From positions 192,001 to 256,000 of the forward strand of contig OZ243037.1 in NCBI GenBank assembly GCA_965212015.1: a stretch of 64,000 nt of DNA. Reading direction: 5' to 3'. The stretch's first letter is position 1, and every line of letters starts with the position of its first letter. A program made the translations under genes and the position numbers. This stretch comes from Cenarchaeum sp. (lineage in GTDB: Archaea; Thermoproteota; Nitrososphaeria; Nitrososphaerales; Nitrosopumilaceae). The notes under the pieces are model-generated. The model saw only the letters and a program-made list of their open reading frames with translations. It was not told where the DNA came from and searched no databases. Shown here piece after piece: positions 1 through 64,000 of this stretch.

Positions 1-671
1 GTATAGTATACGAGATTGTTCTTCGAGTTGGGGTGATCCTTGAGGCCTGCCTCCTGCAGTCCAAAGTATTCATTGTGTGCGTCAAGCACAAGGCTGCCTA
101 CCCTGTTTGAATCCAGGACATGCCATAATACGGTCTTTACCAGATTTGACTTTCCACGCCCAGTCGTTGCCGGAATCAGGACATGGTGTGAGAACACATC
201 ATCGGCCCGCAACCATACCTTTGCCTCCCTGATGACCTTGGTTCCGCTCCGGATGTATCCGACAAAGATCTGATTTTCGTCCTTTTGCAGGAATTTCAGG
301 TCCTCACTTGAGACCAGGCGGAGCTTGCTGAAAAACGACGGCATCGACTTTGGAATGCTTACAGTATCGCCATCGGCAGATACCCTGGCCAGCGACTTGA
401 TTTTTGCCAGTGTATAGTTGACAAACTCTGGTTCGTAGAATCGTGCATCGGCCACGCTCTGCTCCAGGGTCACGCCGGACATCATTTGCTGCATTCTGTC
501 TTTGATTTGTGAGCCGTACTCTAGCGCAAAGACCTGCAATATGAGGCGGGAGTCCTTCTCCTCTGAGATTAGCAGATCGCCAATCTCTAGATCGACTCCG
601 GCCTTTTGTCTTACTATAATGTCGCCGAATTTTCCGCCGACTACCTGGCCTACTATTGAAATGTCGTCCAT
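1..671 (-). CDS. herA: HerA helicase/ATPase, N-terminal part (runs off the window edge)
   Basis: Manual translation from the ATG at 671 gives MDDISIVGQVVGGKFGDIIVRQKAG...HHVLIPATTGRGKSNLVK...LVLDAHNEY: an N-terminal barrel region, a Walker A motif and a DxHxEY motif. The ATG overlaps the nurA stop (TAATG). Not in the ORF track. Confidence 0.85.
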   Translation of the reverse strand, partial: MDDISIVGQVVGGKFGDIIVRQKAGVDLEIGDLLISEEKDSRLILQVFALEYGSQIKDRMQQMMSGVTLEQSVADARFYEPEFVNYTLAKIKSLARVSADGDTVSIPKSMPSFFSKLRLVSSEDLKFLQKDENQIFVGYIRSGTKVIREAKVWLRADDVFSHHVLIPATTGRGKSNLVKTVLWHVLDSNRVGSLVLDAHNEYFGLQEAGLKDHPNSKNNLVYY

Positions 672-1768
672 TAGCTGGTCACCTCGTTGAGAACATTGTG
701 CGCGCCCATCATGCTGGAATTATTTTCCAGATCTTTCCATTCGGGATTTCTGCGGCGTATGGCATACAGGATTCCCTTGTACATGTCTCGCTCGTCTAGG
801 CGCACCTGGGCGTATCTGTCTGCGTCAATCAACCCGTATGGATAGCCCAGCATGGAGATGTCCTGGGAGTTCTCGACTAGATTGTACAGCACGGAATTAA
901 CCTCGTCGGGTTTCATTTTGTCGAACTGTTCATAAAGAATCTCGAACCTGTAGGGGAATTCGGAATCCGGATGAAGCTTTACTGCAAGCATGGCTCCACA
1001 GTCGTCAGATGTCACTCCGTCTGTGACCCTGATGTACCACCTATCATGATTCGTCTTTTTGGAGATCGCCTCTATTCTTGGAATCAGCGAATCGCCGGAT
1101 TCCGTAATCAACCGGCTTGACTTTGAGAGGCCGCATACGATGACGCCCTTGTTCTTTGCGGTTTGGTACAGCTCCTTTGCGTATTTTGCCTCGTTTTTAA
1201 AGCCGGTCTGAAGCGAGCCGTCTTTTACCAGTATGTCGCCTTCATCCAGCTCGTTTTTGACCACGTTTAGTGCAAGCCGCCATTCTGCAAACTGTCTTGC
1301 CAGCGAGTTTAGCCTGTGCTTTTGGAGCACGGTTGTGCCCTCTGCAGACGACGTCAGGTCGGATTCGTCAGGCAGGTGGACTTTGTCCTCCCTGCCGTAC
1401 GCAAACAGTTTGGTATTGTAGGACAGCTTTTTTTGCCCCGCCCTTGTCTGTATGTCCGACACCACATAGGAGAAAAACTGTATTCTGTGGTTCATGGCAG
1501 GCATTATTCTTTTCTTTCCGCGAAACAGCGAATAGCTGACCCTGTTGATGGTGATCAAATAATTGGGCGCCTCATCTAACAGTCCGTCCCCTCCGTCGAT
1601 GAACGCGATTTTTCTTGAAACCGGAGCAGGCCTAATCCCGTTGAATTCCGACGGTACTAGCTCGTATACCTTTCCCTTTTCGAATTTCAATACCCTGTCT
1701 GAATGCTCTCTTTTTGTCAGCCGCCGTCCTAGATCGCCAACGAGGTTCCTCAGGGGGTCGTCTGCCAT
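671..1768 (-). CDS. nurA: NurA-family 5'-3' nuclease
   Basis: Motifs FIDGG, KDGSL, GLSKSS and GYPYGLIDADRYA are typical of NurA. Translationally coupled to herA. Confidence 0.85.
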   Translation of the reverse strand: MADDPLRNLVGDLGRRLTKREHSDRVLKFEKGKVYELVPSEFNGIRPAPVSRKIAFIDGGDGLLDEAPNYLITINRVSYSLFRGKKRIMPAMNHRIQFFSYVVSDIQTRAGQKKLSYNTKLFAYGREDKVHLPDESDLTSSAEGTTVLQKHRLNSLARQFAEWRLALNVVKNELDEGDILVKDGSLQTGFKNEAKYAKELYQTAKNKGVIVCGLSKSSRLITESGDSLIPRIEAISKKTNHDRWYIRVTDGVTSDDCGAMLAVKLHPDSEFPYRFEILYEQFDKMKPDEVNSVLYNLVENSQDISMLGYPYGLIDADRYAQVRLDERDMYKGILYAIRRRNPEWKDLENNSSMMGAHNVLNEVTS

Positions 1769-1946
1769 ACGCTATCACCGCATTCCCGCTCTAAGACTAT
1801 TGCCAATACCCATGATCATACCACGGGTCAATTCTTTATTAACTTCTGCGTGGGCCTCAAGGGGGCACCTGCCTAATTCCGCCAAAAACTGCGTTATCGT
1901 TTCCTTGAAACAGCATTAATACGAGAGAAATCCAGCAATCTGTGCC

Positions 1947-2762
1947 TTGAAGAGAATTGCAATTCTGGGGTGTGGCGCGATGGGAACACAGATAGCGCAG
2001 GCAATCGACTCGGGCAGAATCAACGCCGTCCTGACCCACGTATATGATCAGGATTCCGGGCGCGCCGAATCCCTTGTCGCAAGGCTTGGAACCCGGCCGG
2101 AGATTGTCCAAAACGCCCACCTCTTGTCGTCTAACCGCACGGACCTGGTGGTGGAGGCAGCATCGCAGGACGCCGTCCGGGACGTGGCGCTGAGCGTCAT
2201 ACAGAACAGAAAGGACCTGATGATAATGAGCGTGGGGGCGCTGCTTGACGAGTCCGTATTCGAGGTGCTCTCCGATGCGTGCCGGGAGTTCAAAAAAACG
2301 ATATACCTTCCGTCCGGTGCGATTGCCGGCCTTGACGGGCTAAAGGCCGTCCGGGACGAGCTCGAATGGATCACGCTGACTAGCACAAAGCACCCGAAAT
2401 CCCTCAGGGGGGCGAGGTTCTTTGAGACATCCGGAACGGACATTGACGCAATCACCGGCCCCGAGGTGATCTTTGAGGGGACAGCCGGCGAGGCAGTCTC
2501 GCAGTTTCCCGCAAACATCAACGTGGCGGCCCTGCTGAGCCTTGCAGCCGGGGATGCGCCTGTTACGGTAAAGATCATTGCAGATCCGGCGACTGCCAGA
2601 AACACGCACAGGATAGACGCCGGAGGCAAGTTCGGAAAAATGTCACTCACAGTTGAAAACATGCCGGATGCCGCAAACCCAAAGACGAGCCACCTTGCAG
2701 TGGCCTCTGCCATAGAGAAGCTCAGGATTGTATGCTCAGAGGGCATACAGCTGGGCACATAA
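1947..2762 (+). CDS. nadX: L-aspartate dehydrogenase
   Basis: Rossmann motif GCGAMG, plus VVEAAS, PSGAIAGLD, FPANINVAA and NPKTS. Adjacent to nadA/nadC. TTG start. Confidence 0.92.
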   Translation: MKRIAILGCGAMGTQIAQAIDSGRINAVLTHVYDQDSGRAESLVARLGTRPEIVQNAHLLSSNRTDLVVEAASQDAVRDVALSVIQNRKDLMIMSVGALLDESVFEVLSDACREFKKTIYLPSGAIAGLDGLKAVRDELEWITLTSTKHPKSLRGARFFETSGTDIDAITGPEVIFEGTAGEAVSQFPANINVAALLSLAAGDAPVTVKIIADPATARNTHRIDAGGKFGKMSLTVENMPDAANPKTSHLAVASAIEKLRIVCSEGIQLGT

Positions 2763-2852
2763 ATCAGGCAAATCTTGCCGTGATTGGCATGGTTCGTGGG
2801 CGTATGTGCATGAACCTTTTCCTTTAAATCCCCAAATTATACAATAACTGCA

Positions 2853-3803
2853 ATGCTGGTTCAGTCACGGCTGCACGATGAGATACTGCGGCTAAAAAAG
2901 GAGCAGGACGCCGTGATTCTGGCGCACAACTATCAGGTTCCACAGGTGCAGGACGTGGCCGACTTTGTGGGCGACTCACTCGGGCTTGCAAGGGAGGCGG
3001 CAAAGACGCAGAACAGGCGGATACTTTTTTGCGGCGTCCACTTTATGGCAGAGACTGCGGCGATAATCAGCCCCGAAAAAAGGGTGCTGATTCCGGACCC
3101 CGAGGCAGGCTGCTCGCTTTCTGACTCTATTACGGTGGATGAGCTAAAAAAATGGAAGAGGCAGCACGCAGGTGCGGTCACAGTCGGCTATGTAAACACC
3201 ACCGCCGAGATAAAGGCCGAGCTTGACTATTGCTGCACGTCATCCAACGCGGTAAACATTGTGAGGGCGATTCCGGAGGACAGGGAGATACTGTTTCTGC
3301 CCGACATGTTTCTTGGCGCATTCGTATCAAAGATGACCGGAAGAAAAAACATCCGCATCTGGGCAGGCGAGTGCCATGTGCACGCCGGAATCACCCCGCA
3401 GGACGTGGAGGAAAAACTCGACTCCATGCCGGGCGCAGAGTTTGTAATACACCCCGAATGCAGCTGCACCACGCCGATGCTGCACGATGCCGCATCCGGC
3501 AGGTACGCCAAAAGAAAGATCAGCATACTCTCCACTGAGGGAATGATGCGCCACGTCAAAGAGTCCGGCGCCGACAGGTTTGTCGTCGGGACAGAAACCG
3601 GCATCCTGCACCGGATGAGGCAGCAAAACCCCGGAAAAGAGTTCGTTGCAGTATCCGACCAGGCCGAATGCAAGTACATGAAGATGATCACGCCGCAAAA
3701 GGTGCACGACTCGCTATTATACGACAGACACCACGTAACGGTTCCCGACGGGATTGCCGGCAGGGCGAGGCTTGCAATAGAGCGCATGCTTGAAATAAGC
3801 TAG
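2853..3803 (+). CDS. nadA: Quinolinate synthase A
   Basis: Motifs LAHNYQ, GDSL, CGVHFMAETA, AGCSL, CHVH, HPEC and CKYMK. Confidence 0.96.
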   Translation: MLVQSRLHDEILRLKKEQDAVILAHNYQVPQVQDVADFVGDSLGLAREAAKTQNRRILFCGVHFMAETAAIISPEKRVLIPDPEAGCSLSDSITVDELKKWKRQHAGAVTVGYVNTTAEIKAELDYCCTSSNAVNIVRAIPEDREILFLPDMFLGAFVSKMTGRKNIRIWAGECHVHAGITPQDVEEKLDSMPGAEFVIHPECSCTTPMLHDAASGRYAKRKISILSTEGMMRHVKESGADRFVVGTETGILHRMRQQNPGKEFVAVSDQAECKYMKMITPQKVHDSLLYDRHHVTVPDGIAGRARLAIERMLEIS

Positions 3804-3817
3804 CACAAGACCGGCAC

Positions 3818-4216
3818 GTGGCATTGAGCGGATTATTCAAAAGCAGGAACCAGGACAGGCCGATCAATCTAAAGCGGGAGCTCAGAAAGCTCGTAAAGCA
3901 AAAAAAATACGACGAGGCCCTCGCAGTGGGCCGCAAAATCCTCGCAAAGACCCCGCATGACAACGACGTGTCGTTTGTGGTGGGGGGAATTTACTATATG
4001 CGGGACAGGCCACGGGACGCCATACCCTTCTTTGAGCAGGCGCTGGCGATCGGAGAATATGACACGCACGTGCTCATCCTAAAGGCAAACGCGCACCACA
4101 CGCTGGGACAGGCAGAAGAATCGCGGCTCTGCTGCCAAAAGATACTCGAAGTCGACCCGAAAAACAGGGGTGCGGCAGACCTGCTCGAAAAGCTCAGCGG
4201 CCGGCCTCCAGGCTAA
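3818..4216 (+). CDS. Tetratricopeptide-repeat protein
   Basis: Helical ~34-aa TPR-like repeats (YDEALA..., AIPFFEQAL..., ILEVDPKN). Confidence 0.75.
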   Translation: MALSGLFKSRNQDRPINLKRELRKLVKQKKYDEALAVGRKILAKTPHDNDVSFVVGGIYYMRDRPRDAIPFFEQALAIGEYDTHVLILKANAHHTLGQAEESRLCCQKILEVDPKNRGAADLLEKLSGRPPG

Positions 4217-5006
4217 AGTCTATGCCCCTCACCGAGCTGGTAATGGAGCCTGCCGAGATCCTGTCTATGCCGGTTTTTGCAAACCTTGAAATGTTGTGCG
4301 GGCCAATCCTGCCTGATGCCTCTAGTGTCGCGTATAGTCCCAGTTTTTTGAGCGCAAGTACGGTGCGCGATATCCTCTCTGGCGTAAAGTTGTCCAGCAT
4401 TATGACGTCTGCGCCCATCCGGGCGGCAAGGACTGCGTCGCTCTGCCTCTCGACTTCGATCTCTATCTTTTTGCCGGTTTTTTTTGCGCAGGCGAGCAGC
4501 GATGCGATGCTCCCGCCGACTGCAAGGTGGTTGTCCTTTAGCATTATCATCTCGTCAAGCGACATCCTGTGCCGGCATCCGCCGCCAATCCTTACTGCCT
4601 CCTTGTCAAAGAACCTCAGGCCCGGCGCGGTCTTTCGCGTCGCATAGACCGGAACTCCGCGGGCCTTTCTTACAAGCTCGTCTGTCTGCGTGGCAATCCC
4701 GCTCATTCTTGAGAGCAGGTTCAGCGCTGTCCTCTCGCACGAAAAGATTCCCTGCGGCGTCCCGCGAATGTCCATTATCTTTTGGTTTTTTTTTGCCCTC
4801 CGGCCGTCCCCGAGGGCTATTTTTGTCCTGCATCCGCCAAGCGCAAACACCTGGCCGGCATACCGCACCCCGGCGACGAGTGCGCCCTCCTTTGCAATGA
4901 TTCTCGCACCGATTATCTTTTCGGGCAAAAGCGCGCTTGTTGCATCCCCGCAACCGATGTCTTCTGCGAGAAACCGCCGCAGCTCATCCTTTGGATGGGC
5001 GTCCAA
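4194..5006 (-). CDS. nadC: Nicotinate-nucleotide pyrophosphorylase (quinolinate phosphoribosyltransferase)
   Basis: Motifs LAEDIG, ERTALN, TRKTAPGLR, HR, LKDNH, IEVE, MLDNF and EASG. Confidence 0.95.
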   Translation of the reverse strand: MDAHPKDELRRFLAEDIGCGDATSALLPEKIIGARIIAKEGALVAGVRYAGQVFALGGCRTKIALGDGRRAKKNQKIMDIRGTPQGIFSCERTALNLLSRMSGIATQTDELVRKARGVPVYATRKTAPGLRFFDKEAVRIGGGCRHRMSLDEMIMLKDNHLAVGGSIASLLACAKKTGKKIEIEVERQSDAVLAARMGADVIMLDNFTPERISRTVLALKKLGLYATLEASGRIGPHNISRFAKTGIDRISAGSITSSVRGIDFSLEAGR

Positions 5007-5007
5007 C

Positions 5008-5196
5008 TCAGGTTACCTTTAGCGCGTACTTTCCCTTTTCGGTTATTCCCAGCGTTGATGCTATCTGGGAGTTTGTCGGATCGACTACCAGCACTATGCC
5101 CGTCCAGTCCGGGGTGAGATCCGAGGACTTGCACGCAGGACACACCTTTCCGGTCGTCACAAACTTGCATTTTCTGCAGGCCATCTCGCGGGCCAT
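5008..5196 (-). CDS. spt4: Transcription elongation factor Spt4 (RpoE2)
   Basis: Zn ribbon ACRKC...CPAC, WTG and the GKYALKV C-terminus. Lies downstream of rpoE1. Confidence 0.93.
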   Translation of the reverse strand: MAREMACRKCKFVTTGKVCPACKSSDLTPDWTGIVLVVDPTNSQIASTLGITEKGKYALKVT

Positions 5197-5802
5197 TTAT
5201 TTCCCCTTTTCTGGCTTGTCCTTGCCAGAAGGCTTGTCCTTGCCCACGTTTTTAATCTCCTCGCTTATCCACTCGTCGGCCCCCAAAAACGGCTGCCTGC
5301 ACGTGATTCCGATCTTTCCCATGGCGGCGGCCTTTCCGAGCGAGACTGCGGTGATTCTTGAGCGGATAGTGGAGCCCACCCTCAGCGTCCTGCCGCTCTG
5401 GTTTGCAATTATCATTCCGGCCTTTACGTCGCTTTTCAGATAGTCGTCCATCACCTGCGAGAGGTGCAGCAGCGCGTCTGTGGGGCCTATCCTTACAAAC
5501 GCACCAAAGTCCGTAATGTCCACTATCTCGCCTTGCACTATCTCCTGGAGCTTGGGATAAAACGCCAGCGCGTCGAACTCTACCCTGTGAAACGTCCCGC
5601 CGTCGCCGGCAATCATCTTTCCCATCTCGTCGACTTTGGCATCCATGATCATAATGATGTACCCCAGATCCACGTTGATCATGCTCTCGTACTTTTCCTT
5701 CAGTATGTTTATCGCCGCCTTTTTCAGCGTGGTGCCAAATAGGTTCGGCGGAATTCTTACAACATCGACTAGGGTGGATATCGAAAACAACTGTAAGGTC
5801 AT
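5197..5802 (-). CDS. rpoE1: RNA polymerase subunit E' (Rpo7)
   Basis: Motifs VRIPP and GDGG, S1 domain (FGAFVRIGPTDALLHLSQ) and CRQPFLG. The start may be the TTG at 5790. Confidence 0.95.
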   Translation of the reverse strand: MTLQLFSISTLVDVVRIPPNLFGTTLKKAAINILKEKYESMINVDLGYIIMIMDAKVDEMGKMIAGDGGTFHRVEFDALAFYPKLQEIVQGEIVDITDFGAFVRIGPTDALLHLSQVMDDYLKSDVKAGMIIANQSGRTLRVGSTIRSRITAVSLGKAAAMGKIGITCRQPFLGADEWISEEIKNVGKDKPSGKDKPEKGK

Positions 5803-5938
5803 TTGCGAATCTCAATTTATGAACCTTTGGATAATTTCTGGCATCTTTTGGCGCCAAAACATGTGAGATGTTTGGGATTTGAGCTGATTCGTGGAATATC
5901 TGCCTATGTTTAAATAATGAGCTGGATCATCCCATTTT

Positions 5939-7036
5939 ATGGTGGGTGTAGACGGCGTCCTGGAGGCACTCAGCACCGTAATTGATCCTGATTTGAAGAA
6001 GGACATTGTATCGATGGGCATGATAAAGGATTTGGAGCTAAACGGCGGGAACCTGAAATTCACGCTAGAGCTTACCACGCCTGCGTGCCCCTTTAACGTG
6101 GAGATTGAGGACGACGTAAGAAAGGTCGTGGGGGACCTGGAGGGCGTGGAGAATTTCGAGCTAAACGTGACGGCCAAGGTGATGGAGGGAAGATCGCTTG
6201 ATGCCGACACCGGCATGGCCGGCGTCAAAAACATCATCGGCGTCGCAAGCGGAAAAGGCGGCGTGGGAAAATCCACAGTGTCGCTGAACCTGGCACTGGC
6301 CCTCTCGCAGACCGGCGCCAAAGTCGGGCTGCTGGATGCCGACATTTACGGGCCGAGCATACCGCTGATGCTCGGGCTAAAGGAGGCCTTTATGCAGGTG
6401 GAGCAAAACAAGCTGCAGCCGGCAGAGTCGCACGGACTCAAGGTGGTATCCTTTGGCTTTTTCGCAGAGCAGGAGCACCAGGCGGCCATCTATCGGGGCC
6501 CGATAATATCGGGGATTTTAAAGCAGTTTTTAGTCGATACGAACTGGAGTGATCTGGACTATCTGATAGTCGATCTTCCGCCGGGGACGGGGGACATTCC
6601 GCTGACGCTTGCGCAGACGATACCGATTACGGGAATCCTGGTGGTCACCACGCCGCAGGACGTGGCAAGCAACGTGGCAGTAAAGGCCCTTGGAATGTTT
6701 GAAAAGCTAAACGTGCCGATCATAGGCGTTATAGAAAACATGAGCAGCTTTGTGTGCAACAAGTGCGGCGAGACGCACCACGTGTTCGGACAGGGCGGGG
6801 CGCAAAAGATAAGCGAGCAGTTCAAGATTCCGTTCATCGGCGCGATTCCGCTAAACTCTGGAATAATGTCCGGCTCTGATCTGGGCAAGCCGATAATGCT
6901 CAGCGCGCCGGACTCTGCTAGTGCAAAGGCCATAAGCCAGTCGGCAAAAAACATCGCGGCGCAGTGCAGCATACTTGCGGCAAACCTGCAGGCAGACGCC
7001 GCAGGCGCCGAGCTCTCAAACCCGCCGGCGAGCTGA
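5939..7036 (+). CDS. mrp: Mrp/NBP35 (ApbC) Fe-S cluster carrier ATPase
   Basis: N-terminal DPDL/TTPACP domain, SGKGGVGKS, DADIYGPS, DLPPGTGD and ENMS..CxxC. Confidence 0.93.
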   Translation: MVGVDGVLEALSTVIDPDLKKDIVSMGMIKDLELNGGNLKFTLELTTPACPFNVEIEDDVRKVVGDLEGVENFELNVTAKVMEGRSLDADTGMAGVKNIIGVASGKGGVGKSTVSLNLALALSQTGAKVGLLDADIYGPSIPLMLGLKEAFMQVEQNKLQPAESHGLKVVSFGFFAEQEHQAAIYRGPIISGILKQFLVDTNWSDLDYLIVDLPPGTGDIPLTLAQTIPITGILVVTTPQDVASNVAVKALGMFEKLNVPIIGVIENMSSFVCNKCGETHHVFGQGGAQKISEQFKIPFIGAIPLNSGIMSGSDLGKPIMLSAPDSASAKAISQSAKNIAAQCSILAANLQADAAGAELSNPPAS

Positions 7037-7037
7037 C

Positions 7038-7559
7038 TTGGATGACGGCAAATCCCGCAGGACGCTGAGGCTTCCAGAGGGCATGCGGCCGGAATTTCAG
7101 AGGCCGCTTGGCAGGCTGGTGCCTGACTCGCAGCTGAGCAGGCAGCTGCTGCTCGGCGAGATTTCAGACTCTGCACTCGTCACGGTGGGTGACGCCACAC
7201 TGGAGAGGGTGGCAGGATTCGGCCTGACGCCGTCGCTTCAAATCATAGACGGAAAGGAGAGGAGGACGGCAAGGCGCATGCCCGAGTCGCCGGTGCCTGT
7301 CACCGTTATACGGTGCGACAATCCCCCCGGCGGGATTAGTCCTGCGTGTACAGATGCAATCAAAGGCGCGCTTGGTTCTGACTCGCCGGTGCGCATGGAG
7401 GTACGCGGCGAGGAGGACCTGCTTGTGCTGCCCGTCTGCGCCCTTGCGCCTGCCGGCACCGTGGTGCTGTACGGGCAGCCCGGCGAGGGCATGGTAATAG
7501 TGCACGTAAATGACGAGGTCAAAAACAAGACTAAATTATTGCTAGAATCGATGATCTAG
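7038..7559 (+). CDS. GTP-dependent dephospho-CoA kinase (DUF359 family)
   Basis: Motifs TVGD, IIDGKERR, NPPG, GEEDLL and YGQPGEG. TTG start chosen immediately after the mrp stop. Confidence 0.85.
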   Translation: MDDGKSRRTLRLPEGMRPEFQRPLGRLVPDSQLSRQLLLGEISDSALVTVGDATLERVAGFGLTPSLQIIDGKERRTARRMPESPVPVTVIRCDNPPGGISPACTDAIKGALGSDSPVRMEVRGEEDLLVLPVCALAPAGTVVLYGQPGEGMVIVHVNDEVKNKTKLLLESMI

Positions 7560-7560
7560 C

Positions 7561-7617
7561 CGGGTATGATGAGACGGTGGCTGTATGACGATGATTGCAC
7601 TGCTAAATTCTGACCCG
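7561..7617 (+). ncRNA. Candidate box C/D guide sRNA
   Basis: CGGG-T-ATGATGA (box C), 12-nt guide, ATGA (D'), CGATGAT (C'-like), second guide, CTGA (box D), CCCG. A 4-bp terminal stem closes it; 57 nt, intergenic. Confidence 0.7.
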
Positions 7618-7639
7618 TACCAGAAATACACCAAATCTG

Positions 7640-8053
7640 ATGCAACTGTTGACACTTGGAAATAAAGCGGCATTCGGAATACATGCCTTTGTGAGGCTTG
7701 ATCCGGACCTAAGGCTGCAAATACTCGAAAAGATCGGGATATACTCCAGGCGGTTCTCAATTGAGGAGCCGAAGGTTCTTCTGACCACCCGGGAGGTCCT
7801 CGGGGTGCCGCGCGAGCTGACCGAGGGAAGGCGCACCTCTGCGTACAAGTATTACGGCGTGGCATACATGCAGCATTCCATGATATTCATCAATGTCCGG
7901 AAAATCCCGGACGAAAAGAACCTGGATGACACCATAGTCCACGAGCTGATTCACATGCGCTTTCCGTATCTCAGCCACGGCCGCAGGTTCAACCGGCTGG
8001 TCCGGCAGGCGGCAAGGGGCAGGACGTTCGGGCCGTACAAGAAAAGAAAATGA
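7640..8053 (+). CDS. Small zincin-type metallopeptidase (M48/SprT-like)
   Basis: HELIH (HExxH) followed by HGRRF. Confidence 0.65.
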   Translation: MQLLTLGNKAAFGIHAFVRLDPDLRLQILEKIGIYSRRFSIEEPKVLLTTREVLGVPRELTEGRRTSAYKYYGVAYMQHSMIFINVRKIPDEKNLDDTIVHELIHMRFPYLSHGRRFNRLVRQAARGRTFGPYKKRK

Positions 8054-8105
8054 TCGTGCGCATTCCTTGATTTATATTTCCCGCATATTGGCAGGCAGGT
8101 ATAAC

Positions 8106-10145
8106 ATGGACGTCGCGCATCTTTTGCCCATAGGGGCAGCCATTGCCTCATTTCTTGTGGCCGCGGCCCTCGTGGCGTGGATTTTACGGCAGCCTGCGGG
8201 GACAAGGGAGATGATGGACATATCCGATGCGGTCCGGGTCGGGGCGGCGGCGTTTCTGAAAAGGGAAATGATGATAATAATCCCCGTCGCAGTCGGGCTC
8301 GCGCTGGTAATTGGCGCGTTTTTGAACTATTCAAACGGCATTGCGTTTGCCGTGGGGGCCACGCTGTCCGCAGTGGCGGGCCTCGTCTCACTCAAGATAA
8401 CGGTAAAGGCCGCAGTAAGGGCCGCACACCTGAGCGGCAGCGGGCTGGGAAAGACCTTTGCAATGGCGTTCCGGGGAGGGGCGACAGTCGGACTGGCAGT
8501 TCCTGCTATGGCACTGCTGGCAATAACGGTACTGTACCTGTTCTTTCCTGACCCGATAACCATTGCCGGCGTGGGAATCGGCGCAAGCCTGATTGCGCTG
8601 TTTATCCGAATTGGCGGCGGCATATTTACAAAGGCAGCAGACATGGGCGCAGATCTGGTGGGCAAAGTCGAGGCAAACATACCTGAGGATGATCCACGAA
8701 ACCCCGCCACAATAGCGGACAATGTGGGTGACAACGTGGGCGATGCTGCCGGAATGGGCTCTGACGTATACGAGTCGTATATAGTGACCATTCTTGCGGC
8801 GCTGCTTATCGCCGCGCTGATAAACTCGTCTGAGCTGTTCCTGTATCCGATACTAGTCGGCGCCGCAGGCATGATTGCGTCGATTGTAGGCGTGGTAATC
8901 GTCGGCTCAAAGAACGTAAAGGACGTCATGAAGCCGCTTAACAGATCGTTTTATGTCTCTGCGGGAATCGCCATTGCGCTCAACTTTGTCTTTACCATGG
9001 TGTTTCTGGGCCAGACCGATGCGGCATACGGCCTCTTTGGGGCCACGGTAATAGGCGTGATTCTGGTACCCGTAATACAAAAGATTACCGACCGGTATAC
9101 AAACTACAAGTACGGGCCGGTAAAGGAGATTGCAGAGTCCGCAAAGTGGGGCTATGCCTCGCTGACGCTGATGGGAATAATCAAGGGCCTGCAGTCCACG
9201 GGGCCGTTTATGATTGCGCTGGTAGTCGCAATCATTGTGTCGTACAGCATTGCCTCTGCGTCGGCCCCGGAAGGCGCCGATCCCGTGCTGTACGGAATAT
9301 TTGGAACGGCCCTTACTGCCATGGCGATGCTCAGCCTTGCGGGAATCGTGCTCAGCATAGACGCCTTTGGCCCCATTGCAGATAACGCCGGCGGCATAGT
9401 AGAGATGACCGGAATGGGCGAGGAGAACCGCAAGGTGACCGACGAGATAGACGCGGTGGGAAACACCACAAAGGCAGTCACAAAGGGATTCGCCATAGCC
9501 AGCGCCGCCCTTGCCGCCCTTGCCATGATACAGGCGTTTCAGTTCGAGGCGGCGCACATATTTGAGGGCGTCCTCGAGCTGGATTACAGCCTGACTAATC
9601 CGGCTGTGATCGTGGGGCTGCTAGTGGGCGCGCTGCTTCCGTTTATGATCACAGGACAGCTGATAAACGGCGTGTCGCGGGCGGCAGGCAAGATGGTCGA
9701 CGAGGTAAGAAGGCAGTTTGGCGCAGATCCGGGAATTCTTACGGGCGAGTCAAAGCCCGACTATGCAAAATGCGTCGACATTGCAACTGTCGCATCAATC
9801 AAGGAGCTCTGGAAGTCCGCAGTAACTGCCATAGTCTCGCCGATAATACTCGGCGTACTGCTGGGCCCGACTGCAGTCGCAGGACTGCTGATGGGCGCAG
9901 TGGTGACCGGAATATTCCTAGCGTATCATCTTGCCAACACCGGCGGCGCGTGGGACAATGCAAAAAAGCTAGTCGAGATGAGCGGCAAAAAAGGATCCGA
10001 GGAGCACAAGGTCACCATAGTGGGCGACATTATCGGCGATCCCTACAAGGACACGGCGGGGCCTGCGCTAAACACCGTAATCAAGCTCCTAAACACCATT
10101 GCCATCGTGTTTGTCTCGGCCTTTGTCGCCATTATCGCACTCTAG
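8106..10145 (+). CDS. hppA: Membrane H+-translocating pyrophosphatase
   Basis: Motifs GGGIFTKAADMGADLVGKVE, EDDPRNP, DNVGDNVGD, GGAWDNAKK and GDPYKDT. Many transmembrane helices. Confidence 0.97.
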   Translation: MDVAHLLPIGAAIASFLVAAALVAWILRQPAGTREMMDISDAVRVGAAAFLKREMMIIIPVAVGLALVIGAFLNYSNGIAFAVGATLSAVAGLVSLKITVKAAVRAAHLSGSGLGKTFAMAFRGGATVGLAVPAMALLAITVLYLFFPDPITIAGVGIGASLIALFIRIGGGIFTKAADMGADLVGKVEANIPEDDPRNPATIADNVGDNVGDAAGMGSDVYESYIVTILAALLIAALINSSELFLYPILVGAAGMIASIVGVVIVGSKNVKDVMKPLNRSFYVSAGIAIALNFVFTMVFLGQTDAAYGLFGATVIGVILVPVIQKITDRYTNYKYGPVKEIAESAKWGYASLTLMGIIKGLQSTGPFMIALVVAIIVSYSIASASAPEGADPVLYGIFGTALTAMAMLSLAGIVLSIDAFGPIADNAGGIVEMTGMGEENRKVTDEIDAVGNTTKAVTKGFAIASAALAALAMIQAFQFEAAHIFEGVLELDYSLTNPAVIVGLLVGALLPFMITGQLINGVSRAAGKMVDEVRRQFGADPGILTGESKPDYAKCVDIATVASIKELWKSAVTAIVSPIILGVLLGPTAVAGLLMGAVVTGIFLAYHLANTGGAWDNAKKLVEMSGKKGSEEHKVTIVGDIIGDPYKDTAGPALNTVIKLLNTIAIVFVSAFVAIIAL

Positions 10146-10322
10146 ATTTTCGTACTCTGTCAGGGTCATGTCAAGCTCGTCTATCTGCAGCAGGATGGCC
10201 CTTTTGAGCGTCGGGCCGTGCTTTGGGCAGAACTTGAAAAAATCATCCTCCGTCTGAAAGCAGCCGCACATCCACGTGGTCTTTTTGTCGCCCTCTATCG
10301 TATGCCTGGTGTACGGATACAT
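10089..10322 (-). CDS. Small hypothetical protein, possible Zn-binding (CGC...CPKH)
   Basis: MYPYTRHTIEGDKKTTWMCGCFQ...FCPKHG fills the gap between hppA and the dehydrogenase. Its 3' end overlaps hppA. Confidence 0.55.
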   Translation of the reverse strand: MYPYTRHTIEGDKKTTWMCGCFQTEDDFFKFCPKHGPTLKRAILLQIDELDMTLTEYENLECDNGDKGRDKHDGNGV

Positions 10323-10425
10323 GCGTGTGGATGTATGTGCGCCGCTAAAAAAGGGTAATGCCGGCAGGGCCTGTCTGCGACTGATTTCAATTAAATAGGC
10401 CGGCCTGTACAGTAAAGCCGGAAAT

Positions 10426-11577
10426 TTGGATATAAAAAACATCACGGTTCTGGGCTCTGGGGTGATGGGCCACGGCATAGCGCAGGTCTCTGCCAGCGCC
10501 GGATACTGCGTGGTGCTGCGCGATATAGAGCAAAAGTTCCTGGATGCGGCGATGAAAAAGATAGCGTGGAGCCTTGAAAAGATGGCATCAAAGGGGAGGA
10601 TTTCAGGCAAGGAGCGGGACGACATTCTCAGACGGATTGTCCCGGTGGTGGACCTGCGCGAGGCAGTAAGGGACGCAGACCTGGTAATCGAGGTGGTGCC
10701 CGAGATTATGGAGCTGAAAAAAAAGGTCTATGCCGAGCTTGACGAGGCCGCCGGACCGCAAGTAATGTTTGCGTCAAACACCAGCACGCTGCCGATAACA
10801 GAGATAGCCGCTGCTACGTCCCGGCCGGACAGGTTTATCGGAATCCACTTTTTTAACCCGCCGCAGCTAATGAAGCTAGTCGAGATAATTCCCGGCCGGC
10901 AGACGTCGCAAGAGACGACTGCGGCCACCGAAAAGTACGTGGAATCCGTCGGCAAGCAGGCAGTCCTGTGCAAAAAGGACGTGCCGGGATTCATCATCAA
11001 CCGCCTGTTCATCCCGATGGTGCACGAGGCGTGCCACGTGCGGGAAAGGACCGGCGCCACGCTGGAGGAGATAGACTCTGCGGTAAGGTTCAAGCTGGGA
11101 TTTCCGATGGGGATATTTGAGCTGGCAGACTTTACGGGAATCGACGTCATCCACAAGGCAACGACAGAGATGCACCTGCGGGACAAAAAGGTGATCAATC
11201 CGCACCCCGCAGTACAAAGGACGTTTGATGAAAAAAAACTGGGACAAAAGTCGGGGGAGGGATTCTACAAGTATTCAGGCGACAGGTACGAGCGGATTGG
11301 GCTCACAGAGGAGCTTGCGGCTCGCTGTGATCCGATTCAGATTGCAGCCAATGTGCTAAACAACGCCGCATGGCTTGTTACAAACGGGGCAAGCGACATT
11401 GCAGAGATTGAAAGGGCCGCGCGGCTCGGCCTGGGGCTCAAAAGGCCGATCTTTGAGACTGCCAGGGAGATGGGAATGCCGAGAATAGTGCAAGAGCTGC
11501 GCATGCTGGCGCAAAGGCACGGGGATTTTTACGAGCCTGATCCCGCGCTAGTCGGCATGGCAGCTCAGACGCCGTGA
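10426..11577 (+). CDS. 3-hydroxyacyl-CoA (3-hydroxybutyryl-CoA) dehydrogenase
   Basis: Motifs GSGVMGHGIA, SNTSTL, HFFNPP, PGFIINR and GQKSGEGFY. Plausible HP/HB carbon-fixation cycle enzyme. Confidence 0.92.
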   Translation: MDIKNITVLGSGVMGHGIAQVSASAGYCVVLRDIEQKFLDAAMKKIAWSLEKMASKGRISGKERDDILRRIVPVVDLREAVRDADLVIEVVPEIMELKKKVYAELDEAAGPQVMFASNTSTLPITEIAAATSRPDRFIGIHFFNPPQLMKLVEIIPGRQTSQETTAATEKYVESVGKQAVLCKKDVPGFIINRLFIPMVHEACHVRERTGATLEEIDSAVRFKLGFPMGIFELADFTGIDVIHKATTEMHLRDKKVINPHPAVQRTFDEKKLGQKSGEGFYKYSGDRYERIGLTEELAARCDPIQIAANVLNNAAWLVTNGASDIAEIERAARLGLGLKRPIFETAREMGMPRIVQELRMLAQRHGDFYEPDPALVGMAAQTP

Positions 11578-12701
11578 TTCTGGGGCGGCGCACCCGCACT
11601 TTTGGCCGACGGGATCTTCAATGACACCAAAAACGCGCACAGTATGATTCCTATTGCAAAATACATCACTGCCACGTACCCGTGCGCAAAGGCGATGACG
11701 CCGGCAGTCATCGGCCCGATTACGGTGGCAATCGACAGCGTGGAGCTAAATATGCCAGTCGACGTCGACCTGGGATTGTTCTCCATCAGGTGGAAATTCC
11801 CCCCGATGTACAAAAACGCCCACGTGCCACCCACCAGCGCCATAAACGGCATCGTCTGCCACCATTCCGTGACAAAGGACAGCCCCACAAAGACAAAAAC
11901 CGTCATTCCTATCCCTATCTTGAACTTTGTCACATTGGAGATGCCGATCCGGCTTGCCATGAGCGTCATTATCACAAACGCAGTCACCGTGTTTGCCACG
12001 TACACCACTGACACCTGGTACAGCTCTGCTCCCAGCTGCTCGATTAGCAGCAGCGGAAGTATGGTCCATACGGCGCCTGCCCCCACGTGCCGCAGCAAAA
12101 GCGACAGGAACAGGAACCTGTTTTGCGCAATTATTCCCATCACCCTGTGCTTGATCTCCTTTTTGATCGCAATCCGGGGGAGCTTTAGCGACACTACAAG
12201 CCCGGCTGCAAACATTCCAGAGCTGGTAAGAAAGATAAGATCAGTGTCGTTTGCAATCCCGGATGCGGCAATTCCTGCCAGCCATCCGAGTGCGTGAAAC
12301 GACACCACCGATGCGACCTTCTTTTTTTCCCGGCCCGCCTCGTATGCGTACGCAAGCATGGGCGGAATCATTATCCCAGATGCAATCCCCGCGCCGACTC
12401 TTGCCAGCAGCAGCAGGATGATGTCGTCTGCAAAATAGTGCAGCCCGAACGCTATCGCGCACAGGACGAATCCCGCGCGGATAAAGACCAGCCTGTCGCC
12501 CCTCCCGTCCGAAATCCTTCCAAAATAAATCTCTGAGAGAATCTGCGCAAAGCTAAACGAGGCGACTATCACGCCGATCTCTAGTATGGACTGCGTCGTC
12601 TCCTTTGCGATGATTGGCATAAAGACAAAGACGATGGCGATTCCGGCGTGCTGGAAAAAAGTCGCCCCTCTGATATAGTTGTTAATGCCCGCCTGACGCA
12701 T
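11565..12701 (-). CDS. MFS transporter
   Basis: About 12 hydrophobic segments and motif A-like GRISDGRG. Start is uncertain. Confidence 0.85.
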   Translation of the reverse strand: MRQAGINNYIRGATFFQHAGIAIVFVFMPIIAKETTQSILEIGVIVASFSFAQILSEIYFGRISDGRGDRLVFIRAGFVLCAIAFGLHYFADDIILLLLARVGAGIASGIMIPPMLAYAYEAGREKKKVASVVSFHALGWLAGIAASGIANDTDLIFLTSSGMFAAGLVVSLKLPRIAIKKEIKHRVMGIIAQNRFLFLSLLLRHVGAGAVWTILPLLLIEQLGAELYQVSVVYVANTVTAFVIMTLMASRIGISNVTKFKIGIGMTVFVFVGLSFVTEWWQTMPFMALVGGTWAFLYIGGNFHLMENNPRSTSTGIFSSTLSIATVIGPMTAGVIAFAHGYVAVMYFAIGIILCAFLVSLKIPSAKSAGAPPQNHGV

Positions 12702-12824
12702 GTAATCCCGGACACCTAGTTTGCCGCCGCCTAATTTGAAGCAATAGACGCAAGCGGCCGCAGTACACCGGATGCAAAACAAGAGCTTTATCTAGCCATT
12801 GCAGTGAAAACAGTTGAAACCCGC

Positions 12825-13658
12825 ATGAAGACACTCAACCCGCTGGAGCTGCTCATGTGGACGTTTCGGCGCAACGAAAGGGACGTAATCAACCTTTACA
12901 ACTATCTCTCCGACGTGATGCGGCTTGCAACCGGCGGGGACATGCTCAACTTTGGATACTGGGACGGTGCGGACACGCCGGTGCTGGCGCAAGACGACCT
13001 GTGCGACGTGTTTGCCAGAAAAGCCATGCTGGAATCCGGGCAGATGATCGCAGACATTGGAAGCGGGTACGGCGCCCCTGCGGCACGCTGGTGCGGCACC
13101 CACTCTACGGTGGACGTCATATGCGTGAACATCAACCGGATGCAGCTGTGCGAGTCCAAGGGCCGCGCAAACACCCGTCCCGTAAACGCCACTGCGACGT
13201 CGCTTCCGTTCGGGCGGCGCACCTTTGACCGGGTGCTGGCATTCGAGTCCGCACAGCACTTTAGGCCGCTAGGCCGGTTTATCTCCGAATCGCACAGGAT
13301 CCTAAAGGACGACGGACTCTTTGCGCTTGCGATACCGGTGATGGCCCAGGAGCTGCTGATTCCGCACGCAAAGCTGGGGCTGCTGTCGGTGACATGGTCA
13401 TCTGAGCACTATTCCAAAGGCCACATCATCTCTGCACTCGAGGAAAAATTCGGCAATGTGCGCTGCGAATCGGTAGGCAGGAGGGTGTACGGGCCGCTTG
13501 CGGACTATTACAACGGGCACAGAGCAGAGATCAGGCGCAGGCTGTCGGGGCAGTATCCCCGGTACGTCGAAAAGATACTCTCAATGTCGGTAAACAAGAT
13601 GAAGGCGATATCGCAGGACGGGACGATAGACTATCTGCTGATTGTGTGCCGCAAATGA
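12825..13658 (+). CDS. Class I SAM-dependent methyltransferase
   Basis: Motifs LNFGYW, DIGSGYG, LPF..FDRVLAFESAQHF. Confidence 0.88.
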   Translation: MKTLNPLELLMWTFRRNERDVINLYNYLSDVMRLATGGDMLNFGYWDGADTPVLAQDDLCDVFARKAMLESGQMIADIGSGYGAPAARWCGTHSTVDVICVNINRMQLCESKGRANTRPVNATATSLPFGRRTFDRVLAFESAQHFRPLGRFISESHRILKDDGLFALAIPVMAQELLIPHAKLGLLSVTWSSEHYSKGHIISALEEKFGNVRCESVGRRVYGPLADYYNGHRAEIRRRLSGQYPRYVEKILSMSVNKMKAISQDGTIDYLLIVCRK

Positions 13659-13695
13659 TAGCAAAGAAATTAAGCGGCCTGCGGCAAGGCCCCGC

Positions 13696-14640
13696 ATGGA
13701 AAAAGAACCGTTTGCAGACGCATTACGGCGAAGGATTCTGCTCTTTGATGGCGCAATGGGAACCGAGATTCAAAGGCTTGATCCAAAGCCCGGCGACTTT
13801 CCAAATGATCGCGAGGGGTTCAACGACGGCCTGACGCTGACGCATCCCGAATGGATAGAAAAGATTCACCGCAGCTATCTGCAGGCCGGCTCTGACTGCA
13901 TAGAGACAAACACGTTTGGCTCAAACAAGATAAAGCTCGACGAGTACGGCTTTGGGGATCAGACAGTGTCGATGAACACAAGGGCCGCGCAGCTGGCGGC
14001 AGGCGTCGCCTCCGAATTTTCCAGTCCGCACAGGTACGTTGTAGGCTGCATGGGTCCGACCGGGTTTCTTCCCGGTTCTGGAGATCCCGATTTGGGGCAG
14101 ATGCCGATAGACCAGATAAGGGACGCCTTTGCGCTGCAGGCGGAGGGACTCGTACTTGGCGGCGCAGACGCGCTGCTCATTGAGACCAGCCAGGACATAC
14201 TGGAGGTAAAGATGGCAATCGAGGGCTCGCAGCAGGCAATCACAAAGACCGGAAAAAAAACCCCGATCATCGCCAATGTGACACTCGATCCGTACGGCCG
14301 GATGCTCCTTGGTACGGACATCCAGGCTGCATACACCACCCTCTCTGGCATGGGAATAGACGTGTTTGGCCTGAACTGTTCTACCGGGCCGCAGGAGATG
14401 ACGCCGAGCATAAGGTGGCTTGACGAGCAGGACGAGTGCGACCTGCTCGTGGTGCCCAACGCCGGAATGCCGGAAAACCAGGGGGGCCGCGCAGTATACA
14501 AGATGGGCCCGCAGGAGATGGCATCCTCCATGGATGACTTTATGGAACGGTACGGGCGGGTGAGAATAATCGGCGGATGCTGCGGAACCAACCCTGAGCA
14601 CATTGCTGCCATGCGCAGGGTAATTGACGCCAGGGCCTAG
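13696..14640 (+). CDS. metH: Methionine synthase, homocysteine-binding module (split MetH)
   Basis: Motifs FDGAMGT, ETNTFG, GLNC, PNAGMP and GGCCGT. Confidence 0.93.
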   Translation: MEKEPFADALRRRILLFDGAMGTEIQRLDPKPGDFPNDREGFNDGLTLTHPEWIEKIHRSYLQAGSDCIETNTFGSNKIKLDEYGFGDQTVSMNTRAAQLAAGVASEFSSPHRYVVGCMGPTGFLPGSGDPDLGQMPIDQIRDAFALQAEGLVLGGADALLIETSQDILEVKMAIEGSQQAITKTGKKTPIIANVTLDPYGRMLLGTDIQAAYTTLSGMGIDVFGLNCSTGPQEMTPSIRWLDEQDECDLLVVPNAGMPENQGGRAVYKMGPQEMASSMDDFMERYGRVRIIGGCCGTNPEHIAAMRRVIDARA

Positions 14641-14675
14641 TCCCGGCTAGGGTTTATTTAGAAAAACCGTGCACA

Positions 14676-17171
14676 ATGAGCCTGATGGCAGTACCACGGG
14701 TAAGCTCGGCGCTTGGGGCAGTAGATCTGCGGCAGAGCCCGCCCCCGCTGATAATCGGGGAGCGCATAAACACGCAGGGCTCGAGGCGCGCAAAAAAGCT
14801 TGTCCTTGATGAGGATTATGACGGGCTGGTGGATCTGGCCAAATCCCAGGTCAAGGACGGTGCGCACTGCCTTGATGTCTGCGTGGCGACAACTGAGCGC
14901 GCCGACGAAAAAGAGTTCATGGTAAGGCTGGTAAAGAAAATCAGCATCGAAGTCGGGGCCCCTCTTGTGATAGACTCTACTGATCCCAAAGTTGTCGAGT
15001 CCGCAGTAAGGCAGATTCCCGGGCGCCCGATAATCAACTCTATTAATCTTGAGGGCGACGGATCCCGGTTTGCCGGCCTTGCGCCGATAATGGCAAGGTA
15101 CGGGACGCCGGCGATTGCAATGTGCATAGGCCCGGAGGGCATGGCCTCCACTCCGCAAGAAAAGCTGCAGGTGGCAGAGCTGCTGTATAATGCCGGCCTG
15201 AAATACGGGCTAAAAGAGGAGCAGTTTATCTTTGACGTGCTCACATTTACGCTCTCGACTGGGCAGTCCGACCTGCTCGATGCCGGCAAAAACACGCTGG
15301 AGGGCATAAGGCTGGTAAAGCGGCGCTTTCCAAAGTCGTATACGGTGCTGGGCCTCAGCAACATCAGCTTTGGCCTGGCAGCACATTCTAGAAAGATACT
15401 AAACTCTGTATTTCTGTATCACGCCATACAGTACGGTCTGGACTGCGCCATAGTAAACGCAAAAGAGATCGTCCCGTACGCAGAAATATCGCAGGAGGAA
15501 AAAAATATAGCCGAGGATCTTGTATTTAACAGGCATCCTGACGCACTGGCAAGGCTGATTGGACACTTTGAGAATCTCGCCCCGCAGTCGGCCCGGAGTG
15601 AAAAGACCGACATTGACCCGTCGTGGAGCGCCGGAAAAAAATCAAACTATCGGATTATAAACCGCCTGGGCGACGGGATAAAAAGGGACGTAGTCGAGGC
15701 CATTGCCGAAAAGATCTCCATGACTGACCGCCTGGTGGAGCGCGACGGCGCGCTAATCATTGATGCCACAAAGGAGCAGACGCACCAGGGCGCCATCCGG
15801 ACGCTAAACGAGGACCTGCTTCCGGCGATGAAAAAGGTGGGCGACATGTTCGGGGCAGGCGAGCTCATACTGCCGTTTGTACTGAAATCCGCCGAATGCA
15901 TGAAGGCCGCCGTCTCGGAGCTTGAAAAATACCTGCTCAAGGAGGAGGACTCGGCCAAGGGAAAGCTGGTGCTGGGTACCGTGGAGGGCGACGTGCACGA
16001 CATTGGAAAAAACCTGGTAAAGACAATCTTTGTGAACAACGGGTACGCCGTGTACGACCTGGGAAAGCAAGTCGCGCTCCGGAGCTTTTTGGACAAGATC
16101 GAGGAGGTAAAGCCCGACGCCGTGGGCCTCTCGGCGCTTTTGGTCGTGACCTCAAAGCAGATGAGGTTCTTTATAGAGCACGCAAGAAAAAACAACATGG
16201 ACATTCCGGTCCTGTGCGGGGGCGCGGCAGTCAATAGCAACTATATCAACCGCATAGCAAAGCAGGACGGGATATACGGGCCCGGCGTGTTTTACTGCAA
16301 TACAATGTTTGACGGGCTCAAGACGATGGACAAGCTTGTATCCGGGCAGAAAAAGGAAATGCTCTCTGAATGGCGCGCAAGGCTGGAGGGCTGGAAGGAC
16401 TCGACGCCGGCACCTGCAGGCAATGTGCCGCGCAGCGACGTCAGGCCGGTGGCGCCGCCTGTCCCCCCCGATACGGGAGTCGCGCACCGCCTTGGGCCGG
16501 CAGACATTGACCTGCGCAAGATATGGGGTATGATGAACAAAAAGTCGCTCTTCAAGCTGTCATGGGGGCTGCGTGGAAAGGCAGGCGAGGAATCCGAGGC
16601 AGACCACGAGGTGCTGCTGGGGCAGTGGCAGGACCGAATCATAAAAGAAGGCCTGTTTGAGCCAAGCGCCGTGTACGGATACTTTGTGTGCCACGGCGGC
16701 GACAAAAAGCTAAAGGTGGATTATCCCGGCGGGACAGTAACGTTTGACTTTCCGCGCTCTGCCAGGGAAAAACACCTCTGCGTTGCGGACTATTTCGGCC
16801 GGAACGACATTGTGGCATTCCAGTCAGTAACTGTCGGGGGGCGCGCTGCGGGGATAATCGAGCAGTGGGACAAGCAGGACAGGTATTCAGACGCGTACTA
16901 TCTGCACGGCCTGGCAGTGGAGACTGCCGAGGCGCTAGCAGAGTGGGTCAATTGCAGGATAAAGTCGGATCTGGGGCTGGAAAAGGGCGGGCTCCGGTAC
17001 AGCTGGGGGTATCCCAGCTGCCCTGATGTCGGACAGCACAAGCTGGTATGGAAGCTGCTCTCGCCGCAGGAATCCGGCATGACGCTGACTGATGCGGGGC
17101 AGATAGTCCCAGAACAGTCGACTGCCGCCATTATAGTGCACCATCCGGACGCCGCATATTTCGGGCTGTGA
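14676..17171 (+). CDS. metH: Methionine synthase, pterin-binding, B12-binding and activation modules
   Basis: Motifs IGERIN, GLSNISFG, GDVHDIGKNLV (B12 His), SALL, GGAA and RYSWGYPSCPD. Confidence 0.95.
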   Translation: MSLMAVPRVSSALGAVDLRQSPPPLIIGERINTQGSRRAKKLVLDEDYDGLVDLAKSQVKDGAHCLDVCVATTERADEKEFMVRLVKKISIEVGAPLVIDSTDPKVVESAVRQIPGRPIINSINLEGDGSRFAGLAPIMARYGTPAIAMCIGPEGMASTPQEKLQVAELLYNAGLKYGLKEEQFIFDVLTFTLSTGQSDLLDAGKNTLEGIRLVKRRFPKSYTVLGLSNISFGLAAHSRKILNSVFLYHAIQYGLDCAIVNAKEIVPYAEISQEEKNIAEDLVFNRHPDALARLIGHFENLAPQSARSEKTDIDPSWSAGKKSNYRIINRLGDGIKRDVVEAIAEKISMTDRLVERDGALIIDATKEQTHQGAIRTLNEDLLPAMKKVGDMFGAGELILPFVLKSAECMKAAVSELEKYLLKEEDSAKGKLVLGTVEGDVHDIGKNLVKTIFVNNGYAVYDLGKQVALRSFLDKIEEVKPDAVGLSALLVVTSKQMRFFIEHARKNNMDIPVLCGGAAVNSNYINRIAKQDGIYGPGVFYCNTMFDGLKTMDKLVSGQKKEMLSEWRARLEGWKDSTPAPAGNVPRSDVRPVAPPVPPDTGVAHRLGPADIDLRKIWGMMNKKSLFKLSWGLRGKAGEESEADHEVLLGQWQDRIIKEGLFEPSAVYGYFVCHGGDKKLKVDYPGGTVTFDFPRSAREKHLCVADYFGRNDIVAFQSVTVGGRAAGIIEQWDKQDRYSDAYYLHGLAVETAEALAEWVNCRIKSDLGLEKGGLRYSWGYPSCPDVGQHKLVWKLLSPQESGMTLTDAGQIVPEQSTAAIIVHHPDAAYFGL

Positions 17172-17918
17172 CTAGCCGTGCACGCAGCCCAGGATTTTTC
17201 TTGCAAGCTCAAAGTCGTTGGGCGACGTAATGAGCACGTCGCCTGCAATATCGTGGACCTCGCTTACAAACCCGGCAGCATCGTCCCTGTATCCGGACCA
17301 GTCTATGCCGAGGAATCCTGCGGATTTTGCGTTCTTTTCGGACGGCAGGAGCACTATCGGGATTACCCTAAAGCCCATCGGGTTTAGCGCGCCGCATATT
17401 CTCGATACCTGCTGCGTCGACTGGATTACCTGCGTTATGAATCCAGACGGCCTTGCGCTGATCTTTTTTTTAATCCTGCCAAAGTCGGGATTGCTCGGAA
17501 TGGACAAAAACAGCTTTATCCTGCCGGCGCATCTTTTTTGCAGCTCTGCTACCGTCCTGCTTGGCACGAGTCCGGAATCAGACGGATTCTCGCGCAGCGG
17601 ATCCCCCTTGAGTACCAGTATGCCGTCAAGGCCCGCGCCGATTGCATCCTCCATGTATCTTTCCACGGCCGATGCGTCCTTGTCTATTACCCTCATGCTT
17701 GCGGTAATTTCCAGACCGGGGTGCGCTTTTCTCAGGGCCGATGCCGTAACAATCGGCGAGAGTCTTGCGGTGCCAAGGACCGACTCTGTAATGTGTATGC
17801 CGTCGCAGTCCCCCGCTATCTGAGAGACCCTGCGTTCCAGGCCGGCAAGCGCCGTGGCGTCCCCGGGCACCCTCGGGGGGTTGATCTCATAGATTACGGC
17901 CATCGGGGAATTTTTCAT
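17172..17918 (-). CDS. Methylenetetrahydrofolate reductase-like protein
   Basis: Motifs YEINPP, LVLKGD and FITQ. Adjacent to metH. Confidence 0.7.
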   Translation of the reverse strand: MKNSPMAVIYEINPPRVPGDATALAGLERRVSQIAGDCDGIHITESVLGTARLSPIVTASALRKAHPGLEITASMRVIDKDASAVERYMEDAIGAGLDGILVLKGDPLRENPSDSGLVPSRTVAELQKRCAGRIKLFLSIPSNPDFGRIKKKISARPSGFITQVIQSTQQVSRICGALNPMGFRVIPIVLLPSEKNAKSAGFLGIDWSGYRDDAAGFVSEVHDIAGDVLITSPNDFELARKILGCVHG

Positions 17919-17977
17919 CCTGCCTAGTTAAAACCTTTGAACACAAAATCAATAACAGGCATTGCCGTACGGCAGCC

Positions 17978-18523
17978 ATGGACCTGCGGTATGTCAGATC
18001 AAGGCTTGGCACCGACGTCGATTCCGGGGTGGACCACGACGGCACGCACAGGATTGCATCCGTGCTGGTGGTGATTTACGGGGAACCGCCGCGCGTACTG
18101 ATGACCCAAAAGCCAAGGCACCTAAAGTTTCACGCCGGCGAGATCTCATTTCCGGGCGGAAAGCTAGACGCGTCTGATGCCGACGTGCTAGACACTGCGC
18201 TGCGCGAGACAAGAGAGGAGCTCGGACTGTCCTTTCAGAGAAGACAGGTGATCGGGAGGCTGGATTCTGTCACCACGCTGAACTCTGGCTTTTTGATAGT
18301 GCCCTTTGTTGCAGTTGCAGACAGGATAGCCAGGCTGGAGACAAACGCCGAAGTCGAGCAGGCCTTTGAGATTCCGCTGGAGCCGCTTTTGGGAACCATG
18401 GCAGACGATGCGGATCCCGGCCATACGTCTATTCAAGAGATGCACGTGTTTTCATTTGACGGCAGGACTGTGTGGGGCGCCTCTGCGCGGATACTGCGCC
18501 AGATTGCCGCGCGCCTAATGTGA
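17978..18523 (+). CDS. Nudix hydrolase (CoA pyrophosphatase-like)
   Basis: HAGEISFPGG...TALRETREELG Nudix box and VWGASA. Confidence 0.9.
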   Translation: MDLRYVRSRLGTDVDSGVDHDGTHRIASVLVVIYGEPPRVLMTQKPRHLKFHAGEISFPGGKLDASDADVLDTALRETREELGLSFQRRQVIGRLDSVTTLNSGFLIVPFVAVADRIARLETNAEVEQAFEIPLEPLLGTMADDADPGHTSIQEMHVFSFDGRTVWGASARILRQIAARLM

Positions 18524-18560
18524 GATTCATTTAAAAAGAGCTCCCTGAATCTTGCCATTC

Positions 18561-18719
18561 ATGGCCGCACGCAAACCATCTGGCAGAAAGATCCGACTGC
18601 ACAAGAAAATCAAACAGACGCTGCCTGTTCCCGCATGGATAATACTGAGAACCCGCAGGGGCGTCCGAACCAACCCAAAGCGCCGCGCGTGGAGATCAAC
18701 TGACGTGGAGGTGGGTTAG
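18561..18719 (+). CDS. rpl39e: 50S ribosomal protein L39e
   Basis: Manual translation MAARKPSGRKIRLHKKIKQTLPVPAWIILRTRRGVRTNPKRRAWRSTDVEVG. Below the ORF track length cutoff. Confidence 0.93.
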   Translation: MAARKPSGRKIRLHKKIKQTLPVPAWIILRTRRGVRTNPKRRAWRSTDVEVG

Positions 18720-19571
18720 ACGTCCCAAGAGCTGGAGCGCGTTTACACCATACCGCTTGGCAAGGTCCTGCTGTCGCCTGACAACCGCCGTGCAAAACGG
18801 GCAATCAACATGATAAAGGAGTTTGCCAGACACCACATGAAGGTGCAGGACATACGCATAGACGAGGACGTGTCACACCAGATCTGGCTTCGCGGAATCA
18901 GACGTCCACCAAGAAGGATAAAGGTGATAATGACCCGGACAGATGACGGCTTTATACTGGTATCCCCATTTGATGAAAAACTGGATCCCGACGCAAAGCC
19001 TGCAGACGTGCCAGAGCCGGCAGATGCGGCAGAGCCGGCAGATGCATCAGAATCAACTGGCGTGCCAGAGGGTGACGCGCTAAAGGATGCGGCGGAGCTA
19101 AATGACGCACCAAAAGCTGAGGTGCCGGAGTTAAAGGACGCGCCAAAAGGCGACGCGCCAAAAGCTGAGGCGCCGGAGTTAAAGGACGCACCAAAAGGCG
19201 ACGCACCAAAAGGCGACGCACCAAAAGGCGACGCGCCAAAAGGCGACGCGCCAAAAGCTGAGGCGCCGGAGTTAAAGGACGCGCCAAAAGGCGACGCGCC
19301 AAAAGCTGAGGCGCCGGAGTTAAAGGACGCGCCAAAAGGCGACAAACCAAAAGCTGCAAAATCAGAAAATAATACACCAAAGGATGATGCACCAAAATTA
19401 AAGGACGCGCCAAAAGGCGACAAACCAAAAGCTGCAAAATCAGAAAATAATACACCAAAGGATGATGCACCAAAATTAAAGGACGCGCCAAAAGGCGACA
19501 AACCAAAAGCTGCAAAATCAGAAAATAATACACCAAAGGACGCGGCACAAGACAAGGCCGCAAAAGAATAG
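18720..19571 (+). CDS. rpl31e: 50S ribosomal protein L31e with a long repetitive C-terminal tail; apparent ACG start
   Basis: The frame is open from 18720: (ACG)SQELERVYTIPLGKV...RAKRAINMIKEF...IWLRGIRRPPRRIKV. Follows rpl39e. Confidence 0.9.
   Translation, partial: TSQELERVYTIPLGKVLLSPDNRRAKRAINMIKEFARHHMKVQDIRIDEDVSHQIWLRGIRRPPRRIKVIMTRTDDGFILVSPFDEKLDPDAKPADVPEPADAAEPADASESTGVPEGDALKDAAELNDAPKAEVPELKDAPKGDAPKAEAPELKDAPKGDAPKGDAPKGDAPKGDAPKAEAPELKDAPKGDAPKAEAPELKDAPKGDKPKAAKSENNTPKDDAPKLKDAPKGDKPKAAKSENNTPKDDAPKLKDAPKGDKPKAAKSENNTPKDAAQDKAAKE
19080..19545 (+). repeat. Intragenic tandem repeats in the L31e tail
   Basis: 15-bp (KGDAP) and 48-bp units, and three 78-bp units starting at 19321, 19399 and 19477. 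Confidence 0.9.
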
Positions 19572-19712
19572 GCGCAAAAACACGCCAAAGCCGCCATAAA
19601 CCTAATTGTACATAATACGCCGGCCTTGCCAGTGTGCGGCAGCAGATGCGGCGCAAACTGTACGTCACCATACATGGAAAACTAAACGCGCGGCACGGGG
19701 TGTTTTAGCTAG

Positions 19713-20648
19713 TCATTCCAGCTGTGGAAGATCAATGCTGCATCCAATGCTGCACTCGGGCTCGTCCCAGTCAAGTGTGTCCCGGAGCGGTATCGCATCA
19801 AGCGGATCATATGCGTCAAAGCGCGTCTTGGTCTGCAATGCTGACACCATGACAATCTTGGAGTGCTCGGAGCTATCGGAGGTATAGTCTGCGTTTGTGC
19901 CAGACATGCCGCCTGTCAGGCCTGCGACTGTCTCTAGGATTCCGACAGGAATCCTGTCTGCGCCCAGGACGTGCAGAACGGTGCGGCCTGCGTCCCCCGA
20001 TGCAGAGTATAGCATCTTTAGTGAGTCCCTCAGCGACGTCTCTAGCTCAAGGCCGTCCTTGCTGGTGGAAATCAGGCTTGCCCCGTCGGGGATGCCCGAT
20101 GTTTTGAGCGAGCCTGCAATGTATGATATGGCAGAGTTTGTAATCTCGTGGCACTTTGCCTGGGTGAGGTCCGGGTTGCACTGCAGTATTGCGTCATTGT
20201 CCACTATGACGGTGCAGTCAGAGCTGGCCCTCAGCCTTTTTAGCGATATGGCAGAGCTGAACATCTTTGTGTTTTCAAACCCAAAGGGCATGATTGCAAA
20301 CGACACGGTGCTCTTGCCTGCGTCCCTGCAGATCCGGGAGACTATGGGCGATATCGCAGCACCGCTCTTGCCTGCAAGGCTTGCAATGATGACTATGGAC
20401 GAATAGCCAGAAACGGCATCCAGAATCTCATCTGACGATCTGCCTGCCGAGCCGCGCACAAGGTGGCCCGACGGGTTGATCACGCCCTGGTTGGATATCT
20501 CGATGCTTTTGCAGCCGGAATCAAAGTCGGCGGGATTGTTGCTTATCTGGAGGCACTCGCATCCGGTCTTTTCCCTTACCTGCAGTGCCACCCTGGCTCC
20601 TACGCCGCCTGCCCCTATGACTAGCATGGGCTCTGATAATTCGGCCAT
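19713..20648 (-). CDS. ftsZ: Divergent FtsZ/tubulin-family GTPase
   Basis: Motifs VIGAGGVG, degenerate signature LAGKSG, MPFGFE and IVDND. Confidence 0.8.
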   Translation of the reverse strand: MAELSEPMLVIGAGGVGARVALQVREKTGCECLQISNNPADFDSGCKSIEISNQGVINPSGHLVRGSAGRSSDEILDAVSGYSSIVIIASLAGKSGAAISPIVSRICRDAGKSTVSFAIMPFGFENTKMFSSAISLKRLRASSDCTVIVDNDAILQCNPDLTQAKCHEITNSAISYIAGSLKTSGIPDGASLISTSKDGLELETSLRDSLKMLYSASGDAGRTVLHVLGADRIPVGILETVAGLTGGMSGTNADYTSDSSEHSKIVMVSALQTKTRFDAYDPLDAIPLRDTLDWDEPECSIGCSIDLPQLE

Positions 20649-20718
20649 GCAGTAGGCTCTCTTTTTTGGATAAAAAACCTTCTTACGTAGTTTTAATCAG
20701 ATCCCCGATCTAAAAACT

Positions 20719-21987
20719 TTAACTTGCAATCTCGCCGATCAGGCTGTGGTTTGTGGACCCGGTTATCCTGACAGTACGTGACTGCCCGATGGCTGCCCCC
20801 TCTGCCACAAATACTGGCTTGTATGCGAAATTCCTGCCCTTGATCCCGTCCTGCGTCATCTCGTCAAAAAGCACATCACCCCGCCAGCCTATCCATCTGC
20901 GGTTGCCCTCGCGCGATATCCTGTCGGCTGCCTCGGCCACCGTCTTGCTTCGCCGCTTTATGGTGGCCACGTCGAGCTGATCCCTGCCTGCCGCCTCGGT
21001 CCCCGGCCTTGCGCTGTATCTGGAGAGGTTTGTTATCTCGGGCCTGGTCTCTGCGAGCAGCTCCATCGTGTCCCTGAAATCCTCGTCTGTCTCGCCTGGA
21101 AACCCCACTATAATGTCAGTCGATATCGTAAAGTCGCCGAATTTTTCCCTAAATCGCCTTGCTGCGTCCCTGAACGTCCCTGACGTGTGGCCGCGCTTCA
21201 TTTCGTGCAGGATGCGGTCGCTGCCGCTCTGTACGGGAATGTGCAAAAACCTGTACACCTTGTCGCTCCGGAACGATTCTAGCAGCCCGTCCCTGATTCT
21301 TGGCATGTACATGGGGTTCATCATGCCGACTCTGACCATAAAGTTCTGCGTAATGCCGGTGACGGCATTGACTAGCTCCGGCAGGTCGGCGCCAATGTCG
21401 AGGCCGTAGCACCCGTTGTCCGTCGACGTCAGCCAGATCTCCTGGCATCCCTCGTCAAGCTCAGTTCTTACCTGCCGCACAATGTCGCCTATTCTGTAGC
21501 TGTTCAGATCGCCCTTTGCGAGCTTTGTCTGGCAGAACGTGCACTCGCTCATGCAGCCGCCTGCAATCTCTACTATTCCGACTGCCCGGTTCAGCCTGAC
21601 TTTTGGCAGCCCGGTCTTGGATGCGTCGGTGTCTGCAAGCTCCACTGCCCTTCTGCCGCCTAGCGTGGCCTCGATTACCTGCAGCGTCTTTCCGAGTGCG
21701 TTGGGCCCAAGCAGGCTGGAGTTTTTGGCGAATCTCTCCACGGTTGATTGTTCTGCCTTTGGAAGGCATCCGGCGACTATCAGGGGCTTTTTGTTCAGGC
21801 TCTTTATGCGGTGGACCATCCTGTTTGCAGTGGCGTCCTTTACAGAACAGGTCACAACCAAGCTCAGGTCTGCGTCCTTTGGGGAATCGGCCAGGGCGTG
21901 GCCGCCGTTGACTATTATGCCCGATATCATCTCCGAGTCCGCAAAGCTTGCAGAGCACCCGTATGCCTCAACCCAAATTCTTGCCAT
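20719..21987 (-). CDS. tRNA methylthiotransferase (MiaB-like/archaeal e-MtaB), radical SAM
   Basis: UPF0004 N-terminus (GC..S, TCSV, AGC), CMSECTFC, PVQSGS, IIVGFPGE and a C-terminal TRAM domain. Confidence 0.92.
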   Translation of the reverse strand: MARIWVEAYGCSASFADSEMISGIIVNGGHALADSPKDADLSLVVTCSVKDATANRMVHRIKSLNKKPLIVAGCLPKAEQSTVERFAKNSSLLGPNALGKTLQVIEATLGGRRAVELADTDASKTGLPKVRLNRAVGIVEIAGGCMSECTFCQTKLAKGDLNSYRIGDIVRQVRTELDEGCQEIWLTSTDNGCYGLDIGADLPELVNAVTGITQNFMVRVGMMNPMYMPRIRDGLLESFRSDKVYRFLHIPVQSGSDRILHEMKRGHTSGTFRDAARRFREKFGDFTISTDIIVGFPGETDEDFRDTMELLAETRPEITNLSRYSARPGTEAAGRDQLDVATIKRRSKTVAEAADRISREGNRRWIGWRGDVLFDEMTQDGIKGRNFAYKPVFVAEGAAIGQSRTVRITGSTNHSLIGEIAS

Positions 21988-21990
21988 GAT

Positions 21991-23352
21991 TCATCCAAAC
22001 AGCGCGTCTATTTCCCTGTTTGTAAAAAGCCCCTTTGAGACTGCAAGCTCCCTTATCGTCCTTTTGGAGTCCAGCGATTCCTTGAACAGCTCGGCTGATC
22101 TCTTGTATCCTATCTTTGGTGCAAGCAGCGTCACAATCACGGGGCTGTCCTCTATGTTTTTGCGCAGCCCGTCCCTGTCGGAGCTCAGCCCGTCGATCAG
22201 GTTTGCAGAAAATACCGGCAAAAAGTTGCCAAGCATGTCAGTCGACTCTAGGACCGACTTTAGCATTCCGGGAAGCATTACGTTTAGCTCAAACTGTCCT
22301 GCCTGCGCCGCATGCGACACCGCAGTGTCGTTTCCGATTATCCCAAAGCATACCATGTTCATGCATTCTGCAAGCGACGGGTTTACCTTGCCGGGCATGA
22401 TAGACGAGCCTGCGTGGACCGCAGGTATTCCAACCTCGCCGAATCCGGCGACGGGGCCTGATGCCATCAGGCGTATGTCGTTTGCAATCTTGCCAATCTC
22501 TTGTGCAAGATTTCGCAGCGCCGACGAGTATCCGGCCACCGCAAGGCGGCTTTGCAGCGCGTGCTGCATGTCCTTTTCTGGCACCAGCCTAAAGCCGGAT
22601 ATCCTGGCAAGCTCTGCTGTGGCGGCCCTTCTGTAGCCCCTCGGGGTGTTGGCGCCGGTTCCCACCGCAGTTGCGCCAAGTGCGATGCGCTCCAGGCCTT
22701 TTTTTGAGGAATCAATCGACGCCTTTGCCATGGATATCGACGTGGCGTACGCTGCAAACTCGCCTCCCAGTGTTACTGGCAGCGCGTCCATCAGGTGCGT
22801 GCGGCCGATCTTTTTGTGCCGCGAAAACTGTCTTGCCTTTTTTCTCAGGGACTTTATCAAAGAGCCGACTCCTAGCTCCACGCCACGGTGGTTCATCAGG
22901 ATTGCCACGTGCATCGCGGTGGGAAACGTGTCGTTGCTTGACTGCGACATGTTGACGTGGTCATTTGGGTGCAAAAACTGGTACTGGCCCCTTTTTTTGC
23001 CCATGGATTCGAGTGCAACGTTTGCAATCACCTCGTTGGCATTCATGTTAAAGGCGGTTCCCGCCCCCGAGTTTATGGCGTCTATTATGAACTGATCATG
23101 GAACTTGCCGGACAGTATTGAATCGCACGCGCCGGCAATTGCACGCCCGCGCCTGGCATCGATTGCCTTTGCCTTTGTGTTTGCCACTGCGGCGGCGCGC
23201 TTTATCATGGCAAAGGACTCGACGAGGTTCCTGTGCGAGTACAGTCCGGTCACGTGATACTGTCTTGCCGCCCGCGCCGTAAACGGGCCGTAATACGCGC
23301 CTGCCGGAATCCTTATGCTGCCCAGCGAGTCGTCATCTGTCCTGTATTTCAA
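21991..23352 (-). CDS. fumC: Class II fumarate hydratase / aspartate ammonia-lyase family
   Basis: Signature GSSIMPGKVNP, plus HPNDHVNMSQSSNDTFPT and GRTHLMDA. Confidence 0.88.
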   Translation of the reverse strand: MKYRTDDDSLGSIRIPAGAYYGPFTARAARQYHVTGLYSHRNLVESFAMIKRAAAVANTKAKAIDARRGRAIAGACDSILSGKFHDQFIIDAINSGAGTAFNMNANEVIANVALESMGKKRGQYQFLHPNDHVNMSQSSNDTFPTAMHVAILMNHRGVELGVGSLIKSLRKKARQFSRHKKIGRTHLMDALPVTLGGEFAAYATSISMAKASIDSSKKGLERIALGATAVGTGANTPRGYRRAATAELARISGFRLVPEKDMQHALQSRLAVAGYSSALRNLAQEIGKIANDIRLMASGPVAGFGEVGIPAVHAGSSIMPGKVNPSLAECMNMVCFGIIGNDTAVSHAAQAGQFELNVMLPGMLKSVLESTDMLGNFLPVFSANLIDGLSSDRDGLRKNIEDSPVIVTLLAPKIGYKRSAELFKESLDSKRTIRELAVSKGLFTNREIDALFG

Positions 23353-23467
23353 ACAAGGTCTGTTGGCACTTTCTAGTTAATCACTCTTTTTGTTTGCGGC
23401 GTATTGGTGCCGGAATTTTAAAACACGTCCAAAATCATTATATAGGCATATGTGGGCTCTCTGATCG

Positions 23468-24868
23468 ATGAATAAGCGTATTAGTATGCTATTTACCATT
23501 GCTGCAGTCGCAGTGATGGGAGCTACGCTATTTGGAAGCACATACACGCAGACCCAAATCGTAGGTGAATCATCAGAGGTCTCCATTCAGGACGCCGACT
23601 TGATGCAACAGATCCACGATATGGGTGGTTTGCAGCTTGTAATGCCGCAGGCATTCGCAGAGACCGACTGTGGCGCGCTCGAATCCTCGGGACGCACCGT
23701 ACACGACTTTCAGCTGACAGGTGAAAGCGTCGAGATGCCCATAATGGGCGGAAAGACGTATCAGGCAATGTCCTTTAGCCAGCAAATCCCCGGGCCCACA
23801 CTTAGGGTGACTCAGGGTGATGTTGTAAAAATGACACTGACGATTCCAGCTACAGAGCCGGTAGGTCACGGCAACGACATGCACGCATCACAAATCTCGT
23901 CTGGCGCGTTTGAATCAGTCAATCCCGGAGAAACCAGCGTTTACTGCTATATTGCAGAATCCGCAGGCGTCTTCAAGTACCACTGTTCTGGCGTACACCT
24001 GGTGGGAATGGATCAGCATGTACTCTCTGGAATGTACGGAATTGCCATAGTTGATCCCGCCAACGGTTACAAAAAACTGATGGTGGAAAAGACAAGCGGA
24101 AGCGGGGAATTGGACAACAAGATCTATTCTGCCGACGCGCTGGAGTTTCAACTGCAGTACTCACAGCTGTTCCTGACTGACGAGGGATACTATGACGCAG
24201 GGGCAATGTTCAAGCATGACCAGGCACAGACGACGATAAACGGACAGGCGTTCGGCTATGTACCAAACGGCGTCCACAATGCCATAATCAAGGGCGATGC
24301 AAACAAGAATATTTTTGTCGCACAGCCGTGGAACGGGCTTGATCTCAAGCAGTTCCAGTCACAGCTGCTCTTTGTCGAAAACGACCAGCACGTGAGGCTC
24401 TTTGTTGAAAATCAGGCCAACGAACCCGTGTTCTTTCACATTGTCGGGGAAATCCTTGACAGGGTGACGCAGGGCAACAGGGTACAGTCGGCGGCAACTG
24501 AGACATGGCTTCTTGGCGGTTCACAAAACATGATAGTAGACGTTGTATTTGACGAGCCGGGAACCTATGCGGCGGTAAACCACGACTATGGCGCAATCTA
24601 TACGGGAGCGGCGACAGTCTTTGTTGCAGGCGATCCGTTTGGATTGAATCCAAGATTGGTGGATGCCGGCATTATAGATGCGGCCGTACCGTCATATGCG
24701 CACGTCCTAGGCAACCCTAGTGACGCAGTTCCGCCAACGGGACTCAACAGCATTGCGCATCCGGCAGTAAACGTACACGGCATGTATACTGACAAAGTAG
24801 CTCAAGACAAAATAAATGAAGGGGCACTCCCGTTGTGGGAGATTGTTCCTACCCTGCCTCCATTTTAG
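23468..24868 (+). CDS. nirK: Copper-containing nitrite reductase (thaumarchaeal NirK)
   Basis: Signal/TM N-terminus and Cu motifs PGPTLRV, HGNDMH, YHC...H....M, FHIVGE and VNHD. Confidence 0.9.
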   Translation: MNKRISMLFTIAAVAVMGATLFGSTYTQTQIVGESSEVSIQDADLMQQIHDMGGLQLVMPQAFAETDCGALESSGRTVHDFQLTGESVEMPIMGGKTYQAMSFSQQIPGPTLRVTQGDVVKMTLTIPATEPVGHGNDMHASQISSGAFESVNPGETSVYCYIAESAGVFKYHCSGVHLVGMDQHVLSGMYGIAIVDPANGYKKLMVEKTSGSGELDNKIYSADALEFQLQYSQLFLTDEGYYDAGAMFKHDQAQTTINGQAFGYVPNGVHNAIIKGDANKNIFVAQPWNGLDLKQFQSQLLFVENDQHVRLFVENQANEPVFFHIVGEILDRVTQGNRVQSAATETWLLGGSQNMIVDVVFDEPGTYAAVNHDYGAIYTGAATVFVAGDPFGLNPRLVDAGIIDAAVPSYAHVLGNPSDAVPPTGLNSIAHPAVNVHGMYTDKVAQDKINEGALPLWEIVPTLPPF

Positions 24869-24926
24869 GCACTCATTTTTTTTTAAATATCAATGAATTA
24901 TATTCCGTATGTCCACTCACACCGGC

Positions 24927-25859
24927 ATGGGCTTTGATGAATCCGTGCTGATATGCGACGAGGTGGATCCGGTACTCAACAAGATACTTGCAGACAACGG
25001 CCTTGGGGTGACCTACGAGCCGGCAATCACGCCGCAGCAGCTTCAGGAGCGGATCGGCCGGTTTGAGATAATCATAGTGCGCAGCAGGACAAAGCTTACA
25101 GCCGAGATGATCAAAATGGCCGGCAGGTGCAAAATCATAGCGCGCGTGGGGGTGGGCCTTGACAATATCGATCTTGACGCCGCAAAGGCCAAAGACATAC
25201 GCGTAATTAACGCAGCAGAGGGCGCAATGACTGCGGTGGCAGAGCTTGTCCTGGGCTTCATGCTGGGACTTGCAAGACAGATTCCGCGCGCAGACAGGGG
25301 AATCCGAAACGGGCAGTGGCTCAAAAAACAGCTAAAGGGAACGGAGCTAAAGGGCAAGTACCTGGGAATAGTGGGCCTTGGAAACATCGGCAAGCGCCTG
25401 GGAAGGCTTGCCCGGGGGCTGCACATGAACGTAATAGGGTACGACGTGGTGCCAATCGACGAGGAATTCTCAAGGGAGGTCGGGCTGATGAAGGCAGATC
25501 TTGACACCCTGCTGAAAAGCTCGGACTATATATCGCTGCACGTGCCGCTGCTGGACTCTACACACCACATGATAAACGCAGACAAGCTCTCAATCATGAA
25601 GCCCACTGCCAGGATAATCAACACGTCGCGCGGCGGCGTAATAGACGAGGATGCGCTTTATGACGCGATAAAAAACGGCCGCCTAGGGGGCGCGGCACTG
25701 GACGTCTTTGAGTCCGAGCCTGCCACGGCCAACAAGCTAGCAGAGCTCGACGAGGTGATTCTGACCCCGCACATGGGGGCCATGACTGCCGAGGCGCAGT
25801 CGCTGGCTGCAAACGTGACGGCAGAAAAGATTGTCCAGATTCTCAGAGGCGTCATTTAG
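24927..25859 (+). CDS. serA: D-3-phosphoglycerate dehydrogenase
   Basis: Motifs RVGVGLDNID, GLGNIG, INTSRG, LDVFESEP and TPHMGA. Confidence 0.88.
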   Translation: MGFDESVLICDEVDPVLNKILADNGLGVTYEPAITPQQLQERIGRFEIIIVRSRTKLTAEMIKMAGRCKIIARVGVGLDNIDLDAAKAKDIRVINAAEGAMTAVAELVLGFMLGLARQIPRADRGIRNGQWLKKQLKGTELKGKYLGIVGLGNIGKRLGRLARGLHMNVIGYDVVPIDEEFSREVGLMKADLDTLLKSSDYISLHVPLLDSTHHMINADKLSIMKPTARIINTSRGGVIDEDALYDAIKNGRLGGAALDVFESEPATANKLAELDEVILTPHMGAMTAEAQSLAANVTAEKIVQILRGVI

Positions 25860-25945
25860 GCCAAAATCCCCAAAAATTGACTGATTCGTGACAGCTTTTC
25901 ATCCTAGTGCTTTTAAGGGAGTGCCACAGAATCAATTCAACATTG

Positions 25946-26728
25946 ATGAGAAAACTTGGATGGATTGCCGCACTGGCGCTGGTTTTGGCCCCGTCGACGG
26001 CCTTTGCGGTACCGGAGACGATCGAAGTTGATCTTGACGGCACGACAGTACAGGTGGACTATGACGCAACGGGGCTTGCCGTATCGGACATTGATGTGAA
26101 TACGACTGAAAACCTGCTGACGATCTCCATTGACGTTACCGGCTCGCCGGGAATACTAGAGATTACATTTGATAGGATATTTTTCGACTCAGTCTATGAC
26201 GGGACTGACGAGGAGTTTATAATAATTGCAGAGGGAGACGAGCCCAGATCCGAGGAGATAACGACTAGCGACGAGAGCAGGACGCTTAGAATCGAGCTGC
26301 CAACCGGCACAGAAGAGCTTGAAATTTTCGGCACCTCGTTTGGCGGCAGTACTGACGATTCTGACGCAGAACGGGAAGCAGAAGAGCAGGCCGCAGCCGA
26401 TCTGGCAGAGGCAGAACAGCTAGAGGCAGAGCAGGCCGCAGCCGATCTGGCAGAGGCAGAACGGCTAGAGGCAGAGCAGGCGGCAGCCGATCTGGCAGCG
26501 GCCGAGGCGGCACAACAAGAGGCGGCTGATCTGGCAGGCGCCGAGGAGCCCGAGCTCTCCGATCCATGCGGGCCCGGAACGGTCCTCGAGGACGGAGAGT
26601 GCGTACTAAAAGAGCCTGCAGCAAAGCCAGTCGGGAGCGGAAAGGACCTGATATTTGGCGCCGCAGCCGGGTTTATAATCGCCATAATCGTGGTGCTGGT
26701 CCTCTGGGCAATCCGCAAATCAAGCTAG
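25946..26728 (+). CDS. Secreted/membrane-anchored protein with an acidic coiled-coil repeat
   Basis: Signal peptide, PEFG-like beta domain, 15-aa EQAAADLAEAE repeats, CGPGT..C motif and a C-terminal TM helix. Confidence 0.8.
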   Translation: MRKLGWIAALALVLAPSTAFAVPETIEVDLDGTTVQVDYDATGLAVSDIDVNTTENLLTISIDVTGSPGILEITFDRIFFDSVYDGTDEEFIIIAEGDEPRSEEITTSDESRTLRIELPTGTEELEIFGTSFGGSTDDSDAEREAEEQAAADLAEAEQLEAEQAAADLAEAERLEAEQAAADLAAAEAAQQEAADLAGAEEPELSDPCGPGTVLEDGECVLKEPAAKPVGSGKDLIFGAAAGFIIAIIVVLVLWAIRKSS

Positions 26729-27240
26729 GGCCCGCAGTCGCCGGCGTTTACAAGACTGTAATAGTCGTACGCCGGATGTTCTTTTGTCACGGAATACGGG
26801 ATTACGCCGAGTATCGAGGTCTTGACGTCCGTCCTTACAAGCATCATGCCGGGATCCAGCCTGGCCGGCACGTCGCCGGAGAACTGCCCGTCCATGTGCA
26901 AAAAAATATACTGTGACTCTGCGTACGACTCTGAGCGAAAGGTGCCGTTTAGGATTGAGGATGCGTATGGCGCAAGTGCGCCGGAGGCAAAGCTGTACGT
27001 GCCTTTTTCGTCGCCCTGGTATAGCACGGTAATGTCCAGTCCGGACATGCTCACATAAAACGGCGACGCGTTGCAGACTGCGATTGCCCGGCCGTTGCTG
27101 GCCTCAAAAAAGCTAAACGCCCCGCCGTCTGGGGGGCCGACCCGGAGATCCTCTAGTGCCGTAATGTTCCATGCGGAATATGCAAAAAATACGGCGATAA
27201 TGCACGATGACGCGGCCACTATTACGGTATGTCTGTCCAA
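26725..27240 (-). CDS. Hypothetical membrane-anchored protein
   Basis: Likely TTG start at 27240 (LDRHTVIVAAS...), just after the stop of the upstream gene. N-terminal TM helix. Confidence 0.7.
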   Translation of the reverse strand: MDRHTVIVAASSCIIAVFFAYSAWNITALEDLRVGPPDGGAFSFFEASNGRAIAVCNASPFYVSMSGLDITVLYQGDEKGTYSFASGALAPYASSILNGTFRSESYAESQYIFLHMDGQFSGDVPARLDPGMMLVRTDVKTSILGVIPYSVTKEHPAYDYYSLVNAGDCGP

Positions 27241-27242
27241 CT

Positions 27243-27866
27243 TTATACCGTAATCACGCCTGACCGGATTAAAAACTGGATGTTTCCTGCAAACTCGTCG
27301 TCGGTGACATGGCCCTGTACCCACCATTCCGCGCTGGCCTTTACCCACGGCGGGATGGCAGTCTCTGCGGCACCATGGGGGGCGTCTATCATGCCGTTTT
27401 GAATCATGAACACTATGGCGCCTGCAAACGCCTCGTCGGCAATCACGCCGCTTGTCCACAGCCTGCCGACGTCCTTTATCCACACCGGTATGACAGTGCG
27501 TCCCGAATCCCCGAGATAAAACCACGTCTCTGCCTCGGCGCCGTCGTACTGTACACTTATGGTGTATCTTCCCGTGGGGTACACCTGCGACTCGAACGGA
27601 AACGGCGAGACCAGGGTGGTGTTCTTTTGCGCTATGGCCATGATGATGGGCGAGCTGCCTTTTCCATACATGTCAGTAATGTATAGGGTTGCAGTATCGC
27701 CGCCCACATGCGGCACGATTATTTCAAGTGACAGGTAATCCCCGTAATAGTATGTCTCTTGCTCTGTGCTAATCAAAAGATCCTGCTGTGCAAGTGCCGG
27801 TGCGGCGCACAGCGCAACCAGGACTCCGGCAAGCGCCATTTTGTACAACGGGTGGACTGCGGGCAT
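27243..27866 (-). CDS. Secreted protein with two C-terminal IPxWxK..WW..G.I.D..F repeats (thaumarchaeal surface-protein module)
   Basis: Signal peptide, then IPVWIK...GMI and IPPWVK...GVI repeats. Confidence 0.78.
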   Translation of the reverse strand: MPAVHPLYKMALAGVLVALCAAPALAQQDLLISTEQETYYYGDYLSLEIIVPHVGGDTATLYITDMYGKGSSPIIMAIAQKNTTLVSPFPFESQVYPTGRYTISVQYDGAEAETWFYLGDSGRTVIPVWIKDVGRLWTSGVIADEAFAGAIVFMIQNGMIDAPHGAAETAIPPWVKASAEWWVQGHVTDDEFAGNIQFLIRSGVITV

Positions 27867-28034
27867 GCCCAATAAATATCCCAAAACCCCCTCCTTTGGG
27901 GATTCAGTGCAGACGGGCCGGCAGAAAGACAGGCGGCCATCCGGTGCCTGCGGATTCAAACGTCCCTCGTAAACCCAACCGATTGCGCAAAAAGATACGT
28001 TTCAGATATTAAGGGGGTTTTGTCTCCTGTCGAT

Positions 28035-28493
28035 ATGTCCAGCCATCAGGATCAGACTTGGCTCAAGCTATGGAAGAGCAACTCTTTTGACGCCCGCGAG
28101 AGGATAATCGCGTGGAGAAAGGAGGATGCCATAACCAGGATAGACAGGCCAAGCCGAATCCAGAGGGCAAGAAGGCTCGGCTACAAGGCAAAGCAGGGAA
28201 TCGTCGTAATCCGAATGCGCGTGGGAACAGGCGGCATGAGAAGGCAGCGCCCCAGGGGTGGCAGGAGGCCAAAACATCTTGGCGTCACCCGGATAAAGGC
28301 CGATTACAGCATGAAGCAGGTCGCCGAGCACAGGGTGCTAGAACGGCACCCAAACATGAAGCTTTTGGGATCGTACTTTGTCTACAAGGACGGCGCACAC
28401 TATTGGTTTGAGGTTATACTGGCAGATCCTCAGCATCCGAGGATTGCAAAGGACAAGGAACTGCGCAACAGGGTGCTTGTAGGTATAGCATAA
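28035..28493 (+). CDS. rpl15e: 50S ribosomal protein L15e
   Basis: RARRLGYKAKQG, GRRPKHLG and SYFVYKDG..YWFEVIL.DP.HP. Confidence 0.96.
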   Translation: MSSHQDQTWLKLWKSNSFDARERIIAWRKEDAITRIDRPSRIQRARRLGYKAKQGIVVIRMRVGTGGMRRQRPRGGRRPKHLGVTRIKADYSMKQVAEHRVLERHPNMKLLGSYFVYKDGAHYWFEVILADPQHPRIAKDKELRNRVLVGIA

Positions 28494-28494
28494 A

Positions 28495-28986
28495 TTGATG
28501 GCGCTAGCGGGACTGTTGCTGCTGGCAGCCATTCCCGCATACGGGTTTGAGAATCCCGGACTAAAGCAGACGCTCGGCGTCGATGCCGGCGGATACGAGT
28601 TTGTCGTGGACACGGTTTCAAACTTTGATATAACTGCGCACGAGTTTGACCCGGACAAAAAGACGCTTACATTTTTTATCAGCAGCACCATACGGGATAA
28701 CCTCTCGGAGGTTACGATTCCATCCGATCTGATCGGGGGAAATTTCACGTTTTATCTTGACGGCGAGGAGATATTTCCGAGGGTGGTGGGCAGCCCCACT
28801 GCGTCGCTTGTGATAGTCGAGTTTGAGGGCACCGGCGCCCACAGGCTAGACATAATCGGGACCACGTACCTGCCGGAATTCTCAGAGATTGCAGTGCTCG
28901 TGCTGGCATCGTCCATGATCGGACTGGTGCTGCTAAAGCGACTCAAGCTGCCTATGTTGCATCCCGGCCCTCCGAATAGCAGTTAA
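28495..28986 (+). CDS. PEF(G)-CTERM sorting-domain protein
   Basis: Signal peptide and C-terminal IIGTTYLPEFSEIAVLVLA TM helix followed by basic residues. Confidence 0.8.
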   Translation: MMALAGLLLLAAIPAYGFENPGLKQTLGVDAGGYEFVVDTVSNFDITAHEFDPDKKTLTFFISSTIRDNLSEVTIPSDLIGGNFTFYLDGEEIFPRVVGSPTASLVIVEFEGTGAHRLDIIGTTYLPEFSEIAVLVLASSMIGLVLLKRLKLPMLHPGPPNSS

Positions 28987-30001
28987 AGGCGTCTGCCGCA
29001 TCGTTGCGCTCGTCTAGCAGCGCATTGTATTCGTCGACGTTTTCATTGATCTCCTGTTGCAGGTCCAGCATTTTATAGTACAGCGCGCTTGCCTCCGCGT
29101 ATACAAAATCGTCATAAAACACGTCGGGATATTCTGAGAACTTGTCGTTCATGGCGTCGTACTTTTCCCTCCCCTCGTCTATTATGACAAGCAGATCCTC
29201 GAGCTCCGAATCAATCGCGGCTATCTTGCCGTGAAGCTTTGCCTGTCCTGCAAATATGTTTGCGTCTGCCTGGCGCGCGGGCATTACATAGCCCATCTCG
29301 TCAAATAGCGCGGGATCCGTGCCGTTTGCGCCGTACATCAGGTGGTCCTCATCGGAGGTGTGCTCGAGGCCCAGGTGGTGTCCTATCTCGTGCGTGATAA
29401 TGTCCCGGATCGTGTCGTCTGAATGAATCACGTAAAAGCCGTTGCAGTCAAAGTCGCCCAGTATGTAGTGGATTTCTGCGTCCGGATGCTTGTAGTATCC
29501 GGAATGGCTGCCCAGCTTTTCATAAACCTCCTCGTTTTGGGACTCGTCGGAGAATATCATCAGCGTAGAGTCACGTATGCTGTATACGCGCTCAAACTCA
29601 AAGTCCGGGTTTGACTGCCGCCACGCAACAAACGCATTGTGTATCTCCTCCTGGTGCCGAAGTGCAGTAGAGTCCACATGGTATCTTGTTGCGGTGCCAG
29701 AGTGGGAGCCCTGGCCCGGATTCGTTTCGGGAGCCAGCACCGGCTCGCTTATGTCTGGTATGGGCGATATCGTGTGTGAAAATGTCGCAATCAGGCGCCA
29801 TCCGCGCTCCTCCAGCCTTGCGGCGGTATCAGGATAGACGCATGCGGGTTTTTTGCCGGCTGATTCCACCAGGGTCTTGCCTGCAATGCACTGTATCTCG
29901 TGTATGGGCACCCCGGAGTCAAACTGCTCTTGCGGCGTGGTCAGTGCGTGCACCTGCATGAATGATATTGCCACCAGGGACAGCAAAAGCAGGTAAAGCA
30001 T
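28952..30001 (-). CDS. Secreted matrixin-like (metzincin) metalloprotease
   Basis: Signal peptide, HEIGHHLGLEH, Met-turn LMY and a C-terminal coiled coil. Confidence 0.85.
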   Translation of the reverse strand: MLYLLLLSLVAISFMQVHALTTPQEQFDSGVPIHEIQCIAGKTLVESAGKKPACVYPDTAARLEERGWRLIATFSHTISPIPDISEPVLAPETNPGQGSHSGTATRYHVDSTALRHQEEIHNAFVAWRQSNPDFEFERVYSIRDSTLMIFSDESQNEEVYEKLGSHSGYYKHPDAEIHYILGDFDCNGFYVIHSDDTIRDIITHEIGHHLGLEHTSDEDHLMYGANGTDPALFDEMGYVMPARQADANIFAGQAKLHGKIAAIDSELEDLLVIIDEGREKYDAMNDKFSEYPDVFYDDFVYAEASALYYKMLDLQQEINENVDEYNALLDERNDAADAFNCYSEGRDAT

Positions 30002-30195
30002 TTGCCTATACTATGGCAGTTAAAACTAATAAACTGATCACGGGATTGCGCGCAAAGACAGGATCGCATTATAAGACGCGAATCGACGCAGCCGCAGCTC
30101 GGACATTTGAGAAATGATCATTGCAGAATCGTTCCCTGGCCGGCACGGCCAAAAAAGTGCAAAACAGTAATATTCAAACCAGAAAAACCATAGAC

Positions 30196-30387
30196 ATGTC
30201 TCTGGCAAAAATTCACGGGGCGTTTCTTGGCCTGTCTGTTCTCGGAGTCGTAATACTGGCAATAGGGGTCACAATCAACAATGACTCTTACTGGTTTGCG
30301 GCAAACATTGCAATGGGGGGCATATTTGCCTCCAGCGCGGCAGTCTTTTATGCCACCATGCGCAAAAGTCGGCCAGGCCTGGACTAG
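30196..30387 (+). CDS. Small two-TM membrane protein
   Basis: MSLAKIHGAFLGLSVLGVVILAIG...; two hydrophobic segments. Confidence 0.55.
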   Translation: MSLAKIHGAFLGLSVLGVVILAIGVTINNDSYWFAANIAMGGIFASSAAVFYATMRKSRPGLD

Positions 30388-30549
30388 GGCGTTATTCCGG
30401 GCTGTGGTCTTGGAAAACAGCCCTGTCTGCTGTAGGATTCCATTGGGGATGAACTAGCAGATGATGCCCGGCAAGGATCACATAAATAGTGCGACAGGCA
30501 CAGTTTATGTCATGCTTGGATCTGCATTATCCGAATCCCCCCCCTAGCT

Positions 30550-33282
30550 TTGAAGCACTGGGCATACGCAGTCCTTGCGATCGGAATACTGACACTGTCA
30601 ATTGGTGCGGCACATGCCGCGTCTGATGATTCCCCGCCAGCAATACTAAACACGATTCAAAACTTTGAGATTTCAACGGGTGATACGGCAAAGCTGTACC
30701 TTCACACAAAGTTTACCGATGATGGTACAATGACGTACACTGCCGATGCGGCAGATTCCACAATAGTGTCCATTCAGACACACAAAAGCCGGGTTGCAAT
30801 GACCGGGATTGTGGAGGGCACCACGCAGGTTACCGCATGCGCCAGCGACGGCACAAACGATCCCACATGCCAGACGTTTCGGGTCAGCATACAGCCATCT
30901 GCCACGCCAATAAAAACATCAAACACGATTCAAAACTTTGAGATTTCAACGGGTGATACGGCAAAGCTGTACCTTCACACAAAGTTCTCCGGCCAGGGCA
31001 CTCTGGAATACACGGCCGATGCGGCGGATTCCACAATAGTGTCCATTCAGACAGACGGGAGCCGGGTTGCAATGACCGGGCTAAAAGCGGGCACCACGCA
31101 GGTTACCGCATGCGCCAGTAACGGTGCAGGCGAGTCGCTCTGTCAGAAATACAGGGTAACAATCACCGCAGGACTGATAATAGTGCCGCCATCGGATGTC
31201 ACCGCAGAGGCCACAGGAGTGCTGACCGTGGTGGATATCGGCACTGCAAATCATGACTCAATCCGAATTACCAATGACGCGCCGGATTCATTCCCGCTGG
31301 GCGATACCATGGTGACGTGGAGTGCAGACGGCCACGAGAGCGCGACTCAGACTGTTACTATACGGGACACGACCCCGCCCGAGTTTGACAGACTGCGCGA
31401 CATAAAGATCGGAGTGTCCCCGGAGCTGCCGCTCCTGTTCTATAATATTCCGGATGCAAGCGACCTGGCAGACGACTCTGTCGACGTATCGTGTACTCCT
31501 GCGCGTGAGACGGCAGCCACGTTTGGCACCGTCAATGTAGTATGTACTGCAACTGACGATTCTGGAAATTCCAGCACGGGATCCTTTGATGTTACAATAG
31601 TCCCGTTTGATGACGATCTCACGCCAGATACCGTGCAGCATGATCTTAATGCGCCAATCATTACGGCCCCCGACGACATAACCGCAGAGGCGACAGGCAA
31701 TCTCACAACGGTGGATATTGGCACTGCCGTCGCAAAGGATGCAGACGGCGACTTTCCCACGGTAACTAGCAATGCGCCGGATTCCTACCCTCTGGGCGAT
31801 ACTATAGTGACGTGGACTGCAACTAATAGTGACGGCTATGTCGCGCGCGTACACCAGAGAATTACCATTCAGGACACGATCCCGCCCGTCTTTGCATTCG
31901 CACATCTGCCACTGGTGACCTTTGAGCGCTCCATACAGGAGGTGATTCCCCCGCCGGTTGCGACAGATATTTTCGGCATTGATAATATAACATGCGCGTA
32001 TCCTGCGTCCAACATTTATCACCTAGGCGACAACGACATAACCTGCACAGCTATTGATGCAAACGGCCTCAAAACGGAGGAAACGTTTACGGTAAACGTG
32101 ATACAAAACCACACCAAGGTAAAACTTGTCCCAGATGATACCTTTAGATCCTTCGGGTTTGGCAGATACATGGAAAAGGTGGATGACACGCTAATAGTAA
32201 GCGGTGAATACAGAATGACACGTGGTCACGATCCTGCCATATACATATTCAAGATGGGCGAATCCGTCGAGGAATGGAGCCAGACTCAGCGCATAGACCA
32301 TATAGAAGGCGATATCGACAACCAATTTGGACGCGCAATATCATTTGACGGACGCACCATAGTGACAATATCAAAAGGTCTTTCCCAGAATGTCACCCAG
32401 AACAACGGTACAATACATACCTATGAGATGAATGATGCAGAAAAATGGGAACAAACACACATGATACAGCTTGATCATCTGATCAACCACACTGGAAATC
32501 TTCGGAGCATAGCGATAGATGAAGGGACGATTGTAGTGGGCACATACGGTACGACTCACGACGGCCATTCTGGAATAGTGGACGTATACGAGCGAAACAA
32601 TGACGGCTCGTGGAGCAACACTTGGACACAGAATTCATACATTACAGATGAACCGTATGGACAATTTGGAAAAAGCGTGGACATAGACGGGGACACCATA
32701 GTCATAGGTTCCCCGTACGCAAACGGGGCGGCATTCCGATCCGGTGTGGCCCACATACTTGAAAAGAACTCTACCGGACATTGGTTACTTGATGCGGCGC
32801 CTAGTCCGGATGATCTTAGGCCCAATGCGGGATTTGGAGACGATGTTGCGGTGGACGGTAATAAGGTCATAGTCGGTGCAAAATACCAGCGTGGTAGCGA
32901 AAAGGGCATCTATGGTGCAGCATACGTGTTTGAAAAAAAATCCGACACGTGGTTGCAAACGGAAAAACTAGTACCAGAGTCACCACAGTACAGATTTTTC
33001 GGGGACGATGTGAACATACATGACGGGACAATATCTGTCAATGCACACAATCCCAGTTCTCAAGGATGGAAGTCGGCAGTGTATCTATATGAACAAGAGG
33101 GCGAATTATGGAACAAATATGCGACAATAAAGCCGGGATATCAGATATTCTCTTTGCCCGACTCGCTCGGATCAGACCAGGACGTCCTGTTGGTAGGAAA
33201 TATCAATGACCGTACTGGACCCCAAAGATCCGGATCGGCATACCTGTATTTCGGAAACCTGACCGCATACGACGCACCATAA
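30550..33282 (+). CDS. Large surface protein, paralog A: signal peptide, 2 Ig-like repeats, HYR-like domains, FG-GAP beta-propeller
   Basis: NTIQNFEIST repeats, DTTPP/DVTAEATG HYR-like units, and FG..V..DG..IVVGA...G.AYVFE blades. Confidence 0.85.
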   Translation: MKHWAYAVLAIGILTLSIGAAHAASDDSPPAILNTIQNFEISTGDTAKLYLHTKFTDDGTMTYTADAADSTIVSIQTHKSRVAMTGIVEGTTQVTACASDGTNDPTCQTFRVSIQPSATPIKTSNTIQNFEISTGDTAKLYLHTKFSGQGTLEYTADAADSTIVSIQTDGSRVAMTGLKAGTTQVTACASNGAGESLCQKYRVTITAGLIIVPPSDVTAEATGVLTVVDIGTANHDSIRITNDAPDSFPLGDTMVTWSADGHESATQTVTIRDTTPPEFDRLRDIKIGVSPELPLLFYNIPDASDLADDSVDVSCTPARETAATFGTVNVVCTATDDSGNSSTGSFDVTIVPFDDDLTPDTVQHDLNAPIITAPDDITAEATGNLTTVDIGTAVAKDADGDFPTVTSNAPDSYPLGDTIVTWTATNSDGYVARVHQRITIQDTIPPVFAFAHLPLVTFERSIQEVIPPPVATDIFGIDNITCAYPASNIYHLGDNDITCTAIDANGLKTEETFTVNVIQNHTKVKLVPDDTFRSFGFGRYMEKVDDTLIVSGEYRMTRGHDPAIYIFKMGESVEEWSQTQRIDHIEGDIDNQFGRAISFDGRTIVTISKGLSQNVTQNNGTIHTYEMNDAEKWEQTHMIQLDHLINHTGNLRSIAIDEGTIVVGTYGTTHDGHSGIVDVYERNNDGSWSNTWTQNSYITDEPYGQFGKSVDIDGDTIVIGSPYANGAAFRSGVAHILEKNSTGHWLLDAAPSPDDLRPNAGFGDDVAVDGNKVIVGAKYQRGSEKGIYGAAYVFEKKSDTWLQTEKLVPESPQYRFFGDDVNIHDGTISVNAHNPSSQGWKSAVYLYEQEGELWNKYATIKPGYQIFSLPDSLGSDQDVLLVGNINDRTGPQRSGSAYLYFGNLTAYDAP

Positions 33283-33630
33283 ACAGAGGCATATGTCCGC
33301 ACAGCATGATCTTGTTGATACTGTCATGTCTTGATTTGGACTTGCAGGATGTGCAAGTGCAATTTTTTAGAGCTTGAGACAGAATAGACCGATGCTTGGC
33401 ATGGTGATTGCCTCAAAAGGCAGAGGTGGCCGGCCTAGCAAAAAGCGAGGCAGGCCGTCCGGTGGCGGCAGGGACAACAACTATAGCCTCGTTTTTTGTC
33501 ATATTTCTGCTAGCCCGCCTGCAAGACAATGTCCAAGATCGGCATTTTAGCAGTTGCCAGAATCAGGCAGGGCAGTGGGGCCGATACCCGTTCCGCGGCT
33601 GCACATGGGGGAAGATATACGGTATTTCCG

Positions 33631-34079
33631 ATTTGCCGGATTCTAACATTATAATGTTATAATATGCCGGATATGGCCGGTTTTGCCATCAAACAGTCTT
33701 AGAATATTCTAACCTCAAATAGGGCCATTTGCCGGATTCTAACATTATAATGTTATAATATGCCGGATATGGGGCGGTCCTGATTCTAACATTATAATGT
33801 TATAATGGGCAAAATAGAGGCTTTTTTGCCCTCAAATATTGTTATAAGGTTATAATATACCAGATATGGCCGATTTCTAACATTATAATGTTATAATGGG
33901 CAAAATAGAGGCTTTTTTGCCCTCAAATATTGTTATAAGGTTATAATATACCAGATATGGCCGATTTCTAACATTATAATGTTATAATGGGCAAAATAGA
34001 GGCTTTTTTGCCCTCAAATATTGTTATAAGGTTATAATATACCAGATATGGCCGATTTCTAACATTATAATGTTATAAT
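33631..34079. repeat. AT-rich palindromic tandem array (2 x 46 bp, then 3 x 91 bp plus a final core)
   Basis: The core TTCTAACATTATAATGTTATAAT occurs at 33641, 33737, 33784, 33875, 33966 and 34057. The sequence between the last four cores is essentially identical. Confidence 0.95.
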
Positions 34080-34146
34080 CTCAAATGGAGGCATGTTTTG
34101 TACCAAAAGAAAATATATAATAATCAGATAATATGACAATTAGACA

Positions 34147-35160
34147 TTGGCAAAACCGAGTAAAGCGACTCAGGAACAGCTTCGAAAGTACCATAGAGAA
34201 TATCAGAAAAAATACTATAAAGAAAACAGGGAGGAGATTCTGGCCAGAAACAGGAAAAACCAGGCAAAAGCCAAGCCGGGCAGAAAACCCGGACGACCCA
34301 AGGGCAAGCCGGGTAGGAAACCGGGTAGAAAGCCCAGGGCAAAATCCAATCTGTCTGCCAAGGAACGACTTCGAATTTACCGTGCAAAATACTACAAGGA
34401 AAACAGGGAAAAAATTCTAGCTAGCAATAGAAAATCTCAGGCAAAATCAAAGGGCAAGCCCGGCAGAAAGCCAGGTAGGCCCAAAGGAAAGACCGGCAGA
34501 AAACCCGGACGACCCAAGGGCAAGCCCGGCAGAAAGCCAGGTAGGCCCAAAGGAAAGACCGGCAGAAAACCCGGACGACCCAAGGGCAAGCCGGGCAGAA
34601 AACCCGGACGACCCAAAGGAAAGACCGGCAGGAAACCGGGTAGAAAGCCCAGGGCAAAATCCAATCTGTCCGCCGAGGAGCGGCTCCGGATATACCGTGC
34701 AAAATACTACAAGAAAAACAAGGAAAGGATTCTGGCACAAAATAGAAAATACCAGGCAAAAGCCAAGCCGGGCAGAAAACCCGGACGACCCAAGGGCAAG
34801 CCGGGTAGGAAACCGGGTAGAAAGCCCAGGGCAAAATCCAATCTGTCTGCCAAGGAACGACTTCGAATTTACCGTGCAAAATACTACAAGGAAAATAGGG
34901 AAAAAATTCTAGCTAGCAATAGAAAATCTCAGGCAAAATCAAAGGGCAAGCCCGGTAGAAAACCCGGACGACCCAAGGGCAAGCCGGGTCGAAAGCCCAA
35001 GGCAAAGACACGCAGGAAATCAAGTGGATCTTCCAAGGAACAATCCAGAAAGTACCACCGGGATTACCAGAGAAGATACTACAAGGCAAACAGGAATAAA
35101 ATCCTGGCAAGAAACAGAAAACGCCAGGCAAAGCCTGCAACCAGACGCCGCAGGAGATAA
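34147..35160 (+). CDS. Extremely Lys/Arg-rich repeat protein, putative DNA-binding (AT-hook-like GRPKG motifs)
   Basis: 337-aa ORF (TTG start) with 8 GRPKG motifs and 5 YYKxNxxxILA helices. Synonymous variation between repeats supports coding. Confidence 0.8.
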   Translation: MAKPSKATQEQLRKYHREYQKKYYKENREEILARNRKNQAKAKPGRKPGRPKGKPGRKPGRKPRAKSNLSAKERLRIYRAKYYKENREKILASNRKSQAKSKGKPGRKPGRPKGKTGRKPGRPKGKPGRKPGRPKGKTGRKPGRPKGKPGRKPGRPKGKTGRKPGRKPRAKSNLSAEERLRIYRAKYYKKNKERILAQNRKYQAKAKPGRKPGRPKGKPGRKPGRKPRAKSNLSAKERLRIYRAKYYKENREKILASNRKSQAKSKGKPGRKPGRPKGKPGRKPKAKTRRKSSGSSKEQSRKYHRDYQRRYYKANRNKILARNRKRQAKPATRRRRR

Positions 35161-35170
35161 CATTTTCCAT

Positions 35171-35986
35171 CTAGCAGAAATTCTGCGTGTGGTAACCGTC
35201 CTCATCCTCATTGATTGCCACACCTATGCCTATCCTGGTATAGTCCTGCTCCAGTATGCTCTCCCTGTGTCCCGGACTGTTCATCCAGCCGTCCACTATC
35301 GCGCGGGCCATGTCTTCTTCGCTGTCGTACCAACTGTAGGACGTCTTTAATGCCTTGGACATATAGCTGGTGTATGTGGCATACATGGCTATGTTCTCTG
35401 TCAGACCCTCCGTGTAATAGCCTCCATAGTATTTTCTACAATCATAACCTGCCTTTTTTCCCCGGTCACTCGGACCATGACCCTCGGGCGAATCGTGGGA
35501 GTAATAATTTCGCGCGGACATGTCCTCGCTGTGTCCCCGTGCAATGGCATCAATCCTGGAATCTCTGAGAAGAGGCCCGACATTATGCGAGTCCCTCTCC
35601 ATGTTTGTAAATTCGTATATGTGGTTCTCGACTAGCCGGGGATCAAAGCCCGACTCTATACGGATGGGCGGAAGGCCGGAATTCTCGATTGCCATCCAGA
35701 CAGACGAGTTGCCTATGGTTTCGGCCACTTTGGAGTTTTCAATCATACCCGATACGTCGCCCTCTATGTCTCCGATGACTGCGAGCGTCTGCCGCTCTAT
35801 TGTATTGGAGTCAATATTCCCATACTGTACCAAGAGAAATCCCCCGATTGCCGCCAGGGACAGCAGGGCCAGTATTGCGGGTTTTTTTGATGCCCGTCTC
35901 CTTTTGAACTCCCTGATGTGGCCGCATTTTGTACAGCAAAAGCCCCCCTCGCCATGGACATAGCTGTGGCCGTCGCATTCTGACAC
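35171..35986 (-). CDS. CAP/SCP-domain protein with an N-terminal Zn-ribbon-like motif and TM anchor
   Basis: TNMER, ARGHSEDM...YYSH, ENIA, GWMNSPGHRESIL and TQNFC. Confidence 0.9.
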   Translation of the reverse strand: MSECDGHSYVHGEGGFCCTKCGHIREFKRRRASKKPAILALLSLAAIGGFLLVQYGNIDSNTIERQTLAVIGDIEGDVSGMIENSKVAETIGNSSVWMAIENSGLPPIRIESGFDPRLVENHIYEFTNMERDSHNVGPLLRDSRIDAIARGHSEDMSARNYYSHDSPEGHGPSDRGKKAGYDCRKYYGGYYTEGLTENIAMYATYTSYMSKALKTSYSWYDSEEDMARAIVDGWMNSPGHRESILEQDYTRIGIGVAINEDEDGYHTQNFC

Positions 35987-36401
35987 GGGGAGGGATTATG
36001 CCGCTTTTGATAAAAATTTGTCGCAGTGTTTGCCGGAATATGGGGCTCGTAATTGGGACCTTGGTCGGGGCAGGCTCTGCTTTTCCGGACCGGAACTCTG
36101 GCCCGACGGTACAGGCCTCCTGCCAGGGAGCCAGATATCTCTCCATAATGACAAAAGGCGATCTGGACGCTTAGAGTATTCCCGCCGTTTTTTATTTGAT
36201 GGTTTGATGATGGGTCTGATAGTAATTGCAATTATGTCACAATATGGGCGACTGACCAAGACTCTGGGAATCCTGGCTCAAAATCCAAGCTTGCCGAGAC
36301 GGTTGTGGCATCACGCCCAAAGCATCGTATTTTGGGGGAGTTGATGGCCGACGTCATCCGGCAAGGATCACATAAATAGTGCCTATGGTGCAGTTTATGT
36401 C

Positions 36402-39400
36402 ATGCTTGGATCTGCATTATCCGAATCCCCCCCCCCTCTAGCTTTGAAGCACTGGGCATACGCAGTCCTTGCGATCGGAATACTGGCGCTGTCAATTGGT
36501 GCGGCACATGCCGCGTCTGATGATTCCCCGCCCGCAATACTAAACACAATTCAAAATTTTGAGATTTCAACGAATGAAACGGCAAAGCTGTACCTTCACA
36601 CAAAATTCACCGATGATGGTACAATGACGTACACTGCCGATGCGGAAGATTCCACAATAGTGTTCATTCAGACACACAAAAGCCGGGTTGCAATGACCGG
36701 GATTGTGGAGGGCACCACGCCGGTTACCGCATGCGCCAGCGATGGCACAAACGATCCCACATGCCAGACATTCATGGTCGACGTACAGCTTGCAGACGTG
36801 CCAATAAAAATATCAAATGCGATTCAAAACTTTGAGATTTCAACGGGTGAGACGGCAAAGCTGTATCTTCACACAAAGTTCTCAGGCCAGAGCGCCCTGG
36901 AATACACGGCAGATGCGGCAGATTCTGCGATAGTGTCAGTACAGACAGACGGGAGCCGGGTTGTAATGACCGGACTAAAAGAGGGCACCACACAGGTTAC
37001 CGCATGCGCCAGTGACGGCACAAACGACCCTACATGCCAGACGTTTCGGGTCAGCATACAGCCCTCTGCCACGCCAATAAAAACATCAAACACGATTCAA
37101 AACTTTGAGATTTCCACCGGTGAGACGGCAAAGCTGTACCTTCACACAAAGTTCTCCGGCCAGGGCACCCTGGAATATACGGCCGATGCGGCGGATTCCA
37201 CAATAGTGTCCATTCAGACAGACGGGAGCCGGGTTGCAATGACCGGACTAAAAGCGGGCATCACGCAGGTTACCGCATGCGCCAGTAACGGTGCAGGCGA
37301 GTCGCTCTGTCAGAAATACAGGGTAACAATTACCGCAGGACTGATAATAGTGCCGCCATCGGATGTCACCGCAGAGGCCACGGGAGTGCTGACCGTGGTG
37401 GATATCGGCACTGCAAATCATGACTCAATCCGAATAACCAATGACGCGCCGGATTCATTCCCGCTGGGCGATACCATAGTGACGTGGAGTGCAGACGGCC
37501 ACGAGAGTGCGACTCAGACTGTTACTATACAGGACACGACCCCGCCCGAGTTTGACAGACTGCGCGACATAAAGATCGGAGTGTCCCCGGAGCTGCCGCT
37601 CCTGTTCTATAATACTCCGAGTGCAAGCGATCTGGTAGACGACTCTGTCGACGTATCGTGTACTCCTGCGCGTGAGACGGCAGCCACGTTTGGCACCGTC
37701 AGTGTCGCGTGTATTGCAACTGACGACTCTGGCAATTCCAATACGGGATCCTTTGACGTTACAATAGCGCCATTTGATGGCAGTCTCACGCCAGATACCC
37801 TGCCGTACGACCTCCATGCGCCAATCATTACGGCCCCAGATGACATCACCGCAGAGGCGACAGGCAATCTCACGGAAGTGGATATCGGCACTGCCGTCGC
37901 AAAGGACGCGGACGGTGACTTTCCCATGGTAACTAGCAATGCGCCGGATTCCTACCCTCTGGGCGATATCATCGTGACGTGGACTGCAACTAATAGTGAC
38001 GGCTTTGTCTCACGCGCCACTCAGAGAATCACCATTCAGGATACAACTCCGCCCGTCTTTACATTCGCACATGAACCGCTGGTGACCTCTGAGAGTTCCA
38101 TACAAGCAGTGATTCCCCCGCCGGTTGCAACAGATATTTTCGGCATTGGCGATATAACATGCACGTATCCTGCGTCCAACATCTATTACCTGGGCTCCAA
38201 CGACATCACCTGCACGGCTGTTGATACAAACGGGAATGAATCAACGGAATCATTTAATGTAGAGGTTTTGTCCCGGACTGGCACTATAATCCAAATAACA
38301 CCAGAACACCCTGACAGAACATCCGGATTCGGCAAATATGTGGAACGGATAGACGATTCCATGATAGTGAGCGGACGCTATCTGACTGGATCAGATCGGA
38401 TCCCGTCCATATTCCCGTTTGAGAACGTTGCCGAATCTGACGGGCCAGAACGATGGATAGCAGACGGGCGCATAACTGATCCCGGAAATTCACCGAACAA
38501 CAGGTTCGCAAATGCCATATCCTTTGACGGACAAACCATAATGGCCACGTCAAACGATCTGACTTCGGCTTCAGGCACCCAGAACAGCGGCGCAGTATAC
38601 GTCTTTGAAAAGAATGCCGAGGACGAATGGACGGAAAAACAGAAAATATCGCTGGGCCACCTGATTGAATCCACGGGAAACTTTCGCAGCATAGCAATGA
38701 ATGGCAACTCTATGGCGGTAAGCTCTTACAGTTCAACCCCTGATTTCCCCTCCGGCATAGTCGACATATACGAGCGTCAAGGTGCGGATCAACCATGGAC
38801 GTACGCAGAGCGGATAAGCCCGTACATTTCCGGATTACACGGAAGCTTTGGACGTGGCCTTGCCATGGATGACAACTATTTGGTAATAGGCTCTGCATAT
38901 GCAGACGCAGTAGTACAACAGTCGGGAGCCGCCTACATACTGGAGAAAAATTCCGCAGGAAATTGGATTCGCACCGCCACGCTTCAGCCTGCAGACCTCA
39001 GATCCGCCTCGACATTTGGAGAGAATGTTGCGATATCTGGAGATACGGTAATAGTGGGGGCAAAATACCTACGCGACAGGGACACGGGTTCATTAGGTGC
39101 CGCATACGTCTTTGAAAAGGACGATTCCGGTGCATGGCAGCAGGTACAAAAGCTGATGGCAGATACGCCGTCTCACAGGTATTTTGGTGTCGACGTAAAC
39201 GTATATGGTGATACCATGGCTGTTAGCTCACACCATCTCAACGGTGGTTCGGCAAAATCTATCATATACATATATGAAAAGAACGGCTCGACATGGAACA
39301 ATGTGGCAACAATTGATCCTGACTTTTACATATTTTCATCGCCGGACTCGCTGGAACTTGACACTAATTCGATGTTGGTGGGAGACGTAAATGGTGTTGC

Positions 39401-39467
39401 TAATTCGAAAAAAACAGGGCTATTGACGATGTATCTTGGCGATCTGTCATCATTCAACTCTCCATAA
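36402..39467 (+). CDS. Large surface protein, paralog B: 3 Ig-like repeats, HYR-like domains, FG-GAP beta-propeller
   Basis: Near-identical to 30550-33282 over the stalk and divergent in the propeller. The start may be the TTG at 36444. Confidence 0.85.
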   Translation: MLGSALSESPPPLALKHWAYAVLAIGILALSIGAAHAASDDSPPAILNTIQNFEISTNETAKLYLHTKFTDDGTMTYTADAEDSTIVFIQTHKSRVAMTGIVEGTTPVTACASDGTNDPTCQTFMVDVQLADVPIKISNAIQNFEISTGETAKLYLHTKFSGQSALEYTADAADSAIVSVQTDGSRVVMTGLKEGTTQVTACASDGTNDPTCQTFRVSIQPSATPIKTSNTIQNFEISTGETAKLYLHTKFSGQGTLEYTADAADSTIVSIQTDGSRVAMTGLKAGITQVTACASNGAGESLCQKYRVTITAGLIIVPPSDVTAEATGVLTVVDIGTANHDSIRITNDAPDSFPLGDTIVTWSADGHESATQTVTIQDTTPPEFDRLRDIKIGVSPELPLLFYNTPSASDLVDDSVDVSCTPARETAATFGTVSVACIATDDSGNSNTGSFDVTIAPFDGSLTPDTLPYDLHAPIITAPDDITAEATGNLTEVDIGTAVAKDADGDFPMVTSNAPDSYPLGDIIVTWTATNSDGFVSRATQRITIQDTTPPVFTFAHEPLVTSESSIQAVIPPPVATDIFGIGDITCTYPASNIYYLGSNDITCTAVDTNGNESTESFNVEVLSRTGTIIQITPEHPDRTSGFGKYVERIDDSMIVSGRYLTGSDRIPSIFPFENVAESDGPERWIADGRITDPGNSPNNRFANAISFDGQTIMATSNDLTSASGTQNSGAVYVFEKNAEDEWTEKQKISLGHLIESTGNFRSIAMNGNSMAVSSYSSTPDFPSGIVDIYERQGADQPWTYAERISPYISGLHGSFGRGLAMDDNYLVIGSAYADAVVQQSGAAYILEKNSAGNWIRTATLQPADLRSASTFGENVAISGDTVIVGAKYLRDRDTGSLGAAYVFEKDDSGAWQQVQKLMADTPSHRYFGVDVNVYGDTMAVSSHHLNGGSAKSIIYIYEKNGSTWNNVATIDPDFYIFSSPDSLELDTNSMLVGDVNGVANSKKTGLLTMYLGDLSSFNSP

Positions 39468-39600
39468 ACGGAAAAAAACACGTCGGGACAGCGTGCCGTA
39501 TCAATAACGGCTGCCAGAAACAGGGCATAGGCCGCTAATCGATTACCTGCACAACGACTAATGACTATTATGTGGGTGATTTATAACAAACAGATAACAG

Positions 39601-39915
39601 ATGCGATCAAGGAACAGAATTCCAAATGGCTGGCGATGGAATCAGATGTCTGGCAGGCATCGTATATCCCATTTTGTAATTCGATGCATTATTGCAGCTT
39701 TGATGTGTTTTTTTGCAATATTGCTCTTGGTAGTTTCTACCGAACAATTTTATTTTGGAAACATGCACTATGAGCGGCCTATCGGGTTTTTCGTCGGCGC
39801 AGTCATATCCGGCATGACAGGATTAGGCTGCATATTATACGTCATAAATAAGACATATTTGAAATTTCTGGTATTTACACCAATATTTGCTGTGATAATA
39901 CTCCGTCGATCATAA
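39601..39915 (+). pseudogene. Small membrane protein whose 3' end is interrupted by IS630
   Basis: Removing the IS (39901-42092) restores ...FAVIIVGQSNGSIFIT-stop, with the TAG at 42126-42128. Confidence 0.6.
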
Positions 39916-40158
39916 GTTATTTCGCCTCACAGACTGCGCTCTAAATAGCGATAGATGTCCAGATTGAATCTTTTGTTTCTGAAATACTCTGATACTGTAA
40001 TCCACATTTTCTCTGCAGTCTCGTAATATTCGGAATGGACTAGCTCGTACTTGGCCTGTCGCCAGCACTCTTCGATGGCACTGAGTTGCGGTGAATATGT
40101 CGGAAGATAATACAGGATGACGTCCTTGTGCTTCTTCAGGTATTCTTTTACGTCACTA

Positions 40159-41252
40159 CTCCGTCGATCATAAGTTATTTCGCCTCACAGACTGCGCTCT
40201 AAATAGCGATAGATGTCCAGATTGAATCTTTTGTTTCTGAAATACTCTGATACTGTAATCCACATTTTCTCTGCAGTCTCGTAATATTCGGAATGGACTA
40301 GCTCGTACTTGGCCTGTCGCCAGCACTCTTCGATGGCACTGAGTTGCGGTGAATATGTCGGAAGATAATACAGGATGACGTCCTTGTGCTTCTTCAGGTA
40401 TTCTTTTACGTCACTAGATCTGTGCTGAGATGCATTGTCCACAATGACTAGAACTTTTTTCCATTTGAGCCGCATATCCTCAAGATATTGTACAAACGTT
40501 TCGCCGTTAAACTTTGGATATAATCGGAACAGTTGTGAGCCATTACCTGCTAGCGCACCATATACGATAATTTTCGTGTGGGATCCGGTACTTTTTATGG
40601 GAATTCTTTCACCCCGCAACGACCAATATTTTTTCCCTGCCATAGAATCATGTACAAAAATGGACTCGTCCTGGATTACAACTGTAAATCCTTGCCCTTC
40701 CATGCGTAAAATATCCGGCAAATTCTCGTTTCGCCACCTTGTGCATTCCGACTTGCTGCTTGCCTTGACGTATGTTCGTGTTGAGGCCTTTAATGTATAA
40801 TTAAACCAATTCAGGATTTTTCGAATGTTGCACATGCTGTATTTGACCCTGTATTTATTGTAGATTTTTCTTTGAAGCTTTTTTGGTGTAAGCTTTCCTT
40901 TATTACACAACCTCTTTGCCATTTTCTTAATTCTAATGCGCGGTACAAGAGGAGGCCTGCCCTCCTGCGGCAGAGTCCTGAGACCTTCTATTCCATCATT
41001 GTCGAAATATTCCAGCCACAACTGTACAGAACGCTGTGTGACGCCGACTGATTCGGCAGCAAAGCTTGTGGAACATCCCTTACTACGTACCAAATTGACT
41101 GCAATCAGTTTCTTGTGTATTTTGACGTTTTTTTCAGACTTTATGGCCTCCATGAGTGATGTTTTGATCATGATAATTGCCTAGAACCGCTGATCCTTAT
41201 ACTTTTCTGTTCAAAATTGTTCAGTAGGCGAAATTATTTTTGAGCGTCAGTA
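40159..41252 (-). mobile_element. IS630-family element, intact inner copy (1094 bp)
   Basis: Same ends as the outer copy. TA duplication at 40157-40158 and 41253-41254, within a CTAG target. Confidence 0.93.
40185..41171 (-). CDS. IS630-family transposase (intact)
   Basis: N-terminal HTH, GRPP, and DDE triad in QDES / VDNAS / YSPQLSAIEECW. Confidence 0.95.
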   Translation of the reverse strand: MIKTSLMEAIKSEKNVKIHKKLIAVNLVRSKGCSTSFAAESVGVTQRSVQLWLEYFDNDGIEGLRTLPQEGRPPLVPRIRIKKMAKRLCNKGKLTPKKLQRKIYNKYRVKYSMCNIRKILNWFNYTLKASTRTYVKASSKSECTRWRNENLPDILRMEGQGFTVVIQDESIFVHDSMAGKKYWSLRGERIPIKSTGSHTKIIVYGALAGNGSQLFRLYPKFNGETFVQYLEDMRLKWKKVLVIVDNASQHRSSDVKEYLKKHKDVILYYLPTYSPQLSAIEECWRQAKYELVHSEYYETAEKMWITVSEYFRNKRFNLDIYRYLERSL

Positions 41253-42009
41253 TAGATCTGTGCTGAGATGCATTGTCCACAATGACTAGAACTTTTTTCC
41301 ATTTGAGCCGCATATCCTCAAGATATTGTACAAACGTTTCGCCGTTAAACTTTGGATATAATCGGAACAGTTGTGAGCCATTACCTGCTAGCGCACCATA
41401 TACGATAATTTTCGTGTGGGATCCGGTACTTTTTATGGGAATTCTTTCACCCCGCAACGACCAATATTTTTTCCCTGCCATAGAATCATGTACAAAAATG
41501 GACTCGTCCTGGATTACAACTGTAAATCCTTGCCCTTCCATGCGTAAAATATCCGGCAAATTCTCGTTTCGCCACCTTGTGCATTCCGACTTGCTGCTTG
41601 CCTTGACGTATGTTCGTGTTGAGGCCTTTAATGTATAATTAAACCAATTCAGGATTTTTCGAATGTTGCACATGCTGTATTTGACCCTGTATTTATTGTA
41701 GATTTTTCTTTGAAGCTTTTTTGGTGTAAGCTTTCCTTTATTACACAACCTCTTTGCCATTTTCTTAATTCTAATGCGCGGTACAAGAGGAGGCCTGCCC
41801 TCCTGCGGCAGAGTCCTGAGACCTTCTATTCCATCATTGTCGAAATATTCCAGCCACAACTGTACAGAACGCTGTGTGACGCCGACTGATTCGGCAGCAA
41901 AGCTTGTGGAACATCCCTTACTACGTACCAAATTGACTGCAATCAGTTTCTTGTGTATTTTGACGTTTTTTTCAGACTTTATGGCCTCCATGAGTGATGT
42001 TTTGATCAT
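41221..42009 (-). pseudogene. IS630 transposase truncated by the nested insertion; 3' remainder at about 39927-40158
   Basis: Identical to the intact copy up to DNASQHRS, then reads into the end of the inner IS. Confidence 0.92.
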
Positions 42010-42544
42010 GATAATTGCCTAGAACCGCTGATCCTTATACTTTTCTGTTCAAAATTGTTCAGTAGGCGAAATTATTTTTGAGCGTCAGTATAGTAGGGCA
42101 ATCAAACGGCTCAATATTTATTACATAGAAAAATGAGCAAATCTTTAAGATCAGGAATCTTTGACTAATTTTTTTGATCACTGATTTTTCACATGCACCA
42201 TGGATGCAAAAAATGAAAAACCCTCCTGGGCCTATCAACGTAACAAACACACCATGGATTCGACCGTATGGTTGGAATGATTTTTGTATCGCCTCCTGAA
42301 ATCCGGGATAACATTATCCTGTATGGATCGTGCGTGATGCCAATCGCTGAATTGTCCGAATTTTTAAAAATTTTCAGCCAAATCAGTTCATCGGTTTTTT
42401 AAAACAAAATCACATGCATATCTGATTAATGAATCTGCCACTAATGATTCAGGTATATGTGGTATGATAACTCTGACTATCGACCAATGATTTGTTGTCG
42501 TAGGACATAACATTGTTAAATGCGAGACAGGAGTTTATCCACCT

Positions 42545-42889
42545 TCAATCTATTTTGCACGGCAACCAATAACCAACATCATCCTCCTCCCAACACCCTA
42601 TACCTGTCTCTAGTAATTTTTCATTTGGGACTCTATTGCCTGATTCGTCAATAATTTTACAATTTGGTTTTTGCTGAAAACGTGGTTCACACTGTATATC
42701 ATAACCATAATCCCAAAGTATCGATGATTCGTGTAATTTCTTGGAATTATTTAAAGAAATTTGTCGATCTGTCAGAATATATGCTGTCATGACGATAAAA
42801 ATTATTATGACTATATAATATCTTAGTTTCATGATAAAAAATAAAAAATGGGCTAAATTAATGATGCGGATCCGACTGAAAAACACCAT
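42545..42889 (-). CDS. AT-rich hypothetical membrane-anchored protein
   Basis: N-terminal TM helix followed by a 4-Cys extracellular region. The true start may be MKLRYY. Confidence 0.55.
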   Translation of the reverse strand: MVFFSRIRIINLAHFLFFIMKLRYYIVIIIFIVMTAYILTDRQISLNNSKKLHESSILWDYGYDIQCEPRFQQKPNCKIIDESGNRVPNEKLLETGIGCWEEDDVGYWLPCKID

Positions 42890-43012
42890 AAATGATGTGT
42901 TTTTGACGTGATTTCCAACAATATTGTTTTAGCAAACTCGAGATATCGCGATATCGTGCTCTGATCCACGTCAAATATGGAGGTCGGATCGTGAAAATGA
43001 CGGCAGAGGTGA

Positions 43013-43225
43013 TTGGAACGCCTACAATATTCCTACCTATTTTTTTACACAAGAACCGGAATGAATTATATGGTGACTTGGTCTGAACCCTACGGGTTGA
43101 TCCTATCCAAGAATCAAAAAATCATATTATGGGTAATGATCGGAGGCGCCATAGGATATTTTATAGCAGATATGGTGGCAGAAACAGTGGCAGACATCGT
43201 AATTGAGATAATTGAAGGACGTTAG
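43013..43225 (+). CDS. Small hypothetical membrane protein
   Basis: Hydrophobic IILWVMIGGAIGYFIA segment. Start is uncertain. Confidence 0.4.
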   Translation: MERLQYSYLFFYTRTGMNYMVTWSEPYGLILSKNQKIILWVMIGGAIGYFIADMVAETVADIVIEIIEGR

Positions 43226-43615
43226 ATAATGATATACTTGCTACGAAAATAGTTTCTATAATGACGGCAGAAGGCGATCGGGACGCTTACAGCATCCCTA
43301 CCATTTTTTATTTTTTGATATCATTGGGATTTGACACGAATAGGTTTGCCCCTGATCGGATTATGTGGCAACTTGGACATTCACAAAATAAGAAAAAATA
43401 GGCTAGTTCAACGCAGCCTTATCACGTAAGATCTGAACATTAATACGATGAATGCTCTAATAAACTTTTTATGGATCCGTAGTTCGACGATAGAATCATC
43501 ACGCAAGATCTGATAGACCGGGGCTCAAATTCACACGCCAGAATCCTCTTGAATTCCTCTTTTCTCAGCTTTATACTTTTAATCCGTGGAACCGATAAAA
43601 GGAAAAATATCCTAA

Positions 43616-43709
43616 TGGACCGGATGGGATTTGAACCCATGACCCTTGCGGGATTTGTAAATCCTTACGCAGTGTGAGTGCGTCATCCTAGCCGCTAGAC
43701 GACCGGTCC
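43616..43709 (-). tRNA. tRNA-Val(CAC) with a 21-nt non-canonical intron (43645-43665)
   Basis: Acceptor stem GGACCGG/CCGGTCC, anticodon arm ACGCA-CTCACAC-TGCGT, T arm ATGGG-TTCAAAT-CCCAT. Removing the intron gives 73 nt. Confidence 0.92.
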
Positions 43710-43760
43710 GTATTATCCATATTATAGGAAGTTTTTGTATCTTTGGGCTTGCCAAAACGG

Positions 43761-43928
43761 CTATTTCTTGACGCCCAGATTCCTGTTTTTCAGGCGTAAA
43801 TAGTTGTTTCTGCACTTTCTGCACCGCGTGGCGGCAATAGAGTTTCTTGCCCCGCAGTAAAAGCATATTTTCATGTGGAGGCGCGCCTTTTGCGCTATCT
43901 GTTTTTTTACAACATCGGTTATGGGCAT
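43761..43928 (-). CDS. rpl40e: 50S ribosomal protein L40e
   Basis: KICFYCGARN..ATRCRKC...LRLK. Confidence 0.93.
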   Translation of the reverse strand: MPITDVVKKQIAQKARLHMKICFYCGARNSIAATRCRKCRNNYLRLKNRNLGVKK

Positions 43929-43962
43929 GCCTGAACCTACCTCAAAACCCCTCACTATTAAT

Positions 43963-44880
43963 TTAATCGGACTGGCCTGATATTTTCGTGGCCAGCAGCA
44001 CGGGTACCTCGGCGGGGCGCTTTGCCACCGGAATGTTTGCCCTGTTGAACATCGATATCTTGGATTCGGCGGATCCATAGTTTCCCATCACTATGGCGCC
44101 GGCATGGCCCATCCTCTTTTCCTTCGGGGCGGCCCTTCCGGCAATGTATGCCACGACGGGCTTTTCAAACCCCGAGTCTATTATTTTCTGGGCCAAAAGC
44201 TCCTCTGCATCCCCGCCGATCTCCCCTACGATCACCAGCCCCTGCAGCTTTGGGGCGTCCTTTACCATGTCAAATGCGTCGACAAGCCTGGTGCCGTTTA
44301 CGGGATCCCCGCCGATTCCAAGCGTCATGTACTGGCCGAATCCCATCTGCGTCAGCGCATTGGAGATCTCGTACAGCAGCGTCCCGCTCTTTGATAGCAC
44401 GGCAATGTCTCCTGCCCTGAAGGGGCTTGCGGGCATTATTCCCACCTTGATTATCCCGGGTATTATCACCCCCGGCGTGTTGGGCCCTATCACTATGGCG
44501 TCTTTTTGCTTTGCCATCTCTAGCAGCTCAAGGGTGTCACGTATGGGCACGTGCTCCGGAATTGCAACCAGCAGCTTGACTCCAGATTCCAGCGCGTCTT
44601 TTGCCGCACCCAGAAAAAACTTTGCCGGAACAAAGAGAATGGAGATTTTCGCCCCTGTTGCGCCGACTGCCTCGCCTACAGAGTCGTATATCGGAACACC
44701 GTCGAATTTTTCGCCGCCCTTGCCCGGCGTTACCCCGGCTGCAATGTTTGTGCCGTATTCCCGCATGAGTCTGGTGTGCGTCGAGCCGAACTTGCCTGTT
44801 ATTCCCTGGACGATTACGGGCTTTTTCTTATAGTCCGAATCCCCGGGATCGCCGCACAGCAGCTCAAAAATGTCGGTCAT
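43963..44880 (-). CDS. sucD: Succinyl-CoA synthetase alpha subunit
   Basis: Motifs QGITG, GVTPGKGG, GPNTPG, GIGGD and RMGHAGA. Confidence 0.96.
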   Translation of the reverse strand: MTDIFELLCGDPGDSDYKKKPVIVQGITGKFGSTHTRLMREYGTNIAAGVTPGKGGEKFDGVPIYDSVGEAVGATGAKISILFVPAKFFLGAAKDALESGVKLLVAIPEHVPIRDTLELLEMAKQKDAIVIGPNTPGVIIPGIIKVGIMPASPFRAGDIAVLSKSGTLLYEISNALTQMGFGQYMTLGIGGDPVNGTRLVDAFDMVKDAPKLQGLVIVGEIGGDAEELLAQKIIDSGFEKPVVAYIAGRAAPKEKRMGHAGAIVMGNYGSAESKISMFNRANIPVAKRPAEVPVLLATKISGQSD

Positions 44881-45983
44881 TTTTTTACCCCCATTACGGC
44901 GGCATTGATTGCCTCCTCCACCGTGTCATAAAGTTTGGTCTTTGAATCCTTTAGCATGTCCTTTGCCTTATCGGACTCTGCACCGCGGAGTCTTGCAAAG
45001 ACCGGCAGGTCGATCAGGTGCGAGTCGTACGCCTTGATGAACGCAGCCGCAACCGTTGTCGTTTTTACGATTCCGCCATACAGGTTTACCAGAATGCACC
45101 TTACCCTGTCCATCTCGCTGATCAGAGTCAGCGCCTCGTATACGGATTCCGGCGTGGCGCCGCCGCCAACATCCAAAAAGCACGCGGGCCTTCCCCCGCT
45201 GTCGGCAAGCATGTCAAGAGTCGACATTACGAGTCCGGCGCCGTTTCCTATCACGGCTATGTTGCCGTCAAGCTCCACGAGTGAAAACCCGTTTTTCTCC
45301 GCCCTTTGCTCCAGCTCGGATATCTTTTGATACTTTGCCATCTCGTTGTGCCTGAAATTGGAATTGTCGTCTGTCATTATCTTGCCGTCAAGCGCAAGCA
45401 TCGAGCCGTCGCCGGTTATCACCAGCGGATTTATCTCTACTAGCTCTGCCTCCTTTTCTATTGTAAGCTTTGAGAGCCTCTGCAGTATGTCTGCAAGGGC
45501 GTCAGCCGACCTTCCCTCGAGGTTCATCTCTTTTGCAATTTTGTGTGCCGTACTGCGGTCGACGTGCCCGCGTCCCACCTCCGTTATGATCTGATCTTTG
45601 ATCGACTCTATCTCCATTCCGCCCTTTGAGGACGCAATCACCGTATAGCACCTCTTGCTCCGGTTCAAAAACAGCGACAGATACAGCTCTTTTTTGATGT
45701 CTGCCATTTTTTCAAGCATGACTGCCTGCGCCCGTTCGCCCTTTATGCTCATCTCCAATACCTGCGGATATTTCAGCTCAAACTCGTCGTCGCTGCCGCA
45801 CTTTTGGATTCCGCCTGCCTTGCCCCTTCCGCCGACTGGAACCTGGATCTTGATTACAAACGGATAGCCCAGCTCCCCGGCGTCCTTTCGCCCCTGTTCG
45901 ATGTCCCTCGAGGTCCTGCTAGGCGGCATGTTTATGCCGTATTCCCTGAAAAGCTCCTTTGCCTGGTACTCCAATAGGCGCAT
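44877..45983 (-). CDS. sucC: Succinyl-CoA synthetase beta subunit
   Basis: Motifs LLEYQAKELF, GGRGKAGG, EINPL, GNGAGLVM and FLDVGGG. Confidence 0.96.
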   Translation of the reverse strand: MRLLEYQAKELFREYGINMPPSRTSRDIEQGRKDAGELGYPFVIKIQVPVGGRGKAGGIQKCGSDDEFELKYPQVLEMSIKGERAQAVMLEKMADIKKELYLSLFLNRSKRCYTVIASSKGGMEIESIKDQIITEVGRGHVDRSTAHKIAKEMNLEGRSADALADILQRLSKLTIEKEAELVEINPLVITGDGSMLALDGKIMTDDNSNFRHNEMAKYQKISELEQRAEKNGFSLVELDGNIAVIGNGAGLVMSTLDMLADSGGRPACFLDVGGGATPESVYEALTLISEMDRVRCILVNLYGGIVKTTTVAAAFIKAYDSHLIDLPVFARLRGAESDKAKDMLKDSKTKLYDTVEEAINAAVMGVKK

Positions 45984-46023
45984 GTAGGTGTCATCCCCGT
46001 AATGCCTTATATTCGTATTATCG

Positions 46024-46353
46024 CTATTTCAGCTGGATCTCTAAAAGCGAGACAATCTGCAAGAACCGGTCGCGGCTTTTTCGAATCAGCCTGCTTGGAT
46101 ACTCGTCTATGGAAAAGACAAACTGCTCGTGAATGGTGGGCGGCATGACGCCACCGGAGACTATCCTCTGCTCGACTATGTGGCTTCTGCCCAGCGTGCA
46201 GACTATCTCCTCGTAGGAGCCCTCCTCCTCCTCTAGTGTCTGCCTGTACAGCACGATGGGTGCATTGGTGCGGCTGACCACGCCGGAGCCCTTTCTTAGC
46301 AGCTCGACTAGGTGCCGTATCTGCCATGCGTCAAGGCTGATCTGCTTGACCAT
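46024..46353 (-). CDS. Hypothetical protein
   Basis: 109-aa ORF filling the ileS-sucC gap with normal composition. Confidence 0.7.
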   Translation of the reverse strand: MVKQISLDAWQIRHLVELLRKGSGVVSRTNAPIVLYRQTLEEEEGSYEEIVCTLGRSHIVEQRIVSGGVMPPTIHEQFVFSIDEYPSRLIRKSRDRFLQIVSLLEIQLK

Positions 46354-46407
46354 GCTGGTAATACGCAGAGTTTCTATTTATCATGCACGTGTAAAGATTT
46401 TTTGTCA

Positions 46408-49400
46408 TTACTCGACTGAAATTCGGATTTTTTGACCGTCTATATCGTCGTCCTTGTACTGCCTGCACGACTGTACAAAGTCGATTTTTTCGACCCTGAC
46501 TAGAAACGCGAGATCCTTTGTCTTTTCCCCCAAAAGATCCCGCTGCCCCTCATCCAGGCCCAGTATGGATGCCACGCGCAGCATATCGGTGGGATTGTAC
46601 CCCCTCTCCTTTCTGAGTGTCTGAAGCCGTCTTGCAATGTCCTTTACCAGTCCACGCGCAATGTTTCGCGACGTGGAGACGAACACCACAAAATCCCCGC
46701 GACTCGCCACCGCGTGGCCCTCCTTTGAGTCAAAATCCACCGTGAAATCCTCGCTGTCCAGGGTTATCCTGCCTTTGCCTGCGTCAAACCCGCATGTTCC
46801 GTCCTTGCGCAGGCTGGCGACTATCTGCCCGGGATCTGTGGCCTCAAAGCTGCTTACCAGGGCGCCCATGGACTGTTTTGCCCTGGGGCCGACTCTGCCC
46901 CTTTCCAGCCCGATTCTGGGGGCTACGGGGAGGTTTAGATCCATTAGCTCCATCAGCCGCCCCAGGCCGCCGGATGCCTTGATCTCGTGTATGGTGTATT
47001 TTTCCACGTTTAGCTGCGAGAGCAGCAATCCTGAGAGCGACTCTAGCTTTTCTTTTTGTTCTCCGACCACACAAATGACTGCCTCATCAAGCGGCCACCT
47101 GCGCTTTAGCTTTCCGCTCATCCTTGCTGCGGCGGAAACGGAGACTGCCTCCTTGAGCAGATCAAATGACTCCTCGACTGCGTCGTTTTCCATGGCGTCT
47201 TGCGCTGTAGGCCACGATTCAAGCAGGATGCTCTCCTTGCCGGCAAACGTGCCTAGGTACAGATAGTCACTCGTGTACGGGCACAGCGGGTGCACCAGCA
47301 CGTCAAGCGTCCTGAGTACTTTTGAGAGTACTGCGTATATCGCGCGCCGCCTCCCTTTTTTGGAGTCGTCCTCGTCCCACAGCTCCTCTCTGATTATCGG
47401 AACGTAAATCTGGCTTAGCAGGTTGATTATATAGTCCTCAAGCGCCCTTGCGGACTCGTGAAACCTGCACGCGTCGCTTAGCTCGCCGCATTTTTTGATC
47501 AGCTTTTGCAGCTTTGATAGGAGCCACACGTCTGGCGACTGCAAAAGATTCTCCTCCCTTGCCCATGCGACAGTCGTGTTTTTGTCAAACCCGTCATACT
47601 CGCTGTTCTGCCTGAAATACAGGTGCAGGTGGTACAGCGTGCTGAGTACCTGGTACGGCCTCGACATCATCTCGTCTGTGCTAAAGCTCAGCGGCTCAAT
47701 CGGGCTTGACTTCCACATAAAGTAAAACCGAACCAGATCCACCGGATATTCTGTCAGCAATTCCTCCGCGTCGATTACGTTTCCGAGGCTCTTGCTCATC
47801 TTGCCGCCGTTTTTGTCAAGCACGTGGCCCTGAAACAGAAACGACTTGTACGGGGACGTGGGCGAATCACTGCGTATCACGTTTTCAATCAGCAGCGTGT
47901 ACGCCCAGCCCCTGGTCTGATCAATGCCTTCTGTAAAGAATTCTGCGGGAATGTACCTGGAATATGCCTCGTCTGTCAGCGAGGAGAACGGCGCAGCACC
48001 GCTGTTGTGCCACGTGTCTAGCACGAACTGCTCCCTCTCTGTGTCAGTACTGCCGCATTTTGTACACCTTGTCCTGATGCCATCTATCCACGGCCGGTGC
48101 AGCTCAAAGCTCTCCCCGTCGGGAAGATCCACTGCCGCATTGATAATCTCCTGCCTTGAAAAAAACCAGTCCCTGTTTTTGCACTCGGCACAGTTCCACG
48201 CGGGAATGGGGCATCCCCAGAACCTCTCCCTTGAGATGCACCACGGGTGCCTCTCCCGGACTATTCCAAGAAAGCGGTTCCTTGGGGCCTCAAAGAAATA
48301 TTCGACATTTTCAGCGGCCCTGACTGCCTTGTCTTTTAGCCTGTCCAGCTTGTAAAACCACCCCCTTCGCGCCATCCATATTATCCTGTGCCTGGAGCGC
48401 CAGCAGAGCGGATACTTGTGCCTGATTTTTCCAATCTTGACTAGGGCGCCTTTTTCCCTCAGATCGTCGACTATGCGCCTGTCTGCGTCCCTGACAAAGA
48501 GCCCCGCGTACCTGCCTGCATCTGCGGTGAATCTTGCCTCGTCGTCAATCGGGTTAAACACGCTTACGTTGCGCCTCCTTGCAATCCTAATGTCCTCCTC
48601 GCCGTTGGCAGGGGACAGGTGCACCAGCCCGCTTCCCGTGCTTGCGTCGACAAACTCTTCGGCCACTGTGGTGTGATAGTTTTCCTTTTCTGCGAGCTTT
48701 TGCAGCGCCGGAATCTCGTCGTACAGCGGGTGGATGTATCTCTTGCCCTCAAACTCGGAGCCTTTTGCAGTCTTTATAATGCGGTACTCTGTGATTTTTG
48801 CCTCCTGTAACAGCTCGTCGGTCCTGCTTTTTCCGACTATCCACATCTCCTCTCCCACTGTAATGTAATTATAGTCCTCGTTCGGATTCAGGCCCACCAT
48901 TGCGTCTGTTACCAGCGTAAAGGGCATCGTAGTCCAGACAATCAAAAACGCGTCGTCGTCTGCCAGCCTTACCTTGTAGTAGAGCGAGGGATCCTGCACC
49001 TGCTCGTATGCCTGGCCCACCTCTGCATGGCTCAGCGACGCCTGGCAGCTGGGACAGTATGCGATTACGGTATAGTCGTCCTCGAGTATTCCGCCCTGCA
49101 TGGCCTTTTTGAGCAGCTGCCACTCCCTTTCGATGTACCTGTCGTCATACGTCCAGTATGCGCCGTCCTGATCAAGGGACATGCCGAGCAGGCCGTCCAC
49201 CTTGACCCACTTTTTGCTGTATTTTTTTACAATTTTTTTGCACTCGGCTACGAGCTTTTCTATTCCGACCTCCTCCATCAGCTCCTTTTTGCCCCCCTTT
49301 ACCCCGAGCTCCTTTTGCGCCTGCAGCTCCACTGGCAGTCCCTGCGTGTCCCATCCTGCGTTGAAGACTATGTCCTTGCCGCGCAGCGTATTGTACCTGT

Positions 49401-49593
49401 ACCAGAAATCCTTTATCACCCTCCCCCTGAGGTGTCCTGCGTGCGGCGTGCCGTTCATCGTGGGGGGCCCCTCGATGAACATGATCCGATCCCTTTTTGA
49501 CCCGGAGATCTTTTCTTGCAGGTCTATTCCCGCAAGGTGCCGCCTCATATGATCCTCTATCTTTTTGGAGTCGAACTCTTTTGAAAGATCCAT
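46408..49593 (-). CDS. ileS: Isoleucine--tRNA ligase
   Basis: EGPP..NG.PHAGH (HIGH motif), GWDTQGLPVE, WTTMPFTL, EGIDQTRGW and KMSKS. Confidence 0.97.
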   Translation of the reverse strand: MDLSKEFDSKKIEDHMRRHLAGIDLQEKISGSKRDRIMFIEGPPTMNGTPHAGHLRGRVIKDFWYRYNTLRGKDIVFNAGWDTQGLPVELQAQKELGVKGGKKELMEEVGIEKLVAECKKIVKKYSKKWVKVDGLLGMSLDQDGAYWTYDDRYIEREWQLLKKAMQGGILEDDYTVIAYCPSCQASLSHAEVGQAYEQVQDPSLYYKVRLADDDAFLIVWTTMPFTLVTDAMVGLNPNEDYNYITVGEEMWIVGKSRTDELLQEAKITEYRIIKTAKGSEFEGKRYIHPLYDEIPALQKLAEKENYHTTVAEEFVDASTGSGLVHLSPANGEEDIRIARRRNVSVFNPIDDEARFTADAGRYAGLFVRDADRRIVDDLREKGALVKIGKIRHKYPLCWRSRHRIIWMARRGWFYKLDRLKDKAVRAAENVEYFFEAPRNRFLGIVRERHPWCISRERFWGCPIPAWNCAECKNRDWFFSRQEIINAAVDLPDGESFELHRPWIDGIRTRCTKCGSTDTEREQFVLDTWHNSGAAPFSSLTDEAYSRYIPAEFFTEGIDQTRGWAYTLLIENVIRSDSPTSPYKSFLFQGHVLDKNGGKMSKSLGNVIDAEELLTEYPVDLVRFYFMWKSSPIEPLSFSTDEMMSRPYQVLSTLYHLHLYFRQNSEYDGFDKNTTVAWAREENLLQSPDVWLLSKLQKLIKKCGELSDACRFHESARALEDYIINLLSQIYVPIIREELWDEDDSKKGRRRAIYAVLSKVLRTLDVLVHPLCPYTSDYLYLGTFAGKESILLESWPTAQDAMENDAVEESFDLLKEAVSVSAAARMSGKLKRRWPLDEAVICVVGEQKEKLESLSGLLLSQLNVEKYTIHEIKASGGLGRLMELMDLNLPVAPRIGLERGRVGPRAKQSMGALVSSFEATDPGQIVASLRKDGTCGFDAGKGRITLDSEDFTVDFDSKEGHAVASRGDFVVFVSTSRNIARGLVKDIARRLQTLRKERGYNPTDMLRVASILGLDEGQRDLLGEKTKDLAFLVRVEKIDFVQSCRQYKDDDIDGQKIRISVE

Positions 49594-49701
49594 GCGTGAA
49601 TTCCAAGCAATAACACGGCTAAATTAGTCTTACAATTGATTACCGCGGGGGCCAAGGCGGCGCCGGGCACTTGCCGCTTTTGCGCGCAGGCGCCCGCACC
49701 T

Positions 49702-50271
49702 TTAGGATCGTTTCGTGACCCTGATTATCTCGTCTTCTGTGACAATCCAGTCCATGCCGACATCATCAGAGGTGACCGGGATGGATTTTACCATCTGTCT
49801 TGAATACGACACTGCAAATGACACGGTGTCGGTTTTTGCAAGAAACCGGTCATAGTATCCGCGCCCGTATCCGAGCCTGGAGCCGTCCCTTGAGAGTCCG
49901 ACAGACGGGACTATTGTGACGTCGGGATTCTCGCACGGCGGGGCGTCCTCTCTGGGCTCCATGATGTCATATGCGCCCCTCTCCATTCCCTCCATGCCCG
50001 TTATCTGCCTAAAGTGCATCTCTTTTTGTGCAATCCTGGGAAGGCAGACCTGTCTTCCGCGGCTCAGCGCGTCGAGCATAATGTCGTGCGTCAGGATCTC
50101 GCTTCCCGTCGGATAATAGCACGCGACTGACTGTGCATCCCTGAACTCCCTGATGGTGCCCAGCTTGCGGAATATCTTTTGGCTGACTATTCCTATCATG
50201 TCGTGCGAGTTGGCGTCCCTTCTCTCAAGCAGCATCTTGCGGAGCGCCGACTTTTTAGGATCCTGGGCCAA
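49702..50271 (-). CDS. 5-formyltetrahydrofolate cyclo-ligase
   Basis: KSALRK and RLGYGRGYYDRFL. Confidence 0.93.
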   Translation of the reverse strand: MAQDPKKSALRKMLLERRDANSHDMIGIVSQKIFRKLGTIREFRDAQSVACYYPTGSEILTHDIMLDALSRGRQVCLPRIAQKEMHFRQITGMEGMERGAYDIMEPREDAPPCENPDVTIVPSVGLSRDGSRLGYGRGYYDRFLAKTDTVSFAVSYSRQMVKSIPVTSDDVGMDWIVTEDEIIRVTKRS

Positions 50272-51121
50272 GTCCCCCGCTCAGTGACGCCGCCATTACC
50301 GTGTTTTTTAGCAGCATTGCGACAGTCATCGGCCCCACGCCCCCGGGAACCGGGGTGGCGTACGACGCCTTTTTGATTATCTCGTCATAATCCGCATCCC
50401 CCGCAAGCTTGCCGCCGCGTCTGGAAATGGCGACATCGATGACTATTGCGCCGTCCCTTATCATGTCCGGGGCAAGCTCAAATGCGTCCCTGTTGCCCAC
50501 TCCGGTAATTACAATGTCTGCGCTCCGGCAGTGTCCTGCAATGTCCCTTGACTTGGAATGGCACACGGTGACAGTGGCGTCCCGCTCTAGCAGCAGGTTG
50601 AAAAGCGGCCTTCCCACAAGGCCGCTGCGGTTTATGATTACCACGTGCTTTCCCGCAAGCCCGATATTGCAAAAATCAAACATCTCCATTATTCCAGACG
50701 GGGTGCATGCGATCAGGGCGGCCTTTTTCATGGAGAGCAGCCCGGCATTGTGCGGCGTCAGCCCGTCGACGTCCTTTGTCGGCAGAATCCTCGAGACTGT
50801 CTCAAACGCATCCAGGCCTGCCGGCAGCGGCATCTGCACGAGTATCCCGTGGACCGCACCGTCGCAGCTTAGCCGCTCGACGAGCTGGTTTAGCTCGTCT
50901 TGCGATGCGGATTCGAGCCTGTGATCTCTTGTGGCGATTCCCACCTCCTGGCACGCCCTGTGCTTGTTTTTTACGTATGTTGCCGACGCGGGATCATCGC
51001 CTACCAGCACGGTCGCAAGGCACGGATTGACGCCCCGTGACTTTAGTATGTCCACTGATTTTTTTACCCTGTCTTTTACTGACTGTGCGATGAGATTGCC
51101 GTCGATCTTGGTTCCGGGCAT
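50255..51121 (-). CDS. folD: Bifunctional methylene-THF dehydrogenase/cyclohydrolase
   Basis: Motifs YVKNK, KDVDG, CTPSG and TPVPGGVGPMT. Confidence 0.96.
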   Translation of the reverse strand: MPGTKIDGNLIAQSVKDRVKKSVDILKSRGVNPCLATVLVGDDPASATYVKNKHRACQEVGIATRDHRLESASQDELNQLVERLSCDGAVHGILVQMPLPAGLDAFETVSRILPTKDVDGLTPHNAGLLSMKKAALIACTPSGIMEMFDFCNIGLAGKHVVIINRSGLVGRPLFNLLLERDATVTVCHSKSRDIAGHCRSADIVITGVGNRDAFELAPDMIRDGAIVIDVAISRRGGKLAGDADYDEIIKKASYATPVPGGVGPMTVAMLLKNTVMAASLSGGLGPGS

Positions 51122-51247
51122 TGCGTGTAGTGCGGTTTTTTGCTATTTATTCCTTGGATTGTACCGCATTGATCCCGTTTATGGCATTACCCGTGGTTTA
51201 TATCAAATCCCGCGGCCATTACCTCTGATTTGCCCGGAAAAGTGCGC

Positions 51248-52189
51248 ATGACAAAAAACGGAATATCATACGAGACTCCCCGGCACACGGTGGCCCTTGA
51301 TCCGCGGCGGGCAGACAGGTGCGGCATAAACTTTGTCTCACACGCGCACATGGATCACCTTCCGGCCTGCAACGGCGGCGTGATCCTTGCATCAGTCGAG
51401 ACCGGCCGGATTGCCGGCCTGAGGGGATTTGGGATGGAAAACCGCGTCGAGAGCATGGAGGGATTTACGATGATAGACAGCGGGCACATTCTCGGGGCGC
51501 GGGGGCTGCTGACTGACGATCTTTTTTACACGGGGGACACGTGCGGCAGGAGCAGGGGGTTTCTTCCCGCGGCGCGAATCCCGGAATGCAAGACCATGAT
51601 TACAGAGTGCACGTTTGGGCTGCCAGAGTTCGAGTTTCCGGAAATCCGGCATATAGTCTCGCAGGTAAACGGGATAATTGCAGACATGTACTCCAAGGGC
51701 AGGCCCGTAATACTGATGGGATACGAGCTTGGCAAGGCGCAGACGCTCAGCGATTTGTTTGGGCACTGGGAGCCGCTTGTATACCACGACTCTGTAAAAA
51801 AAATGAACGACCTGCACCGGGATCTCGGAATAAGCCTGAGGCCGGCACCGGGGCACACGGAGGCAGAATCGGCGGGAATTCTTGCGAAAAAGCCGTGGGT
51901 AATGATTGCCCCGATGATGTCCGAGAAAAACCCGTTTGTTCTCCGCATGAAGTCCGAGTATGACGCGATAACTGTGGGCTTTAGCGGGTGGGCAAAGTCC
52001 AGACGGTTTGCATTCGGACGCCGGTGCGACTATTCGATTCCGCTCAGCGATCACTGCGACTTTGGCGAGCTAGTCGCGATGGTAAAAAAATCCGGCGCCG
52101 AAAAGGTGTACACGACCCACGGGTTTGTCGGCGAGTTTGCAGCCAGCCTCAACGGAATGGGAATCGACGCGCGGCCGCTTTTGGCCTAG
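51248..52189 (+). CDS. Metallo-beta-lactamase/beta-CASP exonuclease
   Basis: Motifs SHAHMDH, SGHILG, YTGD, ECTFG, LSDHCDF and THG. Confidence 0.88.
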   Translation: MTKNGISYETPRHTVALDPRRADRCGINFVSHAHMDHLPACNGGVILASVETGRIAGLRGFGMENRVESMEGFTMIDSGHILGARGLLTDDLFYTGDTCGRSRGFLPAARIPECKTMITECTFGLPEFEFPEIRHIVSQVNGIIADMYSKGRPVILMGYELGKAQTLSDLFGHWEPLVYHDSVKKMNDLHRDLGISLRPAPGHTEAESAGILAKKPWVMIAPMMSEKNPFVLRMKSEYDAITVGFSGWAKSRRFAFGRRCDYSIPLSDHCDFGELVAMVKKSGAEKVYTTHGFVGEFAASLNGMGIDARPLLA

Positions 52190-52419
52190 GTGCGCACGAA
52201 CCTTTTGCACGCGCACTCTGGCACTAGGCACGTCTCTGATTCTCCGATGTGCCTGTCTGCGCCGTGGCCGCACCGGACGTCCTTGCACGTGCCCCTGCCT
52301 GTCTCCCTCCGGATCACACTCTGTGCGATAGAGTTTGCCTTGTCCCTGGCGTACCCCTTTTTGTCCATGTAAAAGTGGACAATCTTGTTGTACAGAAGAT
52401 CCGAATCAATCCTTGCCAA
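52186..52419 (-). CDS. Small hypothetical protein with a Cys/His-rich C-terminus
   Basis: C...CGH...H.....C...C.C pattern. Confidence 0.65.
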   Translation of the reverse strand: MARIDSDLLYNKIVHFYMDKKGYARDKANSIAQSVIRRETGRGTCKDVRCGHGADRHIGESETCLVPECACKRFVRT

Positions 52420-52662
52420 CTAGCGTCCGCCCTGGGAGGGTATCTGGTGAAGCGTTACGGTGGAGCGAATCCTGGGAATCTTTCTTATCTTGCGGACCGT
52501 CCCGTCAAGGCCCTCCTTTGACCCTGCCTGAATCTTGCAAAAAATGTCATAAATGCCGTACGTGCCACGCACCTCGATTACCTCCGATATCCCGCCCAGC
52601 TCATCTATGATTTCCGTCTCCTTTCCCAAGTCGCACTGGATGAGGACGTATACTGTCTCCAT
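52420..52662 (-). CDS. Lrp/AsnC ligand-binding (RAM) domain protein
   Basis: YVLIQCDLGKE...GTYGIYDIFCKI...IRKIPRIRSTVTL. Confidence 0.85.
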   Translation of the reverse strand: METVYVLIQCDLGKETEIIDELGGISEVIEVRGTYGIYDIFCKIQAGSKEGLDGTVRKIRKIPRIRSTVTLHQIPSQGGR

Positions 52663-52772
52663 GTCCATTGGCATGCGGCTGTATTTTATATAATCATGCC
52701 TGATCCCAATTCCCGCAAGAGCCGTGCGCCTAGAATCATATATGTGCGGCCTCCCCTTATACATGGCAAGCC

Positions 52773-53537
52773 ATGAGGGCCATATTTTACGTGATAATTC
52801 CCGCCGTGGCGTTTGCACTCGTGCTTGTAAACGCGTTTTTTGGCCACATGATCTTCGAGTCCGGCGATCTGGTTCTCAACAAGTATGCCATTTACATACA
52901 CCTGCAGCCAGAATGGGACAGCCATCCAAGGAACATAATCTATGACGTCACCAATTCGTGGTACAGGACCGGTGACGCACCCGGGCCTGCAAATGCGACA
53001 TACAACGAAAACCGCCTGCAAAAGATCAACGGCAGGCAGTTTGTGGAGCTAAAGCACGGCTTTAGCGACTGCAGGGACGAATGGAGCCCGATCATATACC
53101 GGCAGGCCATAGACGCCGTGCGCCACGAGGTGGACTATCTCTACGGCGTGCAGCTAAGCGCCAATCCCGGAATCTCGGTTTATCCCGACGTGGAAAACAC
53201 GGGGCACGACTCTGGACAGCAGGCTCAAAAAATCCGGGACGGCTATGCGCAGTTCATACCCGTGTGCACGTCAAGGGAAAAGACCACCTACGACTATAGC
53301 ATAAGGACCGATGACGTGGGATTTGACGTGTATTTCGTGGCATCGCAGCAGCAGGCAGAAGATTTCTACGGCGGGGATTTCGGCCATTACGGCGAATCCG
53401 GATGCTTTGCTCGCAACATGAAGAGCTTTAGCGGCACGTGCGACGTGGAGAGGGGCGGCGGCCTGCTGGTGATAGTTCCCGACGAGCTAGAGTCCTCCAC
53501 AAGCAAGATTACCGTAAACCTGTACGAGAGGGACTAG
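52773..53537 (+). CDS. Hypothetical membrane-anchored/secreted protein
   Basis: N-terminal hydrophobic helix and 4 Cys; 254 aa. Confidence 0.7.
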   Translation: MRAIFYVIIPAVAFALVLVNAFFGHMIFESGDLVLNKYAIYIHLQPEWDSHPRNIIYDVTNSWYRTGDAPGPANATYNENRLQKINGRQFVELKHGFSDCRDEWSPIIYRQAIDAVRHEVDYLYGVQLSANPGISVYPDVENTGHDSGQQAQKIRDGYAQFIPVCTSREKTTYDYSIRTDDVGFDVYFVASQQQAEDFYGGDFGHYGESGCFARNMKSFSGTCDVERGGGLLVIVPDELESSTSKITVNLYERD

Positions 53538-53845
53538 CCAAAGCTGACATACCTGTCGTAGCGCTTTTCAATCTCCTTGTTTTGGCCGTCCATTATCCTG
53601 CGGATCTCTGCTGTCTTGCGGTCCCTGACGTACTGTGTAATCTCGCCATATGCCCCGTCGGCAGGATACGACTCAAAGACCGGCGCGAGCATGCCAAAGT
53701 ATTCTGCCGCCTTGGCGCGAAACTCTTTTCTTGTGGGTTTTTTATGCCCTGCCAGGCGGAACCAGACGGTGGCCCAGCTTGCCCCCACTATGTGCGGCAG
53801 CAGATCAAAGGCCCTTGCAATCTCAAACTCTTGATCGTATCTCAT
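53534..53845 (-). CDS. Hypothetical protein
   Basis: 103-aa ORF coupled downstream of hemB. Confidence 0.7.
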   Translation of the reverse strand: MRYDQEFEIARAFDLLPHIVGASWATVWFRLAGHKKPTRKEFRAKAAEYFGMLAPVFESYPADGAYGEITQYVRDRKTAEIRRIMDGQNKEIEKRYDRYVSFG

Positions 53846-54818
53846 CTTGCATCATCTCTGCGGCGGTCTTTGCAAAATACGTGACTATCATGTCTGCACC
53901 GGCCCTCTTTATGGAGTGCAGTATCTCGCAGACCAGATCCTTTTCTTGCACCCATCCTTGCAGCGAGGCTGCCTTGACTAGGGCGTACTCGCCTGATACG
54001 CTGTATGCGGCAATCGGGACGTTAAAGCGCCTTTTTGTGTGTGCGATCAGATCCAGATAGGACAGGGCGGGTTTTATCATTACCACGTCTACGCCCTCGT
54101 TAATGTCGGCCTCTATCTCCCTGAGTGCCTCGCGCGCGTTGGTGTACGGGACCTGGTACGTCTTTCTGTCGCCGAATTTTGGCGCACATTCGGCCGCATC
54201 GCGAAACGGAGAGTAAAACGACGATCTGTGCTTTGCCGAATGCGACATTATCGCCACGTCTGAAAACCCCTGCGCGTCAAGCGCAGCCCTGATTGCTGCG
54301 ACCTGTCCGTCCATCATCGCCGACGGGGACACCACGTCGGCGCCTGCCTTTGCCTGGCTTGCCGCAATCCTGGCAAGAACCTCCGTGCTTGAATCGTTGT
54401 CTATCCTGCCGTCCTTGACTAGTCCGCAGTGGCCAGACGTCGTATACTGGCACAGGCACACGTCTGACATGACAGTAATCCTGTCCGTATAACTGCCCTT
54501 GATATCTGCGATCGCCTTTTGCGTGATTCCGTCTGCGTCAAACGCAGACGATCCTGCGTCGTCTTTATTTGCGGGGATTCCAAACACCATCACCGACGAG
54601 ATTCCAAGCCCCAGAATATCGTCGATCTCGCCGGCTATGTCGCCGAGCGGAATCCGGTGTATGCCCGGCATGGATTCTATCTGCGTTTTTTCCCCAAGGC
54701 CCTCCTGTACAAAGACTGGACAGATGAGATCACCTGGCAGGAGTGCAGTCTCCCTGACTAGGCCCCTCATGCTTTCTGACGACCTGAGTCTCCTGAGACG
54801 CCTGGTTGGAAATGACAT
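53823..54818 (-). CDS. hemB: Porphobilinogen synthase
   Basis: Motifs RLRRLR, DVCLCQYTTSGHCG, MMDG, FYSPFRDA, MIKPAL and SGEY. Confidence 0.97.
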   Translation of the reverse strand: MSFPTRRLRRLRSSESMRGLVRETALLPGDLICPVFVQEGLGEKTQIESMPGIHRIPLGDIAGEIDDILGLGISSVMVFGIPANKDDAGSSAFDADGITQKAIADIKGSYTDRITVMSDVCLCQYTTSGHCGLVKDGRIDNDSSTEVLARIAASQAKAGADVVSPSAMMDGQVAAIRAALDAQGFSDVAIMSHSAKHRSSFYSPFRDAAECAPKFGDRKTYQVPYTNAREALREIEADINEGVDVVMIKPALSYLDLIAHTKRRFNVPIAAYSVSGEYALVKAASLQGWVQEKDLVCEILHSIKRAGADMIVTYFAKTAAEMMQDEIRSRV

Positions 54819-54848
54819 GCCGTTGTCTTGGCTTTTGCAAATATAATT

Positions 54849-56111
54849 CTAGTCGGATTCCTTTTTGTAATCAAACAGCCTCGAGGCGGCATTGACGACT
54901 TGGGAGTCGCCCTGCTCTGAGGCCTTTCTCAGGTTGTTCATGGGGACTGACACGGTGCTTTCAATTATTGCCTTTGTCAGGTCCTCGATTATCTTGATCT
55001 CGCCGGCATCCCTGCTGCCCAGCATCTGCAGCGCCTTTTGGAGCTCTTTTTTTCTCAGCGAGTCGACGCTTTTAAAGACGTCCTTTACAATCGGTTCGGC
55101 ATCCAGTCTGTTCATGACGGCATTGACTGTTGGGATTTCATCGTTTATTATGCTTTCAACTGTCTTTACCTTGTTCATCCTGTTTCTCATGTTCTTGTCG
55201 ACCATCTCTGCAATCTGATCCAGGTTCATCAGCTTGATTCCCCCGAGTGTGGCCACCTTTTCATCAACCGTTCTGGGGTTGGACAGATCCAGAATCATCA
55301 TGCCGCCGGCTCTCTCCTTTAGCGCCCCGACTATCCTGTCGTATGTCACCAGAAAATACGGCGCAGTAGTGGCCACGAACAGGACGTCATAGTTGTTGAA
55401 TCCCCCAAGCACGTCCTCGAACCTGGCCGACCTGCCCCCCATCGTCTCGCAAAAGGCCTGCGAGCGCCTGAGCGTCCTGCTTGTCACATCAAAGCCGTAT
55501 CCCCTCCTGCCGAGCGACTTTGCGACAAGCGTTGATACCTCGCCGGTGCCGATGATCAGGATTTTTTTGGACTTTAGGCCGTCAATGTTCTCCTCTGCCA
55601 GCTTTACTGCCATGGAGCCCACCGAAATCCCGCCCTGGCTTATTCCGGTAGAGTTTCTAATCCGGACCCCTATCCGGATTGCCTTGTCAAACAGCGTGTT
55701 TAGCTTTTCGCCTGACGCCCTGACTGATCTTGATGCCGTGATGGATTCCTTGATCTGTCCCAGAATCTGCTCCTCGCCTATCACCATCGAGTCCAGTCCT
55801 GATGTGAGCCTCAGCAGGTGCTCAAGGACGCCGCCGTCTGTGGCGAATCTCACCTCCTCGAGTGCCTCCTTTTCCAGTCCGGCAAGCGACGCCCATGTTT
55901 TTTTGATCTTTTCTGCGTCAAAATCCGGCGACGCGCCGAACAGCTCTACCCTGTTGCAGGTCTGCACTATAACGCACTCGTCCAGGCCCGAATGTTCCAT
56001 GAACCTTGCCAGCGCCGAATCCCGGTCCTTGAAGGTAAATCTTTCCAGAACGTGTATTGGCGCGGTGTGAAAGGTTATCCTTGCATTTACCAGCTTTTGC
56101 TTCATTTCCAT
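54849..56111 (-). CDS. hemA: Glutamyl-tRNA reductase
   Basis: Motifs TCNRVE, SGLDSMVIGEEQILGQ and DLSNPR. Confidence 0.97.
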   Translation of the reverse strand: MEMKQKLVNARITFHTAPIHVLERFTFKDRDSALARFMEHSGLDECVIVQTCNRVELFGASPDFDAEKIKKTWASLAGLEKEALEEVRFATDGGVLEHLLRLTSGLDSMVIGEEQILGQIKESITASRSVRASGEKLNTLFDKAIRIGVRIRNSTGISQGGISVGSMAVKLAEENIDGLKSKKILIIGTGEVSTLVAKSLGRRGYGFDVTSRTLRRSQAFCETMGGRSARFEDVLGGFNNYDVLFVATTAPYFLVTYDRIVGALKERAGGMMILDLSNPRTVDEKVATLGGIKLMNLDQIAEMVDKNMRNRMNKVKTVESIINDEIPTVNAVMNRLDAEPIVKDVFKSVDSLRKKELQKALQMLGSRDAGEIKIIEDLTKAIIESTVSVPMNNLRKASEQGDSQVVNAASRLFDYKKESD

Positions 56112-56755
56112 TCCTTTAGAAGAGTCATTGCCCGTCTCTGTGCCATGTTTAGCTTGCCGTCTTTTATTAACTGTTCAATCTCGCCGTCGCCTGCCAGCCT
56201 GTACAGGTATCTTTTTCGCTGTGCCTGCGTGCCAAGCCTCTTTTTTGCCTCCTCCCTCATGCGCTCCTGCAGCCTTATCTGCAAAACGTCCTCTTTTTTT
56301 ATGACCTCCCTTAGCACTCGTTCTGCCTTTTGCGTTATTTTTTTGGCCATGACGGGGCTTTTTCCGCCAGTCGATACGGCCACCTGGACTGAATCCAGTA
56401 TGTTTATCACCGAGGGGTGTGCAAAATCGCTGGATTTTGGATCATCAGAGGCGTAGGCAAAACAGTTCATCGCCCTTGCCTTTTTTGCGATTTTTCTGTT
56501 CAGCTCGTGATCGTCTGTGGCGGCCATTACCATGCGGGGCCTGTATCCTGAGAGAAATCCGGCGCCTTTCAGCCTTGCCTCCTTGAAGCGGATTTTTTTT
56601 TCAGCCGCGTATTTTTTGATCTGAGGGCCTGCCGTCTCGGCTATTACCAGTATCTTGCAGTCCTGCGTGCGCAAAGAGTTGATTTTTTTCAGGGCCTCGG
56701 CGCCTGCCCCGACTATGATTACCAGGCCCCCGTGAAGGTGCAAATCGACGATCAA
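56102..56755 (-). CDS. Precorrin-2 dehydrogenase/ferrochelatase (SirC / CysG N-terminal type)
   Basis: TTG start at 56755 (LIVDLHL). Motifs IVGAG, AATDD..LN and VSTGGKSP. Confidence 0.9.
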   Translation of the reverse strand: MIVDLHLHGGLVIIVGAGAEALKKINSLRTQDCKILVIAETAGPQIKKYAAEKKIRFKEARLKGAGFLSGYRPRMVMAATDDHELNRKIAKKARAMNCFAYASDDPKSSDFAHPSVINILDSVQVAVSTGGKSPVMAKKITQKAERVLREVIKKEDVLQIRLQERMREEAKKRLGTQAQRKRYLYRLAGDGEIEQLIKDGKLNMAQRRAMTLLKEWK

Positions 56756-56855
56756 TCGATTCTGCAGGTGTGATTTTCTATTTAAAACTATGATCGCCTC
56801 CTGCAGGCGACGATCCCGGCGGCCGGGAATCTTCTTTAGGTACTGCCTGCATATT

Positions 56856-57248
56856 GTGGCCGTGGACAGATACAGGATGCTAGTGTGTGCCGGAATTGTG
56901 GCGGTGGCCGTCATGGCGGTGTTTTTCGGCAAGGACGTGCTGCGCGGACACATTGCATTGCAAGAGTACGAGATCTATGTCGATCCGCTCATCGACAAGC
57001 AAAACCTGTTTGTCACGGGCCGCGTCACCATACAGAACACCGGCGGCCAGCCGCTAACCAACGTGGTTGTGTACTTTGGCGGCGGCGACACGCTGGAGCT
57101 TGGCACGCTTGATGCGGGGCAAATGGTGATAGTCTCGCCCCCGCCTGAGGACGCGATGCGCCACGTCATGGTTTCCGCCGATCCGGACATCTTTGTGAGC
57201 AAGGCATACCGGGAGCCGCCAAAAATGGTGGGCATGATGGGCTCGTAG
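56856..57248 (+). CDS. Hypothetical membrane-anchored Ig-like protein
   Basis: N-terminal TM helix and [14 protein letters not shown]. Start is uncertain. Confidence 0.7.
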
Positions 57249-57292
57249 GTTCTTACGAGCAGTTAAATGACATTGCCTGCAAAACACCCTGT

Positions 57293-58117
57293 TTGAGGTT
57301 TCTGGCGTCGGGAAAGGTAAAGGACATTTACGAGCTAGACGATTCTAGCCTCCTGTTCCGGTTCAGTGACAGGGTGTCTGCGTATGACGTAAAATTCAAA
57401 GAAGAGATACCCAAAAAGGGCCGCGTCCTGTGCGCATTTGCGCAGTACTGGTTTGAGAACATACCCGTGGACAATCACTTTGTCAAAAAAAAATCCGACA
57501 CTGAGATTGTGGTGAAAAAAATGGACATGGTGCCCATGGAATGCGTCGTCCGGGGCTACCTCTACGGGAGCCTGGCAGACCGGTGCTCCAGGGGGCTGGC
57601 AGATCTTCCCGACGGCGCAAGCGGGCAGCTTGCATCGCGCCTTCCGCGGCCGGTATTTGATCCCACCACAAAGTCCGAGCACGACGTCCCAGTCGACAGG
57701 CAAAAGGCGCTGGGAATGAACCTTGTAACTGCGCGCGAGTTTGACTGGCTTGAATCCAAGTCCATTGAGATCTATGAGGCCATGACTCGAATCGCAGACG
57801 GTGCGGGATTTGTTCTTGCGGATTTGAAGCTGGAATTTGGCAGGCTTGGGGGCAGGCTGGTGCTGGGCGACTCGATCGGGCCCGACGAGCACAGGCTGTG
57901 GCTCAAGGACGACTATCGTGCGGGGCAGATACAGCAGGCATACGACAAGCAGATTCTGCGCGACTGGCTTGCCGCACAGGGATATCAAAAACAGTTCGAC
58001 GAGGTGCGCGGTGAGGGCAGGCAGCCAGTTGCTCCGCCCATTCCGGATGCAATCATACAAAAAATGACACAGCGGTACACTGTTGCCTGCCAGAGAATCA
58101 CCAGTCGGGCACTCTGA
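57293..58117 (+). CDS. purC: SAICAR synthetase
   Basis: Motifs [29 protein letters not shown] and YDKQILRDW. Confidence 0.96.
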
Positions 58118-58210
58118 CTCGAATTAGTTTTTGCCTGACGCACGGCATGGCGGGTGTTTTGCGGCACATTTGGCACATTTTGGGGCATTGCCGCAAAATC
58201 CGGCATTTCT

Positions 58211-58455
58211 GACTGTTATCAAATATGTTGGTCAGTTATCATGCAAATAATAGCATAATTATACGTATTATAGTACAATTATACATATTGTAGCACAATT
58301 ATGCACATTGTAGTACAATTATACATATTGTAGCATAACCATGCATATTGTACCACAACTATACATATTGTAGTGCAACTATGTATATGATAGCATATTT
58401 ATGAAAATAGTAGTGTTAGCAGATATGTTGGTCCGGCTACGATATGTTTGGTAGC
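58211..58455. repeat. AT-rich 20-bp-period degenerate tandem array
   Basis: Consensus TAGTACAATTATACATATTG at 58251, 58271, 58291, 58311, 58331, 58351, 58371 and 58391. ATATGTTGGTC recurs at 58223 and 58423. Confidence 0.9.
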
Positions 58456-58529
58456 AAAAAAAATTAATGCGATTGGACAAAAAAACCTGATGCTGGTAAT
58501 TTTTAGCTTGGCTGCAGATATCACAACAC

Positions 58530-59042
58530 ATGTCTGCGCTGCTAGAAAAGCAAATCCGGGTGAACCGAATAATGACTACGAGCATAAATCAGGCAAAGGC
58601 CATAGAGGACAAATCCCGCGCAAGGATAATCGAGGTGCTGTACCACAAATCGATGAATGCCGAGCAGATTGCCAAGCAGCTAAAAAAATCCGGCCAGAAC
58701 AAGGCCCTGACTACCATAAGGCACCACCTTGAAATTCTCAAGGAATCGGGCCTAATAGAGATAGTAAAGATCGAGGAAACGAGAGGGGCGATAACCAAAT
58801 ACTATGGAACGTCGACCAAACTGCTAGGGTATAATGCCCCAGAGGATTTCGACAAGAGATACTCCTCTGTCATAAAAAACACCTCCAAAAAACTCGAAGA
58901 CATACTGGAAAAAATTGCCCCAAAGGCAGCAATGTCTAAAAAAAAGCCAGATCCGTTATACTCCCAGTATGTAGTAACGGAGATAGTCAACAGGGCCATG
59001 GCGCAAGCCATGGAATGCACGCAAAAACCCGGAAAAAAATGA
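58530..59042 (+). CDS. Winged-helix (ArsR-like) DNA-binding protein
   Basis: RARIIEVL...MNAEQIA...TTIRHHLEILKESGLIEIV...KYY. Confidence 0.88.
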   Translation: MSALLEKQIRVNRIMTTSINQAKAIEDKSRARIIEVLYHKSMNAEQIAKQLKKSGQNKALTTIRHHLEILKESGLIEIVKIEETRGAITKYYGTSTKLLGYNAPEDFDKRYSSVIKNTSKKLEDILEKIAPKAAMSKKKPDPLYSQYVVTEIVNRAMAQAMECTQKPGKK

Positions 59043-59115
59043 GGGATCCGGAGGCTGCGCCGTTTTCCCGTAAATGCCGGCCAAAAGACAAAATGACTGC
59101 CACGGTGCCAAGAAA

Positions 59116-59532
59116 ATGAGCGGCGTACCTGATCCCGGGGTAATCCGCCTATTCCGGGAAAAAAATCTGGTCTTTATCGCCACCGTAATGGGTGACGGTT
59201 CACCGCAGCTGTCGCCGGTCTGGGGTGATTTTGCAGACGGCCACATACTGATAAACACCGCACAGGGAAGGGTAAAGCACAAAAACATCCTGCGGGATCC
59301 CAGGGTGGCAGTCTCTGTGGTCGGCAGCGCCGATTCACTGGACATGACTGCCATACGAGGCAGGGTAGTTGAGATAATCCCGGATTATGACTATGTACAC
59401 GCCGACAAGCTTGCGAAAAAATACATGGGCCTAGAAAGATATCCGTACAGGCGCCCCGGTGAAAAAAGAATCATACTAAAAATAGCGCCCGAAAAGATTT
59501 TTGTCATGCCAGAGATGCGCACCGATCCGTAA
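59116..59532 (+). CDS. PPOX-class probable F420-dependent oxidoreductase
   Basis: ATV..DGSPQLSPVW, K.KNI.RDPRV and LAKKYMG. Confidence 0.88.
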   Translation: MSGVPDPGVIRLFREKNLVFIATVMGDGSPQLSPVWGDFADGHILINTAQGRVKHKNILRDPRVAVSVVGSADSLDMTAIRGRVVEIIPDYDYVHADKLAKKYMGLERYPYRRPGEKRIILKIAPEKIFVMPEMRTDP

Positions 59533-59539
59533 AAGTGAT

Positions 59540-59567
59540 ATATTTCTAAATTCGAATTTAGAAACAT
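59540..59567. repeat. 28-bp palindromic element, copy 1
   Basis: ATATTTCTAAA-TTCGAA-TTTAGAAACAT; the central 22 bp are a perfect palindrome. Confidence 0.85.
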
Positions 59568-59640
59568 TCCAAACCGTCAGTGCGGAATCATTGCGCAAAA
59601 GACAGACAGGGATTCTTAAAAAAAATAGTTGACGGTGCTA

Positions 59641-60012
59641 CTAGCGACGTTTCCTACGTTTTGGCCCGCTCTTCTTTGCGGTGGTTCGTCTCTTTCGACG
59701 CTTTGTGACCTTTTTTGTAGTCGTTCGTCGCTTTCGGCGTTTTGTAACCTTCTTTGCAGAGGTTCGCCTCTTTCGGCGTTTTGTGACCTTTTTTGTAGTC
59801 GCTCGTCTTTTTGTTGTTTTGCGCTTCGCCCCGCTTTTCTTTGCGGCAGTTCGCCTTGTTCGGCGCTTTGCGCCTTTCTTTGCGATGCTGCTCTTTCTTT
59901 TTGTTGCAGCTCGCCTCTTTTTGGTGGCTTCTGCCTTTACTTTTGCGTTGCGCTTTCTTGTGCGTGCACCTCTTTTGGCTGCTGCACTGCGCTTAGCTTT
60001 TGATATTGCCAT
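59641..60012 (-). CDS. Histone H1/Hc2-like Lys/Arg-rich protein
   Basis: 123 aa dominated by K/R/A/T, with three KKVTKRRKRRT repeats. Confidence 0.8.
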   Translation of the reverse strand: MAISKAKRSAAAKRGARTRKRNAKVKAEATKKRRAATKRKSSIAKKGAKRRTRRTAAKKSGAKRKTTKRRATTKKVTKRRKRRTSAKKVTKRRKRRTTTKKVTKRRKRRTTAKKSGPKRRKRR

Positions 60013-60143
60013 TACTTGACACGATAAACATTGTCTCTTATGTGGTACAAGTCACGATTTTTTGCTTTAATGATGTATTTTTTTGATCAAATTGCAACAT
60101 GCGATCACATTATTACATGCGATCACAACGATCTGTATCCGGC

Positions 60144-60638
60144 TTATGGGCTGGGGCAGTTCAGCAGGCAGACTATGCCAATGTCCTGTGATGACTGGAT
60201 TTTTGTAGGTATGATTCCAATCTTGTACTGTCCGTCCTCGTCAAATGGAATGTCAAACTGCGTGGTCCACGTGGATTCCTTGCCTGGCTGCAGGTAGTAA
60301 TCAAGCAAATCCTCGTCTGAAAACTCGCCAAAAACGGGCTGTGTTTTTCTGTCATTTTCGTCTATTATATGGAACTGCCCGCCTGACATTCTTGTCTCCT
60401 CCTCGCCCAGATTGGTGGCCCTGATCCGTATCTTTACAAAGACATTATCTGGCGTATTTTCCTCGTTTCCGCCGTGTGTTCCCTCGTATTCTATGACATA
60501 CCTGACCGGACCCACCTGTACTGCCTCCCCTGCATCCACATAGATCAAGTCCACCTGGAATTCGTCGTAATAGTATATTGCGACTGCGACTGAGATTGCC
60601 ACTCCGACCACCACCGCTATCATTCCTATTTTTACCAT
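60144..60638 (-). CDS. DUF4352-like membrane-anchored protein
   Basis: N-terminal TM helix, then FVKIRIRATNLG...F.IID...LQPG...FDIP. Confidence 0.78.
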   Translation of the reverse strand: MVKIGMIAVVVGVAISVAVAIYYYDEFQVDLIYVDAGEAVQVGPVRYVIEYEGTHGGNEENTPDNVFVKIRIRATNLGEEETRMSGGQFHIIDENDRKTQPVFGEFSDEDLLDYYLQPGKESTWTTQFDIPFDEDGQYKIGIIPTKIQSSQDIGIVCLLNCPSP

Positions 60639-60892
60639 TTCCTGACCATGAAATCCGGCCGTATATAGATGATATTTGCGGCAAACGGAGGGGTTTAGCT
60701 TTTGTTCCTGAGTATAATTGATCACAAGAGTTGATCTGGGCCATGTGGGTGTTTTGGGGCTTGGATGCCGCATACACGCACGAGTGTTAAACCCCCCCTC
60801 AGATCGGGTGTTTTTGAAAAAACCGCGCCGTGCCTAGGACGGGTGGATGTGCCGGGGGGTTTAGCTTTTGGGCGCAAATGCCGGTTTTTGGC

Positions 60893-61351
60893 TCAGAACG
60901 TCTTCATCAGATAGTGGGCCGTCTTGTCGCTCATCTCTGCCACTCTTTTGATTGCATCGCCAAAATCGCCCTGGTTTAGCTGCTCTTTTTTGTCCAGGAC
61001 TGCGTAAACGCCGACTAATTTTTTGCCGTCCTCGTCTGAAAACTTGCATATGGCCTGAATCGACTGGCAATAGTCTGCAACCTTTTCCTCAAAGTTCTCC
61101 TTTTCGCTGTCTGTGAGCTTGAGATATCTTGCATTCTGGTTGTTTTTTAGGGGGCATTTTGCACCCAAAACCAGCACGCCGGGCTGGGTTTTTGGCTCAA
61201 ATATCTCCAGTCTGTTGCCAAAGCTTCCGATGTGCCTTATCAAAACCCGAAACGAATCCTCGTCTGTCTTTGCATTCTTGAAGGAGTAATTCTCGTGCAC
61301 CAGCCACCGCTCCACGCTGTCCATAAGATGCCTGTCGCCCAACACGTGCAT
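60893..61351 (-). CDS. Hypothetical protein (DUF2299-like)
   Basis: VERWLVHE N-terminus resembles archaeal DUF2299 proteins (from memory, not searched). Confidence 0.6.
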   Translation of the reverse strand: MHVLGDRHLMDSVERWLVHENYSFKNAKTDEDSFRVLIRHIGSFGNRLEIFEPKTQPGVLVLGAKCPLKNNQNARYLKLTDSEKENFEEKVADYCQSIQAICKFSDEDGKKLVGVYAVLDKKEQLNQGDFGDAIKRVAEMSDKTAHYLMKTF

Positions 61352-61404
61352 GCCGTCTTTTGCCTAATATTATGATGCTGGTTGTTTTACTGCGTGCGTT
61401 ATTC

Positions 61405-61432
61405 ATGTTTCAGAACTCGAGTTTAGAAATAT
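61405..61432. repeat. 28-bp palindromic element, copy 2 (inverted orientation)
   Basis: ATGTTTCAGAA-CTCGAG-TTTAGAAATAT. Confidence 0.8.
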
Positions 61433-61452
61433 CGCAAACTGCGGGCGCGCAG

Positions 61453-61683
61453 TTAAATGTCGAGGCCTATGCCGCGCTCGACTTCGACTTGCGGCCAGAC
61501 CAGCAGGTTAAACACGATTCCTATCACGGCGAGCACTATTCCAAGATACATGCAGTTTTTCGCCTTTCTCGGATCGTCGCGACGCAGCACAAAGTATGCT
61601 ATTATGCCGCCCACAAGGCCGAGAAAAATAGGGAGCAAAAACCACCAGTTGCTTTTTTGCTTTTCTGGATACATTACACGCAA
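61453..61683 (-). CDS. Small two-TM membrane protein
   Basis: WWFLLPIFLGLVGGIIAYF..DDP.KAKNC.YLG. Confidence 0.75.
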   Translation of the reverse strand: MRVMYPEKQKSNWWFLLPIFLGLVGGIIAYFVLRRDDPRKAKNCMYLGIVLAVIGIVFNLLVWPQVEVERGIGLDI

Positions 61684-61701
61684 AAACTCCGGCCGATGTA
61701 A

Positions 61702-61950
61702 TTATGTCTTTGCTGCAAGTTTTTTTTGCTCCTGTGTTATCTCTATTTCCACGGACTCTAGTGGGTCTGCCACCTGGTTGCGCCTTATGGCGAACATCTT
61801 TGGACGATCAAAGTCTGCCGTGCAGTCGGGGCATGCATAGACTAGTATCCTGTGCTCGTTTGGGGCCTTTGGATTTGAGAGCCTCGGATAGTATACCAGC
61901 CTTGCGCCGCAATCAACGCAATACCTGTTGGCTCGCCGTGTTCTGGCCAA
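61702..61950 (-). CDS. Small Zn-ribbon protein
   Basis: CVDC...CPDC. Confidence 0.75.
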   Translation of the reverse strand: MARTRRANRYCVDCGARLVYYPRLSNPKAPNEHRILVYACPDCTADFDRPKMFAIRRNQVADPLESVEIEITQEQKKLAAKT

Positions 61951-62038
61951 TGCAAACCTCCTGCATTGTATGGTATATGCGATCAGTTATTTGATCTATC
62001 TAGTCTAATTAGATGCACCAAATGGTATTCTGCGATCA

Positions 62039-62066
62039 ATATTTCTAAACTCGAATTTGGAAACAT
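62039..62066. repeat. 28-bp palindromic element, copy 3
   Basis: ATATTTCTAAA-CTCGAA-TTTGGAAACAT. Confidence 0.82.
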
Positions 62067-62151
62067 TTCTGCATGGCCTGCCTGAGAGTATCTGGCGTGC
62101 CTGACTGCAAGCCGAGAAATACTCAAATAAAAAAAACCGCGCACCGTACCC

Positions 62152-63165
62152 ATGACAAAGTCGTACGGCAGGATGGATTCGACATGGAATGAGGCCAAGA
62201 TCCGCGCTATGCTTGAGGACGCATCAAACATGGCAAGAGAGCACGATGCGTCATTTTGCGTCGGCCAGAGCGGGGATGGTGACATTGTCATATCACCCGA
62301 CAAAAAAGGCCATCCGCTCTACATATTTGCATGCGGGGTGACGCCTCAAAAAACTCGCAATTATCGGAAGGACGCCTCTAGTCTGAAAGAGATTGAAAGG
62401 AAACTAGAGGAAGAGTTTTGGGATGACGCGGCGTATCATCATTATGCCATAGATGCGATGGTTCCAAGGGTGTACGAGTGTCTGGTGTATGGAATAAAAT
62501 CATACGGCGCCTTGAGGTTTCTCTCGGAGGGACGGATGCAGCTTGCACACGTGCTGGGGGATGCCAAAAAAATGACAAATAAACACGGTGTGCCGTTCAT
62601 TGTGGGCTGGAGCAAGGAAAACGGGATAATGATGGCCCCGGTATCCAGACAATCCCGGTTTGTGGAATCTCTGGCATGTATAATCAGCAAGTCAGGATAC
62701 TGGAATATCTCTGACATGCATTCATCGAGGATATTCCGCCCGGATTACTATGTTGTGGGAAAACATGAAATTGATACTCTGGATCGTCTTGACAATACGG
62801 GCGCACTGTTCATGCTGTATGAGGGCATGGCGTATGGAAACAAAAGGTACGGGGCATTTCGCGTCAATATGGGCCGGGATATGGCAATTGCACAGCTGGA
62901 AAACGCATTCGAGGATGCGGCAAAACTCTCCACGTTCCGTAAAGTGCAATTTTACGTTGGACTGAATAACCAATCCGGCATATCTGTGCAGAAGAAAAAA
63001 GAAGCGCTGTCGGGCATAATACTGTACGTATCGTTTACTGTGAATCCAAACGAGCTGTATGACGGGACCATACTGTCGTATGACGGGATAAAATCCGCTG
63101 CGCGCGATGCGTATGATGAATGTTATGATGAATTCATGAGGATGCAAAAAGCCAGTCAGAAATAA
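62152..63165 (+). CDS. Hypothetical protein with three internal repeat domains
   Basis: 337-aa ORF with a repeated DA....F.VG....G.I pattern. Confidence 0.75.
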   Translation: MTKSYGRMDSTWNEAKIRAMLEDASNMAREHDASFCVGQSGDGDIVISPDKKGHPLYIFACGVTPQKTRNYRKDASSLKEIERKLEEEFWDDAAYHHYAIDAMVPRVYECLVYGIKSYGALRFLSEGRMQLAHVLGDAKKMTNKHGVPFIVGWSKENGIMMAPVSRQSRFVESLACIISKSGYWNISDMHSSRIFRPDYYVVGKHEIDTLDRLDNTGALFMLYEGMAYGNKRYGAFRVNMGRDMAIAQLENAFEDAAKLSTFRKVQFYVGLNNQSGISVQKKKEALSGIILYVSFTVNPNELYDGTILSYDGIKSAARDAYDECYDEFMRMQKASQK

Positions 63166-63322
63166 AGCATCCTGCCGTAGACACTAGCCATTGCCGACAC
63201 GCCCGCATCCGTCTGATATTGCCTGCTAGAAAACACGCATGTCCGGTATTTTTGATCCCGTCGTGCCGGACATGGCTAAAAAACCCAATCCTTGGTACTG
63301 ATTCATCATTACGACCCTGGGT

Positions 63323-63427
63323 CTAATCGTCCACGTCACAGTCTTTTCTGCAACAGTCACATTGTTCTAGCCTGCATTGCCATTCGATATAGCAATCACA
63401 TTCGTCACAGTCACACCATACCAGCAT
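63323..63427 (-). CDS. Cys/Asp-rich 34-aa mini-protein (metallothionein-like)
   Basis: MLVWCDCDECDCYIEWQCRLEQCDCCRKDCDVDD has 9 Cys. A TTTAATAA box lies 22 nt upstream of the ATG. Confidence 0.5.
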   Translation of the reverse strand: MLVWCDCDECDCYIEWQCRLEQCDCCRKDCDVDD

Positions 63428-63726
63428 AAAACAATAAAACCTGACAGCCTTATTAAACTTCAATCCCTGCCGTGGTGCGGGACTCGTACTACACCCATAT
63501 GCAAAACTCACGCCTAGTCGCAGCGGGGCACGACTTTGCACACGGCCGTGGCAGGATGTCGGGGGTGTAAATTTCCGCATTGTATGACTGGCATTGTCGG
63601 GCCAAAAAAGCCAAGCGGCAGAACCGGCCACGCATGAAGGCCCGCCAATACGGGCTTTCACAAAGGCAAAATCGCGCATTTGCACGGTTTTTGAATCCTG
63701 CATGCGCGTCGATATTGAAAAATAGG

Positions 63727-63800
63727 CGCCGCCCGTCAGATTTGAACTGACGGCCAACGGATTAACAGTCCGACGCTCTACCACGCTGAGCTAGGGCGGC
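63727..63800 (-). tRNA. tRNA-Asn(GTT)
   Basis: Acceptor stem GCCGCCC/GGGCGGC, D arm GCTC/GAGC, anticodon loop CTGTTAA, T arm GTCAG-TTCAAAT-CTGAC. Confidence 0.95.
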
Positions 63801-63843
63801 AACAGGATCGTTTGGCGCTAGAAGCGATTTAATCCTTGCGTAG

Positions 63844-63999
63844 CTAGTTGAACTGCCCGAAATAGTCCCTTATCTGGCCGGCGTACTGCTCTACAATGTC
63901 GACTATCTCGGCGTGCTCCTTTTGTGCCGGCTCCCTCTTGTGAAACACCTGAAACGCACTCAGCGCAGAGCCGACCATCTCGCCTACGAAAAACCCGCA
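63844..63999 (-). CDS. C-terminal part of a hypothetical protein entering from the right edge
   Basis: The frame CGFFVGEMVGSALSAFQVFHKREP...IRDYFGQFN-stop is more protein-like than the listed 63818-64000 ORF. Confidence 0.65.
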   Translation of the reverse strand, partial: CGFFVGEMVGSALSAFQVFHKREPAQKEHAEIVDIVEQYAGQIRDYFGQFN

Positions 64000-64000
64000 C

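Follow-up and report, generated by a model that had tools for sequence, protein, structure and literature searches.

A tandem array of an invariant palindrome upstream of a gene for a basic repeat protein in a Cenarchaeum genome

In the window, by which we mean the whole 64,000-nt stretch of Cenarchaeum DNA that was analysed, a non-coding array of 449 nt (33631-34079, GC content 31.8%) lies immediately 5' of a gene encoding a basic repeat protein of 337 amino acids, with 67 nt between the end of the array and the TTG start codon at 34147. The first-pass annotation had reported an array ahead of such a gene, which these dimensions confirm. The layout is real and unusual. The explanation that we favour, tentatively and at somewhat less than even confidence, is that of a fast-evolving gene, specific to its lineage, for a strongly basic and non-globular predicted DNA binder, in front of which a promoter-proximal module has been tandemly amplified, with the palindrome of this module as a putative operator.

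The array is built around a 23-mer near-palindrome, TTCTAACATTATAATGTTATAAT (the P box), which occurs in six identical copies, three of them inside perfect 91-nt units. The copies start at 33641, 33737, 33784, 33875, 33966 and 34057, giving spacings of 96, 47, 91, 91 and 91 nt. The 16-nt core of the P box, TAACATTATAATGTTA, is a perfect palindrome, and the 22-mer shows 2 mismatches to its own reverse strand, with 0 matches in 100 dinucleotide shuffles. Tandem repeat analysis (TRF) of 33784-34079 returned a period of 91 nt, 3.3 copies, 100% matches and a score of 592. A TATA-like element, the Q box, is present in five copies starting at 33657, 33753, 33850, 33941 and 34032, and in both A1 and A2, two older units, it is overlapped by the palindrome. 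The T6 hairpin of the perfect units is missing from A1, A2 and the last unit. The features of the array and promoter region are as follows.

33631 to 33783, no strand: older, diverged array units A1 (96 nt) and A2 (47 nt), which, the palindrome aside, share 73-75% identity with the 91-nt units
33641 to 33663, no strand: P box 1, 23-nt near-palindrome
33737 to 33759, no strand: P box 2
33784 to 33806, no strand: P box 3
33875 to 33897, no strand: P box 4
33966 to 33988, no strand: P box 5
34057 to 34079, no strand: P box 6, with 34 nt from its end to the TATA-like box of the gene
33784 to 34056, no strand: three perfect 91-nt tandem units (TRF; repeat family D2, 100%)
33807 to 33831, plus strand: hairpin GGGCAAAA-N9-TTTTGCCC with a T6 run, copies also at 33898-33922 and 33989-34013
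33850 to 33869, plus strand: Q box TTATAATATRCCRGATATGG, TATA-like with downstream bases, one of five copies
34057 to 34146, plus strand: last unit, 90 nt, diverged, from palindrome 6 up to the start codon (alignment)
34114 to 34124, plus strand: TATA-like box of the gene, TATATAATAAT, centred about 28 nt before the TTG

The P box is identical in all six units, although in their flanks A1 and A2 share only 73-75% identity with the 91-nt units. The same invariance is seen among strains: the differences listed for 33631-34146 comprise at least 13 substitutions and at least 3 indels, and the P boxes, 138 nt in all, contain none of those listed (P about 0.007 under a uniform expectation). Two of the strain variants, 33901 C>T and 33902 A>G (runs X2 and X4), keep the hairpin stem as wobble pairs on the plus strand only, which hints at maintenance of the stem on that strand. 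With regard to composition, the 91-nt unit (A 31, T 33, G 15, C 12) has no A bias, and AT tracts of at least 6 nt reach 62 per kb in the array vs 9.5 per kb genome-wide; AATT does not occur in the array. As the genome holds 56 further regions that equal the array in AT-richness, the array is not singled out by this property alone.

The palindrome is private to this locus. With up to 3-4 mismatches allowed, neither P nor its 16-nt core was found elsewhere in the genome of 1.76 Mb, and the exact palindrome gave 0 matches in GTDB species representatives and 0 in viral contigs. At up to 3 mismatches, single matches occurred in 7 of 150 other genomes of the family and matches to a reversed control pattern in 9 genomes, so that the former are at chance level by this comparison, and the 847 nt of upstream DNA matched none of four genus genomes. 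Because P is unique to the locus, a regulator encoded elsewhere would have a single target, which favours a locally encoded binder, if any binder exists. Two other kinds of element were considered and rejected: a dispersed element of the MITE or REP type, as palindrome, hairpin and Q box are confined to this locus, and a CRISPR array, as the 91-nt units are identical throughout, 'spacers' included.

Past the palindrome, the last unit is identical to the 91-nt unit at 41 of 74 aligned columns, a score that 63 of 2000 dinucleotide shuffles and 38 of 2000 natural AT-rich 68-mers also reached. This likeness is modestly significant (P about 0.02-0.04), and the last unit looks like a probable diverged copy of the 91-nt unit that ends exactly at the start codon. 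On both grounds, the array would represent an amplified promoter module, consisting of the palindrome and a TATA-like box. The Q box resembles the gene's own TATATAATAATCAGATAATATGAC (local alignment of TATAATATACCAGATA with TATAATA-ATCAGATA; 82 of 2000 shuffles did as well). Boxes such as GATTATAA or CTTTAAAT precede the tRNA genes of this genome by 25-32 nt, and these TATA boxes are matched by both the Q box and the P core ATTATAAT. An in-frame TAG lies two codons 5' of the TTG, and the mRNA is probably leaderless or nearly so, because the centre of the TATA-like box is only about 28 nt from the start. A sigma-70 promoter scan of the locus was discarded, as the host is an archaeon: AmoA, Cdc6 and L15e are present, in keeping with an ammonia oxidiser, and the genome core has a GC content of 55%.

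The gene and its repeats, together with a small upstream reading frame, are located as follows.

34147 to 35160, plus strand: gene for the basic repeat protein, 337 aa, TTG start, no internal Met (ORF, homologue P0001)
34448 to 34644, plus strand: 33/66-nt in-frame coding repeats encoding PGRKPGRPKGK(T/P)G (TRF)
34582 to 35041, plus strand: 177-nt in-frame coding repeat, equal to one helix module and one linker (TRF)
33392 to 33550, plus strand: small ORF of 52 aa (MLGMVIASKGRGGRPSKKRGRPSGGG...) (translation)

Divergence among the internal repeats is biased towards synonymous changes (17 synonymous vs 6 non-synonymous codon differences), therefore the gene is a real coding gene; its coding strand contains 40% A and 10% T. 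The protein has a pI of 11.9 and a K+R content of 40%. In the predicted structure, five isolated 30-residue helices, modelled with confidence, are joined by disordered PGRKPGRPKG linkers with pLDDT values below 50 and without secondary structure. The repeats had been described as DNA-binding-like and as making up almost the whole protein; multivalent basic units are indeed there, but five helix modules stand beside 23 short basic units, RGRP occurs 0 times (PGRP 8 times, GRKP 15 times), and the Pfam AT_hook model gave no match at E up to 1. The protein is thus not a canonical AT-hook protein. Searches returned no Pfam or NCBIfam family, no HTH or RHH fold and, at E up to 1, no match among PDB sequences. 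Eight KPGRPKG units place basic residues around GRP in a disordered chain, and a role as a multivalent DNA binder appears likely for the protein. Contigs from runs X3 and X4 of one study skip 677, 468, 316 and 180 nt relative to the gene and step back by 181 and 164 nt, suggesting that the copy number of the 177-nt repeat may vary among strains, with the proviso that contigs crossing repeats can be chimeric.

The sole canonical RGRP AT-hook core of the locus is held by the 52-aa ORF. The region 33385-33483 is 81% identical to positions 1724568-1724670 of the same genome, where the hook residues are degenerate, and in other strains deletions of 1-2 nt at 33482-33492 shift the frame, so that the ORF is probably a remnant and not a working gene. 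A likeness between the array and the spacer of one paralogous locus (L026), noted by eye, was dropped, as the alignment covers only 33385 to about 33510.

The homologue P0001 matched the protein with an E value of 1.5e-83. In an all-length protein library P0001 and P0007 were true relatives, while the other 24 of 26 matches cover the basic linker only; no relatives were found in a genome-contig collection, phage records, PADLOC or PDB sequences, and the best ESM Atlas score of 0.76 was too low for use. PHROG 36724 matches residues 8-35 (E 1.1e-9) and PHROG 17714 residues 302-330 (E 5.6e-6), and in BLASTP searches the helices matched an in-genome RPEV paralogue (E 3e-10) and a metagenomic repeat protein (E 3e-8). 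On these matches the helices are members of a widespread 13-residue K-x-Y-Y-x-x-N-(R/P)-E-(K/V)-(I/V) repeat class, for which 456 metagenomic matches were obtained. Among 120 listed proteins with this repeat, 11 carry additional domains, whose accessions we take to denote nuclease, sigma-factor or HTH domains. Elsewhere the repeats of the PHROG 36724 class are contiguous and often fused to nuclease (homing-endonuclease), sigma-factor or HTH domains, whereas here single helices alternate with PGRKP linkers without a catalytic domain.

Three paralogous loci within the genome (including L003 and L026) share the promoter and the N-terminus but have neither array nor palindrome, and a poly-basic gene in the genus genome G002 has no upstream array. 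In a second species of the genus (G004), however, a perfect 104-nt array of 3.3 copies precedes, by 119 nt, a different poly-basic gene with PGRKP repeats, and its sequence is unrelated to that of the 91-nt array. Of the two other poly-basic genes found in the genus, one thus stands behind a perfect array, an analogous arrangement. The idea of arrays upstream of homologues fails at the in-genome paralogues, and the earlier interpretation is supported in part.

The neighbouring genes, as assigned by Pfam, encode FG-GAP/HYR surface proteins, a CAP protein, an M10-like peptidase, DDE_3 transposases and housekeeping functions. The flanking genes had been called adhesins; they are surface-protein genes, and more specifically carriers of FG-GAP and HYR domains. 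The island contains IS630-type transposases, and one of its ends is at tRNA-Val. It is flanked by L15e and sucC, which lie far apart in all four genus genomes, so that an insertion boundary is not definable by synteny. Rfam 15 returned only two tRNAs at gathering scores in the window and, for 33200-34300, just matches to miRNA models far below threshold.

The module consists of the invariant 23-nt palindrome and the TATA-like Q box, with the T6 hairpin in addition in the three youngest modules, and we propose that P acts as an operator. If P is bound, six identical sites, at distances of 34 to about 470 nt before the TATA box, would together make a landing pad of high avidity, which would set the transcription of the 337-aa gene alone. 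The most likely binder may be the gene's own product, resulting in feedback control in either direction; nucleoid proteins often regulate themselves by feedback. In such a complex the helices could supply the contacts while the PGR(K/P)P linkers occupy the AT-rich minor groove, and the number of units might tune the response. Counting against this reading, a palindrome so strict points to a factor that is dimeric and sequence-specific, and less to linkers of an AT-hook-like kind. In a wider version, which we regard as unlikely, the locus would be a self-nucleating archaeal chromatin module, in which the protein, multivalent and with AT-hook-like linkers, docks on the palindromes of its own promoter and, from there or in parallel, coats low-GC islands while the array sets its dosage. 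This would make it an archaeal counterpart of xenogeneic silencers, with the same design having arisen independently in the second species, where array and repeat unit are unrelated.

A serious rival, which we consider possible but less than likely, is that the array is the by-product of a mutational hot spot: in a repeat-prone genus, slippage or recombination seeded by the palindrome would have generated an array without dedicated function, next to the gene only owing to local clustering of repeats and the gene's own repetitiveness. The genome contains 79 non-overlapping tandem arrays, 20 of them perfect, and a 400-kb sample of G004 contains 63, locally clustered. The 100% identity of the three 91-nt units marks them as very recent, and selection is not required for them; the coding repeats of the same gene seem to vary in number among strains, and the paralogues manage without an array. 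Fast-arising perfect tandem repeats, both intergenic and in-frame, are also described for Borg elements in excerpts of PMC9879509. However, under purely neutral recent slippage it is unexpected that the older, diverged part keeps only P and Q. The lack of listed strain differences in P, a 91-nt unit without the A bias of Borg repeats and the recurrence of the layout, with unrelated sequence, in a second species likewise argue against a mere by-product.

It appears improbable to us that the units are stacked promoters or small-RNA units, in which the palindrome would be a symmetric TATA box recruiting TBP and TFB, each unit being ended by the T6 hairpin; their role would then be to produce short sense RNAs or to serve as a sink modulating initiation at the real promoter. 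The identity of the P core with tRNA-gene TATA boxes fits this, as do the T6 run within the hairpin of all three perfect units (both lost from the last unit), unit folding that beats shuffles (z -2.0 to -2.9) and the two strain variants that preserve the stem as G-U pairs on the plus strand only. However, these z-scores are modest and driven by the palindrome, no purine-rich BRE-like stretch is evident by eye before P, and Rfam gave no match. Far less probable still is a partition centromere, iteron or replication origin, be it of the chromosome or of an integrated element. Repeated sites do adjoin a gene for a DNA-binding-like protein, in an island with IS630-type transposases that ends at tRNA-Val, but no ParA, Rep, integrase or Orc1/Cdc6 gene turned up among those neighbours between 21.9 and 49.6 kb that were examined by Pfam, in agreement with the earlier statement that no ATPase or Rep gene is adjacent. 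The single Cdc6_C match of the genome lies at 1281674-1281937, about 1.06 Mb from the locus, cumulative GC skew has no extremum there, the palindrome is absent from viral contigs, and the protein is unmatched in phage records. The suggestion of a partition-like locus was accordingly abandoned, with neither ParA nor ParB among these neighbours.

An amplified promoter with a private palindrome, as we favour, would show tandem repeats creating regulatory DNA as well as disordered predicted DNA binders, and would provide, for a small archaeal genome, a compact, testable case. Should the protein prefer AT-rich DNA, this would raise the question of foreign-DNA silencing in archaea, where accounts of chromatin usually centre on histones, Alba and a few small proteins; a full-text literature search found no paper on AT-hook-like proteins in Thaumarchaeota.

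Among known systems, autoregulated genes for DNA-binding proteins with operator arrays in their promoters, such as those for archaeal Lrp-type regulators and bacterial nucleoid proteins, offer an analogy, in that the gene for a probable DNA binder has repeated palindromic sites immediately in front of it; here, however, the sites are inside perfect tandem copies of a whole promoter module, and the protein lacks an HTH or RHH fold. Type I partition loci, e.g., sopB-sopC of the F plasmid, have tandem identical sites beside the gene for a DNA-binding protein, and the present array likewise adjoins a putative DNA-binder gene, but without ParA ATPase or ParB-like fold, and in the chromosome amid surface-protein genes. 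Compared with the xenogeneic silencers H-NS, Lsr2, MvaT and Rok, no Pfam or PDB-sequence match (E up to 1) and no modelled folded domain were found. Excerpts of PMC8476142 give RGRP as the consensus core of HMGA-type AT-hooks and describe AT-hook-like RGR/QGR loops in the bacterial silencers Lsr2, H-NS and Bv3F. Set against these, the protein is similar in its Gly-Arg-Pro units flanked by Lys/Arg and repeated in a disordered basic chain, next to an array rich in AT tracts, but it differs in having no RGRP in 23 units, no AATT in the array, neither an oligomerisation domain nor a folded DNA-binding domain, and an archaeal host. Borg elements, according to the excerpts of PMC9879509, carry perfect head-to-tail repeats, intergenic and in-frame, that encode disordered repeats, evolve fast and are enriched in A. 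Within what these excerpts cover, the present locus differs in its small ammonia-oxidiser chromosome, the lack of A bias in the intergenic unit and the palindrome kept in the older part. It resembles them in its perfect units, both intergenic (91 nt, 3.3 copies) and in the gene (33, 66 and 177 nt, each a multiple of 3), in the partial or diverged units that flank the array and in its fast evolution; even if the array were a neutral by-product, it would still show Borg-style perfect repeats in ammonia-oxidiser chromosomes.

The array upstream of the 337-aa basic repeat protein gene spans 449 nt (33631-34079) and stops 67 nt short of the TTG at 34147, in agreement with the first-pass annotation, which had placed some 450 bp about 70 bp before the gene. 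Its GC content is 31.8% versus 51% for the genome; as 56 further regions of the host genome are equally AT-rich, AT-richness alone does not mark it out. A 23-nt near-palindrome, TTCTAACATTATAATGTTATAAT, occurs six times (starts 33641, 33737, 33784, 33875, 33966 and 34057). Its 22-nt form differs from its own reverse strand by two mismatches, the 16-nt core TAACATTATAATGTTA is palindromic without any mismatch, and none of 100 dinucleotide shuffles of the window gave a palindrome match. Over 33784-34079, Tandem Repeats Finder detected a 91-nt unit repeated 3.3 times with 100% identity, before which stand two older units of 96 and 47 nt. When the six units were aligned on the palindrome, the 23-nt block was invariant and the flanks differed between old and young units. 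A second conserved box (Q box, TTATAATATRCCRGATATGG) is present in five copies and overlaps the right arm of the palindrome in the old units, and the three young units carry the hairpin GGGCAAAA-N9-TTTTGCCC with a T6 run.

From the beginning of the sixth palindrome to the start codon there are 90 nt, the length of one unit, and this last stretch is identical to the 91-nt unit at 41 of 74 aligned columns. Of 2000 dinucleotide shuffles, 63 reached this alignment score, as did 38 of 2000 natural AT-rich 68-mers drawn from the host genome, and the best local block (TATAATATACCAGATA versus TATAATA-ATCAGATA) was reached in 82 of 2000 shuffles. The scores are suggestive rather than strong in pointing to the last stretch as a diverged copy of the unit; considered together with the palindrome's identity and the matching length, they led us to interpret the array as a tandem amplification of the promoter-proximal module that belongs to the gene itself. 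Boxes such as GATTATAA, CTTTAAAT and GTTAATAA lie 25-32 nt upstream of tRNA genes in the same genome, and by likeness to them the palindrome core ATTATAAT, the Q box and the gene's own box TATATAATAAT (34114-34124, centred about 28 nt ahead of the TTG) are all TATA-like. The mRNA is probably leaderless or near-leaderless.

The frame opened by the TTG has 337 codons and ends at 35160; this is the only start, as there is no Met codon in the frame and an in-frame TAG stands two codons before the TTG. The gene is real, since two internal copies (34209-34506 and 34701-34998) differ mostly at synonymous codons (17 of 23 differences, the other 6 being non-synonymous). The product consists of 22% Lys, 18% Arg, 10% Pro and 10% Gly, with a pI of 11.9. 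AlphaFold2, run without alignment, predicted five confident helices (9-41, 71-101, 176-205, 235-265 and 296-328; block pLDDT 82-95), joined by linkers with no structure (pLDDT mostly below 50). The linkers hold 15 GRKP and 8 PGRP units and no RGRP, the AT-hook consensus whose RGR residues insert into the minor groove (PMC8476142); the repeats are therefore AT-hook-like, as initially described, but not canonical. No family was found in Pfam or NCBIfam, and the helices match PHROG 36724 (E 1.1e-9), PHROG 17714, an in-genome paralogue (E 3e-10) and a metagenomic repeat protein (E 3e-8).

Judged by sequence searches, the protein is nearly an orphan. A word-indexed search returned 4 proteins and an all-against-all library 26 at E up to 0.001, among which there are only two true relatives, P0001 (212 aa, 68% identity across 61% of the query) and P0007, the others matching the basic linker alone. 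Among 40 related genomes, weak linker-only matches occurred in two of the four from the genus and in none of the other 36, and no relatives were found in GTDB representatives. Within the genome, a family shares a common promoter and start (CCCATAATAATTCC - about 20 nt - ATTGGCAAAA), and RPEV-type genes, paralogues with contiguous helix repeats, lie at about 325, 647, 881, 1146 and 1162 kb. The closest paralogue, an AT-hook-type copy at 1.161 Mb (1161234-1161592; locus L003, 1336-1893), is frameshifted ahead of the last helix module; the same frameshifted form is seen in P0007, from another strain and an independent data set, and the copy represents either a long-standing pseudogene or a truncated form that is tolerated. 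At 1.724 Mb (1724229-1724670; locus L026, 1-1830, minus strand), a secreted Cys-rich 410-aa protein has the family promoter and first 20 codons (MAKPKESVRERLRKYH...), followed by a signal-like hydrophobic stretch, and some 270 nt upstream of its gene there is a degenerate copy of the small AT-hook ORF found at 33392-33550; the promoter and N-terminus seem to have been reused here as a cassette. The arrays sought upstream of homologues were not seen at the three paralogous loci examined (two genes of L003, and L026), where neither the palindrome nor any array lies upstream.

The helices place the 337-aa protein in an unnamed helix-repeat class with the consensus K-x-Y-Y-x-x-N-(R/P)-E-(K/V)-(I/V) and a period of about 13 residues. 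With an RPEV-type query, 456 of 7,999 scored candidates matched at E up to 0.001, and among the 120 listed of these 11 proteins carry a precomputed Pfam domain.

Pfam domains on helix-repeat proteins, among the 120 listed
PF01541, four
PF01844/PF14279, one
PF02945, two
sigma-70 regions, two
PF13936, one
PF01807, one

We take these to be, in that order, GIY-YIG, HNH, Endonuclease_7, sigma-70 r2/r4, HTH_38 and primase zinc finger, and because of such fusions the helix repeat is probably a nucleic-acid-binding module.

The window is bases 192001-256000 of one contig of 1,764,220 bp, and the genome encodes archaeal AmoA, one Orc1/Cdc6 and ribosomal protein L15e, which makes the host an ammonia-oxidising archaeon. 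A variable island bounded by L15e and tRNA-Val/succinyl-CoA ligase contains the gene; L15e and sucC are widely separated in all four other genus genomes.

Features within the island
M10-like peptidase gene
30550-33282 and 36402-39467, two FG-GAP/HYR surface-protein genes, 90% identical to each other
35171-35986, minus strand, CAP-domain gene, opposite the plus-strand 337-aa gene
IS630-type DDE_3 transposase copies
low-GC stretch

Inspection of ORFs around the 337-aa gene turned up no gene for an ATPase, Rep or integrase. The DDE_3 copies (39899-42094) are partly nested or tandem, with 100% identity to a copy at 601.5-602.6 kb, and are followed by a stretch of 35-43% GC reaching tRNA-Val at 43616-43709. 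The CAP-domain gene is convergent with the 337-aa gene and has a 69%-identical paralogue at 1144241-1145033, which adjoins an RPEV-type gene (1145949-1147385); CAP and basic-repeat genes thus stand side by side at two loci.

Elsewhere in the genome, the 22-mer palindrome was not found with up to 4 mismatches, and its 16-nt core (up to 3 mismatches) gave only five scattered 3-mismatch matches. In 150 family genomes its 7 single matches with 2-3 mismatches do not exceed the reversed control, which matched 9 genomes, and it is likewise absent from four genus genomes, GTDB representatives and viral contigs. The locus is covered, at 85-100% likeness, by contigs from four public runs belonging to two studies. 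One (34050-34212) spans the last palindrome and the gene start with 13 differences, another (33647-33756) lies within the old units with 4. Among the differences listed for 33631-34146, at least 13 are substitutions and at least 3 single-base deletions; none of those listed falls in the 138 nt of palindrome (P about 0.007 under uniform expectation), a count limited by the short-k assembly of the strain contigs, which collapses repeats. This gives a hint that the palindrome may be spared. The hairpin-stem variants 33901 C>T and 33902 A>G still pair, as wobble, on the plus strand only, likewise a hint that the stem may be maintained as plus-strand pairing.

Within the genus, G004 (69% GC) encodes a 316-aa protein of GRKPGPKPGRK units with a 60-nt coding repeat (6.7 copies, 99%), and a perfect 104-nt array of 3.3 copies lies 119 nt upstream of its TTG start, in the interval from argS to the gene. 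This array is GC-rich and unrelated in sequence to the 91-nt array, with short palindromes present. The 881-aa PRGRPPGRPK-repeat gene of G002 has no upstream array, so that two of the three poly-basic genes seen in the genus stand immediately behind a perfect array of about 100 nt. The G002 protein (L033, 1117-3762) consists almost wholly of canonical-looking hooks. The host genome has 13 arrays of period at least 40, at least 2.5 copies and at least 95% matches; were arrays placed independently of one another, a pairing by chance would therefore be rare. They are not so placed: at a TRF score of at least 100 the host genome has 79 non-overlapping arrays, 20 of them perfect, and a 400-kb sample of G004 has 63, visibly clustered. 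By a grouping set after the data were seen, 28 of the 79 lie in or within 3.1 kb of seven basic-repeat family loci (11 inside genes, 17 outside). Other window arrays lie at 58251-58373 (40-nt unit, AT-rich) and 59684-59812, and a long 36-nt-repeat array in the G004 sample (L049, G004:C2 2340001-2360000) has a CRISPR-like look.

A conserved GC-rich element of about 190 nt occurs in some 14 copies, in series directly downstream of RPEV-type genes.

Copies of the GC-rich element, outside the window
647.7-651 kb (L030, 4760-7860)
1162.5-1164.8 kb (L029, 7590-9800)
near 159.4, 324.5, 756.5, 947.6, 1108.2 and 1134.2 kb

The element combines a long-range helix with a hairpin (GGGGCTCCCGTCAGGGAGCCCC) and has no Rfam match. 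In a nine-copy alignment, 3 of 34 predicted pairs showed both-sided changes, and one-sided changes were mostly wobble pairs on the plus strand. After each element comes a short 27/54-nt tandem array whose palindrome varies by copy (e.g., TTTTGCAGTCAAAAA, AATGCATTTAATGCATT, TTGTGCACATTGTGCACAA and GTACACTCAGTGTAC).

We tentatively favor an amplified promoter-operator module, in which tandem copies of a promoter-proximal module would set control of the 337-aa gene alone and the palindrome would be the candidate operator. Its putative binder would most likely be the gene's own product, because a genome-unique site argues for a dedicated, locally encoded factor. A mutational by-product is somewhat unlikely: clustered arrays in both G000 (the host genome) and G004, together with two poly-basic genes that are themselves repetitive, allow a local repeat-forming hot spot to explain the pairing without function, but the older, diverged units retain only the palindrome and the Q box. 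Stacked TATA boxes, or small-RNA units with ends at the T6 hairpins, are an improbable reading, and an equally improbable silencer-like role on AT-rich islands would be compatible with the promoter-operator module. A centromere or origin is very improbable, as ParA, ParB and Rep among the ORFs examined, a nearby Cdc6, a skew signal and a mobile-element match are all lacking. This covers the partition-like locus suggested in the first-pass annotation, whose statement that no ATPase or Rep gene is adjacent holds among the island ORFs examined.

The array-gene locus is real, odd and testable, and confined to one species group, with a putative regulatory function. It belongs to none of the AT-hook, ParABS, iteron/origin and H-NS/Lsr2/MvaT/Rok families, since for each a defining feature was looked for and not found, and a full-text literature search on AT-hooks in archaea and Thaumarchaeota returned no related paper. 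In its working, the locus would come closest to autoregulated genes for DNA-binding proteins that carry an operator array, and in its origin it resembles the Borg-type perfect repeats (PMC9879509).
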